A stretch of DNA of 64,000 nt. Origin: Candidatus Multivoradales bacterium (lineage in GTDB: Bacteria > Acidobacteriota > Thermoanaerobaculia > Multivoradales > JAHEKO01). Shown here in pieces: positions 1-64,000 of this stretch (position 1 is its first letter; every line of letters starts with the position of its first letter). Made by a program: the position numbers and the translations under genes. Under the pieces are notes generated by a model. That model was not told the origin of the DNA. It saw only the letters and a program-made list of their open reading frames with translations, and did no database searches. The DNA lies in the NCBI GenBank assembly GCA_965223155.1, contig CBDCVR010000014.1:1152001-1216000 (forward strand), written 5' to 3'.

Positions 1-686
1 AACGCATGTCCCGGCTGAGGGTACTGGCGCAGGATGACGCCGTGGGCGATGCCCTCGTAGTCCTCGAACTTGACGCCGCCCAGGCGGACGTTGCGCCGGG
101 CGAAGTATTGCCGCACCTCGTCGTAGTCGCGGTAGATGAGGTCGGGCATGACGAAAACTGCCGAGCGCTCTTCCAGGCTCAAGAACAGATCCACCTTCTG
201 CCCGCGCGCCGCTCGGGCACCGGGTGGCGGATTCTGGTCAACCACCGTCCCCGGCGGCCCGCCGTCGCTGTAGACGTTAGCCACCGCGCCGACCGAGAGT
301 CCCTTGGCGGCCAGCGTCACCTGAGCGGCCTGAAGCGCCCGATCGGTGACGTCCGGCACCGCGATCACCTCTTGTCCTAAGGACGGCACCGCCCGAATGA
401 CAGCGCCGCGCTTGACCAAGCTTCCCGGCCGTGGGCGCTGGCGCACGACGTGCCCCGGAGCGATCGATTCATGATGCTGCGCTTCGGCCGTCCACTCCAG
501 CCGCAGTCCGCTCACGGCCGCCGCCTGCGCCGACTCCTCCGGGGAGAGCCCCTCGAGCTCGGGCACGGTGGTCACGCCGCTGCGGACAAAGTAGTTGAAG
601 GAAAAGTAGGCGCTGGCCATCGAAATCGCCAGCAGCACGGCGGCTCCTCCGAGCCATCCGGCGAGTCGCGCGAGCTTGCCCGCCAC
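1..686 (-). CDS. PASTA-domain membrane protein (3 PASTA repeats), runs off window end
   Basis: Not in ORF track. Manual translation from GTG at 686 (TAGTG overlap with upstream stop): N-terminal TM helix, then VPELEGLS..VVRQRPRPG, VPDVTDRA..VVDQNPPPG and MPDLIYRD..ILRQYPQPG repeats. Confidence 0.85.
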   Translation of the reverse strand, partial: MAGKLARLAGWLGGAAVLLAISMASAYFSFNYFVRSGVTTVPELEGLSPEESAQAAAVSGLRLEWTAEAQHHESIAPGHVVRQRPRPGSLVKRGAVIRAVPSLGQEVIAVPDVTDRALQAAQVTLAAKGLSVGAVANVYSDGGPPGTVVDQNPPPGARAARGQKVDLFLSLEERSAVFVMPDLIYRDYDEVRQYFARRNVRLGGVKFEDYEGIAHGVILRQYPQPGHA

Positions 687-1192
687 TAATTCACCCAGCG
701 ATCGATCCAGCCGTTGATCACCGCCCGCGGATAGTTGACGGTGCTCGACGCCCCACCCTTGAGCGTGGCCAGGGTCTCGGTCACGGCTTGCTCGGCAGCG
801 GGCGCGGGCGCCGCGTACCACCGCACCCGCTCATCGCGACCCACCAGAATGAAAGCCGAGGCAGCGAGGCCGCCTCCCTCCCCGACGCCGTACTCGCGCG
901 AGAAGTTCCGGTCGTCCGAAAGAAGCGGAAAGCCCAGACCCAGCTCGCGCTGCGTGGCCTTGAGCGCTTCCAGCTTGGCCGGGGACACACCCAGAACCCG
1001 AACGCCCTCGCGGGCGAGAGCCGGCAGCGCCGCGCCCAGAGCCGAAAGGACCCCGTGGGCGCCGTCCGGCTCACCAAAAAAATACAGCAGGACCGGCGTC
1101 CGCGGCACCTCGTCACGGAGCATCAGGATCGCGTCTTCGGTCGAGGCGAGATCGAAGTTCGGGGCCGGAGCGTCAACTTGAATCTTCGGCAT
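686..1192 (-). CDS. Peroxiredoxin/BCP-like (AhpC-TSA fold) protein lacking cysteine
   Basis: APNFDL, PVLLYFF, VRVLGVS, LGFPLLSD and FILVGRD motifs; no Cys in 168 aa. Confidence 0.75.
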   Translation of the reverse strand: MPKIQVDAPAPNFDLASTEDAILMLRDEVPRTPVLLYFFGEPDGAHGVLSALGAALPALAREGVRVLGVSPAKLEALKATQRELGLGFPLLSDDRNFSREYGVGEGGGLAASAFILVGRDERVRWYAAPAPAAEQAVTETLATLKGGASSTVNYPRAVINGWIDRWVN

Positions 1193-1207
1193 GCGGAGAC
1201 TCCTTCT

Positions 1208-2533
1208 TCAGGAACCGGGTACGAGACCCTCCGGAATGACCTTGCGGAGATCGAAGTAGAGCACCATCACCATGAGCATCACGATAAGCACGAAGCCCAC
1301 CTGGTTGACCCGCTCCTTGAAGGTAAGCGATAGATCCCGGCGAAACAGGCTCTCGACCAGGAGGATCAGGATCTGTCCGCCGTCCAGGACCGGCACCGGC
1401 AGCAGGTTGAGGATCGCGATGCTGATGGAGATGAGACCCATCAAGTGCAACAGATCTTCGAAGCCCGAGCGGGCGGCGGCACCGCTGAGTGCCGCGATCT
1501 GAATCGGACCCGAAAGGGCGCTCTTCGCCGCCAACCGGCCGGTGAAGATCTTGCCCAGCACCGCGAAGGTCTGCCGGGTCACGTCCCAGTTGAACCGCAC
1601 GCTCTGCCTGACGGCTTCAAGAGGGCCGAAGCGCTGGAACGTCGTCGAGGACAGGCTGACACCGATCCAGCCGCGACCCTCCTTGTCTTTGGGCACCACG
1701 GTTATCTCGGCTGGCGTCGAATCGCGCCAAACCTCGATCGCCACCGGCACGCCGGGGCGCTCGGACAGGTACTCGATGAACTGCGCCTGGCTGCTCACGG
1801 GCCTTCCGTCCAAGACGCGAATCTCGTCCCCGACCTCGAGTCCGGCCGCCTCGGCGGGATCGCCCGGAAACAGGCCGGCCACCCGCGGCAGCGTCTTGGG
1901 GAAGACCCCAGCGTCACCGAACTCGTACTTGGGAACGACGTCCGGCACGACCGTGGTTCGGATCCTCTGCCCGCCACGGTCCAGCTCGAGCGCCACCGGT
2001 CTGCCGGGCGCCGTGAGCAGCGCGAAGCGCACTTCCTCCCAACGCTCGACGGACTCGCCGTCCACCGTCACCACGACGTCGTCGGCCTGGATCCCGGCCG
2101 TCGCGGCCGGAGAGTCGGCCCGGACGCTCCCCACGACCGCCGGAATGTCCGCCGGGGCGGCGACCTCGATCCCGACCATGAACACGATCGCCACCAGGAC
2201 GATCGCCAGGATCACGTTCATCGCCGGACCGGCGAGGTAGACGACGATTCGCTGCCAGCGCGGCCGGTTCAGAAACTCACCGGGATCATCGTCGCCCACT
2301 TCGGACGGATCCTCGCCACTGAGCTGGACGTAGCCGCCAAGCGGAATCAAGGAAACCCGGTAGTCGGTGCCGCCCCGCTCGAAGCCCCAGAGCCGCCGGC
2401 CGAAGCCCAGCGAAAAGACGTTCGCCCGGATGCCGAAGAACTTGGCGGCAATCAGGTGACCGGCCTCGTGGACGAAGATGATGACGCCCAGCGCGAACAG
2501 AAAGGCGAGCGAATTCGAGAACAGATTGAGCAT
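1208..2533 (-). CDS. rseP: RIP metalloprotease RseP
   Basis: HEAGH, LIPLGGYV, two PDZ domains, NLLPVPVLDGG. Confidence 0.95.
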   Translation of the reverse strand: MLNLFSNSLAFLFALGVIIFVHEAGHLIAAKFFGIRANVFSLGFGRRLWGFERGGTDYRVSLIPLGGYVQLSGEDPSEVGDDDPGEFLNRPRWQRIVVYLAGPAMNVILAIVLVAIVFMVGIEVAAPADIPAVVGSVRADSPAATAGIQADDVVVTVDGESVERWEEVRFALLTAPGRPVALELDRGGQRIRTTVVPDVVPKYEFGDAGVFPKTLPRVAGLFPGDPAEAAGLEVGDEIRVLDGRPVSSQAQFIEYLSERPGVPVAIEVWRDSTPAEITVVPKDKEGRGWIGVSLSSTTFQRFGPLEAVRQSVRFNWDVTRQTFAVLGKIFTGRLAAKSALSGPIQIAALSGAAARSGFEDLLHLMGLISISIAILNLLPVPVLDGGQILILLVESLFRRDLSLTFKERVNQVGFVLIVMLMVMVLYFDLRKVIPEGLVPGS

Positions 2534-2598
2534 CGAAAAAGGACGGATCGAGGCCCGCGGGGGCGGCCTCGTGGCCGCCCATCATACACGCGGCTCGG

Positions 2599-3414
2599 CT
2601 AGCCTTCCAGCCAGGAAACGACGGCCGCAAGAGCCGGCGCGGCGAGCAGCAACGAGTCCAGGCGGTCCAGCATTCCGCCATGTCCGGGCAGGAGATTCCC
2701 GGAATCCTTGACCCCCGCGAGGCGCTTGTACAGCGACTCGATGAGATCCCCGGCCTGGCCCACGATCGACACCAAGGCGGCGGCGGCGAGAGTGCCGGCC
2801 GAGAGGCCCGCGCCCGGCCCGAGGCTCCACACGGCGCCGGCCAGAATTCCCAGAGCCAAGCCTCCCACGGCGCCTTCCCAAGTCTTCTTCGGGCTGAGCA
2901 ACGGCGCCAGCTTGCGCCGGCCCCAGAGCGAACCGCTATAGAACGCTCCAGCGTCGGTCGCCCAGACCACCGCCAGCAGAAAGACAACCGGCCACGGGCC
3001 GTCGGCCCTCAGCCGGTCGAACGCCACGATCGGCAGGGCGAAATACAGAGTGCCGAAGCCCAGAACACCCAGGCTCACGGCCCGCTGGCGGACCGACCCG
3101 CCCGCGACGAGAACCCAGAGTCCGATTCCGGAGGTCAGAAGCAAGGTCAGGGCCCACGTCCGCTCAGCATCGGGAAGACCGGCGCCCGGTAGAGCGTCAA
3201 GCCGGGCCAAGAGCAGCCAAGCCGCACCCAGCACCGTGACCGGCAAGGCCGCAATCGCTCGGCTCGCGTCCAGCCGGCGCCCGATCCGGACCGCCTCCAA
3301 GGTAGCGATGCCGACCAGGAGGGCCAAGCACACCAGAAATCCGACCCGCGGAAGCAAGAACACCGCCGCGAGAGCCAGCGGACCCAAGACGATCGCGGTC
3401 AGGACCCGCTTCAT
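2599..3414 (-). CDS. cdsA: Phosphatidate cytidylyltransferase
   Basis: SPKKTWEG, GDLIESLYKR..GVKDSG.LLPGHGGMLDRLDS. Confidence 0.95.
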   Translation of the reverse strand: MKRVLTAIVLGPLALAAVFLLPRVGFLVCLALLVGIATLEAVRIGRRLDASRAIAALPVTVLGAAWLLLARLDALPGAGLPDAERTWALTLLLTSGIGLWVLVAGGSVRQRAVSLGVLGFGTLYFALPIVAFDRLRADGPWPVVFLLAVVWATDAGAFYSGSLWGRRKLAPLLSPKKTWEGAVGGLALGILAGAVWSLGPGAGLSAGTLAAAALVSIVGQAGDLIESLYKRLAGVKDSGNLLPGHGGMLDRLDSLLLAAPALAAVVSWLEG

Positions 3415-3485
3415 GGGCTCAGGCGCCAGCGGCGAAGCGACACGCGCGCGAGACGATAGCCGGCCATGCGGTCTAGCTCAGCCGG

Positions 3486-4292
3486 TCAGCTTCGCCGGGT
3501 TTTTCGATCCGGTTCGGTGGCCTCGTCCTCGACGAGCCCGCCGAAGCGCCGGTTGCGGGACTGATAGTCGAGCAGGGCCGAATACAGATGCCCGCGCCGG
3601 AAGTCGGGCCACAGCGTGTCGCTGAACACGATCTCGGCGTAGGAGATTTGCCAGAGCAGGAAGTTGCTGATCCGCTGCTCGCCGGAGGTCCGGATCAAGA
3701 GGTCCGGGTCGGGCAGGCCCGCGGTGTAGAGGTACCGATCCAGCGTCTCTTCATCGATGTCGGTGCCCTTGCCCTGGGCCCAGTCGGAAACAATCTGCCG
3801 GCAGGCATCAACGATCTCGGAACGGCCCGAGTAGTTGAGCGCGATATTGAGTCGCAGACCCTTACAGCCGGCGGTCGTCTTCTGGGCGTCGTCGATGAGG
3901 CGCACCACGGACGGATCCAGTTCACGCCAGCGGCCCAGAACGGTCAAACGAATGTCGTTCTGGAGCATGGTGTCGAGCTCGCGACGCAGGTACTCCTTGA
4001 GCAGATTCATCAGTGTCCAGACCTCGAACCGCGGCCGCTTCCAGTTCTCGGTCGAGAAGGCGTACAGCGTCAGAGCCTCGAGGCCGATCTCGGCGGCTGC
4101 CTCGATGGTGTCGCGAACCGCCGCCACCCCAGCGCGATGGCCTTCCACTCGCGCCTTGCCACGCGCCTGCGCCCAGCGGCCGTTACCGTCCATGATGACG
4201 GCAACGTGGCGCGGCAAGCCCTCGGGATGGAGCTTCCGCAGAACGAGATCATCGGCGGATCCCGGCTCCGCCAGCTTTCGGGGCTTGGTCAT
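3486..4292 (-). CDS. uppS: Undecaprenyl diphosphate synthase (cis-prenyltransferase)
   Basis: HVAVIMDGNGRWA, AFSTENWKRP, DLLIRTSGEQRISNFLLWQ. Confidence 0.97.
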   Translation of the reverse strand: MTKPRKLAEPGSADDLVLRKLHPEGLPRHVAVIMDGNGRWAQARGKARVEGHRAGVAAVRDTIEAAAEIGLEALTLYAFSTENWKRPRFEVWTLMNLLKEYLRRELDTMLQNDIRLTVLGRWRELDPSVVRLIDDAQKTTAGCKGLRLNIALNYSGRSEIVDACRQIVSDWAQGKGTDIDEETLDRYLYTAGLPDPDLLIRTSGEQRISNFLLWQISYAEIVFSDTLWPDFRRGHLYSALLDYQSRNRRFGGLVEDEATEPDRKTRRS

Positions 4293-4377
4293 CGAAAGAA
4301 TGGCTCTTCGCGAGACCGTAACAATACCATAGCCCCCCCGGGCAAGCGCCGCCTCGAGACCGGGCTAGAAGAGCGCC

Positions 4378-5169
4378 TCAGCCGGACTCCGGCGCCTCGG
4401 CGTCGGTCGTTTCCACTGGTTCTTCTCCGTACCGGACCCAGTCCAGGACCAGGCCCCGGGCGGGGGCCGTAGCTCCCGCTTCCGACCGTGGTCCACCGCG
4501 CAAGAGGGCGGCAAACCCGGTCTCGGATCGCTTGCCTTCGCCCACTTCCAGAAGCGTCCCGGCGATCGATCGCACCATCCCGCGCAAGAATCCGGTGCCT
4601 TCCATCGACATCCGAAGCTCCGGACCGTGGTCGGCAAGCTCGACCCGCAGGATCTCCCGGACCGGACTGCGGTGGGCGCCGCCGGCGAGCGCGAAGGCCG
4701 AGAAATCGTGGCGTCCCACCAAGACCGTCGCCGCGCGCCGCATGGATTCGACGTCGAGCTTGTCGCCAACGCGGACACAGAACGGAGCATCGAGCGGCGA
4801 GAGCACGTCGGCCCGCATCCATCGATACGTGTACTGCTTGCTCGCCGCGTGCTTGCGAGCGTGAAAGCCCGCAGGCATCCGGCGCGCCTGGAGCACCCGT
4901 ATGTCCTCGGGAAGGCGGTGGTTGGCGCCGTAAACGAGCGCCCGGTCCGGAATCGCCGCGACACCAGATTCCCATTCGACGTGAGCAACTTGGCCCCGAG
5001 CATGGACGCCCCGATCGGTTCTCCCGGCTCCCACAATGCGTACGCGTTCGCCGGCCAACGCGGTCAGCGCCTCCTCCACGGTCTCTTGAACGGAACGGCC
5101 GTTGGGCTGGCGCTGCCAGCCGCAGTACGCCCCACCCCGATAGGAAAGGGTCAAGGCCGGAACCGTCAT
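4378..5169 (-). CDS. truA: tRNA pseudouridine(38-40) synthase
   Basis: GWQRQ, GAGRTDRGVHA, GFLRGMVRSI, TAPARGL; start reassigned to ATG 5169 (ATGA overlap with upstream stop). Confidence 0.93.
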   Translation of the reverse strand: MTVPALTLSYRGGAYCGWQRQPNGRSVQETVEEALTALAGERVRIVGAGRTDRGVHARGQVAHVEWESGVAAIPDRALVYGANHRLPEDIRVLQARRMPAGFHARKHAASKQYTYRWMRADVLSPLDAPFCVRVGDKLDVESMRRAATVLVGRHDFSAFALAGGAHRSPVREILRVELADHGPELRMSMEGTGFLRGMVRSIAGTLLEVGEGKRSETGFAALLRGGPRSEAGATAPARGLVLDWVRYGEEPVETTDAEAPESG

Positions 5170-6503
5170 TCGTCTCTCCAGGCCAGGACCCGGGTAACCG
5201 CGTACGGCGCCCAGCACGCCAAGAAGACCATCGGCATGAGAGGCATATTGGCGAATTGAGCCAGGTACGACAAGACGCCACAGCCGGCGAGCAGCAACCA
5301 GGGCACGAAACCCAGGAGCGCCGCCAGCGGCAGCAGCCACAGCGTGTACCAGGGATAGACCGTCGCCGAGCACACCAGGACCGCCTCGAGAGCGCCGCCG
5401 GTCGCGCGCACCGGATCCCGGTGACGCCACGAGCGCGCCACCAGCAAGAGGGCCAGCGGAGCCAGAAGCAGCCGCGCGTGAAACTTGGGATAGTTGCGCG
5501 GATAGAGCGAGCTCCAGAAGTCGTGGCCGCCCGAGCGTTCCTTGACCCGGTCCAGAGCGGCCGCGACCCGCTCCCGGCTGTCCAGCCGATCCAGGCCACG
5601 CCACAACGGCTCGTAGATCGGTCCGTTGTACTCCCAGGAGACTCCGAACGTCGCGTAGCCCGAGGGTACGCCACGCGCCGAGGCCACGACCGGGGCGTAG
5701 GCGAGGGCGACCACCACCACGACCCAGGTCAGAAAGCGCCAGGGCCGTCCGCTGGCGCGCGCCCAGCTCGGAAGCGCCACCAACGGCATCAGCTTGGCCA
5801 GAATTCCGGCCGCGGCCGCCAGCGCCGCAAGTCTCCGGTCGCCCCCCGACTGGAGCAGCCAGAGCGTGCCCAAGAGGGCGGCTATGGCTACGGCATCGAC
5901 GTGACCCATGCCGGCGAACTCAAGAGCCACGAGAGGATTCCACGCGTACCAGACGACACCGCGCAGGCTGCCGTTGCGTCTCCGCGCCAGCAGGCACAAG
6001 AACCAGCAGCCGGCCAGGTCGGCCAGAACCACCAGGATCTTCCAGATCGTCGGCGAGAACGGCGAGGCCGCCGCGACGCGGAAGAGCGTCAAGGCCAGAG
6101 GCGGATAGACGGTCGCGACCTCGGCGTGCGGCACCGGCACCGGCCGCTCGCGGCGCAGCTCGTCGAGCTCTGGAGCGCTGGGGGCGAGGACATAGGGATT
6201 CCGGCCCGACTGCGCGACCTGGCCGTCCCAGAGGTAGCGGTCCGCATCCTCGGAAAGAGTCGCCGGCACGGGCACAAGGAGCGCCCGCGCCAGAACCGCG
6301 CCGGCCAGGACCGTACGCGCCCGCGGCGAAAAACTGGCCCGAGCCAGGAGCGTCAGACCGGTCAAGCCAGCGGCCACCGCGCCGAGCATCCAGTAGGGAT
6401 TCGCCGCCAGGTCCCAGAGCGCCAACAAGCTCAGATGGGAGACCGCTACCAGTATGATTCCCGGTCCAACGTAGCGGGGCAGGCGCTCCTGTGACTGGGG
6501 CAT
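5166..6503 (-). CDS. GT-C fold (GT87/DUF2029-like) membrane glycosyltransferase
   Basis: SEDADRYLWDG, NPY, TVYPP, YAWNPL..E..GHVD, VYPWY; multiple TM segments; start uncertain. Confidence 0.8.
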   Translation of the reverse strand: MPQSQERLPRYVGPGIILVAVSHLSLLALWDLAANPYWMLGAVAAGLTGLTLLARASFSPRARTVLAGAVLARALLVPVPATLSEDADRYLWDGQVAQSGRNPYVLAPSAPELDELRRERPVPVPHAEVATVYPPLALTLFRVAAASPFSPTIWKILVVLADLAGCWFLCLLARRRNGSLRGVVWYAWNPLVALEFAGMGHVDAVAIAALLGTLWLLQSGGDRRLAALAAAAGILAKLMPLVALPSWARASGRPWRFLTWVVVVVALAYAPVVASARGVPSGYATFGVSWEYNGPIYEPLWRGLDRLDSRERVAAALDRVKERSGGHDFWSSLYPRNYPKFHARLLLAPLALLLVARSWRHRDPVRATGGALEAVLVCSATVYPWYTLWLLPLAALLGFVPWLLLAGCGVLSYLAQFANMPLMPMVFLACWAPYAVTRVLAWRDE

Positions 6504-6516
6504 GTCCGACTCAAGC

Positions 6517-8027
6517 ATGACGTACCTACCGCAGCTCGTTCTCCTCACCTACTACGCCACCCTGGCCGCGCTGGCTCTCTACGGCAGCCACCGCCTCCTG
6601 CTGCTGGTGGTCTTTTATCGTACTCGCCGCAACCGGCCACGGCCGGTCCCGGAACCTCGAACCTGGCCGCGCGTGACCGTCCAACTGCCCCTCTACAACG
6701 AGATGTACGTCGCCGAGCGGCTGATTCGAGCGGCAGCAGCGCTCGACTACCCCGCCGACCGCCTGGAGATTCAGGTGCTCGACGATTCCACCGACGAGAC
6801 CCGGGACATCGTGGCTCGGGTCGTCGCCGAGCGCCGCGCCGCCGGCGTTGCCATCCGCCACGTCCGTCGAGACGATCGCACCGGATTCAAGGCCGGCGCT
6901 CTCGAGCACGGCCTGGCGCTCGCCGGCGGCCAACTCATCGCCATCTTCGACGCCGATTTCGTGCCCCAGGCCAGCTTCTTGCGCGAGACGGTCCCCCACT
7001 TCTGCCATCCCGAGGGCGGAGCCGACGTGGGAATGGTCCAGGCTTGCTGGGACCACCTCAACCGGGACTACTCGCTGCTGACCAGGATTCAAGCCATCTT
7101 CCTCGACGGCCACTTCCTGATCGAGCACGCGGCCGCAACCGGAGCGGCTGTTTCTTCAATTTCAACGGTACCGCCGGCGTCTGGCGCCGCCAGACGATCG
7201 AGGACGCCGGTGGCTGGCAGCACGACACCCTGACCGAGGACCTGGATCTTTCCTACCGCGCGCAGCTCGCCGGCTGGCGGTTTCTGTTCCTGTCCGACGT
7301 CAAGGTGCCGGCCGAGCTTCCAGTCGAGATCAACGCTTTCAAGCGCCAGCAGTTTCGCTGGGCCAAGGGCTCGATCCAGACCGGCAGGAAGCTGCTCGGC
7401 CGGATCCTGCGCGCCCCGCTGCCCTGGACCACGAAGCTCGAAGCCGCCGTGCATCTCACCAATAACGTGAGCTATCTCCTCATGGTGGTGCTGTCGATCC
7501 TGATCTTTCCCGCCATGGTCTTCCGGCGAGGCGCCGGGGTCTCGTCGCTGTTGCTGATCGATCTGCCGCTCTTTCTGTGCGCGACCGTTTCCGTCCTGGC
7601 GTTCTACCTGGCCAGCCAGATGGTCGCCCGCAGCGACTGGCGAACCCGGCTGCGCCAGCTGGTACCGCTCATGGGCCTGGGCATCGGACTCGCCATCAAC
7701 AACTCCCGCGCCGTGCTCCAGGGATTCTCCAAGGACGTTGGCGTTTTCGAACGCACGCCCAAGTACCGGATCGAGTCGAACGGCGACCGCTGGCGGCAGA
7801 AACGCTACCGTGTCCGGCCCAACATGGCGACCGTGCTCGAAGGACTCTTCGCCGCCTGGTTTCTGCTGGTTTTCATCGTCGCCTGGAACTGGGGCATGTG
7901 GGCGTCCCTGCCCTTTCTCTACCTCTTCCTCCAGGGCTACTGCTACATGTACCTGCTGTCCTCGGCGTCCTCGGGCTTCGCCGGCCGACTTGCGGCCCGG
8001 GCGCGCAACGCTCTGCCGGCCGACTAG
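6517..8027 (+). pseudogene. GT2 cellulose-synthase-like glycosyltransferase split by a 1-nt deletion near 7133 (probable sequencing error)
   Basis: VQLPLYNE, QVLDDSTD, GFKAGAL, IFDADF in the first frame; FNGTAGVWR, TEDLDLSYR, QQFRWAKG in the second; one extra C restores EHAARNRSG. Confidence 0.85.
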
Positions 8028-8033
8028 CCGCTC

Positions 8034-8612
8034 GTGACGCGAGCCACGACGACCGCGGCCGACTCCCGGGGCACGGTGAATCTCAGGCCGGTGCGGCCTG
8101 CCGACGCCGCCCTTCTCGACCAGTGGCGCCGCGAACCCAGCGTCCGCCGCTTCCAACCGCTGTCCGAGGCTTCCGGCGCGGAGCTGGTTCGTCACCTGGA
8201 TCGGAACCGGCCCGAGGATCTCTACCGCGGCACCGGAGATCGCTACCAGTGGATCCTCTCGACCGGAGACCGGCCGGCGGGCTGGATCACCCTCGCCATC
8301 GTCAACTGGAGGCACGGTCTCGCCGAGATCGGCTATGCGGTATCGACGCCGTTTCAAGGACGCGGGCTGGTCGCTCTGGGGCTGACACAGCTCCTGGACG
8401 ACCTCTTCGAACGCACCGACCTGCGGCGGATAGAGGCCCGCTGCGCGATCGACAACCGGGCCTCGCGGGCGGTACTCGAGAAGCTCGGCTTCGCCTTCGA
8501 AGGAGAGCTTCGAGAGTACTTCGTCCTGCGGGGGCAACCGGTGGACAACGCCTTGTACGCGATCCTCAGACGCGACTGGCTCGCCCGCGACAGCGACGGC
8601 GGCCAGCGGTAG
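8034..8612 (+). CDS. GNAT N-acetyltransferase, RimJ/RimL family
   Basis: AEIGY, FQGRGL, NRASRAVLEKLGFAFEG. Confidence 0.88.
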   Translation: MTRATTTAADSRGTVNLRPVRPADAALLDQWRREPSVRRFQPLSEASGAELVRHLDRNRPEDLYRGTGDRYQWILSTGDRPAGWITLAIVNWRHGLAEIGYAVSTPFQGRGLVALGLTQLLDDLFERTDLRRIEARCAIDNRASRAVLEKLGFAFEGELREYFVLRGQPVDNALYAILRRDWLARDSDGGQR

Positions 8613-8674
8613 CCAGCGAACCCAGAGCTCGGGCCGCCCACTCCGACCTGTCCGTCTTCCGACGGACGGCTGCG

Positions 8675-10843
8675 CTAGAGATATTCCAGGCCGGCGTACT
8701 TGGCGACCAGCTTACGCTTGCCGACGCGATCAAAGTACACCGTGAGCTTGCCGGCATCCCCCTGGCCCTCGGCTTCCAGCACGACGCCGTCGCCCAGAGT
8801 CGGGTGGCGCACGCGCCGGCCGCGACCCACGGCTTGGCGAGGAGCGGCCGAGGGAGACTTGGGCCGGGACGATCCGTAGAAGGCGTAGACGCCGCGCGCC
8901 CGGTTGTCGGTAAAGAGCTCGGGGCTGTTGGTCACCCGCAGACTCTCGGCCGGCAGCTCATCGACGAAGCGGGAGGGATCCTGATCCTGATAGCGGCCCG
9001 CGATCCGGCGGCGCCGGCAAAGCGTCAGGAAAAGCCGCTCCTCGGCACGGGTCATCGCCACGTACAGAAGTCTCCGCTCCTCCTCGACCTCGTCGTCGCC
9101 GCCGAGCGCGTTGAAGTGCGGCAGCAGCCCCTCTTCCAGGCCTGCCACGATCACCGCCCGAAACTCCAGACCCTTGGCGCTGTGCATGGTCATGACCGAG
9201 ACCCCGCGATCCGGCTGCCAGGAGTCGATGTCGGCCACCAGAGAAGCATGATCCAGGAACGCCTCGAGCGGATCCGCCTCGGCCTCCGGCCTGCTCTCGA
9301 CGAACTCGTGCATGGCGGTGACGAGCTCGTTGACGTTCTCGCGCTTGGCTTGACTCTCCTGGTTTTCCTTCTTGTAGAGCGACAGATAGTCGGTCGCCTC
9401 CAGGATGCGCTCCACCAACTCGGGCAGGCTGGCGGTCTCGGCGAACGCCGTCAGCTCCTCGATCAGCTCCCGAAAAGCCGTCAAGGCCTTGGCCCCGCGC
9501 TGGGGGAAGCGCGCCGGCTCGAGGTGCTTGAGCGCTTCCCAAAGCGACGAGCCCGCCTCCGAAGCGCTCTGCTCGAGGGACACGCGGGTGGCCTTGCCGA
9601 TGCCGCGCGGCGGCTGGTTCAGAACCCGGCCCAGCGAGAAATCGTCGTGCGGGTTGCGCAGCAGACGGAGGTAAGCCACAAGATCCTTGATCTCGGCCCG
9701 CTCGTAGAAGCGCAGGCCTCCAACCAGGACGTAGGGGATTCGGCGATCCAGCAGCCGCTCTTCCAAGACTCGGGTCTGGGCGTTGGTGCGCACCAGCACC
9801 GCCATCTCGCTCCAGCGCAGATCCTCGTGCTGCTGTTCGAGGGTGTTGGCGATCCAGCGCGCCTCGTCCAGCTCGTCTCCGGCCCGGTAGAGCTCGATCG
9901 GCTCGCCATCTCCGGCCTCGGTCCAGAGCTTCTTGCCCCGCCGCCTCTGGTTGTGCCCCACGACCGCCTCGGCCGCCGACAGGATGTTCTGGGTGGACCG
10001 GTAGTTGCGCTCGAGCTTGCGCACCACCGCCCCCGGGAAGTAGCGCTCGAAGTCCAGGACGTTGTCGAGGTCGGCTCCCCGCCAGCGGTAAATCCCCTGG
10101 TCCTCGTCGCCCACCGCGGTGAGGTTGCCGGAGGCGCCGACGAGCTCGAGGACCATCCGCATCTGGGCGTGGTTCGTATCCTGAAACTCGTCGACCATGA
10201 GGTAGTGGACCCGCTCGCGGAGCCGTTTCCGGATTTCCGGGTGCTTCTCGAGCAGGCGCACCGAAAGCCGCAGCATGTCGTCGAAATCGACCGCTCCGGC
10301 GCGCTTGAGCAATCCCTGGTACGTGCGGTACGCGGCGGCGACTCGCTGGTCGAAGAAGCTCCGGGCCTCGCCTTCGAAGTCGGCCGGCCCTTGCAGACGG
10401 TTCTTGGCGGCGCCGATCGCGGCCAGCACGCTCCGTGGCGGGTACGAGGTCTCGGACAGCCCCTCCTGCTTGAGCGCCTTCTTGAGCGTCGAGATCTGGT
10501 CGTCGCGATCGAAGATGACGAAGCCCGGAGCGAGCCCCACCCGGTCTCCGTAGCGCCTGAGCAGGCCCAAAGCGAAGCGGTGGAAGGTCCCGACGAAGGT
10601 GGGAAGCGGCTGCATCTCGAGAAGACGCTCGACCCGGTCGCGCATCTCCTGGGCCGCCTTGTTGGTGAACGTGACCGCGACGATCCCGGCTGGATCGATG
10701 CCGACCTCGCGCACCAGGTGCCCGACGCGGTAGGTGATGACCCGGGTCTTGCCCGAGCCCGCTCCGGCCAAAACCAGCTGCGGACCTTCGCCGTGGCGCA
10801 CCGCCTCGAGCTGTTCGGGATTGAGATCCTGCGTGAGATCCAA
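8675..10843 (-). CDS. pcrA: UvrD/PcrA superfamily I DNA helicase
   Basis: AGAGSGKT, VDEFQDTN, VGDEDQGIYRWRGA, NYRS, MTMHSAKGLEF, EEERRLLYVAMTRA, C-terminal Tudor-like domain; start reassigned to TTG 10843 after GGAG. Confidence 0.95.
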   Translation of the reverse strand: MDLTQDLNPEQLEAVRHGEGPQLVLAGAGSGKTRVITYRVGHLVREVGIDPAGIVAVTFTNKAAQEMRDRVERLLEMQPLPTFVGTFHRFALGLLRRYGDRVGLAPGFVIFDRDDQISTLKKALKQEGLSETSYPPRSVLAAIGAAKNRLQGPADFEGEARSFFDQRVAAAYRTYQGLLKRAGAVDFDDMLRLSVRLLEKHPEIRKRLRERVHYLMVDEFQDTNHAQMRMVLELVGASGNLTAVGDEDQGIYRWRGADLDNVLDFERYFPGAVVRKLERNYRSTQNILSAAEAVVGHNQRRRGKKLWTEAGDGEPIELYRAGDELDEARWIANTLEQQHEDLRWSEMAVLVRTNAQTRVLEERLLDRRIPYVLVGGLRFYERAEIKDLVAYLRLLRNPHDDFSLGRVLNQPPRGIGKATRVSLEQSASEAGSSLWEALKHLEPARFPQRGAKALTAFRELIEELTAFAETASLPELVERILEATDYLSLYKKENQESQAKRENVNELVTAMHEFVESRPEAEADPLEAFLDHASLVADIDSWQPDRGVSVMTMHSAKGLEFRAVIVAGLEEGLLPHFNALGGDDEVEEERRLLYVAMTRAEERLFLTLCRRRRIAGRYQDQDPSRFVDELPAESLRVTNSPELFTDNRARGVYAFYGSSRPKSPSAAPRQAVGRGRRVRHPTLGDGVVLEAEGQGDAGKLTVYFDRVGKRKLVAKYAGLEYL

Positions 10844-10848
10844 GGCGC

Positions 10849-12672
<1,824 letters not shown>

Positions 12673-12721
12673 AGGGTTCTCTCAGCTCTCCTTCTCGGAT
12701 GGTTCGGATTTGGGGAACTCA

Positions 12722-12755
12722 GGGGACTTGGGGGACTTGGGGGACTTGGGGACTT
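12722..12755. repeat. 9-bp tandem repeat (GGGGGACTT) x~4 in the glmU 3' end
   Basis: ggggactt gggggactt gggggactt ggggactt. Confidence 0.9.
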
Positions 12756-14170
12756 GGTGGATTCGGCGGCGGCATCCTCCCGCCGGGCCTGCCGCCGGCG
12801 CCAGCCGTCCACGTTGCGCTGGCGGGCGCGGCCGACGCCCAGACTGCCGTCCGGAACGTCCTGGGTGATCACCGAACCGGCTCCGGTGGAGGCTCCGTCG
12901 CCGACCCGCACCGGCGCCACCAGCATGGTGTCGCTGCCGATGAAGGCCTCCTCTCCGATCTCGGTTCGGTGCTTGTCCTTGCCGTCGTAGTTGCAGGTGA
13001 CCGTGCCCGCCCCGATGTTGGCGCCGCTGCCCACGACCGCGTCGCCCAGGTAGGCGAGGTGCCCCGCTTTGACCCCCGGCGCAAGCCGGGAGTTCTTGAT
13101 CTCGACGAAGTTGCCAATCTTCGAGTCGGCTCCGACCACCGTACCCGGCCGCAGGCGCGCGAACGGTCCCACCTTGGCCCGGCTCTCGACGGTCGCGCCT
13201 TCGAGCACGCTCACCGGTCCGATGACGACCTCGTCGCCCAGACTCGAGTCCCTGAGCCAGGCGCCCGACTCGATCGTGGCCCGCTCTCCGACCGTGGTCC
13301 GCCCCAGAAGCGACACGCCCTCGTGCACCACGGAGTCACGACCGATCTGGACCTCGGCTTCGACTACCGTGCGCTCCGGATCCAAGATCGTGACGCCACG
13401 TTCCATGAGCTCGGCGCAGCGCCGGTTCGACAGGATGCGGTGAGCGCGCGCCAGGTCCGCCCGATCGTTCACGCCCCAGGCCTCGCTCTCATCGGCGAGG
13501 TCGAACAAGGCGACCGGCACGCCGTCGGCAGCGGCACTCGAGAACGCATCCGTCAGATAGAGCTCTCCCTGAGCGTTGGCGGTGACCAGACCGTCCAGGT
13601 AGGCGGCGATCTCGTCCTTCGGCGCCACGTAGACGCCGGCGTTGATGGTCGAAAGCGCAAGCTCCTCTTCGCTCGCGTCCCGGGCTTCGACGATGCCGAG
13701 AAGCTTGCCGCCGGCGCCTCGCTTGACCCGGCCGAGCCCGCCGGGCTCGGCCACGTCGGCGACGGTCACCGCCCAGCCGGCGCCGGCTCTCTCGAGCAGC
13801 GCCTCGAGCGTCGCGGCACGGATCGCCGGTACGTCTCCGGAGAGGATAAGCAGCCGAGCGGGGCCTTCGATCGCGGCGACCGCCTGCTGCAAGGCGTGTC
13901 CGGTGCCCAGTTGCTCGGCCTGCTCGACCCAGAGGATTCCGCTTTCGCCCCCGCCTTCGACAAACGCGGCCCGGACGGCGTCGGCCTGGTGTCCGACGAC
14001 GACGGCGCAACGATCGCAGCCCGCCTTGCCGGCCGCATCCAGAACCCAGCCCAGAAGCGGCCGCCCCGCTGCTTCGTGCAGGACCTTGGCCCGGTCCGAG
14101 CGCATCCGGGTTCCCTTCCCGGCTGCCAGGACGACCGCGATCGTGGGTTGTTCCATTGCGGTTCGCTTTC

Positions 14171-15205
14171 TCAGGAGTCGTCGCGCGCCAGCGGCCCGTT
14201 CCGCCGCACCTCGGCTACTTGAGCCACCTGACATATCTGACCTGCCAGAGCCAGGACCGCTTCGCGCAGCTTCGCCGGATCATGCCGGATGAGCTCACCC
14301 TCCGCAACCAGGTCGGCACGAACCAGGGCCGGCCCCGGGCGATCGGCGAAGGCTTCGGGCTCGACGGTGACAGGAATGGCTCCGACCTCCGCATAGCGAG
14401 CCAGGAGCGCGTCGTCGAAGCGTCCGTCGTGGGCCAGGACACAGTCAACGAGGCCGGTTCCGGCGTAGCGCTCGAGGGCGCCGAGGTGCTCTGCCGCGTC
14501 CAGCCCGTCGGTCTCACCCGGCTGGGTCATCAGATTGAGCACCAGCAGCACCCGAGCCGGACTCTCCCGTACCGCCCGGAAGATCCCGGGGATCAGCAGA
14601 TTGGGCAGGATCGAGGTGTAGAGCGAGCCCGGTCCGAGCAGCACCAGGTCCGCCTCCCGAAGGGCCTCGACCGCGGGCGGAAAGGCCGGGGGACCCGCCG
14701 GCACGAGCTCCACCTGGGAAAGAGGCTCGCCCGCGGCCCCGATCGCGGACTCGCCTTCATAGTCCGCTCCCGAAGCTCCGGTGCCACGCAGGCGCACGTC
14801 GCTCACGGTCGCCGGCAGGATCCTCCCGCGCACCGCCAGAATCGACTCGGCGGTCAGGATCGCTTGATGGAAATCACCGGTGATTCCGGTCAGTGCGGTC
14901 AGAAAGAGATTGCCGAACGAGTGCCCGGCGAGCCCCGTGCCACCGGCGAATCGATACTGGAAGAGCCTGGCCACCAGGGCCTCGTCGTCCGCCAGGGCCA
15001 CCAGGCAGTTGCGAATGTCACCCGGTGCCGGCACGCCGAACTCGGCGCGTAGCCGCCCCGAGGAGCCGCCGTCGTCGGCCACGGTCACGATGCCGGCGAG
15101 ATCGCCGATCCGGTCACCGACCGCCGGCTTGAGTGCCCGCAAGAGGACGGCGAGACCGCTGCCGCCGCCGACCGCGACGACGTTGGGAAGCTTGCTCGAA
15201 GCCAT
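14171..15205 (-). CDS. yvcK: YvcK/GlmR (CofD/UPF0052 family) UDP-GlcNAc-binding protein
   Basis: VGGGSG, VTVADDGGSSGRLR, PGDIRNCL, GHSFGNL, GPGSLYTSILPNL, NLMTQPGET, RHDP. Confidence 0.93.
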   Translation of the reverse strand: MASSKLPNVVAVGGGSGLAVLLRALKPAVGDRIGDLAGIVTVADDGGSSGRLRAEFGVPAPGDIRNCLVALADDEALVARLFQYRFAGGTGLAGHSFGNLFLTALTGITGDFHQAILTAESILAVRGRILPATVSDVRLRGTGASGADYEGESAIGAAGEPLSQVELVPAGPPAFPPAVEALREADLVLLGPGSLYTSILPNLLIPGIFRAVRESPARVLLVLNLMTQPGETDGLDAAEHLGALERYAGTGLVDCVLAHDGRFDDALLARYAEVGAIPVTVEPEAFADRPGPALVRADLVAEGELIRHDPAKLREAVLALAGQICQVAQVAEVRRNGPLARDDS

Positions 15206-15277
15206 CGTTCCGGAACGTCCTAGCCGCCCGCCGGCAGCGCGCTTCCCGTGCTTCGACCTTCGGCGGCGGCCGCCAGG

Positions 15278-15913
15278 CTAGTCGCTGGTGAAGAGCTCCG
15301 CAAAGCTCGGATCGCGGCGCAGCTCCGCAAAATCCTCGTCGTGAATCGCCGCAACGCGATTCCGGGGGTTCAACTCGATCGCGCGCCCCAGGAGCTCGGC
15401 GGCCTTGCCCGCCTCGTCCTTGAGCGCGTACACGGACGCCGCCAGGTAGGCGAACCGCTCGTCCTTGCCCTGCCGCCCCCCGCGGGCGCACAGGTCCAGG
15501 ACTTGGTCGAGCTCGCCCAGATTCCTCAAGTACACGGCTTCCAGATAGGGATCGCCGGCGGCCTGCTTCCGCTCACCAGCAAGCCGCTCCTCGCAGATGT
15601 CGAGGTACCGGCGAGCGCTCTGTCCCAGCTCGGTCAGATCGGTAGCGTCCACGATCTCGCGCAGCAAGCCGGCGGCATCCTTCCACTTGCTCTGGTGCAT
15701 CTTGCGGATCGCCTGCTCGAACTTCTTCACGTAGGCGTCGTGGGCAAGCGCCGCCGCGCCGCCCATGTCCCGGGCCGCCAGCCCGAGCTCGCCCAGCTTG
15801 GCTTCGACTGTTTCCTCGTCGGTCTTGAACCGTTCGGCCAGCTCCTTCAGCAGCCGCTTGTGGGCGTATCTCTTGAGATACGTTTCCTCGTCCTTCTTCC
15901 AGCGCTTCGCCAT
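15278..15913 (-). CDS. TPR-repeat protein with N-terminal HTH/Myb-like segment
   Basis: N-terminal RWKKDEETYLKRY..LKELAERF..EETVEAKLGELGL; TPR-like helices ending RAIELNPRNRVAAIHDEDFAEL. Confidence 0.65.
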   Translation of the reverse strand: MAKRWKKDEETYLKRYAHKRLLKELAERFKTDEETVEAKLGELGLAARDMGGAAALAHDAYVKKFEQAIRKMHQSKWKDAAGLLREIVDATDLTELGQSARRYLDICEERLAGERKQAAGDPYLEAVYLRNLGELDQVLDLCARGGRQGKDERFAYLAASVYALKDEAGKAAELLGRAIELNPRNRVAAIHDEDFAELRRDPSFAELFTSD

Positions 15914-15915
15914 AT

Positions 15916-16500
15916 CTATCGTTTCCTCAGCTCAACCAGAATCTGCTTGGCGACCGATTTCAAAGTGTCGAAGACCCCAACTCCCTTCAACGCCACCGCC
16001 TCGAACGTGGGTTCGCGTTTGTAGTTGAGCATGCGGTACATCTCGTCCACGGGCATGGCGTTCGGCAAGTCGCGCTTGTTGAACTGAAGGGCCATGGGCA
16101 GCTCCTTCAACTCGAAGCCGTGGTCGCGCAGGTTGCTCTCCAGGTTGCGAATCGACTCGACGTTGGCCTCCATCCGCTCGCGCTGACTGTCGGCCACGAA
16201 AACCACCCCGTCCACCCCCTTCAAGATCAGCTTCCGGCTGGCGTCGTAGAACACCTGCCCGGGCACCGTGTAGAGATGAAACCGAGTCGTGAATCCCCGG
16301 ATCGAGCCCAAGTCGAGCGGCAGGAAGTCGAAGAACAGAGTCCGATCCGCTTCGGTCGCGAGCGAGATCATCTTCCCCTTCCGGTCCGGAGCGGTCTTGT
16401 TGTAGATGTACTGCAAGTTGGTCGTCTTGCCCCCGAGACCGGGGCCGTAATAGACGATCTTGCAGTTGATCTCCTTGGCTGCGTAGTTGATAAACGTCAT
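15916..16500 (-). CDS. mglA: MglA small Ras-like GTPase
   Basis: [41 protein letters not shown]. Confidence 0.96.
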
Positions 16501-16535
16501 GTGGGGCGCCGCTGCCTGGGTCTACTCGCTGGGAT

Positions 16536-17012
16536 CTACTCGCTGAAGAGGGCGTCGATGTCTTCGTCCGTAATCTCCGAGAACGGACTCGGCTCGGCGG
16601 CGCCGGCCTCAGGCTCGCTCTGAGCGGTCATGTCGTCAAAGACCTTCTCCAGCTCCACGCTGGCCCGCTTGACCCGCAGCCGCACCAGCCCGAGCGACGA
16701 GCGCTCGTCGAAGATCACCAGCAGGATGGCCCGACGGGCAACGATCGAGATATGGATGTGATCCCGCTGGCCTTCGTGGAACAGCACCGAGAACTCGCGC
16801 TCGCCAATGAGCTTGGCGAGGCCATCGGTCGCGGCCACGTTACCGGCGGTAAGCGACGCTAGCGACGTCGAGTCGAAGTCATCGGTGGCACCGGCGGCCG
16901 CGATGTGCTGACCGTTCTTGTCGATGAGAAAGACGGCCTTGGCGTTCGCGTCCTGGCGCAATCGGCGCAGGGCATCCTCAAGGCGCCGAAACTCGGTTTC
17001 AAAAACTTCCAT
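16536..17012 (-). CDS. mglB: MglB Roadblock/LC7 GTPase-activating protein
   Basis: FLIDKNGQ, SLASLTAGNVAATDGLAKLIGE, SSLGLVRLRVK, PFSEITDEDIDALF. Confidence 0.95.
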   Translation of the reverse strand: MEVFETEFRRLEDALRRLRQDANAKAVFLIDKNGQHIAAAGATDDFDSTSLASLTAGNVAATDGLAKLIGEREFSVLFHEGQRDHIHISIVARRAILLVIFDERSSLGLVRLRVKRASVELEKVFDDMTAQSEPEAGAAEPSPFSEITDEDIDALFSE

Positions 17013-17077
17013 GGACCAGAAACTCCTGCTGACTCGGCTCCGATTGGCGCCAAAAGGGCCCCGCGAAGCCGCGTGAA

Positions 17078-17106
17078 ACTATCACACAGAGCACCGATTT
17101 CCACAA
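17078..17106 (-). promoter_or_regulatory. Putative sigma70 promoter for the mglB run
   Basis: TTGTGG-17 nt-GATAGT with extended TG, in an AT-richer intergenic stretch. Confidence 0.35.
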
Positions 17107-17168
17107 TGAAGGCAGGCACTTAGGCCGGAGACGTGGTAGCGTACGGAGCTTAAGAATATCGAAACGAA

Positions 17169-18809
17169 ATGAAATCCCTGAGGCCACCCCGCTCCACCGC
17201 AGCCCGCGATCGAGCACTTGAGCGCTTGGGCAGCGAGACTTGGGATCTCCTGGTCATCGGCGGCGGGATTACCGGCTGCGCCGTGGCCCGGGACGCGGCG
17301 CTCCGGGGCGTCAGGACCGCGGTCGTCGAACAGGGAGACTTCGCCTTCGGCACTTCGAGCCGATCCTCGCGGCTGGTCCACGGCGGCCTGCGCTACCTGG
17401 CCATGTTCGACTTCGGCCTGGTGCGGGAAGGTCTGGTCGAGCGCAAGCGATTGCTGGACCTCGTCCCCGGGCTGGTGCGGCCGGTTCGCTTCCTGTACCC
17501 GGTCTACCGGGGCGACCCCGACCGTTTGTGGAAAGTGCACCTCGGCGTGCGCCTCTACGACGCCCTATCGCTCGGCTACGACCTGGGCGGCACCAAGCGG
17601 ATGAGCCGGCGCCAGCTCCTGGCGTCGATGCCGGGCCTGCGCCGCGACGGGCTCAAGGGCGCGGTCTCGTACTTCGATGCCGCCACCCACGACACCCGCC
17701 TGACCCTGGCCGTGGCCAAATCGGCCGAGGCGGCCGGCGCCGTACTGGTGTCGCGATGCCGAGCCAGCGAGCTTCTGCGCGAGGGCGATCGAGTCGCCGG
17801 CGCCCAGGGCCAAGACCGCCTTGGGCCCGCCCGGCCGGCGATCCGCGCCAAGGCGACCGTCCTGTGCTGCGGTCCATGGCAGAACCTTTACCCGCCGGCG
17901 AGTGTCAGCCTGCGCACGGCCCGAGGCACCCACGTCTCGATCAAGAGCCGGCGCATTCCACTCGAGGGCTACACGGCGCTGCGTTCACCCAGGGACGGAC
18001 GCCTGGCCTTCGCCATGCCGATCGGCGAGTACGTTGTCTTCGGCACCACCGACACCGACGATCGCACCGAGCCCGGACTGGTGCGGCCCAGCCCCGATGA
18101 CACCGACTACCTCCTGGAGCTCGCCAACCACGCGTTCCCACCGGTGGACGTCACCCGCGAGGACGTGACCGGAGCCTGGGCGGGACTGCGCCCCTTGCTC
18201 GCCGAAGGCGACGCTCCGGACGCCGACGCGCTGTCGCGCCGGCACCAGGTCGTCGCCGGTCCCGCCGGCCTCTGGATCCTGACCGGCGGCAAGCTCACCA
18301 CGCACCGGCGCATGGCCGAGGATCTGGTGGACACCGTGGCGCCGTTTCTCGAGTCCGCCGACGTTGCCGTCGGCGAGTGCCGGACCGCCAGCGAACGGTT
18401 CTTCCCGGGCTCGCTCGCCGTCGGCGAAAAGCGGCTCCGCGCCCTGGGCGCGGACGAGAACGCCATCGACTCGATCGCGGGACTCTACGGTCCGCGCATC
18501 GAGGACATCGCGGCCCGGCTCGAAGCCCTGGGTGCCGCCGAACCCGGGGCCGCTCTGCGCCGGGCCCAGATCGAGACTGCAGTCGAAGAGGAGTGGGCGC
18601 TCGGGCTCGACGACCTGCTCCTGCGCCGCCTCGAGCCCGGACCTCTGGATCTCAAACAGTGCTGGCAGGAAGCACCGGCGGCGGCGCACCGCCTGGGCAC
18701 GCTCCTGGATTGGTCCGAAGACGAGATCGCGACTCAGACCGCCGAGTTCCGGAGCGAGATCGAGACCGATCTCGGCGCCGCCGGCGTCGCCCCCCCCAAG
18801 ACCGGATAG
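17169..18809 (+). CDS. glpD: FAD-dependent glycerol-3-phosphate dehydrogenase/oxidase
   Basis: IGGGITG, DFAFGTSSRSSRLVHGGLRYL, GTTD, WAGLRPL, GGKLTTHRRMAE. Confidence 0.9.
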   Translation: MKSLRPPRSTAARDRALERLGSETWDLLVIGGGITGCAVARDAALRGVRTAVVEQGDFAFGTSSRSSRLVHGGLRYLAMFDFGLVREGLVERKRLLDLVPGLVRPVRFLYPVYRGDPDRLWKVHLGVRLYDALSLGYDLGGTKRMSRRQLLASMPGLRRDGLKGAVSYFDAATHDTRLTLAVAKSAEAAGAVLVSRCRASELLREGDRVAGAQGQDRLGPARPAIRAKATVLCCGPWQNLYPPASVSLRTARGTHVSIKSRRIPLEGYTALRSPRDGRLAFAMPIGEYVVFGTTDTDDRTEPGLVRPSPDDTDYLLELANHAFPPVDVTREDVTGAWAGLRPLLAEGDAPDADALSRRHQVVAGPAGLWILTGGKLTTHRRMAEDLVDTVAPFLESADVAVGECRTASERFFPGSLAVGEKRLRALGADENAIDSIAGLYGPRIEDIAARLEALGAAEPGAALRRAQIETAVEEEWALGLDDLLLRRLEPGPLDLKQCWQEAPAAAHRLGTLLDWSEDEIATQTAEFRSEIETDLGAAGVAPPKTG

Positions 18810-18848
18810 CGCCGGGAGGCGCGCCGGACCGGGGGTACGAACTTCGAG

Positions 18849-19655
18849 CTAGCTCGCCGCGCGCTTGCGCTTGGCGCCCGAGCTCCGCCGCTTGCGCGAA
18901 CGTCCGCCCTTGAGACCGGTCACCACGTAGGTGCCGGAGCGGGCATCGGTCGTGATGCTCACCAGACCCTGCTTTTCGGCGTCCTCGAGCAGCTCCGAGA
19001 AGGTCGAATAGCCGTAGTAGCTCTCGTTGAAGGACGGTTGCTTCCTCTGCATGGTCTGCTTCACCAGCGATCCCCACAGAATGTCCTTGTTCTCGCGCTG
19101 CAGCGCTTTGATCGAGTCCACCATCAGGGTGAAGGCCTCGGCGTTCTTCTTCGAAACACCCGCCGCCAGCTCCGGCGCCTTCCTCGAATCCCGCCACACG
19201 TCCTCGTAGAAGATGAACTCGTCGCAGTTGTCGATGAGGAGGTTCGACGAGGAGTTCTTGACCCCGATGCCGATGACCACCTTGTTGTTTTCCTTGAGCT
19301 TCGTCACCAGCGGCGTGAAATCGCTGTCGCCGGACATGACGACGAAGGTATCCAGATGCTCCTTGGTGTAGGACATCTCCATGGCATCCACCGCCATCTT
19401 GATGTCGGCCGAGTTCTTGCCGGAATACCTTCGCTGAGGGATGTCGATGAGCTCGATTCCCGCCTCGTGGCACTCGCGCTTGAAGTCGCTATAGCGCTCC
19501 CAGTCGGCGTAGGCCTTCTTGACGATGATCTTGCCCTTCTCGACCAGGCGCTTCAGCACCAGGTTGATGTCGAATTTCTTGATGTCCGAATCGCGCACAC
19601 CTAGCGCGATGTTTTCCAGATCGCAGAACAAGGCGATCTTCTGTTCGTCATTCAC
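18849..19655 (-). CDS. NYN (LabA/DUF88) ribonuclease-like protein with C-terminal OST-HTH/LOTUS domain
   Basis: FCDLEN, KNSADIKMAVDA, SGDSDFTPL, CDEFIFYE, FNESYYGYSTFSELL. Confidence 0.9.
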   Translation of the reverse strand: MNDEQKIALFCDLENIALGVRDSDIKKFDINLVLKRLVEKGKIIVKKAYADWERYSDFKRECHEAGIELIDIPQRRYSGKNSADIKMAVDAMEMSYTKEHLDTFVVMSGDSDFTPLVTKLKENNKVVIGIGVKNSSSNLLIDNCDEFIFYEDVWRDSRKAPELAAGVSKKNAEAFTLMVDSIKALQRENKDILWGSLVKQTMQRKQPSFNESYYGYSTFSELLEDAEKQGLVSITTDARSGTYVVTGLKGGRSRKRRSSGAKRKRAAS

Positions 19656-19820
19656 GTTACAGTCTCTTTCTACGGCTCAAGCGGCGCAGTTCACGAGTTG
19701 ATGCGGTCTGCGGCGGCCGTCTGGATGGATGATACGGGCGGTCCCTACGCCCGAGCTTAGAATCATAACACCCGCCGGCCGGCGACCCACGCCACCGGAG
19801 ACACCCTCCGTACGACCCTC

Positions 19821-20480
19821 ATGACACCGACCGATCCGAGCTCGACGTCGCAAGGCCATCGCGTCGCTCTGCTGGTGACCGGCGCTTCGGGCATGCGCCT
19901 GCCCCAAGCGGTCCTGGCGGCCCTCGCAGGCCGCGGCGACGTCACTGCCATCCATCTCGTCGTTTCGGCCGGAGCGAGCCAGGTGCTGCGCCACGAGCTG
20001 GGCCGGAAGCGGACCGGGGCCGCCGACTTGATCCAGGCCGCCGGCATTCAAGAAGCCGATCGCGCCCGGATCCAGGTGCATCGGGACTCCGAGCTGGGCG
20101 CACCGATCGCCTCGGGCTCGTACCGCCTGACCGGCGCCGCCGTCGTGCCGGCAAGCTCGGCAACGCTCGGGGCCCTCGCCACCGGCACCGCGCGCACACT
20201 CATTCATCGTGCCGGCGCGGTCGCTCTCAAGGAGCGCTGGCCGCTCGTCTTGGGCTTTCGCGAAACCCCGCTCTCGCTCGTCCACCTCGAGAACCTACGC
20301 CGGCTGGCACTGGCCGGAGCCGTGATCCTGCCACCGATTCCCGCCTTCTACATCGGCGATCCCGACCGCGCCGAGCAGTCCCTAGAACGCTTCGCGGCGC
20401 ACTATGCGATGCGCGTCCTAGACGCCCTCGGCCTGCCTCCCGATTCGCACTCCGAGCTGCGCTGGGCGGGCGAAAACTGA
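19821..20480 (+). CDS. ubiX: Flavin prenyltransferase UbiX family
   Basis: VTGASG, APIASGS, RAGAVALKER, RETPL, PAFY. Confidence 0.9.
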   Translation: MTPTDPSSTSQGHRVALLVTGASGMRLPQAVLAALAGRGDVTAIHLVVSAGASQVLRHELGRKRTGAADLIQAAGIQEADRARIQVHRDSELGAPIASGSYRLTGAAVVPASSATLGALATGTARTLIHRAGAVALKERWPLVLGFRETPLSLVHLENLRRLALAGAVILPPIPAFYIGDPDRAEQSLERFAAHYAMRVLDALGLPPDSHSELRWAGEN

Positions 20481-20492
20481 CCGATTTTCGCT

Positions 20493-20501
20493 TGCTATAC
20501 T
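20493..20501 (+). promoter_or_regulatory. Extended -10 element upstream of mqnE
   Basis: TGcTATACT in the ubiX-mqnE gap. Confidence 0.45.
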
Positions 20502-20532
20502 TTCGCTCCCCGGTGGAGCCGGGGCTCGATCC

Positions 20533-21711
20533 ATGACCCCAGAGATTCAGCCCGAACGGTTCCCGGAACCGTTGCGACCGATCGCGCGCAAGGTCGCCGG
20601 CGGTGAGCGCCTGTCGGCGGACGACGCCCTCGTCTGCCTGACGACGCCGCACGTTCTCTACCTGGGACGGCTGGCCGGCGCCGTGCGCCGCGCCCAACAC
20701 GGCGACGTCGCCTACTTCAACGTCAACCGCCACATCAATCCCACGAACGTCTGCGTGTATACCTACGACTGCAAGTTCTGCGGCTTCGCGGCGCTGCCGG
20801 GCGAAGGGCACGCCTGGGAGATGAGCCACGAGGACGTCTACGAGCACGCGGCCAAGCAGGGCGGCGACGCGGTCACCGAGTTCCACATCGTGGGCGGTCT
20901 CCATCCCGATCTCTCGCTGGACTGGTATTGCGAGATGCTGCGCGGCCTCAAGCAGCGTTTTCCGTCCGCCCATCTCAAGGCCTTCACCGCCATCGAGATC
21001 GGCTGGTTCGCGCAGCGCGAGGGGCTCTCGATCGCCGAGGTCCTGGAGCGCCTCCGGGACGCCGGTCTGGGCTCGCTTCCGGGAGGGGGCGCCGAGATCT
21101 TCGCCGACGACGTCCGCGCCGAGATCTGCAACGGCAAGCTCGACGCCCAGGAGTGGCTCGACGTCCACCGCATCGCGCACGGCATGGGCATCCGCAGCAA
21201 CTGCACGATGCTCTACGGCCACGTCGAGCGGCCCGAGCACAAGGTGGACCACCTGCTCAGGCTGCGCGACTTGCAGGACGATACGGGCGGCTTCAACTGC
21301 TTCATCCCGCTCGCCTACCATCCCGAGAACAACTACATGGGCCTCCAGTTCCACACCACCGGCACCGAGGACCTTCGCCACCTGGCGACCGCGCGCCTGG
21401 TGCTCGACAACGTGCCCCACATCAAGGCGTACTGGATCATGATCTCGCCCAAGCTCGCCCAGGTGGCGCTGAGCTTCGGCGCCGACGACATCGACGGCAC
21501 GGTTGTCGAGGAGACCATCTACCACATGGCCGGTGCCGAGACCGACCAGCACATTTCCCGTTCCGAGCTCGAGCGCATCATCCGCGAGGCCGGCTACACG
21601 CCGGTCGAGCGCGACACGCTCTACAACCCGGTCGACCCGGCCCAAGCCGCTTCAATCCCGGTCGCGCCGCTCGCTCCGGACTCGCGGTCCATCCCCGCCC
21701 GTTCCGGATAA
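20533..21711 (+). CDS. mqnE: Aminofutalosine synthase (radical SAM, futalosine menaquinone pathway)
   Basis: NPTNVC, HIVGGLHP, LPGGGAEIF, TMLYGHVE, HIKAYW, DGTVVEETIYHMAGA, ERDTLYN. Confidence 0.9.
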   Translation: MTPEIQPERFPEPLRPIARKVAGGERLSADDALVCLTTPHVLYLGRLAGAVRRAQHGDVAYFNVNRHINPTNVCVYTYDCKFCGFAALPGEGHAWEMSHEDVYEHAAKQGGDAVTEFHIVGGLHPDLSLDWYCEMLRGLKQRFPSAHLKAFTAIEIGWFAQREGLSIAEVLERLRDAGLGSLPGGGAEIFADDVRAEICNGKLDAQEWLDVHRIAHGMGIRSNCTMLYGHVERPEHKVDHLLRLRDLQDDTGGFNCFIPLAYHPENNYMGLQFHTTGTEDLRHLATARLVLDNVPHIKAYWIMISPKLAQVALSFGADDIDGTVVEETIYHMAGAETDQHISRSELERIIREAGYTPVERDTLYNPVDPAQAASIPVAPLAPDSRSIPARSG

Positions 21712-21716
21712 CGCCC

Positions 21717-22364
21717 GTGCCCGTCGACTCGATTCCGGTCAACTACATCGCGGTGGACGGCCCGATCGGGGTCGGCAAGACCACCCTGGTGGAGCTCCTG
21801 GCGCGCCGTTTCGACGGCGTCAAGATTCTGGAAGACGTCGCCAACCCGTTCCTCCCGGCCTTCTACGAGGACCAGCCGGGAGCGGCGTTTCAGACCGAGC
21901 TCTACTTCCTGCTGTCGCGCTTCAAGCAGCAGCAGGACATCGCTCAGCGCGAGCTCTTCAACCGTCTCCTGGTCGCCGACTACACCTTCCCGAAGAACCG
22001 GATCTTCGCCTACCTCAACCTTTCGGACGACGAGCTGATGCTCTTCGACAAGCTCTACACCCTGCTTGAGCCCCAGCTCGCGGTTCCCGATCTGGTCATC
22101 TACCTTGTCGCCGACCTCGATACCTGCATGCAACGGATCGACAAGCGCGCCCGGGATTTCGAGGAAGGCATGTCCGAGGAGTACATGACCGAGCTGATCG
22201 ACGCCTACAACCACTACTACCACTACTACAACCGCTCCCCGCTCCTGGTCGTAGACACGCGCAACCTCAACTTCGCCGAGCGCGATGAAGACTTCGAGGA
22301 CCTGCTGCGGCGCATCGCCAAGCCGATGAAGGGCACCCAGTACTACCAGCCCCTGGGGCGCTAG
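21717..22364 (+). CDS. Deoxynucleoside kinase
   Basis: [38 protein letters not shown]; GTG start at 21717. Confidence 0.9.
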
Positions 22365-22372
22365 GAGCCTCG

Positions 22373-23224
22373 ATGACGGCAAGCAGCGCACCGCCCGCGA
22401 CGGCCGCCCCGGCGGTGACACCGCTCGAGATCGGCGGCAGGACGTTCCGCTCGCGCCTCATCCTGGGCACCGGCAAGTATCGCGACGCCGAGACCATGCT
22501 GGCCGCCCTCGAAGCCTCGGGCACCGAGATGGTCACCGTCGCCCTGCGCCGGGTACCGCTCTCCAAGTCCGGCACCGGCTTCGAATCCGGCTCGCTGATC
22601 GAGCAGATCCCTCAGGACCGCTACCTACTGCTGCCCAACACCGCCGGCTGCTACACCGCCGAGGACGCCATCCGCACCGCCCGGCTGGCGCGCGAGCTCG
22701 GCGGCTGGGAGTTCGTCAAGCTCGAGGTCATCGGCGACGAGAAAACGCTCTTCCCCGACAATGAGCAGACCCTGGCGGCGGCTCGCGTCCTCGTGGACGA
22801 GGGCTTCAAGGTTCTGCCCTACACCAGCGACGATCCCATCATGTGCCGCAAGCTGGCCGAGGCCGGCTGCGCGGCGGTGATGCCGCTTGCGGCTCCCATC
22901 GGTTCCGGCCTCGGCATTCGCAATCCGGCGAATCTGAGAATCATCGTCGAGCAGGCGCGGAGCCAAGGTGTCCCGGTGATCGTGGATGCCGGCGTGGGGA
23001 CGGCGTCCGATGCCGCCGTCGCCATGGAGCTGGGCGTCGACTGCGTGCTCATGAACACCGGCGTCGCGTCGGCCCAGGACCCGGTGGCCATGGCTCGCGC
23101 CATGCGGCTCGCCACCGAAGCCGGTTGGCTTGCCGCTCATGCCGGCAGGATTCCACGCAAGCTCTACGCCTCGGCCTCTTCTCCGCTCGACGGCTTGATC
23201 GATACCAGCCCGGACGACTCCTAG
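22373..23224 (+). CDS. thiG: Thiazole synthase
   Basis: [54 protein letters not shown]. Confidence 0.97.
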
Positions 23225-23229
23225 CCGGA

Positions 23230-24570
23230 ATGACCGAGCCCGCCGCATCGGAGGCCACCGAGCGGCCCGACTCGAGCGAGAGTCCAACGCCCAAGCCGGA
23301 AGCGAGCCCCGAGCGCACGGCCTCGGTCGGCGTGCGCCTGGCACTGACCCTGACCGCGCTCGCGATCCTGGCGCTTACCGCCCTCTCCCCGCATCCGTAC
23401 GACTTCTGCTCGTACTACTCGGCGGGCCTGATCGCCCAGGAAGAGGATCCGGAAGCGGCCTTCGACCGGGACCGCCTCAATAACCGGCACGCTCAGACTC
23501 ACTCCCATCACCAGGTGGGACCGTTTTTCTATTCGCCCCTCCTTCTCGGCCCGGCGGTTTTTCTGTCGAAGCTGGAGTTCGAGACCGCGCAGCTCGTCAA
23601 CCAGGCCGGCATCCTGCTGGCCCTCGGCGTGATTCTCTGGTGCGTGCTCGAGCCGCGGCGGCCGCTGTGGCTCGCCGCTCTCCTGGCCGGCGCCTTCGCG
23701 CTGTGCGATCCCGTCCGGGTGCAATTCATCTACCAGAACTGGACCGCTTGGCTGGTTCTCTTCGCCGTCCTCGGACTGCGCCAGACCCGGCGCGGGCACC
23801 ACCGGTCGGCGGCCGTTTTCTGGGCGCTGTCCTTCCACGTCAAGCTCTGGGTGGCGCTCTTCTTGGTTCCCCTCTGGATCCTGGGCTATCGCCGCCTGGT
23901 CGCCGCCACCCTCGCGATCGCCCTCGTGCTCTTGATTCTGCCTCTGCCCTGGACCGGCATCGAGGCGCCGCTCGCCTACGCGCGCCTGCTCCAGGCCGAA
24001 GCCGGAGCCGGTACCGAGGTCTTCTTCAATCTCATCTCGGTGCCTTCGTCCCTGGCCAGGCTCGCGCGCCATCCAACCGAGTGGCTGAGCTCGCCGCGCC
24101 CGGTCGAGCACCCGGCTCTTACGCTTCTGAGCCTGGCCGCCCTGGGCGGATACCTCGCGCTCCTCTGGCGGCGACGGCGAGACGGCGTCTTCTGTCTGGC
24201 CGTCACGATTCCGTTTCTCTTGCTCTTCGGACCCAAGATGTGGGACCACGGCGAGCTTCTCTTTCTGGGCCTCTTCGCCCTCGCCGCTCTGCCGCGCCGG
24301 GTCGAGATGCTGGCGGCGGTCTACCTGGCGGCAAGCGTCGTCTACTTTCCTTCGGTCCAGAGACTCATGCGCGAGGTCCTCGTCGGCGAGACCTCGCCGC
24401 TCGAAGTCCACGCGCTCTTGCTGTTCTTTCCGCTCCTCAACCTCCTGGCCGCGGCGGTGCTGGTTCGGGACGCCGGAGTTTCCGCCGGAGCTCCGGCCGG
24501 AGCTCCAGACAACGCCGAGGCCGGGAGCAACCGGGACAGCGGGAACGCGGCTACCGCTGGGAACTCCTAG
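23230..24570 (+). CDS. GT87/DUF2029-like membrane glycosyltransferase
   Basis: DFCSYY, FFYSP, many TM helices, WDH motif; ATG 23230. Confidence 0.7.
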   Translation: MTEPAASEATERPDSSESPTPKPEASPERTASVGVRLALTLTALAILALTALSPHPYDFCSYYSAGLIAQEEDPEAAFDRDRLNNRHAQTHSHHQVGPFFYSPLLLGPAVFLSKLEFETAQLVNQAGILLALGVILWCVLEPRRPLWLAALLAGAFALCDPVRVQFIYQNWTAWLVLFAVLGLRQTRRGHHRSAAVFWALSFHVKLWVALFLVPLWILGYRRLVAATLAIALVLLILPLPWTGIEAPLAYARLLQAEAGAGTEVFFNLISVPSSLARLARHPTEWLSSPRPVEHPALTLLSLAALGGYLALLWRRRRDGVFCLAVTIPFLLLFGPKMWDHGELLFLGLFALAALPRRVEMLAAVYLAASVVYFPSVQRLMREVLVGETSPLEVHALLLFFPLLNLLAAAVLVRDAGVSAGAPAGAPDNAEAGSNRDSGNAATAGNS

Positions 24571-26159
24571 TTCAGGTACCCCAGAGCCCGAAGCTGTTCG
24601 AGCAGCTCTTCGTCCTCCGAAGACTCGAGCCCCACTTCGGAGGACCGATCCCGCGCGCTCCCCTCCGAGAAACGAAGCGGGACGTCGGCCTGAAAGTCTT
24701 CGGTGAAGATCCCCGTCAAAGCCTCTCCCTGGACGATCTTCGGCACCTCTAGTCCGAGGCTGTACAGGAGCGTCGGGGCGAAGTCCGACACGTGGGGCCG
24801 CGACCCAAGCCGGCTCCTCTCGATTCCGGGTCCGGCCGCGAGAAAGATACCCGGCGTCGATTCATCGTGTGTCCCGGACCTTCGAAACAGTGAGTGGACG
24901 GCGCCTGCGAGAACCTCCTCGCCGAAATAGAGCTCCCTCGAGGCGCGTCTGGACCGCACCTCGACCACGAAATCGGCTCCTAGCTCGAGCTCATCGGCAC
25001 GGGCGTCACGGATCGCAAAGACAGGCCAGTCCGAGCGGTAGCGAACTCGTTCCAGGAGGCGTTCCGTCTGGTCTCGAACCTGGGCGACCGACCGCCCTGC
25101 GCCGGCACTCAGGTAGGCCGGCGGAACCTGGACGAGCTTGCGCTCGGCCAGCACTCGGCTGGCGTGGGTGACCAGCCGGCTCCTGGCCGGATCCGGCTGG
25201 CCGGCATCACCGCGCTCCTGCAAGCCGACCGCTTCGAGCACCCTGTCGAGATCGATGCGCGCCTGGACCCGCTCCGGGCGCAGGGTGCGAAAGCCGTGGT
25301 CCGAGACCACGAAGACGGCTACATCTTCGGGCAGCGCCGTGACGATTGCGCCCACGGCCCGATCCACCGCCTCGTAGCCCTTCGCCACGACGTCTCGGAA
25401 GCGCTCCACGTCCTCTTGCCTGAGATGGGGGAACTGCTCGGAGCGAAAGTACTTCCAGAAGCGGTGGCTCACGAGATCGACGCTACGTAGATAGGCCAGG
25501 ACGAGATCGAAATCTTGACCCGCGAGATCGACCGCCACCTCAGCGATCAGATGATCCTGGCGCGGCAACTCCTGCCATCCGTCCGCCGCGGGCGCGGGGA
25601 GCGCGAGGAAACCGTAGGCGTCCTTCTCGAACCTTGCGGCGCTGCTCGGCCCGGCCGTCAGCTTCCCTGCCAGCTGCGCGGGAAATGTCCTCCGGTCCAG
25701 ATCCGTCAAGATCCGATCGGAGACCAAGATCCCGTTGACCGGCTCGGCCGGCCAGGTCACCCACCAGCCCAGGACCGCCACCCGACGGCCGGCCCGGGAT
25801 GCAATATCCCAGACGGCATCGACCCGGCGCAGGTTGGAGGTCACCGGCACCTCCCCATCCGGACGGCGCACGGTGAAGAACTCAATTCCGTGTGTTTCCG
25901 AATCGACGCCGGTGGCGAGCGTGGTCCAAATCACCGACGACCACCTGGAATTCGTCTCCATCGGCATGAACACGCCTCGCTCCGCGATGCGCTTGAGATT
26001 CGGGAGACGGCCTAGCGCCCAAAGCTCCTGCACCACGCCGGGATCGACGCCGTCCAGTCCGATGACGACGGCGCGCGGAGGCGGCGCCTTCTCGCACGCC
26101 GCGCACAGAACGACACCGAGTACCCCTAGAAGAAAACCGACTCTCGGAGCTCGAAACAT
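24567..26159 (-). CDS. Alkaline phosphatase superfamily (type I phosphodiesterase/nucleotide pyrophosphatase) lipoprotein
   Basis: Lipobox-like CAAC, VIGLDG, WTTLATG, DLVSH, VSDHGF, DFAPT, C-terminal EQLRALGY. Confidence 0.85.
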   Translation of the reverse strand: MFRAPRVGFLLGVLGVVLCAACEKAPPPRAVVIGLDGVDPGVVQELWALGRLPNLKRIAERGVFMPMETNSRWSSVIWTTLATGVDSETHGIEFFTVRRPDGEVPVTSNLRRVDAVWDIASRAGRRVAVLGWWVTWPAEPVNGILVSDRILTDLDRRTFPAQLAGKLTAGPSSAARFEKDAYGFLALPAPAADGWQELPRQDHLIAEVAVDLAGQDFDLVLAYLRSVDLVSHRFWKYFRSEQFPHLRQEDVERFRDVVAKGYEAVDRAVGAIVTALPEDVAVFVVSDHGFRTLRPERVQARIDLDRVLEAVGLQERGDAGQPDPARSRLVTHASRVLAERKLVQVPPAYLSAGAGRSVAQVRDQTERLLERVRYRSDWPVFAIRDARADELELGADFVVEVRSRRASRELYFGEEVLAGAVHSLFRRSGTHDESTPGIFLAAGPGIERSRLGSRPHVSDFAPTLLYSLGLEVPKIVQGEALTGIFTEDFQADVPLRFSEGSARDRSSEVGLESSEDEELLEQLRALGYLN

Positions 26160-26433
26160 GAAACGAACCTGGTGTCGCGCTACGGCCGCGCCCGGGCGGC
26201 CTTCACGAACCTACCAACCGCCGCGAGCCTAGCAGGCCTTCTGGTCGATCCGAATCGGGCTGACCGGCCGGGCCAGCTGGATCAAGTGGACGCCGCCAGG
26301 CTTGAGCCACGATTCGCCCCTCCGCTTGGCCTCCCCGGCTTGGCCCGTCTGGGCCGGCCCGTTCAGGGCGCCACTTTCCACGAAGACCCGCCGCCGAGCC
26401 CGGGTCGCGACTCTCGTCGATCCCCACCCGAGC

Positions 26434-26463
26434 TTGCCTCGCCGCCAGGCTCTGACCTACAAT
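26434..26463 (+). promoter_or_regulatory. sigma70 promoter for tRNA-Arg
   Basis: TTGCCT-18 nt-TACAAT ending 46 nt before the tRNA. Confidence 0.6.
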
Positions 26464-26509
26464 CTCGGTCCCGCGCCGAGGGTCCCGAACCCGCCGCGCG
26501 CCCCTCGGG

Positions 26510-26586
26510 GCACCGATAGCTCAATTGGATAGAGCACCTGACTACGGATCAGGAGGTTGGGGGTTCGAATCCTCCTCGGTGCACCA
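26510..26586 (+). tRNA. tRNA-Arg(ACG)
   Basis: 77-nt cloverleaf: acceptor GCACCGA/TCGGTGC, D arm AGCTCAATTGGATAGAGC, anticodon stem CCTGA/TCAGG with loop CTACGGA, GTTCGAAT T-loop, encoded CCA. Confidence 0.98.
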
Positions 26587-26778
26587 TGACTTCCCGAGGG
26601 CATCTGCTCTCGAGGACTTGTGCGGTACCGACCGGCACTACGCTCGAGATGATTCCCCGGAGGGTGTGACTCTTCTTGCGTGGGGAGAGGAGGGGGGATG
26701 GATATCCCATTCCCGGATTCTCTGGGAATCCATGCCTTTGGCGCCGAAAACACCGAGTTCCCGGTCGGGAGAAATTCG

Positions 26779-27633
26779 TCACGGCTGCTCCGGGTCAACC
26801 TCGATGTCCGTTGGGGTCTCGCCATCACCTGGCAACCCAGATCGGTCCTCGATCCGATCACGCGGGCCTGGGAGCGGAGGCACGCTGACGAGCTTCGCAA
26901 CAAGAGTCAGCTCCCAAATGCGGCCCTCCGTTGCACCCTCAAGCCGAAAACGAAGCCAATACTTCGGGACCCCACGCGATTTCGTCTCGACGGTCATCTG
27001 TCTTGGGTGGCCTGCTTCTCCACTGGTAAAGAACTCCCCCACCCGCTTCTTGTCAGGTCCGAGAATCTCGGCCTCGTACCTGACGTTGGAAGAACCGACG
27101 CCATACTCGTCAGCACGGTACGTACAAAGAGCCACGAACTGGTAGTGTGCCGGTCCCACAGTCAACTCGATGATCTGCTTTCCTGTCTTCTCGAATACGT
27201 GGTGCTCGGGCCCAGTGACACGCGCCCTACGTCCCTCGAGGTCAGGGTCTGGCACAGCCCATTTGCTGAACCAGGTCTTGATCGCATGGACGTTGCCTGG
27301 AGGCGGCGCCTGGTCAGACTTCCCACACTGTCTTGGCTCACCGGGAACCGACGTTCCGTTCTCGTACCACGGGAACGAGGAGTCTTCTGCCACCCCTACG
27401 AGAAATTCTTCGAAAAGTGTTTCGTCGGGTCCGTACTCCGGCTGTTCGGGCGCCGAGATGTCCACCGAGACTTGGGGGCGCCCGCTGTGAGTGGTTGACA
27501 CCCGCCGGAGCTCCATCACCCAGGCGCTAGAGTACGCAGAAAGGGGGTAGCCGCCGTGATTCGCTCGTTCTTGCGTCGCAGGCTGGATTCCGAAGAAGAG
27601 AAACTCGGCGAGTCGATGGACTACCTGCGGCAC
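26779..27633 (-). CDS. Hypothetical protein (true start probably downstream of 27556)
   Basis: Long ORF with protein-like, beta-rich composition in the lower-GC patch; 5' part overlaps the next gene. Confidence 0.45.
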   Translation of the reverse strand: MPQVVHRLAEFLFFGIQPATQERANHGGYPLSAYSSAWVMELRRVSTTHSGRPQVSVDISAPEQPEYGPDETLFEEFLVGVAEDSSFPWYENGTSVPGEPRQCGKSDQAPPPGNVHAIKTWFSKWAVPDPDLEGRRARVTGPEHHVFEKTGKQIIELTVGPAHYQFVALCTYRADEYGVGSSNVRYEAEILGPDKKRVGEFFTSGEAGHPRQMTVETKSRGVPKYWLRFRLEGATEGRIWELTLVAKLVSVPPLPGPRDRIEDRSGLPGDGETPTDIEVDPEQP

Positions 27634-28068
27634 GTCGTGGACGTGTCACCGGGTGCCTTTGCGCGTTTCGCAGCGATCATGCCGTTCGCGAATAGCAGAA
27701 AGGTCCTTCCGGTCGATGCCTGGTTCGTCGCCCAGGTGGTGGCTGCCAAGCGAGAGGACTGTGGCCCCTGTCTTCAAATCACCGTCAATCTCGCCAGACA
27801 GGCAGGGGTGAGCCCGGATGTCTTGCGGGCGGCACTCGACGGTCGCCTGGACGAGCTGCCGGAGGACCTTTCCGAGGTCGCTCGATTCGCCGCAGCCATC
27901 GCGAAGGCGACGGATGACGAGGGGCTGCGCTCGTCGTTGACGGACCGGTACGGAGAGCGCGGCGTGATCGAGCTTGCCTTCGCCATCGCGAGCGCCCGCA
28001 TCCCCCCGACGGTGAAGCGCGCCCTGGGCTTCGCCCGCAGTTGCCGAGACGTCGCGATCGACGTGTAG
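27556..28068 (+). CDS. AhpD/carboxymuconolactone decarboxylase-like protein
   Basis: REDCGPCLQ CxxC motif, RYGERGVIELAFAI. Confidence 0.75.
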   Translation: MIRSFLRRRLDSEEEKLGESMDYLRHVVDVSPGAFARFAAIMPFANSRKVLPVDAWFVAQVVAAKREDCGPCLQITVNLARQAGVSPDVLRAALDGRLDELPEDLSEVARFAAAIAKATDDEGLRSSLTDRYGERGVIELAFAIASARIPPTVKRALGFARSCRDVAIDV

Positions 28069-28221
28069 AAGTCTCGAGAAGAACCAGGCGGTTCCACCTG
28101 TTTCTGCGGAGTCCGTCGCGGATCGGAGCTACCGGCGTTTGGTGCCCCCAGGCTCTTGGCGGCGCTCGGCGCCGCCGGGTTCGCCGGACTGGACCTCGAG
28201 ATCAGGTCAAGCGCCGTTGCA

Positions 28222-28713
28222 TTACTGCCGGCGAACCGTTACCGACAATTTCGAATACGGGCTCTCGGCAATGGTCACGACCTTGCCGAGCTCGACGTAG
28301 ACACTTCCGGTGTAGCTGCCCAGCCGGGTATGCGCATTCTCGTCGTCTGGGACGTGGTGCTGGAGCTCGACCACGAAGTCCAGCAGCTCGCGGCCGTCGT
28401 CCTGTTGCCACAAGCGTCCGCGGAAGTTCAGTCGAACGTCGGGCGGTTCCATCGCGAAGTGCCGCGCCGCCGTCAGCATCGAGAACTCCCGGGTCGAGCC
28501 GTTAAGCTCGAGGGCAAGTGTTATCCGATAGGAGTCCGGTAGTGCCAAGTGTTTCGATGGAGAGGGAACGGATTCGACCGACGGCATCGTGGGCCCGGCG
28601 ATCAAACCGAGAAGGACACCGACGGCGACCAGCAAGGCGACCTTGGGACGCCGTCGCGAGGAAGCGCGGACCGTTTGCATGGGAATCGTTCGGAGCGAGA
28701 TCTTTGCGGTCAT
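28222..28713 (-). CDS. Hypothetical exported protein
   Basis: GGGAGG RBS before ATG 28713; basic region, then hydrophobic signal, then beta-rich domain. Confidence 0.55.
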   Translation of the reverse strand: MTAKISLRTIPMQTVRASSRRRPKVALLVAVGVLLGLIAGPTMPSVESVPSPSKHLALPDSYRITLALELNGSTREFSMLTAARHFAMEPPDVRLNFRGRLWQQDDGRELLDFVVELQHHVPDDENAHTRLGSYTGSVYVELGKVVTIAESPYSKLSVTVRRQ

Positions 28714-29211
28714 GGGAGCCTCCCTTGAATTGTCTGTCGCGCACTCTCTACGAGGTACGAGCGGGCGGCTCGAAGCGTCTAGCGGAGCCTGCCTCGGCCG
28801 ATACGGGGAGTCCTTCGCCAAGAGCCAAACGGCCGAGCAAGGAGAGCTCCGACCCAGCTTGCTGGGGTTGGTCCGGGAGTCCTCTGCACCCTCCTCGGCG
28901 AAGCAGTGCCCATGTCCGAGGACGGCAGATGCGCTGCCAGGAATGTGAGCGGGCACTGCTGCTCGAGTGGCAAGACGAGGTTATCCGACCACCGAGTTAC
29001 GTCTTGGCCCAATGCGAGACTCGATCCTTTGCCCTCGGGGCCCAGCGCGTACGCAGCGCGAATTCTCCTCGGCTGGAAGCCTTCCACCTCGAGATCTGGC
29101 GTAGAGCGAAGCAACTGGTTGAGAGCAGGCAGAGGTAGACTGATTCGTCGGTCGAAACCTAGGCGATCGCTCAGAGACGGAATTGGACGCTACAGATCGA
29201 GACGTTCCCAG

Positions 29212-29688
29212 ATGATCATCCGATTCAACGAACAACTTCCACGGTCGGTCTCGGAGGTCCATTCCTACTTCGAAACCCCGGCTGATTGGACGCGACTTTA
29301 TGGGCTGGCTGGAGAAGTACGGGACTATGGAGATGGCTGGTTCTGCATCCCGCTGCAGGGCTTCCCGTTCGGCCTGCAAGCAAGAAACGTCGTCAACGAG
29401 CCTGACCGAGTCCGGTGGATCCTCCGAGGCTTCTGGCGAGGCGAAGGCGAGATTCGTCTTACCGCAACTGCGGAGGGAATCCGAGTCGAGGGTTACGAGA
29501 AGATCAGCATGCGATGGGCGCGCGGCCTCTCGCGGCTACTCGAGAAGGCGTTCCTCGAGCGGCAGTTCCGAAGGATCTGGCAGATGGGCTGGGACCGGCT
29601 GCGCCGAGACCCCTCGTCCCGCACTCCCGCAAGGAAGGCTCCACCGACCTCGCAAGCGGTTTCGCGGACACGGATTTCCAGGAGCTAG
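29212..29688 (+). CDS. SRPBCC/START-like protein
   Basis: RSVSEVHSYFETPADWTR, VNEPDRVRW, GEGEIRL pattern; ATG 29212. Confidence 0.55.
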   Translation: MIIRFNEQLPRSVSEVHSYFETPADWTRLYGLAGEVRDYGDGWFCIPLQGFPFGLQARNVVNEPDRVRWILRGFWRGEGEIRLTATAEGIRVEGYEKISMRWARGLSRLLEKAFLERQFRRIWQMGWDRLRRDPSSRTPARKAPPTSQAVSRTRISRS

Positions 29689-29891
29689 CAGCTCGAAGCC
29701 GGCGGCCGCGCCTGGGCGGAAAAGAGGCAGGAGCTCGATTCTCAGACGACCGGCATCAGGAATCAGGGTCTCTCGGATAGACTGGCGCTGTCGCGGACCT
29801 GCATCGTCTGTCTCTTGCTTCCAGCGGGTTCTCCCGCTCCGGAGAAGATCCCGAGATTCGCCGCACGACTCCCGGAGAAGCGGCCACCGCG

Positions 29892-30863
29892 ATGAGCGCA
29901 CCCGAGATCGAGTTTTCAGTCATCATCCCCTCGCTCGACGGCGCGAACACGCTGCCGGCGGTGTTGGACGGCCTCGCCGCGCAGGAAGACGCTCCGCCGT
30001 TTGAGGTCGTCCTGGTCGATGACGGCTCGACAGACGAAACCCGTGAGGTCTTCGAGTCCGGTCCCTGGCGGTTTCCCCGGCAGGTCCTGAGCCAGAAGAA
30101 CCTTGGACCGGCCGCCGCTCGGAACGCGGGCATCCGGGCTGCCGAGGGAACGATGGTGGCGTTTCTCGGTGACGACACGATTCCGGCGCCCGATTGGCTG
30201 AAGCGGCACGCCGACCGTCACCGGGACCGAACGGACGGACGAGCCTTGGCGGTTGTTGGGCTCATCAAGCTCCATCCGCGAATTCGCAACACGCGGTTTC
30301 TCCGGTGGATCTATAACGCCGGTCCGCAGTTCGGATACGCCCTCATCGATCGGCCGGATGACGTGGACTTCTGGTTCTTCTACGGCTCGAACCTGAGCCT
30401 GGCTCGCGACGAGCTCTTGGCTGAGCCCTTCGACGCGGCCTTTCCGTACGCCGCCTGGGAGGACATCGAGCTCGGGTACCGCCTCACCCGAAGCGGCCTG
30501 AAGATCGTCTACGACCGGGACGCGATCGTTCTGCACGACCACCCCACCGACCTACGCCAGTTCTCACACCGGCAGGAGCGGGTCGGGTACAGCGCCGTTC
30601 TGTTCCAGCGTCGCCATCCGATCTTGGGAGAGAGCTTGCGAGTCGAGCCCCGGCAGCCGGTTCCGGACCTTCCCGCATACCGTCGTTGGCTGCGCTTCGT
30701 GGCCGGGTACCTTGCGGCGGGCCTGTCCCTTCCCAGGACCGACCTCTGGGAGGAGATTCTGGAGCGCCACTACCAACGGGGAGTCGTGCGAGGCCTGGGC
30801 GACGTCTCGGCCGAACCCAGGCCTGATCCAGCCAGACAACCGGCCCCGCACTCGGACGCCTGA
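29892..30863 (+). CDS. Glycosyltransferase family 2
   Basis: FSVIIP, VDDGSTD, GPAAARNAG, FLGDD, WEDIELGYR. Confidence 0.9.
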   Translation: MSAPEIEFSVIIPSLDGANTLPAVLDGLAAQEDAPPFEVVLVDDGSTDETREVFESGPWRFPRQVLSQKNLGPAAARNAGIRAAEGTMVAFLGDDTIPAPDWLKRHADRHRDRTDGRALAVVGLIKLHPRIRNTRFLRWIYNAGPQFGYALIDRPDDVDFWFFYGSNLSLARDELLAEPFDAAFPYAAWEDIELGYRLTRSGLKIVYDRDAIVLHDHPTDLRQFSHRQERVGYSAVLFQRRHPILGESLRVEPRQPVPDLPAYRRWLRFVAGYLAAGLSLPRTDLWEEILERHYQRGVVRGLGDVSAEPRPDPARQPAPHSDA

Positions 30864-30950
30864 GGCAACGGCACCGAGACTCGCCGCGTGGCGCAGTACG
30901 GACTCGGACTTTCGGCGCCAGGGTCAGGCTAGACTCCGGCCGAGGTCTTG

Positions 30951-31763
30951 ATGTCGGGAAACGTCGCATGGTGGGGCCCGTTCGAGGGGCCGGAGCCGGG
31001 TGGGCTGGATCTCACCATCGGTCCCCTGCGCCTGGCGATCGTCCGGACCGACTCCGAATGGCGCTTGGGATTCGAGTACGACGACGGAGTCGAATCCGAC
31101 CGGGTCCGGGCCGAACCGATCTCGCAACTCCCGGACGACCGCGCGATTCAGGAACGCTACGCGGTTGGCGGCGCTGAGGCGACTCTGGTTCTGGACCCGG
31201 CGACCGCGGACCGCGCCGTCGTCGTGCGACCCAGGGTGCCGGTCTTCGTACCGCCGGGCGAGACCCTGCGGGTCTTCGTAAGCTCTCCGGTCTGGGTTCG
31301 CGTCCGGGCCGCCCGCAATCGAACGGTCCTGCGCGAGATTCCGGCCAAGCGGTTGACCGACACCTGGTTCGGCTCATCCACCCGGGACGGCGAGCTGGCC
31401 TACGCGCTCCGGTCGAACGCCCGCACGAGCCTCTCCGAGCTGCCGCCGATGCGCCACCGAGTCCTGACCCCGGTCACTGTTCGGAACCGCTCGGAGGCGA
31501 TGCTTCCGGTCGATCGCTTGAGCCTTCCCGTGCCCTATCTTTCGGTCTTTGCCGATGGGCGACGGCGGCTCTGGACCGAGGCGGTCGCCATGACTCGTAC
31601 CGAAGACGACGAGCTCGCCGCTCTCGACATCGGCCAGGGCGCGCCCGCCGAAGCCGAGAGCGCGGAGCAAGTGAGCAAGCCGCGAGCCGCCGCCGACACC
31701 AACCTCCTGGTGCGGGCCTTCTCCACCCTGCTCGAGACCTTTGCCGAGGAAGACGACGCATGA
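30951..31763 (+). CDS. DUF432-like protein
   Basis: PATADRAVVVRP, DTWFGS..GELAY; translationally coupled to mscS, as is typical for this family. Confidence 0.6.
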   Translation: MSGNVAWWGPFEGPEPGGLDLTIGPLRLAIVRTDSEWRLGFEYDDGVESDRVRAEPISQLPDDRAIQERYAVGGAEATLVLDPATADRAVVVRPRVPVFVPPGETLRVFVSSPVWVRVRAARNRTVLREIPAKRLTDTWFGSSTRDGELAYALRSNARTSLSELPPMRHRVLTPVTVRNRSEAMLPVDRLSLPVPYLSVFADGRRRLWTEAVAMTRTEDDELAALDIGQGAPAEAESAEQVSKPRAAADTNLLVRAFSTLLETFAEEDDA

Positions 31764-32581
31764 GCGACCTCTGGACCGAGCTGGGCGTCTGGGCAACGCC
31801 CGACAAGATCTTCGCCGCCGGCCGAGCGGTGGTGCTCTTGGTCCTGGGCTATCTACTGGCGCGGGTCGTGAGCCGGGTTCTCTATCGGGCGGTCCAGCCC
31901 CGGCTCGAGCTTCAGAAGGCGGTTCTCGTCCGGCGCGGGGTCTTCTACTTCCTGGCCCTTCTTTTCGTCGTCGCCGCCTTTCACGAGCTGGGCTTCAACC
32001 TCGGGGTCGTGCTGGGCGCCGCCGGCATCCTGTCGGTGGCGCTCGGCTTTGCCTCCCAGACCTCGGCGTCCAACCTGATCTCGGGACTTTTCCTTCTGGG
32101 GGAACGGCCGTTCGCGATCGGGGACGTCATCCACGTGGGCGGCACCACCGGCGAGGTTCTGTCGATCGACCTGCTTTCGGTCAAGCTCCGGACCTTCGAC
32201 AACCTGTTCGTGCGCATTCCCAACGAGACCCTGATCAAGTCCGAGGTGCGCACGTTGACGCGCTACCCGATCCGGCGTTTGGATCTCCACTTCGAGGTCG
32301 CCTACAAGGAAGACATCGAACGGGTGCACGAGATCCTCCTCGAGCTGGCCGACGAGAACCCGATGTGCCTCGACGAGCCCAAGCCGCTCTTCGTTGTGCA
32401 GGGCTTTGAGGAATCGGGCGTGCGCCTCCAGTTTTCGCCTTGGACCACGCAGCAGAACCTCGTCGAGCTCAAGACGTCGATCCAGACCGAGATCCTGGAG
32501 CGCTTCCGCCGGGAAGGAATCGACATCCCCTTCCCGCACTGCGTGGTGCTTCCGGCCGGGGAGCCCGACCGCCGCGCCTGA
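31760..32581 (+). CDS. mscS: Small-conductance mechanosensitive channel
   Basis: GAAGILSVALGFASQ, SNLISG, RPFAIGD, IPNE, GIDIPFP. Confidence 0.93.
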   Translation: MSDLWTELGVWATPDKIFAAGRAVVLLVLGYLLARVVSRVLYRAVQPRLELQKAVLVRRGVFYFLALLFVVAAFHELGFNLGVVLGAAGILSVALGFASQTSASNLISGLFLLGERPFAIGDVIHVGGTTGEVLSIDLLSVKLRTFDNLFVRIPNETLIKSEVRTLTRYPIRRLDLHFEVAYKEDIERVHEILLELADENPMCLDEPKPLFVVQGFEESGVRLQFSPWTTQQNLVELKTSIQTEILERFRREGIDIPFPHCVVLPAGEPDRRA

Positions 32582-32593
32582 CGGATTCGAAGC

Positions 32594-33208
32594 TCAGAGG
32601 TCCGGCAGCTCGTCGACCAAGTTCTGCGCGCGAAGCTCTTCCTTCGTCTCGCTCCATCTGCGCGCGACGTGCTCCAGCTCGATGTAGAGCGTCGGAATCC
32701 CATACCGTTCCCGAGCAACCTCTATTAGGTTCCGGTAGCGATTGTAGACGTAGATGACCCGGCTGCCGCTGATCTTGAACGCCAGCTTGTCGTGAATCGA
32801 GCCGGCTCCCACGGCGGCGCAGAGGTCTTCGAAGTGATTGAGGTGGGTTTTCAGCCGAATGAAGGCCGGGCTATCGTCAAACAGAGCCTCGGCGGTACGG
32901 CGACTCAAGCTCTCAAGGCGGCCACAGTCGTACTTCGTCTCCAACTCCAAGCAGATCTGGGTCTCGAGCTCTGCGTCATCCAATCGATCGTCGATCGCTC
33001 GCTGAGCCTGAAGCTTGTTCCAACTGTTCGACTGACGAAGCTGGCGTTCAACTAAGCGGATCTGGTTCTCGGTAAGTCCGATCTGGTTGGCCGCCAGCTG
33101 AACCTGCTTGGCAACGTAGACCAGCGAAAACAGAGCCGCGGCCGAGATGACTAGGCCAGCGAACGAAATCCAAACGTTCAGAGAAGGAACAATCGCATCT
33201 GGAAACAA
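32594..33208 (-). CDS. DUF4760-like protein (N-terminal TM helix plus helical domain)
   Basis: TM plus Gln-rich coil, LNHFEDLCAAV..G, C-terminal LYIELEHVARRW; lower GC. Confidence 0.65.
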   Translation of the reverse strand: MFPDAIVPSLNVWISFAGLVISAAALFSLVYVAKQVQLAANQIGLTENQIRLVERQLRQSNSWNKLQAQRAIDDRLDDAELETQICLELETKYDCGRLESLSRRTAEALFDDSPAFIRLKTHLNHFEDLCAAVGAGSIHDKLAFKISGSRVIYVYNRYRNLIEVARERYGIPTLYIELEHVARRWSETKEELRAQNLVDELPDL

Positions 33209-33322
33209 GGAAATCCCCGAGCTTCGCAGACTCCGAGTCTTCCCCGCGGCCCTGGGGCCGGAAACTTCGGGTTAGATGGTGTCGCGGTTCATCGTTGTCT
33301 GACAGTCGGTAACTGTTGGCAA

Positions 33323-33351
33323 AATATAGACTTCGGTGGATTTCATGTCAA
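33323..33351 (-). promoter_or_regulatory. Near-consensus sigma70 promoter
   Basis: TTGACA (33351-33346)-17 nt-TATATT (33328-33323). Confidence 0.75.
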
Positions 33352-33471
33352 GCAGCTCGCAAGGAAAATCAACGCAAACTCCATGCCACTCCGGGCCTGA
33401 AATACCGACAACGCCGCCGCCTGCATCTCTATTCCCATTGGGTCACTCGACCTCCAAAGCACGCCTCGCGG

Positions 33472-34272
33472 CTACGAGAACTCGGGGTCGCGCTTGGCGA
33501 CGAAGGCGTCGTAGGACTCCCGGAAGTTGGGATCCTCCATGCACGCGGCCTGGATCTCGACCTCGGCCTGGAGGGCGGATTCAAAGTCCATGGCCGCCTC
33601 GCGCAGCACCATCTTCTTGGTGACCTCGAGGCCGAACGATGGTCCCCGGGCCAGCCGCTCGGCCCAGGAACGCGCCAGGGCGGGCAGCTCGTCTTTCGCC
33701 GCCACCCGGTTGTAGAGGCCTATGCGATGGGCCTCCTCGGCGGAGACGAAGTCGCCCGTCATCAGGAGCTCCATCGCGCGCCCCTGGCCGACGATCCGGG
33801 GCAGGAGCCAGGCAGCGCCCATGTCGGCGCCCGAAAGGCCGACCTTGGTGAACAGAAAGGCGATCCTGGCGTCGTCGGCGGCGATGCGCACGTCGCAAGC
33901 GCTGGCGATAACCGCGCCGGCTCCGGCCACGAGGCCGTTCAGCGCCCCGACGATGGGGCGCCTGCAGCGCAGCATGGCCAGCACGAGCGCGCCGGTCTTG
34001 CGAGTGAAGTCCAACAGACCCTGGTAGTCCTTGCCGAAGAGCTCGCCGATGATGTCGTGGACGTCGCCGCCGCTGCAGAAGGCCTTACCCGCTCCGGTGA
34101 GGAGAATCGCCCGAACTCCGGGCTCGGTGTCCAGGGCTTCGAAGGCCAGCCGTAGCTCTTCGTAAACCTCGAAGGTCAGCGCGTTGTAGCGTGCGGGCCG
34201 ATCCAAGGTGAGAATCGCGACCCCCGAGCCGCCGTCCAGCTCGTAGCGGAAGCTCTTGGGCTCGAGGGTCAT
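33472..34272 (-). CDS. Enoyl-CoA hydratase/isomerase (AbmC-like)
   Basis: AFCSGGDV, AGAGA, FLFTKVGLSGADMG, LPRIVG; ATG 34272. Confidence 0.9.
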   Translation of the reverse strand: MTLEPKSFRYELDGGSGVAILTLDRPARYNALTFEVYEELRLAFEALDTEPGVRAILLTGAGKAFCSGGDVHDIIGELFGKDYQGLLDFTRKTGALVLAMLRCRRPIVGALNGLVAGAGAVIASACDVRIAADDARIAFLFTKVGLSGADMGAAWLLPRIVGQGRAMELLMTGDFVSAEEAHRIGLYNRVAAKDELPALARSWAERLARGPSFGLEVTKKMVLREAAMDFESALQAEVEIQAACMEDPNFRESYDAFVAKRDPEFS

Positions 34273-34721
34273 GGGCTCGTCTCCCCGGAATTCGACTCCG
34301 GCCTGCTCTTCGGGGAATCTCCAGGCAGCGCGGCCAGCGCCTGAATCTCGACCTTCGCGCCCCGATCCACTAGCGCCGAGACCTCGACCAGGGCCATCGC
34401 CGGATAGTGGCTGCCCATCGTCTCCCGGTAGCCCGCGCCCACCGGTCCGAGCGAGCTCAGATACTCCTTCTTGTCGGTCACGAAGATGGTGAGCTGAAGG
34501 ACGTGCTCGGCAACGCCGCCGGCCTCGGTCACTACCGCCAGGACGTTCGCCAGGGCCTGCCGGAACTGCTCGGAGAATTCCTCGGAGACGAGGCGCATCG
34601 AGCCGTCCCAACCGATCTGGCCAGCCACCGCCAAGAGGCGCGAGCCCGCTGGAGCCAGAACGCCATGCGAGTACCCGCGCGGCGCCCCCAGGGTCTGGGG
34701 ATTCACGATCTCGGGCCTCAT
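34269..34721 (-). CDS. RidA/YjgF family protein
   Basis: PRGYSHG, AGQIGWD, HYPAMALVEV, VEIQALA. Confidence 0.9.
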   Translation of the reverse strand: MRPEIVNPQTLGAPRGYSHGVLAPAGSRLLAVAGQIGWDGSMRLVSEEFSEQFRQALANVLAVVTEAGGVAEHVLQLTIFVTDKKEYLSSLGPVGAGYRETMGSHYPAMALVEVSALVDRGAKVEIQALAALPGDSPKSRPESNSGETSP

Positions 34722-35497
34722 GCCTGGACACCGCCCCCGTCCAGCACAAGCGCCTGGCCGTTGACGCCGCCAGAACGAGAATCGCACAGGCCGAGCACCT
34801 GGAACGCCACCTCGTCGGCCGTGAAGATCCGTCCCTGGGGACTCGCGGCTTCGAGCCTCCTGCGGGCCTCGGCTTCGTCGAGGCCGGTCTTGCCCACGAT
34901 CCGCGCCACCGATTCGACCGTCATCTCGGTGTCAACGTAGCCGGGGCAGACGGCGTTGACCGTCACGCCCCGGGCCGCGACCTCGCTCGCCGCCGCCCGG
35001 GTGAAGCCCACCACCGCGTGCTTGGCGGCCACGTAGGCCGCGATGTACGGCGCGCCGATGCGGCCGGCGATCGAGGCGATGTTGACCACCCGGCCCCAAC
35101 CGGCTTCCAGCATGCCGGGCAAGAACGCTCGGGTGCAGAGAAACGTGCCGGTGGCGTTGACCGTCAGCAACCGGTTCCAGTCGTCGAGCGTGGTCTTGAC
35201 CAGCGGCGCCGAGTACGCGGTGCCGGCGTTGTTGACCAGAATGTCGATGTTCCCGAGCCGGTCGATCGCGGCTTCGGCCAGGGCTTCGACCTCCACCTCG
35301 CTGGCGACGTCGCAGGCAAGAGCGTGAGCTTCGCCGCCGGCTTCCCGGATCTCGGCGGCCACGGCCTCGATCTCGTCCAAACTCCGGGCCGAAACCGCCA
35401 CCGCGGCTCCTTCTCCCGCCAGCAGCCGTGCCACCGCCGCGCCGATGCCACGGCCTCCTCCGGTCACGACCGCCCGCCGTCCTGCCAGCACGCTCAC
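34718..35497 (-). CDS. SDR family oxidoreductase (3-hydroxyacyl-CoA dehydrogenase-like)
   Basis: TGGGRGIG, NNAG, YVAAK, VNAVCPGYVDT. Confidence 0.92.
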   Translation of the reverse strand: MSVLAGRRAVVTGGGRGIGAAVARLLAGEGAAVAVSARSLDEIEAVAAEIREAGGEAHALACDVASEVEVEALAEAAIDRLGNIDILVNNAGTAYSAPLVKTTLDDWNRLLTVNATGTFLCTRAFLPGMLEAGWGRVVNIASIAGRIGAPYIAAYVAAKHAVVGFTRAAASEVAARGVTVNAVCPGYVDTEMTVESVARIVGKTGLDEAEARRRLEAASPQGRIFTADEVAFQVLGLCDSRSGGVNGQALVLDGGGVQA

Positions 35498-35509
35498 CTC
35501 GACAGAATA

Positions 35510-36304
35510 CTAAGTTTCGGTCGGACCCGCTCCGGTCTGACCTGCGGCTTCGAGCACCGCTTCCTCCAGAATGCGGCCGAGCACGGCGACCGTCTCGCGG
35601 CCCTCGGCGGCGCTGGCGGCGGCCGGGTCTCCGAAATAGGCCTCGGGGCCGCCGGCCTCGGCGAAGGTAGCCTTGCCCGCCTGGATCGCGGGAACCAGAG
35701 AAACCGGGTTGGGCGGCAGCTCTTCGCGGCCGGGCCGCACCAGGTCGGGGCGCTCGGCCAGGACGATCGAGCTCTCGTACTGGCCGGCGTGGCAGGCGCC
35801 GCTTCGGAACTCCTCGGTCAACCACAGCGCCCAGGGCTTGCGGGTCACGTCGGGAAAGACCACGCGGAGGGCGGCTGCCGGCCCAGCTTCGGCGACCGCA
35901 TCCGCCGCGGCCCGCAGCGAGGCCAGATGCGTGGGATCGAGATGGGCGTTGGCTATCGCCAGCCAGCCGATGCCGGCTCGACCCAGCGAGCGCGCGATGT
36001 CGGTGACGACCGCGGTGACCGTCTCCGGACGCAGGGACACCGTGCCCGGAAACTCGGCGGCAAAGGGCGCCGCGGTGTAGTCGAGCGCCGGCAACACCAG
36101 AGCCGTCCAGCCCCGCCGCTCGAGGCGCCGGGCGCCCTCCCGCGCCATGGCCTCGGCGATGACGCCGTCGGTGGCGAGCGGCAAATGGGGGCCATGCGCC
36201 TCGACCGCGCCGACGGGCAAGACCGCCACGACCGGAGTCGCGGTCTCTTTGCCGAGGTCGCGCACTTCGGTCCAGGAAAGCTCGGACCATCGTCTAGCGG
36301 CCAT
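35510..36304 (-). CDS. Creatininase family amidohydrolase
   Basis: [31 protein letters not shown]. Confidence 0.9.
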
Positions 36305-36400
36305 CTCCGGAGTCTAGCCTGACCGCGCGAGCGGAACGCCTCGAGGAGGCTCCGCGTCGCGGGTGCCACGTCGTTCGGGGTCGATCGGCACCGATCCGTT

Positions 36401-36428
36401 CCAGTCCGAGCCAGTCCGAGCCAGTCTG
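36401..36428. repeat. 10-bp direct repeat CCAGTCCGAG x2.8 in a divergent promoter region
   Basis: ccagtccgag ccagtccgag ccagtctg. Confidence 0.85.
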
Positions 36429-36456
36429 TGGCAGGGCGATATGCTCCGAGCCACCC

Positions 36457-37641
36457 GTGGCGGACACGACCTTTCTCCAGTGGCCCTTCTTCGAGGACTC
36501 CCATCGGCGGCTTGCCGCGGAGCTGGAAGCCTGGTGCGAAACGCAACTGGGAGGCGCCGGCGACGATCCGGAGGACGTGGCCGGCGCGACCCGCGCACTC
36601 GTCAACTCCCTCGGCCGGGACGGCTGGCTGCGGCACGCGGTCGTCGCTCCGCACGGCGCCGGCACGGCTCTCGACGTGAGGACTCTGTGTCTTTGCCGGG
36701 AAACCCTGGCTCGGTATGACCCGCTCGCCGACTTCGCCTTCGCCATGCAGGGGCTCGGCAGCGGCCCGATCTCGCTCTTCGGAACCGACGAGCAGAAGGC
36801 CCGCTTCCTGCCCGGAGTTGCGTCCGGCGCGAGCCTGGCGGCCTTCGCCCTGTCCGAGGCCGAAGCCGGCTCCGACGTCGGCGCTCTGACGACCCGGGCC
36901 GTCGCCGATGGAGACGGCTTCGTTCTGAGCGGCGCCAAGACCTGGATCTCGAACGCGGGCATCGCCGGCCACTACGTGGTCTTCGCTCGGACCGACGAGC
37001 CGACCGAGGACGCGACCGGCACCCGCAATCTCGCGGCCTTCGTGGTCGAGGCCAATCGCGACGGGCTGGCGATCGAAGCGCCCATCGAAACCGTGGCGCC
37101 TCATCCTCTCGGCACGATCGGTTTCGATGGCTGCCGGGTGCCAAAGAAGAACCTCCTGGGCAAGCCCGGTGACGGCTTCCGGATCGCCATGGCGACACTC
37201 GACGTCTTCCGCTCGACGGTGGGCGCCGCCGCCCTGGGCATGGCCCGCCGGGCGCTCGAGGCGAGCATCGCCCGGTCCCGCGAGCGCCACGTCGGCGGCG
37301 AGCCGCTGGCCACGAGGCAGCTCATCCAGGCCAAGCTCGCGGACATGGCCCTCGACATCGACGCCGCGGCGCTCCTCGTCTACCGGGCAGCCTGGACCAA
37401 GGACACCACCGGCGATCGCGGCACCCGGGTGGCGGCGATGGCGAAACTCGCGGCCACCGAGGCGGCGCAACGTGTGATCGACGAGGCGGTCCAGATCCAC
37501 GGCGGCACCGGCGTCGTCAAGGGCGGGGTTCCCGAGAGGCTCTACCGAGAGATCCGCGCGCTGCGCATCTACGAGGGCACCAGCGAGATCCAGCGGCTCG
37601 TTATCGCCCGCCAGCTCTTGCGGGAGAATTCCCGGGCATGA
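36457..37641 (+). CDS. Acyl-CoA dehydrogenase (AbmD-like)
   Basis: [41 protein letters not shown]. Confidence 0.93.
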
Positions 37642-39977
37642 AGATCTCGGTCATCGGCGGCGGGCCCGGAGGCCTCTACTTCGCGCTTCTGGCCAAGAAA
37701 GAGTGGCCCGGCCACGAGATCACCGTCTACGAGCGCAACCGGCCCGACGACACCTTCGGCTTCGGCGTCGTCTTCAGCGACGAGACCTTGGGCATCTTCC
37801 AGGACTACGACGAGCCCTCGTACGAGGCCATCCGGCGGAACTTCGCCTATTGGGACGACGTCGAGATCGTCTTCAAGGACCGCTCCTTCCGGATCGCCGG
37901 CAACGGCTTCGCCGGCTGTTCGCGCCAATCGCTGCTACGGCTCCTGCAGGAGCGCTGCCGCGAGCTGGGCGTCGAGCTGGTCTTCGAATACGAGTTCGAG
38001 CCCGCCTTGCTGGACCAGGATCCATTCGCCGCGAGCGATCTCGTGGTGGCCGCCGACGGCATCAACAGCAAGATCCGCGAGGCGTTTCCGGACGAGTTCG
38101 GGACCACGGTCGACGAGCGCGAGAACATGTTCTGCTGGCTCGGATCGACGCGTGAGTCCGACGCCTTCGAGTACTTCTTTCGCGACAGCGGCCATGGACC
38201 GATCGTGGCCCACTGCTACCAGTACGAGCCGGGCCGTAGCACTTGGGTGATCGAGCTGTCAGAGGAGACTTGGCAAGGGCTCGGCTTCGACCGGCTGGAC
38301 GACGCCCAAGGCGAGCACATCCCGACCATCGAGAACCTCTTTGCCGACGTCCTGGACGGCCACCGGCTCCTCGACAACCGTTCCCTGTGGCGGCGGTTCC
38401 CCACCATCCGGAACCGTTCCTGGGTCAAGGACAACATCGCGCTCCTGGGCGACGCCAAGACCACCGCCCACTACTCGATCGGCTCGGGCACCAAGCTGGC
38501 CATGGAGGACGCCATCGGCCTACTGGAGGCCCTGCGCGCGCACTCGACCGTCCCCGAGGCGCTTGCCGGTTATCAGGAGCTCCGCGGCGACGAGGTGGGC
38601 AAGACCCAGCACGCCGCCGACGTGTCGCTGCGCTGGTTCGAGGCCATGGATCTCCATTGGAACCAGGATCCCGAGCAGTTCGCTTTCGGAGTCATGTCCC
38701 GCTCGAAGCAGATCACCTACGAGAACCTCCAGCTCCGGGATCGGGACTTCGTCGCCGTCGTAGACCGCTGGTTTCTGGACCGGGTCCGGGAGCAGGGCTT
38801 CGAGGTCGCCGAGGGCACGCCGCCGATGTTCACGCCCTTCCGGTTGCGCGAGATGGTCGTGCCCAACCGCGTGGTGGTCTCGCCCATGGCCCAGTACTCG
38901 GCCGTCGACGGGGTGCCGGGCGACTGGCACTTCCAGCACCTGGCGAGCCGCGCCTTGGGAGGGGCCGGCCTGGTGTTCGTCGAGATGACCTGTCCGTCGC
39001 CCGAAGCCCGGATCACGCCGGGCTGTACGGGACTCTGGAACGGCGAGCAGTGCCAGGCCTGGAAGCGCATCGTCGACTTCATCCACGCCGAAAGCGAGGC
39101 CAAGCTCTGCTTGCAACTGGGGCACGCCGGCCGCAAGGGCTCGACCCAGTTGGGCTGGGAGACCATGGACCGGCCGCTGCCGGACGGCAACTGGCCGCTG
39201 GTCTCAGCCTCGCCTCTGCCCTACCTCGACGACGTCAGCCAGAAGCCCGAAGAGCTTTCGGAAGACGGCATGCGGAGGATCACGGAGGAATTCGTGGACT
39301 CGGCGCAGCTGGCCGAGCGCGCGGGCTTCGACATGCTCGAGCTCCACATGGCCCACGGGTACCTGCTGGCGAGCTTCATCTCGCCGCTCACCAATCAACG
39401 CACAGACGCCTACGGCGGTTCAATCGAAAACCGGATGCGCTTTCCTCTGGCGCTCTTTCGAGCGGTGCGCGGAGCCTGGCCGGACTCGAAGCCCATGTCG
39501 GTCCGAATCTCGGCCGAGGACTGGGCCGAGGGCGGTCTTTCGACCGGCGACCTGGTCGCCTTGACCGGCCTGCTGGCCGAGGCCGGGGTGGATCTCATCG
39601 ACGTTTCCACCGGCCAGACCGTGCCTTGGCAGAAGCCGGTCTACGGCCGCATGTACCAGACGCCTTTCGCCGATCGCGTGCGCCACGCCCACGGCATCGC
39701 CACCATGGCGGTCGGCAACATCACCACCCCGGACCAGGTCAACACGATCGTGCTCCAGGGACGGGCGGACCTCGTCGCGATTGCCCGCGCGCACCTGACC
39801 AATCCGTACTTCACGCACCATGCCGCGGCCTGGTATGGCTTCGACGGACACTCCTGGCCCAAGCAGTACTGGTCCGGCCGCGACCAGGCGCTACGCCTCG
39901 CCGAACGCGAGCGCGAGGAGTATCAGCGGGACAAGGAAGCCCTCCGGCCCAAGAGCCACGCGGTCGAAGACTCCTGA
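37638..39977 (+). CDS. abmA: Bifunctional anthraniloyl/salicylyl-CoA monooxygenase-reductase
   Basis: [36 protein letters not shown] fused to an Old Yellow Enzyme domain (VSPMAQY, HAGRK, HMAHGYL, NRMRFPL). Confidence 0.92.
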
Positions 39978-40016
39978 GCCGGCGCTGCTAGGAACCGGCG
40001 CCTCGAGTCCTGGAGG

Positions 40017-41555
40017 CTAGCCCGCCGCCTCGAAGTCGGCGCGGAGCTTGCCGCGGTCGATCTTGCCCAGGTGGGTCCGCGGCAGGTCCTCCATGAGGAC
40101 CACGGTGCGCGGATACTTGTAGGGCTCGAGCCGGTCGCGAGCCCAGGCCTGGAGCTCGGCTTCGAAATCCTCGGGCGCCGCGCCCGCGGCCACGACGAAG
40201 GCACACGGCTTGGCCAGCCCCTCGGCGTCCGCGACTCCGACCACCGCAACCTCGGCCACCGCGGGATGCGACACCAGGCAGTTCTCGAGCTCCTTCGGCG
40301 CCAGCCACTTGCCCGAGACCTTGAGCATGTCATCGCCCCGGCCGCAGTAGACGAAATAGCCATCGGCGTCCTGGCGGACCATGTCTCCCGAAACGAACCA
40401 CTCGCCGCGAAAGGCTTGCCGGGTCTTTTCCGGCCGCTGCCAGTAGCCGTGGGCCCGGGAGTCGCCCCGCACCCAGAGCAGACCCACCTCGCCCGGCGCG
40501 GCGTCACGCCCCTCCTCGTCCCGGACCCGGACTTCGAAGCCCTCAACCGCGGTTCCGAGAGTGCCGGGCCGAACCGCGCCCGGGTGATTGGTGAGGAAAA
40601 CGTGCCACATCTCGGCGGTTCCCAGGCCGTCCAGGATCTCGCTGTCGTAGGTCGCGACCCAGCGGTTGTACAGCTCTTCGGGTAGCGCCTCGCCCGCGCT
40701 GGTCGAGAACCGGAGCGACGAGAGATCTCGATCGGCGGCTCCGGGCGCGGCCAGGAGCTTGCCGATCATGGTCGGGACGTTAATCAGGATGGTCGGCCGG
40801 TGGCGCTCGATGGCGTCGAAGAGCCGCTCCGGGGTCGTTCGCTCCGGGAACAGAACCGCCGAGGCTCCGACCGCGAAGGGAAAGAGCAGATTCGAGCCCG
40901 TGGCATAGCCGAAGAAGAGCTTGGGAACCGAGAGCGTCCGATCCGTCTCCCGGTAGCCGAGAGCGCCCTTGGCGTAGAGCTCGGTGGTATTGACGAACGA
41001 GTTGTGGCTCTGCACGACGGCCTTGGGCTTGCCGGTGGTGCCGCCCGAGAACAACCACACCGCGGCATCGTCGGGATGGGACGGGAAGGTCTCGAGATCG
41101 GCCGGAGCGGCGGCGACCGCGGCCCGGAACTCGGCCGAATCGGCGACCAACGTCGCCAAGAGATGCGAACTGTCCGCCGAGGCTTCGACCAGGTCGGGAA
41201 GGGTCGCCCGTGCCGTCACCACGGCCCGCGCCCGCGTGTACTGGAGAAAGTAGGCCAGCGACTCGGCGCCCAGGTCGGGATTGACCATGACCACGACCGC
41301 GCCGATCTTCAAGGTGCCGAAAATCGCCGCCACCATCTCGACGCCATCGGGCAGGGCAAGGAGCACCCGCTCTTCCGGACGCACGCCGGCCTCGCGCAGG
41401 ATCCGGCCGTACCGGTTTGCCAGGTCCCGGACGTCGCCGTAGCTATGGGTCGAGCCGTCGACCACAAGCGCGGGAGCATCGGCCCGCCCCTCCTCGATCC
41501 GAGCATCCAGGAAGTACGAAGCCATGTTGCCGCCGGGCGCGGATACCGTGGTCAT
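40017..41555 (-). CDS. Benzoate/2-aminobenzoate-CoA ligase family protein
   Basis: FSGGTTGKPK, KLFFGY, SAGEALP, DGLGTAE, GRGDDMLKVSG, YKYPR. Confidence 0.9.
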   Translation of the reverse strand: MTTVSAPGGNMASYFLDARIEEGRADAPALVVDGSTHSYGDVRDLANRYGRILREAGVRPEERVLLALPDGVEMVAAIFGTLKIGAVVVMVNPDLGAESLAYFLQYTRARAVVTARATLPDLVEASADSSHLLATLVADSAEFRAAVAAAPADLETFPSHPDDAAVWLFSGGTTGKPKAVVQSHNSFVNTTELYAKGALGYRETDRTLSVPKLFFGYATGSNLLFPFAVGASAVLFPERTTPERLFDAIERHRPTILINVPTMIGKLLAAPGAADRDLSSLRFSTSAGEALPEELYNRWVATYDSEILDGLGTAEMWHVFLTNHPGAVRPGTLGTAVEGFEVRVRDEEGRDAAPGEVGLLWVRGDSRAHGYWQRPEKTRQAFRGEWFVSGDMVRQDADGYFVYCGRGDDMLKVSGKWLAPKELENCLVSHPAVAEVAVVGVADAEGLAKPCAFVVAAGAAPEDFEAELQAWARDRLEPYKYPRTVVLMEDLPRTHLGKIDRGKLRADFEAAG

Positions 41556-41655
41556 GGGCGAGTTCCGTTTCTACCACCGCCCGCCGGAGGCGCCAAGACG
41601 GCGGCCCGGACCGGGCTCGCCCGGGCTCGAAACCGAACAAGCATAGAATTCTCGG

Positions 41656-44600
41656 GTGAGCCGCTCCCGCCAGTCTCTCGCCCAGCCTTCGAGCGGGCCC
41701 CGGACCAATCCGCTCGTGCGGTTCGCGGTCGAGCGGCGGGTGACGATGACGATGGCCGTTCTGGGCGTCTTCGTCCTGGGCTGGATCTCGCTCACGCGGC
41801 TGCCGCTCGAGTACCTGCCCAGCTTCTCGTCGTCTTCGATCACGGTCATCGCCAGCTACCCGTCCGCTTCCCCGGAGGAGGTGGAGCGTGAGGTGGTGCG
41901 GCCGCTCGAGGAATCGCTCGGCACGATCAACGGCATCGACGTCTTGGGCGCGAGCGCCACCGCCGACTCGGCCCGGGTGAGGCTCGAGTTCGTGGACGGC
42001 ACCGACATGGATTGGGCGGCGGTCGAGGTCCGGGACCGCGTCGACCGCGTTCGCCATCTCCTGCCCGACGATCTCGAGCGCATCTGGATCCGGCGCTTCC
42101 AATCGAGCGACATCCCGGTGCTGCGCTTCGATCTGTCGGCGCCGTGGCCCGAGGAACGCCTCTACAACTTCACCGAGGACATCCTGCTGCCGCGGCTGGA
42201 GCGGCTCGAAGGCGTGGCTCAGGTCGACATCGGCGGCACCCGCGCGCCCGAGCTTCAGATCAACATCGACCCGGACCGGCTGCAGGCTCATGGCGTCGGC
42301 CTGCGCGAGCTCCGCGCCGCTCTCGCCGACAACCACGTCAATCTCTCGGCCGGCGAGATCCGCGACGGCAACCGCAAGCTCCTGGTCCGGACGGTCGGCG
42401 AGTTCGAGAATCCGCGGGCGATCGCCGAGCTGCCGCTCCGGGCCTACGGGCTGCGGCTGGGCGACGTCGCGGACGTGGAGTACGCCTTCCCGGAGAAGGA
42501 GAACTTCAACTTCCTGAACGGCGTCGCCGCGGTCACCGTGTCGATCAACAAGACCTCGACCGCCAATCTTCTGCGGGTCGTCGAGCGAGTCAAGACCGAG
42601 CTCGCGACAATCGAACGGATGCCCGCCTCCGAAGGCTCCAAGTTCCGGATCTACCAGGACGCTTCGCTCGACGTGCAGAAGGGCCTGGGCCAGCTCCGCA
42701 ACGCAGGATTGATCGGCGGCCTGCTCGCGATCCTGGCCGTCTTCCTCTTCCTGCGCCGGCTCCAGACCACGGCACTCGTGGCCATCGCCATCCCGATCTC
42801 AGTGATCGCCACCTTCGTCCTGATCTTCATGCTCCGGCAGGCGGGAGTCCTGGACTTGACCCTCAACGTCATCAGCCTGGCCGGCCTCATGCTGGCTCTG
42901 GGCATGCTCGTGGACAACTCCGTCGTGGTCATCGAGTCGATCTTCCGGCACCGCAACGAGCTGGGCGAGGACGCGCGCACGGCGGCGCTCGCCGGCACCG
43001 CCGAGGTCGCCTTGCCGATCACCGCCTCGACCGCCACCACGATGTGTGTCTTCCTGCCCCTCATCTTCCTGTCCGGCGGAGCGCGCTTCAAGCTCTATCT
43101 GGCCAACATCGGCTGGACGGTCTGTATCGTCATGGTGGCCTCCCTGGTCGCGGCGCTGACGGTGGTGCCAATGGTCGCGGCGGTCATCTTGCGCGGCCAG
43201 AGCGCCCACAGCAGCCGCTGGGTCGAAGCTCTCCAAAGCAGCTACGGCCGCGTCCTGCGCCTGACGCTCCGCCATCGCTTCGCCTTCGTGGCGTCGATGC
43301 TGTTGCTCCTGGCGGGCACCTTCTATCTCTTCACCACCATCGAGCGCTCGTTTTCGGCGCGCTCGTTGGAGCGGCAGATCATCGTACGCGTGGATACGCC
43401 GCGCCAATATTCGCTCGACCAGACGGCCGCGCTTTACGACGAGGTGTATGAGCTCCTCGACGCCAACCGCGAGGAGCTCGAGATCGCCGACATCGCCTAC
43501 AACTACGACCGCTCCACCGGCCGCTCGCGAGCGAGCTGGCGGCGCAACCGCCAGTTTGACGTCTACCTCAAGGACGAGAGCGAAAGCCGCATGACGACCG
43601 CCGAAGCCACCGCCAAGCTGCGAACGCTTCTGCCCTCCAAGGCGGGCGTCGATCTGCGCATCGCCACCCAGGCCGGCCGCCACGGGACCTCGGGCGTCGA
43701 GATCAAGCTCATGGGCGACGATCCGGCCGTCTTGGAGCTCTTGGCCGACCGCGTCGCCCAGAGCCTGGCGGGCCTGCCCATGATCCGGGACGTGGACACG
43801 TCGCTCGAAAGCGGCGACGAAGAGATCCGGGTCGGTTTCAGCCCCGAGCGGACCGATCAGGCCGGTCTCACCGGCCAAGCCATCGCCGCCACCGTCGCCG
43901 GCGCCCTCTCGACGCGAGCCGTCACCCGCTACAAGACCGAGGATCGCGAGATCGGCATGGTGGTCCAGTACCGGCCGGAGGACCGGGAGACGCTCGAGCA
44001 GCTCAAGAACGTCCCGGTGCTCGCCACCCAGGCCGAGCTCCCGCTCGGCGCCCTGGCCGATTTCGAGACCGTGGAGGGGCCAAAGGCGATCGAGCGCGAG
44101 AACCGGCAGGCGCAAGTCACGGTCTCGGCCAATGCCATCGACGCCCGCTCGACCTTCGGCGCCATGCGCGCCATCGGCGGCATCCTGGGGTCTCTGCCCT
44201 TCCCGCCCGGCTACAGCTGGAGCTTCGGCCGCTGGAACCGCTTCATGCAGCAGGACCAGGACAGCGGCCTCTACGCCCTGCTGTTCGCCCTGCCCCTGGT
44301 GTACATGCTGCTTGCCGCTCTGTTCGAGAGTTTCGTCCAGCCTCTGGCGATCATGCTTTCGGTGCCCTTCGCTCTCTTCGGGGTCGCGGTCTCGATGAAG
44401 GTCGCGAACCAGCCCTGGGACACGATGACCATGCTCGGCCTCATCATCCTGCTGGGAGTGGTGGTCAACAACGCCATCGTCCTGATCGATCACATCAACA
44501 ACCTGCGCGCGGGCGGGCGGGCGCGAGACGAGGCCATCGTCCTGGGCGGGCAGCACCGCATGCGGCCGATCATCATCACCGCCGTCACCACGATCCTGGG

Positions 44601-44886
44601 CCTGTTGCCGATGATCGCTCCCTTCCTTCTGCCCCAAGTGTTCGGGGCGGTCGAGGGACGGGCCGCGAGCTGGGCTCCGATCGGGCTGGTGATCGTGGGC
44701 GGGCTCACCACCTCGACCTTTCTGACGCTCCTGATCTTGCCGACGGTCTACTCCCTGGTTGACGACGCTTCGATCTTCGCCCGGCAGGTCGCGAGCCTTC
44801 TGAGGCCGGAGATCGACGGACCCGCCGACCGGAACCGGGCCGACCGGGACCGGGACGGCTTGGAAGCCGAACCCCAAACGCTATAG
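41656..44886 (+). CDS. RND efflux permease (AcrB/AcrD/AcrF family)
   Basis: GMLVDNSVVVIE, VVNNAIVLID, RMRPIIIT, GGLTTST; 1076 aa. Confidence 0.93.
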   Translation: MSRSRQSLAQPSSGPRTNPLVRFAVERRVTMTMAVLGVFVLGWISLTRLPLEYLPSFSSSSITVIASYPSASPEEVEREVVRPLEESLGTINGIDVLGASATADSARVRLEFVDGTDMDWAAVEVRDRVDRVRHLLPDDLERIWIRRFQSSDIPVLRFDLSAPWPEERLYNFTEDILLPRLERLEGVAQVDIGGTRAPELQINIDPDRLQAHGVGLRELRAALADNHVNLSAGEIRDGNRKLLVRTVGEFENPRAIAELPLRAYGLRLGDVADVEYAFPEKENFNFLNGVAAVTVSINKTSTANLLRVVERVKTELATIERMPASEGSKFRIYQDASLDVQKGLGQLRNAGLIGGLLAILAVFLFLRRLQTTALVAIAIPISVIATFVLIFMLRQAGVLDLTLNVISLAGLMLALGMLVDNSVVVIESIFRHRNELGEDARTAALAGTAEVALPITASTATTMCVFLPLIFLSGGARFKLYLANIGWTVCIVMVASLVAALTVVPMVAAVILRGQSAHSSRWVEALQSSYGRVLRLTLRHRFAFVASMLLLLAGTFYLFTTIERSFSARSLERQIIVRVDTPRQYSLDQTAALYDEVYELLDANREELEIADIAYNYDRSTGRSRASWRRNRQFDVYLKDESESRMTTAEATAKLRTLLPSKAGVDLRIATQAGRHGTSGVEIKLMGDDPAVLELLADRVAQSLAGLPMIRDVDTSLESGDEEIRVGFSPERTDQAGLTGQAIAATVAGALSTRAVTRYKTEDREIGMVVQYRPEDRETLEQLKNVPVLATQAELPLGALADFETVEGPKAIERENRQAQVTVSANAIDARSTFGAMRAIGGILGSLPFPPGYSWSFGRWNRFMQQDQDSGLYALLFALPLVYMLLAALFESFVQPLAIMLSVPFALFGVAVSMKVANQPWDTMTMLGLIILLGVVVNNAIVLIDHINNLRAGGRARDEAIVLGGQHRMRPIIITAVTTILGLLPMIAPFLLPQVFGAVEGRAASWAPIGLVIVGGLTTSTFLTLLILPTVYSLVDDASIFARQVASLLRPEIDGPADRNRADRDRDGLEAEPQTL

Positions 44887-44904
44887 CCTCGGCCTCCTTC
44901 GGCA

Positions 44905-46284
44905 ATGATCAGGCACCGGCACCAGCGCTCTCTCAGACTCGGCCAACTCGGCCAACTCGGCCGACTCCGTCGCTTCGGCGGCTTCGGCCGCGGGGCGCTC
45001 CTGGGCGCCGGAACCGTACTCCTGGCCCTGGCGGCCGGGGCCTGCGGCGGCAGCGGCGGCGAACAATCCGCCGACCGGGGCCGTGAAGCCCGCGGCGGCG
45101 GCTCCGAGGCCACCCGACCGGATCGCTCCGGCCGATCGGACCAATCGGGCCAATCGGGCCAGGCGGGCCGACCCGGCCAGACCCAGGGCGGTGGCGGCGA
45201 ACGCGCGGGCCGGCGGCCCGGCGGCGGCCGCCCAGGAAGCGGCGGGCCGGGAGGAAGCTCGACCGCGATCCCGGTCGAAGTAGCGCCAGCCGAGCGGGCT
45301 TCGATCTCGTCCTACATCCAGGGCAGCGGGACGCTCGAGGCCGACAACGAGGTGGACATCGTCGCGCGCACGTCAGGTCCGATCGTCGAGCTCCGTACCG
45401 AGGAGGGCCGCCGAGCCGGTCGCGGGGAGCTCCTGGCCCGGATCGAAGACGACGAGGCTCGGGCCCAGCTCGAGATCTCGCGCGTGACCCTCGAGGAGGC
45501 CGAGAGCGCCTTCGAACGGGCCGAGAGCCTCAAGGCCAATCAGCTCATCAGCCCCGAGGAATACGATCGCGTGCGCTCGGAGCTCGACACCGCCCGGGCC
45601 CAGTTCACCGCGAACCGGCTCCAGGTTGACTACACCCAGATTCGGGCCCCATTCGCCGGGCTGATCGTCAACCGTTACGTAGACCGGGCCCAGCAGGTCG
45701 GCCCGGGCGCCGCGCTGTTTCGCATCTCGGATTTCGATCCCCTGCTCTGCCCGGTGCAGGTTCCCGAGCGCGAGCTGCCCAAGCTCGCCATCGGCCAGAC
45801 GGCCTATCTGACCGTCGAGGCTTGGCCGGACGAGCGCTTTCCCGCTCGCGTGCTGCGTTTGAGCCCGGTCGTCGACTCTTCGACCGGAACCATCAAGGTG
45901 ACCCTGGACGTCGACGGCAGCGGCCAGCTGCGCCCCGGAATGTTCGCCCGGGTCTTCCTCGAGACCGATACCCACGAGGAAGCGGTAGTGATCCCCAAAG
46001 CGGCGCTCTCTCTCGAGAGTCTCGGAGACGCGGTCTTCGTCTTGGACGGCGGCGTCGCCCGCCGGCGCGACGTCGTCTTGGGCTTCGAGGAGGGCGAATC
46101 GGTCGAGGTTCTCTCCGGCGTTGCCGTGGGCGAAGAGGTCATCGTCGTCGGACAGGACGGACTTGCCGACGGCACTCAGGTCCAGGTGCTGGCGCCGGTC
46201 GCGACCGAAACAAGCGCGGCGGCACCGGCCGGTGCCGATCGCCAATCCTCGTCACGACCCGCCACTGGATCCAAGGGCTCCTGA
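44905..46284 (+). CDS. RND periplasmic adaptor (membrane fusion) lipoprotein
   Basis: LAAGAC lipobox, IRAPFAG, LRPGMF, VEVLSGV; start uncertain. Confidence 0.9.
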   Translation: MIRHRHQRSLRLGQLGQLGRLRRFGGFGRGALLGAGTVLLALAAGACGGSGGEQSADRGREARGGGSEATRPDRSGRSDQSGQSGQAGRPGQTQGGGGERAGRRPGGGRPGSGGPGGSSTAIPVEVAPAERASISSYIQGSGTLEADNEVDIVARTSGPIVELRTEEGRRAGRGELLARIEDDEARAQLEISRVTLEEAESAFERAESLKANQLISPEEYDRVRSELDTARAQFTANRLQVDYTQIRAPFAGLIVNRYVDRAQQVGPGAALFRISDFDPLLCPVQVPERELPKLAIGQTAYLTVEAWPDERFPARVLRLSPVVDSSTGTIKVTLDVDGSGQLRPGMFARVFLETDTHEEAVVIPKAALSLESLGDAVFVLDGGVARRRDVVLGFEEGESVEVLSGVAVGEEVIVVGQDGLADGTQVQVLAPVATETSAAAPAGADRQSSSRPATGSKGS

Positions 46285-46337
46285 GATCCGGGGCTCGGAA
46301 TGGCGAACTCTCCGGCGCCGCGTCCGTAGTTCCTGGT

Positions 46338-46916
46338 ATGAGAACGACTTCGAACCAAGGTCCCACGCGGCTCGTGCTCGCGCTGACGGCCGTGCTCGCC
46401 ATCTCGTCCGCCCAGAGTGCCCTCGGCCAGCGCGGCGACTGCCGGGGAGCGGTGGCCACCACCTGGGAGATCCGGATCACGTCACCCGAGGAAGCGGGCA
46501 AGCCCCTGACGGTTTCGGGAACGGTCTTCGCCGCCGACGGCGAGACGCCGCTGCCCGGAGTCACGGTTTTCGTCTACCACACCGATGCCGAGGGCTACTA
46601 TTCGCCGAACGGCGCCGACGAGTCAGACGCTCGCCTGTGCGGAGTCATGAAGACCGACGCCCGGGGCCGGTACCGGTTCCACACGATCCGCCCGGCGAGC
46701 TACCCGGGAACGCGGATTCCGCAGCACGTCCACTTCGTGGTCTCCGGCGAGAACCTTCGAACCCAGCGCTTCGACCTGCACTTCGAAGGCGACCCCAGCC
46801 TTCGCGGCCGCCGTTCGAGCGGACGCTGGGCCAAGATCCAGCCGGTGACCGAGATGGAAGACGGCGGCCAGCAGGTGCTCAAGGACCTGCGGCTAGCCGC
46901 TCCAGCCTCGCGCTAG
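46338..46916 (+). CDS. Secreted intradiol ring-cleavage dioxygenase-like protein
   Basis: Signal peptide, GKPLTVSGTV, YHTDAEGYY, TDARGRYRFHTIRPASYP, HVH. Confidence 0.8.
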   Translation: MRTTSNQGPTRLVLALTAVLAISSAQSALGQRGDCRGAVATTWEIRITSPEEAGKPLTVSGTVFAADGETPLPGVTVFVYHTDAEGYYSPNGADESDARLCGVMKTDARGRYRFHTIRPASYPGTRIPQHVHFVVSGENLRTQRFDLHFEGDPSLRGRRSSGRWAKIQPVTEMEDGGQQVLKDLRLAAPASR

Positions 46917-46926
46917 CGGTTCCGGC

Positions 46927-47487
46927 TCAGCTCGGCCACAGCCAGCCGAACACGCCGGCGGTTACCAGTGCGTAGACGATCCCATCCGCGACGTGCTTCG
47001 CGGTGGTCGTCCAGGACTGGTACTTCCAGATCGAATCCACCAGGTTGCCGAGGGCGTAGCCGACGAGAGCAACCGTGCCGACGAAGCGGAAGACTGCCAG
47101 GTAATGAGCTCCGGGGCCAAGCGCCCGGCCCGCCACGTAGGCGGCGAAAACTCCAATCAGAAGGCAGTAGACGAACCACATCACCAGGTTGCTGCCCATC
47201 GAGATCGGCCCATTGGGGATCACGGTCATGACCGCCACCGGCCCCTCCTTGTACTTCTCCTGCATCTCGGGCGTGTTGAGATCCTTCATGTCGGCGGGCC
47301 GCGGGATCGAATAGTGTCCGGGCGCGACGCCCACGCCACGCAACGCCGCTCGCAGCTCGTCCTCCTTGGGGTGCATGGCGTAGTCGGAGTTGTGGTACCC
47401 GAGCACCATGTGAATGATCGAGCTGACCACGAAGACAAAGACGGCGGCGACCAGAATCGGCAGCCACAAAGCCGGTAGTGGAACCAT
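46927..47487 (-). CDS. Hypothetical membrane protein
   Basis: GGAGGAGG RBS; about 5 TM helices; SSIIHMVL, YKEGPV, DGIVYAL. Confidence 0.75.
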   Translation of the reverse strand: MVPLPALWLPILVAAVFVFVVSSIIHMVLGYHNSDYAMHPKEDELRAALRGVGVAPGHYSIPRPADMKDLNTPEMQEKYKEGPVAVMTVIPNGPISMGSNLVMWFVYCLLIGVFAAYVAGRALGPGAHYLAVFRFVGTVALVGYALGNLVDSIWKYQSWTTTAKHVADGIVYALVTAGVFGWLWPS

Positions 47488-47712
47488 GAATTCCTCCTCC
47501 TTGAAAGCCACCCGCTGGCCAACCGGCCAACCGGCGGCGAGTTCTCATCGCTGGTTGATCCAAGCTTACCAGCGCCCAGGATCACGACCGGCGGCGCGTG
47601 CTACGATCCCGTCCCGAAAGCCGACGCAGCCGGGTCCCGGGGCCGGTCCCGAGACCGGCTCCTGGAGCGCCGATCGAGCCGCGCCGCGCGAGCTCGGGCC
47701 GCCACCAAGGCC

Positions 47713-50700
47713 ATGAAGATCGTCGAGTTCTCAACCCGCCGCCCGGTCTCGGTCTTCATCTTCGCGCTTGCCGCAGTGGTCTTCGGCTGGGTGTCCTTTC
47801 AGCGGCTGGCCCTCGATCTCCTTCCCGACATCACCTACCCCTCGGTCACGGTTCGCACCGAGTTCGAAGGCGCGGCGCCGGTCGAGGTCGAGAACCTGAT
47901 CAGCCGCCCCATCGAGAACGCCGTGGGTGTCGTCAATAACGTGGTGCGGGTGTCGTCGAGCTCGCGCTCGGACGTCAGCGAAGTGGTGCTGGAATTCAGT
48001 TGGGGCACCAACATGGACCTTGCCGCCCTCGACGTCCGGGAGCGCCTGGACGTCTTGCAGCTTCCCCAGGAAGCCGAGCGGCCGGTCTTGCTGCGGTACG
48101 ACCCGGCGCTAGATCCGATCCTGCGCCTGGGTCTCGCGGGCGACGAGGACCTGATCCGGCTTCGTCTCCTGGCCGAGGAACAGGTCAAGCGAGCTCTGGA
48201 GCGGATCGAGGGAGTGGCCGCCGCGGTGGTCTCCGGCGGCCTCGAAGAAGAAATTCAGGTCCGCATCGACGAGCGCCAGCTCGCCGGCCAGGACCTGGAC
48301 GTTGGCCGCGTCGTCGAGCGGCTGGCCCAGGAGAACGTCAACCTGACCGGCGGCCGGCTGCGCGAAGGCCAGACCGAGTTCATCGTGCGCACGGTCAACG
48401 AGTACCTGCGCGCCCAGGACCTCGAAGACGTCATCCTCTCCTCCTCGGGTGGAGCCGTGCTGCGTCTGCGGGATGTCGGGCGGGTAGTGCGGAGTCACAA
48501 GGAGCGCGAGATCGTGACCCGCATCAACGGGCGCGAGACGGTCGAGATCGCGGTCTACAAGGAGGGCGGCACCAATACCGTCGCGGTCTCGGACGCGGTC
48601 CAGGATCGGATCCAAGAGATTTCCGCCCGGCTCAAGCAGTCCGATCCCAGCCTCGAGCTGGTGGTCGTTACCGACCAGGCCCGCTACATCCGGCAGTCCA
48701 TCTCGGAGGTCTTGAAGACCGCTCTCATCGGCGGACTCCTCGCCATTGCCGTGCTGTTCGCGTTTCTCAGGAGCTGGAAGACGACCGCGATCGTGGGCCT
48801 GGCGATCCCGATCTCGGTGGTGGCCACCTTCTTTCTCATGTACGCCTTCGGCATCTCGCTCAACATCATGTCGCTGGGGGGCCTCACCTTGGGCATCGGT
48901 CTCTTGGTCGATAACTCGATCGTGGTCCTCGAATCCATCCAGCGCCGCCGGGAGCGGGGCTTGAACGTGGTCGAGGCAGCCGAAGCCGGCACCGGAGAGG
49001 TCGGACGCGCCGTCGTCGCCAGCACCATGACCACAATCTGCGTCTTCGTTCCGATCGTCTTCGTCGAAGGCATCGCCGGCCAGCTCTTCGGCGATCAGGC
49101 CTTGACCGTTACCTTCTCGCTGGTGGTCTCGCTCCTGGTGGCGCTCACCGTGATCCCGATGCTGGCCTCGCGGCGGTTTCGGCCGGACGCCGGGCCCGGC
49201 GAGAAGCAAGCGCACGAAACCCCGCGCGTGGGGCGCGCTGCCCGAGCGACCGCCGCCGTGCTCCGGCCCTTCCTGGCCGTGACGCGCGCCGTGGCCGGCG
49301 CCGTCCACCGGTTGCTCGAACCCGTTCTCGGCGTCATCGCCAAACTGCTGGACCGGATCCGGGACGGGTACGGGGTCGTCCTGGACGGGGCCCTGGCACG
49401 GCCCCTGGTGGCCGTAGCACTGGCGCTCGTGCTTCTGGCGGGAACCCTCCTTCTCGCCCCCAGACTGGGCCGCGAGCTGGTGCCGGAGCTGGTGCAAGGC
49501 GAATTTTTCGTCGACCTCGAGCTGCCACCGGGAACCAACCTGGAGGTCACCGACCGCCGGATGCGTCACATCGAGCGCGCCGCCGCCGAGCTGCCTCGAA
49601 CCGCCACCGTCTACGCCATCGCCGGTGCCTCGAACGAGCAGGGAGGCTCGGCCGGCGAGACTCGCGAGAACATCGGCCAGATCACCGTGGTTCTTGCTCC
49701 ACCGACGGACCGGGAGCTGGAAGACGGGCTCATCGAGGAGCTGCGCTCGACCCTGGACGACCAGCAGGAGCTCGACTACCGCTTCGCTCGGCCTTCGTAC
49801 TTCAGCTTCCGCACGCCGGTCGAAGTCGAGATTCGGGGATTCAACCTGGGCGTTCTCCGGCGGCTGGCGGCCGAGTTGACCCGCACCATGGGCTCGATCC
49901 CCGGCCTCGAAGACGTCAAGTCTTCGGCCGAAGGAGGCAACCCGGAGCTTCAGATCCGATTCGACCGCACGCTCTTGGCAAAGTACGGCCTCTCGATTGC
50001 CGACGTCGCTCCCGTGGTCCGCACCAAGATCCAGGGAGCGGTCGCCACCGACATCCAGCGGCAGGACCGAGCCATCGACATCCGGCTTCAGGCGGCCGAG
50101 GAATACCGCAACAGCGCCGACGATCTGGCCCGGCTCATCCTGGCTCAAGCCGGCGAGACCCCGATTCCACTGTCAGCGGTCGCCCGGATCCAGGAAGTCG
50201 AAGGGCCGGCCGAGATTCGCCGCGCCGAAGGCGAGCGGGTAGCGCTTATCACCGCCAACCTCGCCGGCCGCGACCTGGCAAGCACTTCACAGGACATCCG
50301 CCGGGCCCTCCAAGCGATGGACATGCCGAGCGGTTTCGACTGGGAGATCGGCGGCCAGCAGCAAGAAATGGATGTTTCCTTCCGGTCGATGCGTCTGGCG
50401 ATCCTGCTGGCGATCTTCATGGTCTATCTCGTGATGGCCTCTCAGTTCGAGTCCCTCCTCCATCCCCTGGTGATTCTGCTGAGCGTTCCGTTCGCCCTGG
50501 TCGGGGTTCTCCTGGCGCTGTGGCTGGCCCGGGTGAATCTCTCGATCGTGGTCCTGATCGGAGCGATCCTCTTGGCCGGAGTCGTGGTCAACAACGCCAT
50601 CCTGCTGGTCGACTACGCCAACCGCCTTCGCCGCCGGGGAGAGAAGAAGATCGAGGCGCTACGCCAGGCCGGCCGCGTGCGGTTGCGCCCCATCCTGATG

Positions 50701-50871
50701 ACCACGTCCACCACGGTCCTGGGCCTGGTACCCATGGCCATCGGCCTGGGCGAAGGCTCCGAGCTCAGAAGCCCGATGGCCCTGACCGTGATCGGAGGGC
50801 TCCTGACCTCGACCCTGCTGACCCTGGTGCTGGTGCCCGTCGTCTACAGCCTACTCGACCGGCGGCCGTAG
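47713..50871 (+). CDS. Second RND efflux permease (AcrB/AcrD/AcrF family)
   Basis: GLLVDNSIVVLE, VVNNAILLVD, RLRPILMTT, GGLLTST; 1052 aa. Confidence 0.94.
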   Translation: MKIVEFSTRRPVSVFIFALAAVVFGWVSFQRLALDLLPDITYPSVTVRTEFEGAAPVEVENLISRPIENAVGVVNNVVRVSSSSRSDVSEVVLEFSWGTNMDLAALDVRERLDVLQLPQEAERPVLLRYDPALDPILRLGLAGDEDLIRLRLLAEEQVKRALERIEGVAAAVVSGGLEEEIQVRIDERQLAGQDLDVGRVVERLAQENVNLTGGRLREGQTEFIVRTVNEYLRAQDLEDVILSSSGGAVLRLRDVGRVVRSHKEREIVTRINGRETVEIAVYKEGGTNTVAVSDAVQDRIQEISARLKQSDPSLELVVVTDQARYIRQSISEVLKTALIGGLLAIAVLFAFLRSWKTTAIVGLAIPISVVATFFLMYAFGISLNIMSLGGLTLGIGLLVDNSIVVLESIQRRRERGLNVVEAAEAGTGEVGRAVVASTMTTICVFVPIVFVEGIAGQLFGDQALTVTFSLVVSLLVALTVIPMLASRRFRPDAGPGEKQAHETPRVGRAARATAAVLRPFLAVTRAVAGAVHRLLEPVLGVIAKLLDRIRDGYGVVLDGALARPLVAVALALVLLAGTLLLAPRLGRELVPELVQGEFFVDLELPPGTNLEVTDRRMRHIERAAAELPRTATVYAIAGASNEQGGSAGETRENIGQITVVLAPPTDRELEDGLIEELRSTLDDQQELDYRFARPSYFSFRTPVEVEIRGFNLGVLRRLAAELTRTMGSIPGLEDVKSSAEGGNPELQIRFDRTLLAKYGLSIADVAPVVRTKIQGAVATDIQRQDRAIDIRLQAAEEYRNSADDLARLILAQAGETPIPLSAVARIQEVEGPAEIRRAEGERVALITANLAGRDLASTSQDIRRALQAMDMPSGFDWEIGGQQQEMDVSFRSMRLAILLAIFMVYLVMASQFESLLHPLVILLSVPFALVGVLLALWLARVNLSIVVLIGAILLAGVVVNNAILLVDYANRLRRRGEKKIEALRQAGRVRLRPILMTTSTTVLGLVPMAIGLGEGSELRSPMALTVIGGLLTSTLLTLVLVPVVYSLLDRRP

Positions 50872-50912
50872 CACGAGCACCGAGCCGGGAGCTCCCAGCC
50901 ACACCGGCCCGA

Positions 50913-50993
50913 CCAACGGAATCAACCGGATCAACCGGATCAACCGGTTCAACCGGATCAACCGGATTGGGCGGATCGGGCGGATCGGGCGCC
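50913..50993. repeat. 9-bp tandem array TCAACCGGA x5 grading into TCGGGCGGA x3
   Basis: Units begin at 50913, 50922, 50931, 50940, 50949, 50958, 50967, 50976 and 50985, between convergent genes. Confidence 0.9.
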
Positions 50994-51526
50994 TACTGAG
51001 ACTCGGTGACGTCGATCTTGCAGACGATCCGGTCGCCGGCCGCGAGCTTGCCCTTCACCAGAACCGTCGCCTCGCCGATGATGGCGGAGCCGGTACCGGC
51101 CAGAATGCCCAGCGGGGAGACCTCGCGGTTCAAGAGCTTGGCCTGAATCCCGTTCTTGAGCTTGCCGCCGAGTTTCGGAACGTTCAACTGGGTGCCGCCG
51201 CCGCCCAGGAACTTGATGTTCGAAAAGGTGACCTTGTTGTTGCCGACGAAGTTTCCGTCGGCGTCCCTGCGGTCGCACTCGGCAAAGATCTCGTAGGTCA
51301 CCGACCCCGGCCGGTAGTGCGGAATCCAGATCCAGAAGATCTTCTGCTTCTTGAGCTTGCCCGCCTTGGTCACCTCGAGATCGAAGAATCCGCCATCCGA
51401 CTGATACAGAAACTGGGCCTCGGCACCCGTCGCCAGCACCACGACGAGCGCGAGTGCCCAGACCACGATCATCGCCGCCTTGCGCGCCGCTCCAGACTGC
51501 AATTTCGTCGATCCGATTCCAGGCAT
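50993..51526 (-). CDS. Hypothetical exported protein
   Basis: Signal peptide ending AEA, Lys-rich beta domain with two Cys; GGGAGG RBS. Confidence 0.65.
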   Translation of the reverse strand: MPGIGSTKLQSGAARKAAMIVVWALALVVVLATGAEAQFLYQSDGGFFDLEVTKAGKLKKQKIFWIWIPHYRPGSVTYEIFAECDRRDADGNFVGNNKVTFSNIKFLGGGGTQLNVPKLGGKLKNGIQAKLLNREVSPLGILAGTGSAIIGEATVLVKGKLAAGDRIVCKIDVTESQ

Positions 51527-51599
51527 CGCTTCCTCCCCTCCGGGTTGGTCGTTAGACTCGGCAGTCTATCGCATCCGTTGAGGAGCGCCCCCCCCACTC

Positions 51600-52655
51600 A
51601 TGCAACTCGGAATCGTAGGCTTTCCCAAGACCGGCAAGACCACGCTCTTCAACCTCCTGACCCGCTCCCAGGAGACGACCGACAAGTTCTCGCAGAGCTC
51701 GGAGGCCCACGTCGCGCTGTGCCGCGTGCCCGACGCCCGGCTGGACCGCTTGAGCGAGCTCTTCCAACCCAAGAAGCACTCGCCGGCGACGGTGCAATTC
51801 GTCGACATTCCCGGCGTTACCCGCCAAGAAGGCGCGGCCGATCTCAACTTGACGAGCTTGAAGGACGTCGACGCCCTGGTGCACGTGGTGCGCGCCTTCG
51901 AAGACGACGAGATTCCGCACCCCGAGGGCTCGATCGATCCGGCCCGCGATCTCGCCTCGTTCGACCTCGAGCTGGTGTTCGCGGATCTCGAGCTGGTGGA
52001 ACGGCGGCTCGAGCGCCTGGAGAAGAACAAGAAGCGCGGCCTCAGTGCCAACGAGAAAGCCGAGACCGAGCTTCTTGCCGGCACCATTCAGCCGGCGCTC
52101 GAGAGTGAAACGCCCGTGCGCGACCTAGAGCTGGCTCCAGACGACGAAAAGAGGCTCCGCGGATTCCAGCTCCTCTCCGCCAAACCCTTGCTGGTGGTGT
52201 GGAACACCGGCGAGTCGAACCTGGACGATCGAGCGCCCGCGCTCGGTGACTCGGTGCGGACGGTGGTGATGAGCTTGCCGATCGAAGAAGAGATCGCCCA
52301 GCTTCCGTCCGCGGAGCAGGCCGACTTTCTGTCCGACCTGGGGCTCGATGAAGCGAGTCTCGACCGGGTTCTGCGAGCCGGCTACGAGCTTCTAGGCTCG
52401 ATCTCGTTCTTCACCGTCGGCGACGACGAATGCAAGGCGTGGACGATTCGCCGGGGCACGAAAGCCCAGCAGGCGGCCGGCACCATCCACTCCGACCTGG
52501 AACGAGGCTTCATCCGGGCCGAAGTCGTCGACTCTGAGACGCTCCTGGAGCTGGGTTCCCTGACCAAGTGCCGCGAAGCCGGGCTCCTGCGGCTGGAAGG
52601 CAAGGACTACGTCGTCGAAGACGGCGAGGTCCTGCACGTGCGCTTCAACGTATAG
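51600..52655 (+). CDS. ychF: YchF/Obg-family ATPase (DUF933 C-terminal TGS domain)
   Basis: GIVGFPKTGKTT, VPDARL, FVDIPG, FFTVG, AAGTIHSDLERGFIRAEV, EGKDYVV. Confidence 0.9.
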   Translation: MQLGIVGFPKTGKTTLFNLLTRSQETTDKFSQSSEAHVALCRVPDARLDRLSELFQPKKHSPATVQFVDIPGVTRQEGAADLNLTSLKDVDALVHVVRAFEDDEIPHPEGSIDPARDLASFDLELVFADLELVERRLERLEKNKKRGLSANEKAETELLAGTIQPALESETPVRDLELAPDDEKRLRGFQLLSAKPLLVVWNTGESNLDDRAPALGDSVRTVVMSLPIEEEIAQLPSAEQADFLSDLGLDEASLDRVLRAGYELLGSISFFTVGDDECKAWTIRRGTKAQQAAGTIHSDLERGFIRAEVVDSETLLELGSLTKCREAGLLRLEGKDYVVEDGEVLHVRFNV

Positions 52656-52768
52656 CCAGCCCGAAGACCGTCCGGCGACCGGAGTGACCAGAGCAACCAG
52701 AGCAGGGCGGCCGACCGAGCCGTCGGCGGTCCCGGCTCGGCGCCAAGCGGGACGGCAGCTTCCGGATC

Positions 52769-53542
52769 TCAGAAAATCGCCAGATCCCGCGCCCGCCGCA
52801 GCACCTCGGCCCCCAACCTGCTGTAGGCCTGGGCGCCCGCCGACCAGCGCTCGTACTCGAAGACGGTCATGCCGTGACGGGTCGCCTCGGCCAGAGTTAC
52901 GTTGACCGGAATCGTGGCGCGAAAGACCTGGCCGCTGTAGGCACGGCGGATCTTGCGCACCAGCTCATCGGTCATGCGCGTGCGGTGATCCACCATGGTC
53001 AGCAGAATCCCGAGGAGACGGGGCTTCTGCCGCCGGGTGGCGCCGATCGCCTGCATTCCTTCCAGGAAGCGCCCGATCGCCTCCAGAGAAAGCTGATGCG
53101 GCAGAACCGGAAGGATGTAGCCGTCCGCGGCCTCCAGGGCGTTGCGGGTCAAGAGCGACAGGCCGGGGGCGCAATCCAGGATCACGAGATCGTAGTGGCT
53201 CCGGATCGGTCTCAGGCGCTCGGAGAGCTTGCGCTCGGGCGAGCGCTTGCGGGCGAGCGCAATTTCGACGGTGGCAAGGTCCATGGTGCCGGTCAGGAGA
53301 TCCAGGCCCCTGAGACCCGTATCGACCAGCGCCTCGGCTGCGGGCACCTCCCCGGCCAGAACGTCGGCGACGGACGGCTTGAGCTGCTCGCGCGGTACCC
53401 CCAGCGCCGTCGACGCGGAGCCCTGGGGGTCCAGGTCAACCAGTAGCACCCGGAGCTCGCTCATGGCGAAGGCCGCGGCCAGGTTGACCGCGGTTGTGGT
53501 CTTGCCGACTCCGCCCTTGACGTTGGTGAGCGCCAGGATCAT
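52769..53542 (-). CDS. ParA/Soj family ATPase (orphan)
   Basis: KGGVGKTT, VDLDPQG, ILDCAP, LGILLTM, IPVNVTLAEA; ATG 53542. Confidence 0.9.
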   Translation of the reverse strand: MILALTNVKGGVGKTTTAVNLAAAFAMSELRVLLVDLDPQGSASTALGVPREQLKPSVADVLAGEVPAAEALVDTGLRGLDLLTGTMDLATVEIALARKRSPERKLSERLRPIRSHYDLVILDCAPGLSLLTRNALEAADGYILPVLPHQLSLEAIGRFLEGMQAIGATRRQKPRLLGILLTMVDHRTRMTDELVRKIRRAYSGQVFRATIPVNVTLAEATRHGMTVFEYERWSAGAQAYSRLGAEVLRRARDLAIF

Positions 53543-53729
53543 CGTTCCGCCGGCAAGTCTAGCGCTTCGGACAGGGCCAAGCGGGGCCGTTTGCAGAACC
53601 CCCAGGAGGGCCAGACCCATCGAGCCCGAGTCCCGCCGGCGCGCGGCGGCAATGTGAGAAGGTCGGACCAAGCCGGCGCGGTCCAATCCCGCTCGGGCCC
53701 CCAGGCTCTGGACTTCCGAGGAGACGAGC

Positions 53730-54416
53730 ATGCCCAAGACCCATTTCCGCCCCGCCCTCTTTCGCTTCTTGCGAGAGCTCAAGGCCAACAATGACCGCGA
53801 CTGGTTCAAGGCCAATCAGGAGCGCTACGAAGACGCGGTCAGGGAGCCGGCGCTGGCGTTCATCAGCGATTTCGGACCCAAGCTCGAGGCCATCAGCCCT
53901 CAGTTCCTGGCGGTGCCCAAGAAGGTGGGCGGTTCGCTCTTTCGCATCCACCGCGACGTCCGCTTCGCTCGGGACAAGAGCCCGTACAAGACCCACACCG
54001 GCATTCAGTTTCGCCACAAGCAGGGACGCGACGCCCACGCCCCGGGCTTCTACCTGCACCTGGAACCCGGCCGCTGCTTCGCCGGCGCCGGCATCTGGCG
54101 TCCGGACGGCGAGGCCACCAAGAAGATCCGGAGCTACATTGCCGCCAACCCGGCGACCTGGAAGCGAGCGGTCCATGGCAGCCGTTTTCGCGACACCTTC
54201 GAGCTTTCGGGAGACAGCCTCAAGCGACCTCCGCGCGGGTTCGATCCCGAGCACCCGTTGGTCGCCGACCTCAAGCGCAAGGACTTCATCGGAGTCGCCA
54301 AGATCAGCCAGAAGGACATCACCTCGGCCGGCTTCCTCAATCAGTACGCGGCTCTGTGCCGGCGGGGCGCGCCGCTCATCCGGGCTCTGTGCGAAGCGGT
54401 CGGAATGCCCTTCTAG
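53730..54416 (+). CDS. DUF2461 (TIGR02453) family protein
   Basis: NNDRDWF, FRIHRDVRFARDKSPYK, PGFYLH, LKRPPRGF. Confidence 0.9.
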   Translation: MPKTHFRPALFRFLRELKANNDRDWFKANQERYEDAVREPALAFISDFGPKLEAISPQFLAVPKKVGGSLFRIHRDVRFARDKSPYKTHTGIQFRHKQGRDAHAPGFYLHLEPGRCFAGAGIWRPDGEATKKIRSYIAANPATWKRAVHGSRFRDTFELSGDSLKRPPRGFDPEHPLVADLKRKDFIGVAKISQKDITSAGFLNQYAALCRRGAPLIRALCEAVGMPF

Positions 54417-54432
54417 CCGCCCGTCGCCACGC

Positions 54433-55680
54433 TCACGACAAGCCCGGCAGACGCCACGCGGTCAAGCGCAGGCTGGCCTCGACTCCCTGCGGGGCCTCGT
54501 CCTCGCCAATTCCGTAGTAGCTCCTCAGTTGGTCCTCGAGCTGGGAGGCGAGCACCACCACGCCGCCGTCGTCCTGAGGCAAGAGATGGAAAGCGGCCGC
54601 CCCGTCCGGAAGCCGGTAGGCGCCGAGCTCCAGGCCCAACCGGCGGGCGCGGACGGCGGTCAGGGCTAGCCCGGCAAGCTCCTCGACGACCCGCAGCTTG
54701 ACCGCGCCGTCTCTCATGTTGGGGATGAGGATGTTCGCGATCACGGTCGTCGCTCGCGCTTTGTCCGCGGCGTTCTCACCGGTGGCGTCGGGCGGCGTCA
54801 GAAGCTCGGCCAGCGGCCGCCGGCTCCAGGCGGCGAGCTCGACCCAACGATTCGCGATCTCGGTCGCCACCTGCTTGGCGAAGACCGGATAGATCGGACC
54901 CGCGACCCGGGTCTCCTGCGGATGGAGATCGGGACGCTGGACGAAGCGCAGGGCAAACGCGCCCTCGGCGGCCAGCGCCTCCGCCACCCTGGGCTCGGCC
55001 AGGCGCCGGCGGAGCCGGTCCTCGACGTCGCCGAGGACACCGTCCCCGACGTCGGGCCGGGCCACGAGCTCATGGATGACCTCGAGCCAGGCCCGGTCGG
55101 CGACGACCGCCACCAGCGAGCCGACCAAATTGGGCTGACCGTGCAGACACGAGCTCAAGACCTCGAGGGTCGTCAGCGCCGATGCCGTCTCGTCCCAGTT
55201 CCCGCCATCCATTGCCGAGTAGGCCTGCGCGCGAAGCAACCGGACCGCCCGGATCGCCGGTTGCGACCAGCTCACCGCTTGACTCGGAAGGTCGTCCCAG
55301 ACGCAGCCGGATCGCCCGGCCGCGGCCCGCAGCCCGTCGAGCTCGGACCGATGGGCCGCAAGCCAGGCCACGACCGCGCGGCGATCGGTCTCGTCCCAAG
55401 CCGACGGCGGACCCAGGCCTTGAGGCTCGCCGTCGCCGGAAGCTTGCCCGACCGCGTCCAGAAAGCCCGAAACCTGGTTCGATTCGGGCTCGATCGCCGG
55501 CCGCAGATAGGTCGTATGGTCGGCCGGACCGACCTCTCGTTCGTAGCGCAGGACCGCATCCTCGTAGGCGCTCTCGGCGCGGGTCAGGAAGAGCCAGTAG
55601 AGAACGGACAGGAAGACGGCGCCCACCAGCGTCCAGACGAAGACGGTGCGCGCGAAGCGTCCCGGCCGCATGCCACTCAC
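54433..55680 (-). CDS. Hypothetical membrane-anchored helical protein
   Basis: N-terminal TM helix and long alpha-helical body. Confidence 0.6.
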   Translation of the reverse strand: MSGMRPGRFARTVFVWTLVGAVFLSVLYWLFLTRAESAYEDAVLRYEREVGPADHTTYLRPAIEPESNQVSGFLDAVGQASGDGEPQGLGPPSAWDETDRRAVVAWLAAHRSELDGLRAAAGRSGCVWDDLPSQAVSWSQPAIRAVRLLRAQAYSAMDGGNWDETASALTTLEVLSSCLHGQPNLVGSLVAVVADRAWLEVIHELVARPDVGDGVLGDVEDRLRRRLAEPRVAEALAAEGAFALRFVQRPDLHPQETRVAGPIYPVFAKQVATEIANRWVELAAWSRRPLAELLTPPDATGENAADKARATTVIANILIPNMRDGAVKLRVVEELAGLALTAVRARRLGLELGAYRLPDGAAAFHLLPQDDGGVVVLASQLEDQLRSYYGIGEDEAPQGVEASLRLTAWRLPGLS

Positions 55681-55903
55681 GCCGGGAGCCTAGCAGCCCA
55701 TGGTCGAAGTCCAGAGGGTCGCGCGACAAGGTCCCCCCGGGCCGCATCCACGGCACGACGACGATTCGATGCGGTGCCTCGGAGACGGCCGGGAGCCCGG
55801 CCGACGTGCAGCAACCCATTCGTCGCCACGCCCGCTTCCCCGAGGGCGGTGAGCCCACGGGCGGATAGAATTCGCCCGGATCGTCGAATTGATACTCGAA
55901 CTG

Positions 55904-56251
55904 ATGCTCGAACTAATCTGCACCCGGACCTGAAGCACCTGTCGCAAGGCGGTCGCCTTGCTCGACGAACACGGCATCGACTACCGCTACCGCGAGTATC
56001 GTAAGGAGCCACTCTCGCAGGCCGAGATCGCGCGCATCCTGGACCTCTTGGGAGCCACGCCGCGCGACCTGCTGCGCACGCGCGATCGTGCCTACCGGGA
56101 GCTCGGCCTGACGGGGACCGAGACCGACGCCGCCTTGATTGCTTTCATGGCCGAGCATCCGACCCTGCTCCAGCGTCCCATCGCCGTGACCGAGACCAGC
56201 GCCGTTCTCGGACGCCCGGTCGAGAACCTCCTGAGCTTGACTCCGAGCTGA
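55904..56251 (+). CDS. arsC: ArsC/Spx-family selenoprotein (Sec at UGA 55931-55933)
   Basis: ATG 55904 reads MLELICTRT-UGA-STCRKA in frame with the track ORF; LLRTR, LLQRPI and LGRP conserved; SECIS-like hairpin follows the UGA. Confidence 0.85.
55941..55966 (+). promoter_or_regulatory. Bacterial SECIS-like hairpin
   Basis: GTC-GCAAGGC-[GGTC]-GCCTTGC-TC-GAC; 17 nt between the UGA and the loop. Confidence 0.75.
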
Positions 56252-56270
56252 CGCGCCGGTCCCGGCGGCC

Positions 56271-57458
56271 TCAGGCCACGATCTCGAGCGCGTGGCTGCG
56301 CCGGAAAAAGACCAGCCGCCCCTCCTCGACGTCGATGTCCACGACGTCTCCAGGCTCGACGCTCTCGGCCGCGATCAGCCGCGACAGGGGGTCCACCAGC
56401 TCGCTCTCCACCGCCCGCCGCAAGGGCCGGGCTCCCAGCCGGAGGTCGGTTCCCCGCTCCACGATCCAGCGGCGCGCCGCCGGCGTCGGGCGGATCAGGA
56501 TCGGCACGCCGGCGTACTTCAGAGCGCGGTCGTGGACCTCGGCCAGGAACTTGTCGAAGATGGCTTCCAGATCCTCTTCCTCGAGCGCTGAGTAGACCAG
56601 CACCTCGTCGAAGCGGTTCAGGAACTCGGCGGGAAAGCTCTCCCGCGCCGCCTTGAGCGTCAGCTCCACCACGGCGTCGTCGGTCTCGGCCGTGGAGCGG
56701 TCGTCCCGGCCGAAGCCCACCGGTGCCCGTTCCAGAAAGCGGCCCAGCTCGGCACTGCCCACATTCGAAGTGAGCAAGATGATCGAGCCGGTGAGGTCGG
56801 TCGTCTGGTTGTTCCCCAGTGTCAACGTCCCGTCCTCCAGGACTCCCAGGAGCGCGTTCCACAACGCCGGATCGGCTTTCTCGATCTCATCGAAGAGCAA
56901 CACCGAAACGCAGGCGTCCGGGTCGCCGGCGACGATTCTCTCGGCCAGCGGCGCCTCAGCGGCCGGGCCGTCCTCTCCGGCCTTCTTGAGCCGGCGGTGC
57001 GGAGCGTCGATCAAGCCCTGGCTCAGCAGCGGCTCGGTCTGGTGCCCGACGTAGCCGGGCGGCGAGCCCAAAAGCTTGGCGATCTCGTGCCCATGGGCGT
57101 ACTCCTCGCAGTTGATCCGGGTCAGTGCCGTTTCGTCACCGAAACAGGCCTCGGCGACCGCTTTGGCGGTCTCGGTCTTGCCGACGCCGGTCGGCCCCAG
57201 AAGCAGGGCCGTCATCAGCGGCCGGCGTGGATCGCGCAGCCCCGAGAGCAGGCGCGACGATGAGCCGACCAAAGCCGCAATGGCCCGCTCCTGACCGATC
57301 ACCCGCCGGTCGAGCGCTTCGGCCAGAGGCTGGATCGCCCGCGCCGGCCGCTCGGTGTCGAGTCGTTCGCGCGGAGCTAGCTCGAGCAGCCCTTCGGCGT
57401 GACGCGACACCCGGAGATCGGTCGTACGTGCCTCAACATCGACCTCGAACTTGGTCAT
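56271..57458 (-). CDS. Stand-alone ClpA/B/C second AAA+ module (AAA_2 plus D2-small)
   Basis: VIGQ, GPTGVGKT, GSPPGYVG, LLFDEIEKA, TSNVG, EFLNRFD, GARPLRR; ATG 57458. Confidence 0.88.
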   Translation of the reverse strand: MTKFEVDVEARTTDLRVSRHAEGLLELAPRERLDTERPARAIQPLAEALDRRVIGQERAIAALVGSSSRLLSGLRDPRRPLMTALLLGPTGVGKTETAKAVAEACFGDETALTRINCEEYAHGHEIAKLLGSPPGYVGHQTEPLLSQGLIDAPHRRLKKAGEDGPAAEAPLAERIVAGDPDACVSVLLFDEIEKADPALWNALLGVLEDGTLTLGNNQTTDLTGSIILLTSNVGSAELGRFLERAPVGFGRDDRSTAETDDAVVELTLKAARESFPAEFLNRFDEVLVYSALEEEDLEAIFDKFLAEVHDRALKYAGVPILIRPTPAARRWIVERGTDLRLGARPLRRAVESELVDPLSRLIAAESVEPGDVVDIDVEEGRLVFFRRSHALEIVA

Positions 57459-57651
57459 GGTAGGACCCCCATTGAGAAGAAGGTGAGGCCGACCAAGAAG
57501 GGCAAGGGCGCGATGGAAGCCGCTGGAACCGCCTTCGCACGGGCACCGGAGCCGGCATGCTCGCAAGCGGTAGCAGGACGCTTGCAAGCGCGCCGGATAG
57601 AGCGTGTACGAAGTGGGTTCCAGTGATTCTTCTCATCTCACCCGTTCTCTA

Positions 57652-57667
57652 CGCAACAGCCGTGCCG
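57652..57667 (-). promoter_or_regulatory. sigma54 (-24/-12) promoter
   Basis: cGGCACGgctgTTGCg versus consensus TGGCACG-N4-TTGCW. Confidence 0.65.
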
Positions 57668-57727
57668 GGGCCATGGCTTGCTAGCAGCGCGGGACGCCGG
57701 AACTTGACGGGGCGGACCCTGGCGGCG

Positions 57728-58432
57728 TCAGTCGAGCTCGAAGAGACGGCGAACTTCAGCCGGGACCTGGAAGGACTCCGTCTCCGAGCGCCGAGCCCGT
57801 AGAAACCGCACGGTCAGGGCATAGGCCTGGCGTTCTTGGGCAATGCGCCGGTACTCGAAGTCTTCCCGGGCCCAGCCGGCAACGTAGCGCCGCATGTACT
57901 CCTCGAAGCCCAGCTCCTCGTACTGCGTCAGGTGCACGAGCTCGTGAAACAGCAGGCCTTCGCTTGGCTCGAACCGGGCTGCGCCGTTCCTGGCCACCGG
58001 CCCAGCCACCAGGATGGTATCGATCAGGGCCAGCCCTGAGGCGTGGGCGAGGTCCAGCGGATAGGGCTCGCCCAGCCGGTCGAAGAGTCGGAACACTTCG
58101 GGATTCCGGAACCGTTCGACCACCGCGATCCGCGCGCCGTCCAGGACGCTTCGAGAAAAATAGGGCTCGAAGAGACGCCGCTGCGCGGACGACAGCGGCA
58201 GCGCGCGGTCCCTGTGGCGATCCCGCTCGTCCCGCACCCACTCGCTGAGCCCGGTCTCGAGACGCTCGATCTCAGCCGGCGTGAGTCGTCCGGGCGAGCG
58301 GCCGTCGCCGGCGTCGGCTTGCGGCTGGGAACAACCCAACCAGAATGCCGATACCGGCAGGACCGCGAGCACCACGGCGGCCAACCTCCCGAATGTCGTT
58401 CGGGTGGGACGAAGCGAAGAATCAACCGGCAC
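57728..58432 (-). CDS. HExxH zinc-metallopeptidase-like lipoprotein (DUF4157-like)
   Basis: WLGC lipobox, LLFHELVHLTQY, QERQAY. Confidence 0.7.
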   Translation of the reverse strand: MPVDSSLRPTRTTFGRLAAVVLAVLPVSAFWLGCSQPQADAGDGRSPGRLTPAEIERLETGLSEWVRDERDRHRDRALPLSSAQRRLFEPYFSRSVLDGARIAVVERFRNPEVFRLFDRLGEPYPLDLAHASGLALIDTILVAGPVARNGAARFEPSEGLLFHELVHLTQYEELGFEEYMRRYVAGWAREDFEYRRIAQERQAYALTVRFLRARRSETESFQVPAEVRRLFELD

Positions 58433-58496
58433 CGCCGGATGGTACCTCGCCCTCCCGCGGGATCCCGTCCAGCCGGGATTCGACTACCATACGCGG

Positions 58497-59666
58497 ATGC
58501 AAGTTCGAACCCGACCCTCCTCGTTCCCGGACGCCGTCTTCTCGCTAGCCCTCCTGGTAGCCGTAAGCGCGCTGGCACCCGCTGCCGCCCGCGCGGATCA
58601 CCACGATCCCAATCCCCCGGCGCCCGGCTTCCTTCTCGAAGAGTCCCACGCCGAAGCGCTGGAGATCGCCGACCGCGTCATGGACCGCCTCGGCGGCCGC
58701 GCCGCGCTGGATCGAACGCGCTTCGTGACCTGGAAATTCTTCGGCCGGCGCTTCCACGTCTGGGACCGGCACTCGGGCGACATTCGTGTCGAAGGCACGG
58801 ACCGGGAAAGCGGCGAGACCTACCTGGTTTTGATGAACCTCGACTCCAAGAAGGGACGTGCCTGGCGCGAGGGTGCCGAGGTCGAGGGCGAGGCTCTGGG
58901 CACCCTGCTCGAGCTGGGCGAATCGGCCTGGATCAATGACAGCTATTGGCTCTTCATGCCCTACAAGCTCAAGGACACGGGTGTCGTGCTGCGCTACGTG
59001 GGCGAGGGCACGATGCTCGACGGCGGCACCGCCGACGTCCTCGAGCTGACCTTTCGCGAAGTCGGGAAGACGCCCGAGAACCGCTACCACGTCTACGTCG
59101 GACGGGACTCCGATCTGGTCGAGCAATGGGACTTCTACACCCGCGCCGAAGACGAGGAACCGCGTTTCCGGATTCCCTGGCGGAACTGGCGCCAGCACGG
59201 CGACATCCTGCTGTCCGACGACCGCGGCCGCGGCAAACACTCGGACCTGGCGGTGTTCGACGAGCTCCCGTCAGCGGTCTTCACCAGCCCCGAACCGGTG
59301 GACCTGGACTCCTTCCCGCGCGCGGCTTCGAGCCGCAGCCTGACCGGGCAGCCGATCTATGCCGTCGAAGGCGAGGTCGTCAAACCGGCGCTCCTCGAAT
59401 CAGCCGCGCCGCAGTATCCCGAAGCCGCACGCGACGCCGGCACCGAGGGCCTCGTCGTGGTCAAGACCGTAATCGGAGCCGACGGTTCCATCCGGGACGC
59501 CTGGGTCGATGAATCGCTCACCGAAGAGCTCGACGCGGCGGCGCTCGAAGCGATCCGCGCCTGGCGCTTCGAGCCCGCGACTCTGGGCGGCGAAGCGGTA
59601 CCCGTCTACTACACCCTGACCGTCAACTTCCAGTTGGACGGGGAGCCGGCCGAAGACTCCGACTAG
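58497..59666 (+). CDS. Exported protein: DUF6503/LolA-like N-terminal domain fused to a TonB C-terminal domain
   Basis: Signal peptide; VMDRLGG, WINDSYWLFMPYKLKD, VGKTPENRY; C-terminal PQYPEAAR..G.V.V..VIGADG..AALEAIRAWRFEPA. Confidence 0.75.
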   Translation: MQVRTRPSSFPDAVFSLALLVAVSALAPAAARADHHDPNPPAPGFLLEESHAEALEIADRVMDRLGGRAALDRTRFVTWKFFGRRFHVWDRHSGDIRVEGTDRESGETYLVLMNLDSKKGRAWREGAEVEGEALGTLLELGESAWINDSYWLFMPYKLKDTGVVLRYVGEGTMLDGGTADVLELTFREVGKTPENRYHVYVGRDSDLVEQWDFYTRAEDEEPRFRIPWRNWRQHGDILLSDDRGRGKHSDLAVFDELPSAVFTSPEPVDLDSFPRAASSRSLTGQPIYAVEGEVVKPALLESAAPQYPEAARDAGTEGLVVVKTVIGADGSIRDAWVDESLTEELDAAALEAIRAWRFEPATLGGEAVPVYYTLTVNFQLDGEPAEDSD

Positions 59667-59735
59667 GCCGAAAGCCCTGAGCCGATCGGGAGCCGGTTGC
59701 CCAGCCCACCTGGCAGGTCGGCTGGGCGCCTGAGC

Positions 59736-60293
59736 CTACGACCGCCGCATCTGGCGCTTCGCCAGCTTGATCCGGCGCCGCGCTCGCTTCAAAGCAACAC
59801 GGTCTCCGGAGGCGAGGGCCTCGTCCCGCTTGGCCTTGAGCTCGGCCATGCGCGCCTTGGCCTCGCTCTTGACCGCCTGCGCGGCTTCTGCGGCAGCAGC
59901 GGCCTTGGCCTGGGCTTCGGCTTCGGCGGCAGCGGCGGCCGCCGCCTCGGCATCCGACTCGCCGGAGTCCCCCTCGTCTTCCGCGCTCTCGGTCTCTGAG
60001 GCGTCCTCCTCGGCAGACGCTTCGCCTTCGGATTCCGCCACGGGATCAGCAGCCGTGTCCTCGTCCCCCCCATCGGTGGGCTCCGCCTCGGAGGGCTCTG
60101 ATCCTGAGTCTTCGGTCGACTCGGCGGCGGCTTCGGCAGCCTCTTCGGCCGGCGATTCTTCAGGAGTCTCGGCCGCGGCCTCGTCGGACGATTCCTCTAC
60201 GGCCTCGGTGGATTCTTCGGTGGACGACGCTTCAGCGGTTTCTTCGGCCGCCTCGGCGGTTTCTTCGACTTCGGGTGTCTGCTCGTCAGACAT
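59736..60293 (-). CDS. Acidic low-complexity protein with basic C-terminal helical hairpin
   Basis: E/A/S-rich for about 130 aa, then KARMAELKAKRDEALASGDRVALKRARRRIKLAKRQMRRS; GAGAGGAG RBS. Confidence 0.75.
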   Translation of the reverse strand: MSDEQTPEVEETAEAAEETAEASSTEESTEAVEESSDEAAAETPEESPAEEAAEAAAESTEDSGSEPSEAEPTDGGDEDTAADPVAESEGEASAEEDASETESAEDEGDSGESDAEAAAAAAAEAEAQAKAAAAAEAAQAVKSEAKARMAELKAKRDEALASGDRVALKRARRRIKLAKRQMRRS

Positions 60294-60387
60294 TGCGTGG
60301 ATCTCCTCTCACAAAAGAGCTTGGATCTTACCTTCCTTTCGGTCAGGATAGGTGATTCACGCCGTCAACTTCCCGGAGATCCCGTCC

Positions 60388-61368
60388 ATGCAAGAAACCG
60401 TTCGCGTCGCCATCACTGGAGCCGCCGGCAACATCGGCTACCAGCTCTGCTTTCGCATTGCGGCGGGCGACATGTTGGGACCGGATCAGCCGGTACGGTT
60501 GCAGCTCATCGAGATCCCTCCGGCTTTGGACGCCCTCCAAGGCGTCGTCATGGAGCTCAAGGACGGCGCCTTTCCGCTTCTGGATGGCGTGGTGGCCACG
60601 TCGGACTACGAAGAGGGATTTGCGGAGGCCGATTACGCCATCCTGGTGGGCGCCAAGCCGCGCGGCAAGGGCATGGAGCGCAAGGATCTTCTGGCCGACA
60701 ACGGTAAGATCTTCGGCCCGCAGGGCAAGGCGATCAACGACCACGCCGCCCGCTCCGTCCGGGTGCTGGTGGTGGGCAATCCGGCCAACACGAATTGCCT
60801 GATCGCCCAATCGGCCGCTCCGGACCTCGATCCGCGCCAGTTCACGGCGATGACCCGCCTGGATCACAACCGCTCGCTCAGCCAGCTCGCGGACAAGACC
60901 GGCGCCCACGTCGCGGGCATCAAGAAGATGACGATCTGGGGCAACCATTCGGCGACCCAGTATCCGGACGTCTCGCACGTGGAAATCGAAGGCCGGCCGG
61001 CCTTCGAGCTGATCGATCGGGACTGGTACGCGAGCGAGTTCATCCCCACCGTGCAGCAGCGCGGAGCCGCCATCATCAAAGCGCGAGGCGCGTCCTCGGC
61101 GGCGTCGGCGGCGTCGGCGGCGATCGACCACATCCGCTCATGGGCCCTGGGCACGCCCGAGGGCGACTGGGTGAGTATGGCGGTGCCGGCGGACGGCAGC
61201 TACGGCATCGAGCCCGGCATCGTCTACTCCTATCCGTGCACCACGAGCGGCGGCGGCTACGAGATCGTTCAAGGCTTGGAGGTCGACGCCTTCAGCCGCG
61301 AGCGCATGGACGCAACCGAGGCCGAGCTGCGCGAAGAGCGCGCGGCGGTCGAAGACCTCCTCGGCTGA
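60388..61368 (+). CDS. mdh: Malate dehydrogenase
   Basis: [57 protein letters not shown]. Confidence 0.97.
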
Positions 61369-61375
61369 TTCTGCC

Positions 61376-62056
61376 GTGCGCGGCGAAGGCGTCATCAAGT
61401 TCTCCTTCGAGCACCAACCGGATCGTCTCGACTCCTCCCAGCTTCTGGACCTCGTCTGCCCGCTCATCGCGTGGCGGGAGATCCTGTCCCTGACCCGGCT
61501 CGTGGGCCAGGATCGCGACCGTTACGAAGGCGCCGGATACGGCAACGTGAGCGTGCGCGTCGGGCGTCCGGGCAAGGGCCTCGGGCGGCGGAGCTTCCTC
61601 ATCACCGGCACCCAGACCTCGGGCAAGCGCTGCGTCGGCCTTCCTGACTTCTGCATCGTCGAGCGCTACGAACTGGAGCGGAACCACCTGGTGAGCCGCG
61701 GACCGGTCAAGCCTTCGTCCGAGTCCCTGACCCACGGCGCCGTCTACGACTTGGGGCCACACATCCGGTGCGTTCTCCACGCCCACACCCCGGCGCTCTG
61801 GGCCCGGCGGCTAGACCTGGGGCTGCCCGAGACCGCGCCCGAGGTCGAGTACGGCACGCCGGCCATGGCTCGCGAGGTCCAGCGCCTCTACCGCGAGGGC
61901 CTGCTGGCCGAGCGCCGCATCCTGGCCATGGGCGGCCATGAGGACGGCATCGTGGCCTTCGGCCGAAGCCCCGACGAAGCCGGCGGCACCTTGATCCAAT
62001 GGCTGGCGCGAGCCTATGAGGCCGACTGCCGTCCCGGCGCCACCCTCTGCACCTGA
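61376..62056 (+). CDS. Class II aldolase/adducin family protein
   Basis: GYGNVS, PSSESLTHGAVY, HAH, YGTP, MGGHEDG. Confidence 0.85.
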   Translation: MRGEGVIKFSFEHQPDRLDSSQLLDLVCPLIAWREILSLTRLVGQDRDRYEGAGYGNVSVRVGRPGKGLGRRSFLITGTQTSGKRCVGLPDFCIVERYELERNHLVSRGPVKPSSESLTHGAVYDLGPHIRCVLHAHTPALWARRLDLGLPETAPEVEYGTPAMAREVQRLYREGLLAERRILAMGGHEDGIVAFGRSPDEAGGTLIQWLARAYEADCRPGATLCT

Positions 62057-62073
62057 CCGCGCCGTACCGGAAG

Positions 62074-63342
62074 CTAGGGTGAGCCCGCGGTCAGGAGCTC
62101 GACCTCGAGCTTTCGACCGGCCCGATCCAAGGTAACGATGACCCGGCTTTCGGGCTTCCGCAGCCAACTCCGAACCCCGTCCAGCCCAAGCTCCGCGACC
62201 GGTCTGCCGTCGATCGCCACCAGGCGGTCGCCCAGCTCGATTCCTGCCCGCTCCGCGGGGCTCCCGGGCGCCACCGCCAGGGCCCGGATGCGGTCGAAAT
62301 CCTCGCCCTCGGAGGTCAAGAACAACCCCGAGGCATCCCACCGGATGGGCTCGTCCGCTAGCGCCGAGGGCTCCAGGATGAGGCGGCCGCGGGAGGCGTC
62401 GAAGATCGCGCGGAAACGCTCCAGGATGGCCGCTCCCAAAATCCCGTCGCGGTCGGGATTGCCATAGGCGCCGCGAGCGTCGGTGGGCGCGAGGGTCACC
62501 GGCAGGTCCTCGAGCTCGAGGCCGCCGAACTCCAATCCATCCAGAATCGCCAGATAGTGGCGAACCTCCCCGCCCACGCCGACGCCAACCGTCGTCAGCA
62601 CCTCGGCACCGACAAGCTCGCGCAGTTCATGCTTGTCTAGGAAAGGAGCCGAAAACCCGACCGTGCCGCGCGCGCCGGTGTCGACAATGAGCTCCGCCGG
62701 GAACCGCTGGCCGCCCGCCGCTACCGTCGCCTGGACCCGCCACTTGGCGTTGGCGTCCAGCCGCACCGGGAGCACCACGCCGCCGCCCGAGTACTCGAAG
62801 GTCTCGGGCTCGTGCAGGGTCATCGTCCGGTTCGGGTAATCGACGTCCACGACGAAGCGGCGGAAGAGGTCGGCACCGAGGAGACCCGACGAAGGATGGC
62901 CGTTGGCCCCCTGGGTGTTGCGCTCGAGGACCGCCACGGGACGCGAAGCCAGCTCGACGCCGGGTAGCCGCATGGCCGGCGCTCGCGCGAACGCAAATCG
63001 GAACTCGCCGCCACCCGCAGCTCCGTCGGCCGTTCCCCCGCCCCGCAGCTCGAGTCCCAGCCGCTCGGCGAGATCCCGGTCCAAGATCGAGACGTTGGCG
63101 CCGCTGTCGAGAAGGAGCCAGACCTCGCTGCCATCTTCGAGCTCGGCGCGAACGTGGACCTTGCCCGACGCCAGGCGGATGGGCATGGTCGCCGCCCGGG
63201 CGCTGGCTTCGGAGCCGGCACCGACTTCGAACTCGGCCTCGAGAGTGAAGTCCTGACCCAGAAGCGGATCGGAACCGAACCCTCCGAGCCCGGCAAAACC
63301 CACTCCGCCAAAGATGGCCAGAACGCGAATGATCGACTGCAT
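62074..63342 (-). CDS. Secreted aspartyl protease (two retropepsin domains) with C-terminal PDZ
   Basis: LLDSGA, GLLGADL, IVDTGA, GILGA, GSPAERAGIELGD; ATG 63342. Confidence 0.85.
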   Translation of the reverse strand: MQSIIRVLAIFGGVGFAGLGGFGSDPLLGQDFTLEAEFEVGAGSEASARAATMPIRLASGKVHVRAELEDGSEVWLLLDSGANVSILDRDLAERLGLELRGGGTADGAAGGGEFRFAFARAPAMRLPGVELASRPVAVLERNTQGANGHPSSGLLGADLFRRFVVDVDYPNRTMTLHEPETFEYSGGGVVLPVRLDANAKWRVQATVAAGGQRFPAELIVDTGARGTVGFSAPFLDKHELRELVGAEVLTTVGVGVGGEVRHYLAILDGLEFGGLELEDLPVTLAPTDARGAYGNPDRDGILGAAILERFRAIFDASRGRLILEPSALADEPIRWDASGLFLTSEGEDFDRIRALAVAPGSPAERAGIELGDRLVAIDGRPVAELGLDGVRSWLRKPESRVIVTLDRAGRKLEVELLTAGSP

Positions 63343-63475
63343 GGAACTCTCCCTGTCGTTCTTTGGACACGGGTGGCCAAGACCCGGTTCCCGGCGTGAA
63401 ACGCGAACTTCTTCGCATCGAATACCATGCAAGGTGGACTCGGTGCCCCTCAGCTACACCGGTGTCCCATAGACG

Positions 63476-64000
63476 ATGGGCTCGCTTCTCTATAAGTCTC
63501 CGAAGAGCACGGTCTACTCTCTCGAGTCGATCGAGGGTCTTCTGGCGGCGGCCCAGGCGAACTGGCCGGAAGGCTTCATGCCGTTTTCGACCGGGGCGCC
63601 CGCGTACGTCGAATTCAAGTTCAAGAAGGCACTCCCGCGCCTCGACCTCTCCGACCATCTGCACCTGAAGAAACTCTGGGTCTCGGTCTTTGCCCCGAAA
63701 TCGGCCGACCTGAGTGACCTGGTCCTCCGGCTTGGCAGGGAGCGGCCCGGCAACTGGCCAAGTTCCGCCGAACTGAGTGCCTCTACCAGAGTCGCCACTC
63801 TCCCAGAGCACAAGCCGACCACCGGGAGCGTGATCAAAGTCAGGTTCATCGGCGATCCGGAGCGGGACATCTCGTTCGGCATCGATTCAGGCCTCGTCCC
63901 GAGCGCCAAAGATTCGGCCGACTGGCTCGCGGGGGCCGCGGAAGCCGTCGGTCTGCCGTGGACGATCGATTGGCTCGACGACGAAACCTATTACGCTTCC
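63476..64000 (+). CDS. Hypothetical protein, partial (runs off window)
   Basis: Open frame from ATG 63476 (MGSLLYKSPK...) for 175 codons to the window end. Confidence 0.5.
   Translation, partial: MGSLLYKSPKSTVYSLESIEGLLAAAQANWPEGFMPFSTGAPAYVEFKFKKALPRLDLSDHLHLKKLWVSVFAPKSADLSDLVLRLGRERPGNWPSSAELSASTRVATLPEHKPTTGSVIKVRFIGDPERDISFGIDSGLVPSAKDSADWLAGAAEAVGLPWTIDWLDDETYYAS

Follow-up and report, generated by a model that had tools for sequence, protein, structure and literature searches.

The window, a 64,000-nucleotide stretch of genomic DNA, contains an open reading frame at 55958..56251 on the forward strand that a program-made list of open reading frames gives as a 97-aa product starting at a TTG. 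Following the same frame upstream to an ATG at 55904 yields a longer product beginning M-L-E-L-I-C-T-R-T-[TGA]-S-T-C-R-K-A, with an in-frame TGA as its tenth codon and a short hairpin just downstream (Table 1). The sequence-only reading, which had described the listed frame as lacking its catalytic N-terminus and had proposed this extension through the TGA, proves exact in its coordinates. A family search of 45 genomes recovered 16 N-terminally covered orthologues (including 15 genes in 14 other genomes, at 54-72% identity), and all of these align from residue 1 of the read-through protein; the peptide M/V-[LI]-[ED]-L-[IL]-C starts at this column.

Table 1. Features of the predicted selenoprotein gene (positions are those of the window)
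Feature	Coordinates	Strand	Description and basis
Full predicted gene, ArsC/Spx-fold selenoprotein	55904..56251	+	115 codons including Sec10, plus stop; translation with TGA as U, Pfam, orthologues
ATG start codon	55904..55906	+	ATG in 13/16 orthologues, GTG in 2/16 at this column
In-frame TGA, putative U10, first residue of UxxC	55931..55933	+	Orthologue and ArsC alignments
Possible lower hairpin extension, this genome only	55940..55967	+	55940-43 with 55964-67 across a 2-nt bulge; minimum-free-energy fold
Predicted SECIS upper hairpin	55944..55961	+	7-bp stem, GGTC apical loop; fold and conservation
TTG (Leu19, within hairpin 3' arm), gene callers' start of the 97-aa product	55958..55960	+	ORF list
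True stop codon, TGA, no hairpin after it	56249..56251	+	Homology to all relatives ends here

The truncated model is the one that has entered the protein database, where P0002 is the 97-aa form of this gene, and its relatives fare similarly. Among the 120 best database clusters, 73 are N-truncated fragments of 94-105 aa without the catalytic motif, as had been anticipated for standard pipelines, 44 are full-length with a cysteine at the Sec column, and three have a tryptophan there. Clade records that are named at all appear as 'arsenate reductase (glutaredoxin)' or 'ArsC/Spx/MgsR family protein', the Cys forms carrying the first of these as an automatic name. In public assemblies that contain this DNA, the contigs of runs X1 and X2 are the same as the window, and neither TGC, TGT, nor any other variant letter appears at the TGA or in the hairpin. 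Contigs from RNA libraries also span the TGA and hairpin of this gene or its relatives (two in X13 and one in X15), where DNA carry-over is a possible source and coverage would not in itself demonstrate translation.

The read-through protein matches Pfam ArsC PF03960 at 59.8 bits and is modeled by AlphaFold2 with a mean pLDDT of 94.4; the predicted structure has a TM score of 0.91 to the ArsC structures 3rdw, 3f0i, and 1i9d, and 0.78-0.87 to Spx. In E. coli R773 ArsC (chains 1jzw/1i9d), the residue aligned with U10 is the catalytic Cys12, which bears out the earlier placement of the TGA at the nucleophilic cysteine of the family. The three ArsC arginines that had been recognized in LLR, QRP, and GRP likewise hold their places, with LLR58, QR91P, and GR104P aligning with R60, R94, and R107 of R773 ArsC (1jzw/1i9d), and U10 and the equivalents of R58/R91/R104 are invariant in 22 aligned clade members.

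The TGA is widely shared among these relatives. It is present at codon 10 in all 16 family orthologues, in 8/8 clade genes from a 401-genome phylum sample, and in 14/14 and 12/13 clade genes from species-representative genomes labelled Acidobacteriota, Gemmatimonadota, Planctomycetota, and Polyangia; pooled, 46 distinct clade genes have the same TGA. A TGC occupies the Sec column in L145 and in nine metagenome loci. Homologues have Cys or TGA exactly at this column, as would be expected under the selenoprotein reading.

The genome that contains the window is well equipped to decode such a codon. Matches to selA (455 bits), selB (325 bits), and selD (253 bits) are all over their curated cut-offs, a tRNA-Sec with anticodon TCA scores 73 bits, and the genome is 98.7% complete. 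A second gene with an in-frame TGA is formate-dehydrogenase-like (FdhA-like), with the TGA lying within T-U-H-A-P-T-V-A-G-L and followed by a 7-bp hairpin with the loop GGUCU at nt 22-26. Selenocysteine appears to be in use in this genome, in two or more selenoproteins, in agreement with the prediction of Sec usage in this lineage and of finding the machinery for it.

The hairpin that follows the TGA of the ArsC-like gene pairs GCAAGGC (55944-55950) with GCCTTGC (55955-55961) around the loop GGTC (55951-55954). The gap from TGA to loop is exactly 17 nt (55934-55950), with the stem beginning 10 nt after the UGA and the GGUC loop falling at nt 21-24 counted from the U of UGA; the perfect 7-bp stem, its loop, and its spacing thus agree letter by letter with what had been described. 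In E. coli, the upper stem-loop of the SECIS starts 11 nt after the UGA and has G23 and U24 in its apical loop, according to the part of PMC8659212 that concerns this element, and the earlier statement that the fdhF loop contains GGUC is upheld by that source as far as these two letters and their distance from the UGA. The window's hairpin resembles the E. coli element in having G and U in its apical loop at nearly the spacing that E. coli SelB recognizes, and differs from it in that the loop is 1 nt nearer the UGA and the 5' arm is without the bulged U. The possible lower extension in Table 1 is without conservation support, the flanking columns differing among orthologues.

By folding energy the hairpin is unexceptional for G+C-rich DNA: folding 58 nt gives z = -0.78, with 43/200 shuffles doing equally well. 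A search of the whole window with Rfam at gathering thresholds gave no match to a SECIS family and just a tRNA at 26510-26583, a result of little weight given how short bacterial SECIS elements are. Folding energy alone is insufficient, and the case for a hairpin beyond chance expectation depends on conservation. All 112 pair cells are paired in the 16-sequence alignment, although covariation within it is thin, with five of the seven pairs invariant, one double change, and 25/500 shuffles reaching the observed score. Compensatory changes are seen in L053 (C-G to U-A) and in L032/L072 (A-U to G-C), and a single stem mismatch is present in three TGA forms (L054, L056, and L057).

Stronger constraint is evident from codon usage. 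The hairpin is itself coding sequence, specifying the residues R14-K-A-V-A-L19 with which helix alpha-1 opens. This would freeze its synonymous sites, and codons 14-19 are indeed each represented by one codon in 15-16 of the 16 sequences; other invariant Leu/Arg/Pro/Gly positions use three to five. The identical 18-nt hairpin is found in 37/46 distinct TGA forms vs 1/10 Cys forms encoding the same peptide, the TGA forms being a pooled and de-duplicated set of relatives rather than independent samples, and the Cys forms having been chosen with a search pattern in which the peptide is fixed. For the GGTC loop, the corresponding counts are 46/46 and 3/10. Some Cys forms retain the hairpin, with no changes in L168 and one change each in L169 and L170. 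The frozen synonymous sites and the contrast between TGA and Cys forms together argue that the hairpin is under selection as RNA, beyond what the protein imposes; covariation alone would make this case weakly.

We conclude that 55904-56251 on the forward strand is very probably one intact gene for a 115-residue thioredoxin-fold ArsC/Spx protein whose codon-10 UGA specifies selenocysteine, and the comparative evidence leaves us with little doubt that it is a genuine selenoprotein gene. As is usual in bacteria, SelB loaded with Sec-tRNA(Sec) would bind the hairpin through its GGUC apical loop and deliver Sec while the ribosome stands on the UGA. The gene's own terminator is also a TGA, with no hairpin after it, so in this organism TGA normally ends translation except where a SECIS comes after it.

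This last point bears on whether near-cognate suppression or a reassigned code might let the TGA be read through as Trp or Cys. The tryptophan in three database clusters would fit such decoding but is just what would be expected from a gene caller whose table has TGA as Trp. With TGA serving as a normal stop where all homology ends in this same gene, a complete Sec machinery and tRNA-Sec in the genome, a TGA that falls on a redox Cys column with Cys homologues, and a hairpin so much more often identical in TGA than in Cys forms, we regard this as very improbable. Less credible still is that translation ends at the TGA at 55931 and that the genuine product is the 97-residue protein from the TTG at 55958, without the catalytic motif and thus the remnant of an N-terminally decayed gene or pseudogene: such a model does stand in the protein database, 73 of the 120 best clusters share its truncated shape, and there is no clear Shine-Dalgarno motif upstream of ATG 55904 in this genome (several orthologues have GGAG), but the nine codons before the TGA and the eight between TGA and TTG are conserved as protein, with synonymous changes, in 16/16 orthologues, the same TGA recurs in 46 distinct genes of several phyla where decay would give differing lesions, the full N-terminus is present in Cys forms, and the 97-aa product would be missing two parts of the predicted fold, strand beta-1 and the first turns of helix alpha-1.

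What the selenoprotein does is less clear. Sec10, placed at the N-terminal end of helix alpha-1 where R773 ArsC has Cys12 and Spx has Cys10, would attack the substrate, and Cys13, three residues on, would resolve the adduct as a selenenyl-sulfide that a cellular thiol system could then reduce; an oxyanion could be bound by the arginine triad of ArsC, here Arg58, Arg91, and Arg104. Granting that it is a selenoprotein, we somewhat favor a general thiol/selenol redox protein with no assigned substrate. The sequence-only reading had offered a Sec-dependent arsenate or thiol reductase, of which the Sec dependence is well supported and the arsenate part fares less well.

A true glutaredoxin-coupled arsenate reductase, in which Sec10 would play the part of R773 ArsC Cys12 by forming a Se-As(V) adduct and the protein would serve arsenic detoxification, is nonetheless a less probable alternative. 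The best NCBIfam match is TIGR00014 arsC, the nearest solved structures are those of ArsC, the equivalents of Cys12 and Arg60/94/107 are all present and invariant in the 22 aligned clade members, and databases automatically name the Cys forms as such reductases. However, the TIGR00014 score of 89.1 bits is under the equivalog cut-off of 106.05, as is the 83.2 bits obtained in the genome search, the motif is U-x-x-C as in Spx rather than C-x-x-S, and the His of HNPxC is replaced by Cys6. The arginines are conserved also in non-reductase members of the ArsC superfamily. No ars operon adjoins the gene in the 16 loci: arsR, arsB/acr3, and arsA were found neither in the window flanks nor in the ~1.5-kb flanks of 15 orthologous loci (the longest 100 of 162 ORFs scanned), and a search of the 98.7%-complete genome turned up neither of the efflux genes, Acr3 and ArsB. 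A low-molecular-weight-phosphatase-type arsC-like match in the genome scores 112 bits against a cut-off of 174.

The general redox reading is also to be weighed against an Spx-like redox-sensing regulator that binds RNA polymerase, with a U10-C13 selenenyl-sulfide as its switch, which we consider improbable. The N-terminal motif does resemble the CxxC-R-K-A of Spx, TIGR01617 is matched at 67.0 bits, and the predicted structure superimposes on Spx structures, but that score is under the cut-off of 75.05, the ArsC structures fit better, and the protein has 115 aa vs 131-132 aa in Spx chains, being ~16 residues shorter at the C-terminus. Moreover, Spx is known from Firmicutes, whereas the members of this clade come from genomes of Acidobacteriota, Gemmatimonadota, and Myxococcota type.

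Gene neighborhoods offer no further guide. A conserved operon partner was considered and rejected, as Pfam matches in the flanks shift among 15 loci (aminotransferase/GntR, amidohydrolase, AcnX, FAD-binding, and others; longest 100 of 162 ORFs), and the sole recurring neighbor, a ClpX/HslU-like gene, is shared by two same-genus loci. Without a constant neighbor, there is no partner from which function can be inferred.

We also entertain, with some reservation, a broader evolutionary account in which Sec is ancestral and the SECIS has become locked into the coding of helix alpha-1. Such lock-in could explain how the element stays letter-identical in 37/46 genes across at least four phylum labels. 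The clade would then be a housekeeping Sec redox protein, perhaps no arsenate reductase, with a three-residue center in which Cys6 replaces the pKa-tuning His of ArsC, Sec10 is the nucleophile, and Cys13 resolves; the Cys forms would come from repeated, recent Sec-to-Cys conversion, and the hairpins kept in L168, L169, and L170 would be relics.

The main value of these observations lies in correcting annotation, since the clade is represented in public protein sets mostly by catalytically headless fragments of 94-105 aa, and many Acidobacteriota, Gemmatimonadota, Planctomycetota, and Polyangia records would be mended by a model made for the clade, with the nearly invariant SECIS built in. Pairs of TGA-form and Cys-form genes that do or do not keep the hairpin also provide a clean natural case of RNA-level constraint over coding sequence. 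The substrate of the family is a modest biological question.

Among characterized proteins, R773 ArsC (1i9d, 1jzw) has the same fold (TM 0.91, ~31% identity) and the same nucleophile column (C12 = U10), together with the arginines whose equivalents are found here, but it has a Cys nucleophile and Ser15 where the window's protein has Sec10 and Cys13. ArsC-type relatives have the His of HNPxC in place of Cys6, and the window's protein further differs from R773 ArsC in scoring under the TIGR00014 cut-off and having no ars operon. The fold is also common to Spx/MgsR proteins (B. subtilis Spx; 1z3e, 3gfk), in which helix alpha-1 begins with a CxxC-type motif and R-K-A comes next; the window's protein differs in having Sec first in the motif, a shorter C-terminus, a score under the TIGR01617 cut-off, and hosts in other phyla.

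Selenocysteine in this superfamily has been recognized before. NCBI has one curated model for an ArsC-related selenoprotein, NCBIfam NF041106 'ArsC family (seleno)protein' (ArsC_rel_Se_1), but the window's protein scores 18.2 bits against its cut-off of 85, so that the model misses this clade, and the persistence of the truncated records is probably due to this. Selenoproteins listed as 'Arsenate reductase (ArsC) 1, UxxS' in the GOS and Sargasso data (PMC2398784), and first reported in 2005 from the Sargasso Sea (reference 45 of PMC9312934), have Sec at the Cys12 position of the ArsC fold as in the window's protein; they have the classic H-N-P-x-U-x-x-S-R, whereas the window's protein has L-I-C-x-x-T-U-x-T-C-R-K.

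The closest precedent is 'Arsenate reductase 2' (UxxC, cd03032), a selenoprotein group in the GOS list of Zhang & Gladyshev 2008 (PLoS Genet, PMC2398784), which is entered in a 2022 review (PMC9312934) as 'Arsenate reductase-like protein, COG1393, UxxC'. The fold family and the position of Sec in UxxC are those of the window's protein, going by the list itself. The group is heterogeneous in the supplement file s003, where most listed reads are of a D-W-x-Y-F-R-x-G-U type belonging to another subfamily, but two reads have, judged by eye, the clade signature L-I-C-x-x-T-U-x-x-C-R-K-A-V-A-L-L, and one of these also has H-P-T-L-L-Q-R-P-I-G. By this likeness, the window's gene is a member of a subfamily already predicted in 2008 to be a selenoprotein, and it is not new; the selenoprotein is hidden from gene callers, as the sequence-only reading had it, but not from the literature. 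The portions of the GOS paper that treat the group give no function, SECIS description, or host taxa for this subfamily. Unlike the GOS reads, the window's example lies in a near-complete genome, of a family labelled Thermoanaerobaculia.

The ArsC-like gene opening at ATG 55904 is very probably a genuine selenoprotein gene that gene finders have mis-called, and by sequence comparison it shows all that is normally asked of a predicted bacterial selenoprotein. From the ATG the frame runs on through L-E-L-I-C-T-R-T, then an in-frame TGA and S-T-C-R-K-A-V-A-L-L, with a TGA terminator at 56249-56251 closing a frame of 115 codons in total. The sequence-only reading of this region (the ATG, the in-frame TGA in a CSTCRKA-type motif, and a stem-loop with a 7-bp GCAAGGC/GCCTTGC stem and a GGTC loop 17 nt from the TGA) proved exact when spacing and stem were re-measured, as did its claim that the ORF call is cut short at the N terminus: the mechanical ORF list has only a 97-aa piece from TTG 55958, and the public protein record for the window's contig (P0002) is exactly this piece. 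The TTG 'start' chosen by gene callers sits within the 3' arm of the hairpin. No Shine-Dalgarno motif was found upstream of ATG 55904; several orthologues have one. We note a near-tandem 12-nt repeat at the gene start (55895-55918; CTCGAACTGATG / CTCGAACTAATC, identity 10/12), through which the peptide L-E-L is encoded twice, right before the ATG and after it.

Features of the ArsC-like gene and its surroundings (window coordinates)
Feature	Position	Strand	Basis or remark
tRNA	26510-26583		Rfam scan
AcrB-type RND pump	47713-50871	+	Pfam
YchF GTPase	51600-52655	+	Pfam
ParA/MinD-like ATPase	52769-53815	-	Pfam
415-aa ORF, divergent upstream neighbour	54433-55680	-	no Pfam match
ArsC-like selenoprotein gene (predicted)	55904-56251	+	translation with TGA=U
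In-frame TGA, codon 10	55931-55933	+	sequence
Hairpin 5' arm GCAAGGC	55944-50	+	pairs with 55955-61
Hairpin loop GGTC	55951-54	+	sequence
Hairpin 3' arm GCCTTGC	55955-61	+	pairs with 55944-50
ClpX/HslU-like AAA ATPase, convergent downstream neighbour	56271-57587	-	Pfam
TonB-C protein	58281-59666	+	Pfam
Malate/lactate dehydrogenase	60352-61368	+	Pfam
Class II aldolase	61376-62056	+	Pfam
Aspartyl-protease/PDZ protein	62074-63432	-	Pfam

An assembly error at the in-frame TGA can be set aside. In two public runs that contain this DNA, the contigs match the window exactly, with no TGC, TGT, or other letters at the TGA, and among 29 and 18 aligned contigs from the organism and its relatives, variant letters occur at 55934-36, 55942, and from 55963 onward; the TGA itself and 55943-55962 have none. 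The TGA and hairpin are also covered by three contigs that come from two metatranscriptome libraries, no more than a hint of transcription. Over the TGA/hairpin segment (55914-55977), the two DNA-containing runs show a rise in summed contig depth from ~5 to 200-445, and the assemblies break at 55939-55945; this near-invariant stretch is common to many different organisms of those samples. Another 18 runs, from other studies, contain ~4-5% of the sampled words.

A search of 45 genomes of the same family (E <= 1e-8) gave 20 matches, 16 of which reach the N terminus at 54-98% identity (the window's gene and 15 genes in 14 other genomes), and every one of these carries TGA at codon 10. The remaining four are two distant Cys-type ArsC paralogues and two C-terminal fragments without the codon-10 region. 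Homologues have Cys or UGA in the Sec column, as the sequence-only reading had anticipated, and the peptide upstream of the TGA is conserved among the 16 (M/V-[LI]-[ED]-L-[IL]-C-[TK]-[RQ]-T) with synonymous variation beneath it (five codons for Leu4, four for Arg8), which shows that the stretch before the TGA is translated. Wider sampling of the clade, the close relatives with the signature L-I-C-x-x-T-U-x-T-C-R-K-A-V-A-L-L, found the TGA in 8/8 members in a phylum sample of 401 genomes, and in 14/14 and 12/13 members in two sets of species-representative genomes. Records in the two species-representative sets are labelled Acidobacteriota (Thermoanaerobaculia), Gemmatimonadota, Planctomycetota, and Polyangia/Myxococcales, together with some doubtful MAG labels.

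By itself the stability of the hairpin is unremarkable in G+C-rich DNA (-16.7 kcal/mol for a 58-nt fold, z = -0.78, with 43 of 200 shuffles folding equally well) and Rfam matched nothing there, so the case rests on comparison with other sequences. Codons 14-19 (R-K-A-V-A-L), which form the hairpin, each use a single codon in 15-16 of the 16 orthologues; other invariant Leu, Arg, Pro, and Gly positions in the same sequences use three to five. The named structure is paired in 112/112 cells of this alignment, which contain a single compensatory change, A-U to G-C, besides one G-U pair; because five of the seven pairs are invariant, covariation is statistically weak (25/500 shuffles reach the observed score). 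The bases of the hairpin also encode the opening turns of helix alpha-1, hence the frozen synonymous sites and the TTG so handy to gene callers. In the E. coli rule as set out in PMC8659212, the upper stem-loop begins 11 nt past the UGA, its apical loop contains G23 and U24, and U17 is bulged. The GGUC loop here begins at nt 21 from the U of UGA, so that its G-U lies one base nearer the UGA, and the bulge is absent.

Cys-coding, full-length clade members, which make up 44 of the 120 best database clusters, provide a control. Their DNA was compared for 10 forms, L145 from the genome collection and nine metagenome loci picked by a pattern requiring the same peptide, T-C-x-T-C-R-K-A-V-A-L-L. After de-duplication, 37 of 46 TGA forms carry the identical 18-nt element (six, two, and one differ by one, two, and three sites) and all 46 have the GGTC loop, whereas only one of 10 Cys forms has the identical element and three have the loop; since the TGA forms are related to one another and similarity was the basis for collecting both sets, these figures are counts and not a test. 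The Cys forms encode the same amino acids across the 18-mer despite differing from it at zero (one form), one (two), two (three), three (two), four (one), or five (one) nucleotides. Variant TGA forms have compensatory double changes of two kinds (L053; L032 and L072), G-U wobbles (L034, L066, and L067), or one mismatch each (L054, L056, and L057). The hairpin is intact or has one change in three metagenome loci with TGC (L168, L169, and L170), and these relics suggest recent Sec-to-Cys conversions.

Sec usage in this lineage, as the sequence-only reading implied, is borne out by the window's own genome (4.0 Mb, 15 contigs, 98.7% complete), which has selA (455 bits), selB (325 bits), selD (253 bits), and tRNA-Sec with anticodon TCA (73 bits), each above its curated cut-off. 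At the selD locus (L010:1390-3738, minus strand, contig C15), a single 782-aa ORF ends in SelD and has as its N-terminal half a domain of the pyridine-nucleotide-disulfide oxidoreductase type (Pyr_redox_2, residues 31-330); SelD fusions of this kind have been described. A second in-frame TGA lies in a formate-dehydrogenase-alpha-like molybdopterin gene outside the window (L042; C13:455081-455821, minus strand; below the TIGR01553 cut-off), in the motif A-A-T-U-H-A-P-T-V-A-G-L; past it comes a 7-bp hairpin free of mismatches, whose loop GGUCU begins 22 nt from the U of UGA. This is probably a second selenoprotein, and the two genes, which must share one SelB, carry the same loop at almost equal distance. 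TGA is also an ordinary terminator, and stops the ArsC-like gene at the exact end of all homologues. By the standard pathway, SelB with GTP and Sec-tRNA(Sec) would bind the GGUC-loop hairpin 10 nt past the UGA and insert Sec at codon 10.

The read-through protein matches Pfam ArsC (PF03960, 59.8 bits; Glutaredoxin more weakly), and all of its NCBIfam matches fall below curated cut-offs: glutaredoxin-type arsC TIGR00014, the best (89.1 bits; cut-off 106), Spx/MgsR TIGR01617 (67; 75), and 'ArsC family (seleno)protein' NF041106 (18; 85). A confident AlphaFold2 model from 22 clade members (mean pLDDT 94.4; helix alpha-1 at H11-22) superposes best on ArsC structures 3rdw, 3f0i, and 1i9d (TM 0.91) and somewhat more poorly on Spx (TM 0.78-0.87). 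In the HMMER alignment with R773 ArsC (1jzw/1i9d; numbering counted from the alignment), residue 10 falls on Cys12 and R58, R91, and R104 on R60, R94, and R107, the three arginines that the sequence-only reading had recognized; PDB titles ('C12S mutant', 'R60A mutant') mark Cys12 and R60 as residues studied in that enzyme. Unlike ArsC, the motif U-S-T-C-R-K has Cys in place of Ser15, giving a CxxC-R-K-A pattern like that of Spx, and Cys6, nearly invariant in the clade and four residues before Sec, replaces the His of H-N-P-R-C in classic ArsC-type relatives from the same family of genomes (L036 and L037); that His tunes the pKa of Cys12 in R773 ArsC.

We somewhat favor an unspecified thiol/selenol redox role, because the ArsC score is sub-threshold, the UxxC motif is Spx-like, arsenic genes are absent around the window's gene and among the 100 longest of 162 ORFs in the roughly 1.5-kb flanks of the 15 orthologues (whose neighbors vary by genus), and neither Acr3 nor ArsB was found in the 98.7% complete genome. 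The same observations make arsenate reduction rather unlikely, in spite of the ArsC fold and three arginines, and an Spx-like regulator is improbable, the Spx-like motif notwithstanding. Calling the protein a Sec-dependent arsenate or thiol reductase was essentially right, the Sec part being upheld by machinery, TGA conservation, and hairpin, and thiol redox being preferred to arsenate. Chemically, Sec10 at the helix N terminus would be the nucleophile, its adduct could be resolved by Cys13 as a selenenyl-sulfide, Cys6 may take part, and the three arginines could hold an oxyanion. Apart from this gene, the genome showed a single arsenate-reductase-like candidate, a low-molecular-weight-phosphatase-type arsC-like match (L171; C14:440835-441212, minus strand; TIGR02691, 112 bits, cut-off 174).

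The practical value lies in re-annotation of truncated clade records (73 of the 120 best clusters are truncated, and three show W in the Sec column) from a clade that the curated model NF041106 misses; the biological interest lies in a SECIS almost letter-perfect across phylum labels, the relic hairpins in Cys forms, and the question of substrate. A sister clade (loci L079-L134 and L058-L064; V-Y-E-K-P-T-[U/C]-[ST]-K-C-R-E; 40-50% identity to the window's protein) has TGA in 34/56 loci, mostly labelled Pyrinomonadaceae/Blastocatellia, and Cys in 22/56, some labelled Melainabacteria/Obscuribacterales; in its TGA forms another sequence, GCTGCTC-CGTGA-GAGCGGC, is conserved farther 3' and can form a 7-bp hairpin. 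The literature on ArsC-like selenoproteins goes back to 2005-2008 and includes those listed in two Deltaproteobacteria by Zhang et al. 2006 (PMC1794560) and the GOS groups 'Arsenate reductase (ArsC) 1, UxxS' (77 sequences) and 'Arsenate reductase 2, cd03032, UxxC' (42 sequences; PMC2398784), both repeated in a 2022 review (PMC9312934). A motif search of the GOS supplementary sequence file s003 (PMC2398784) found two reads under '#Arsenate reductase 2 UxxC' with the signature L-I-C-x-x-T-U-x-x-C-R-K-A-V-A-L-L, one of which also has H-P-T-L-L-Q-R-P-I-G and a G-R-P-x-E-N-L-L end; other 'Arsenate reductase 2' reads in the file are mostly a different subfamily. This very subfamily had therefore been put forward as a selenoprotein by 2008, and the window's gene adds a member to a known kind.
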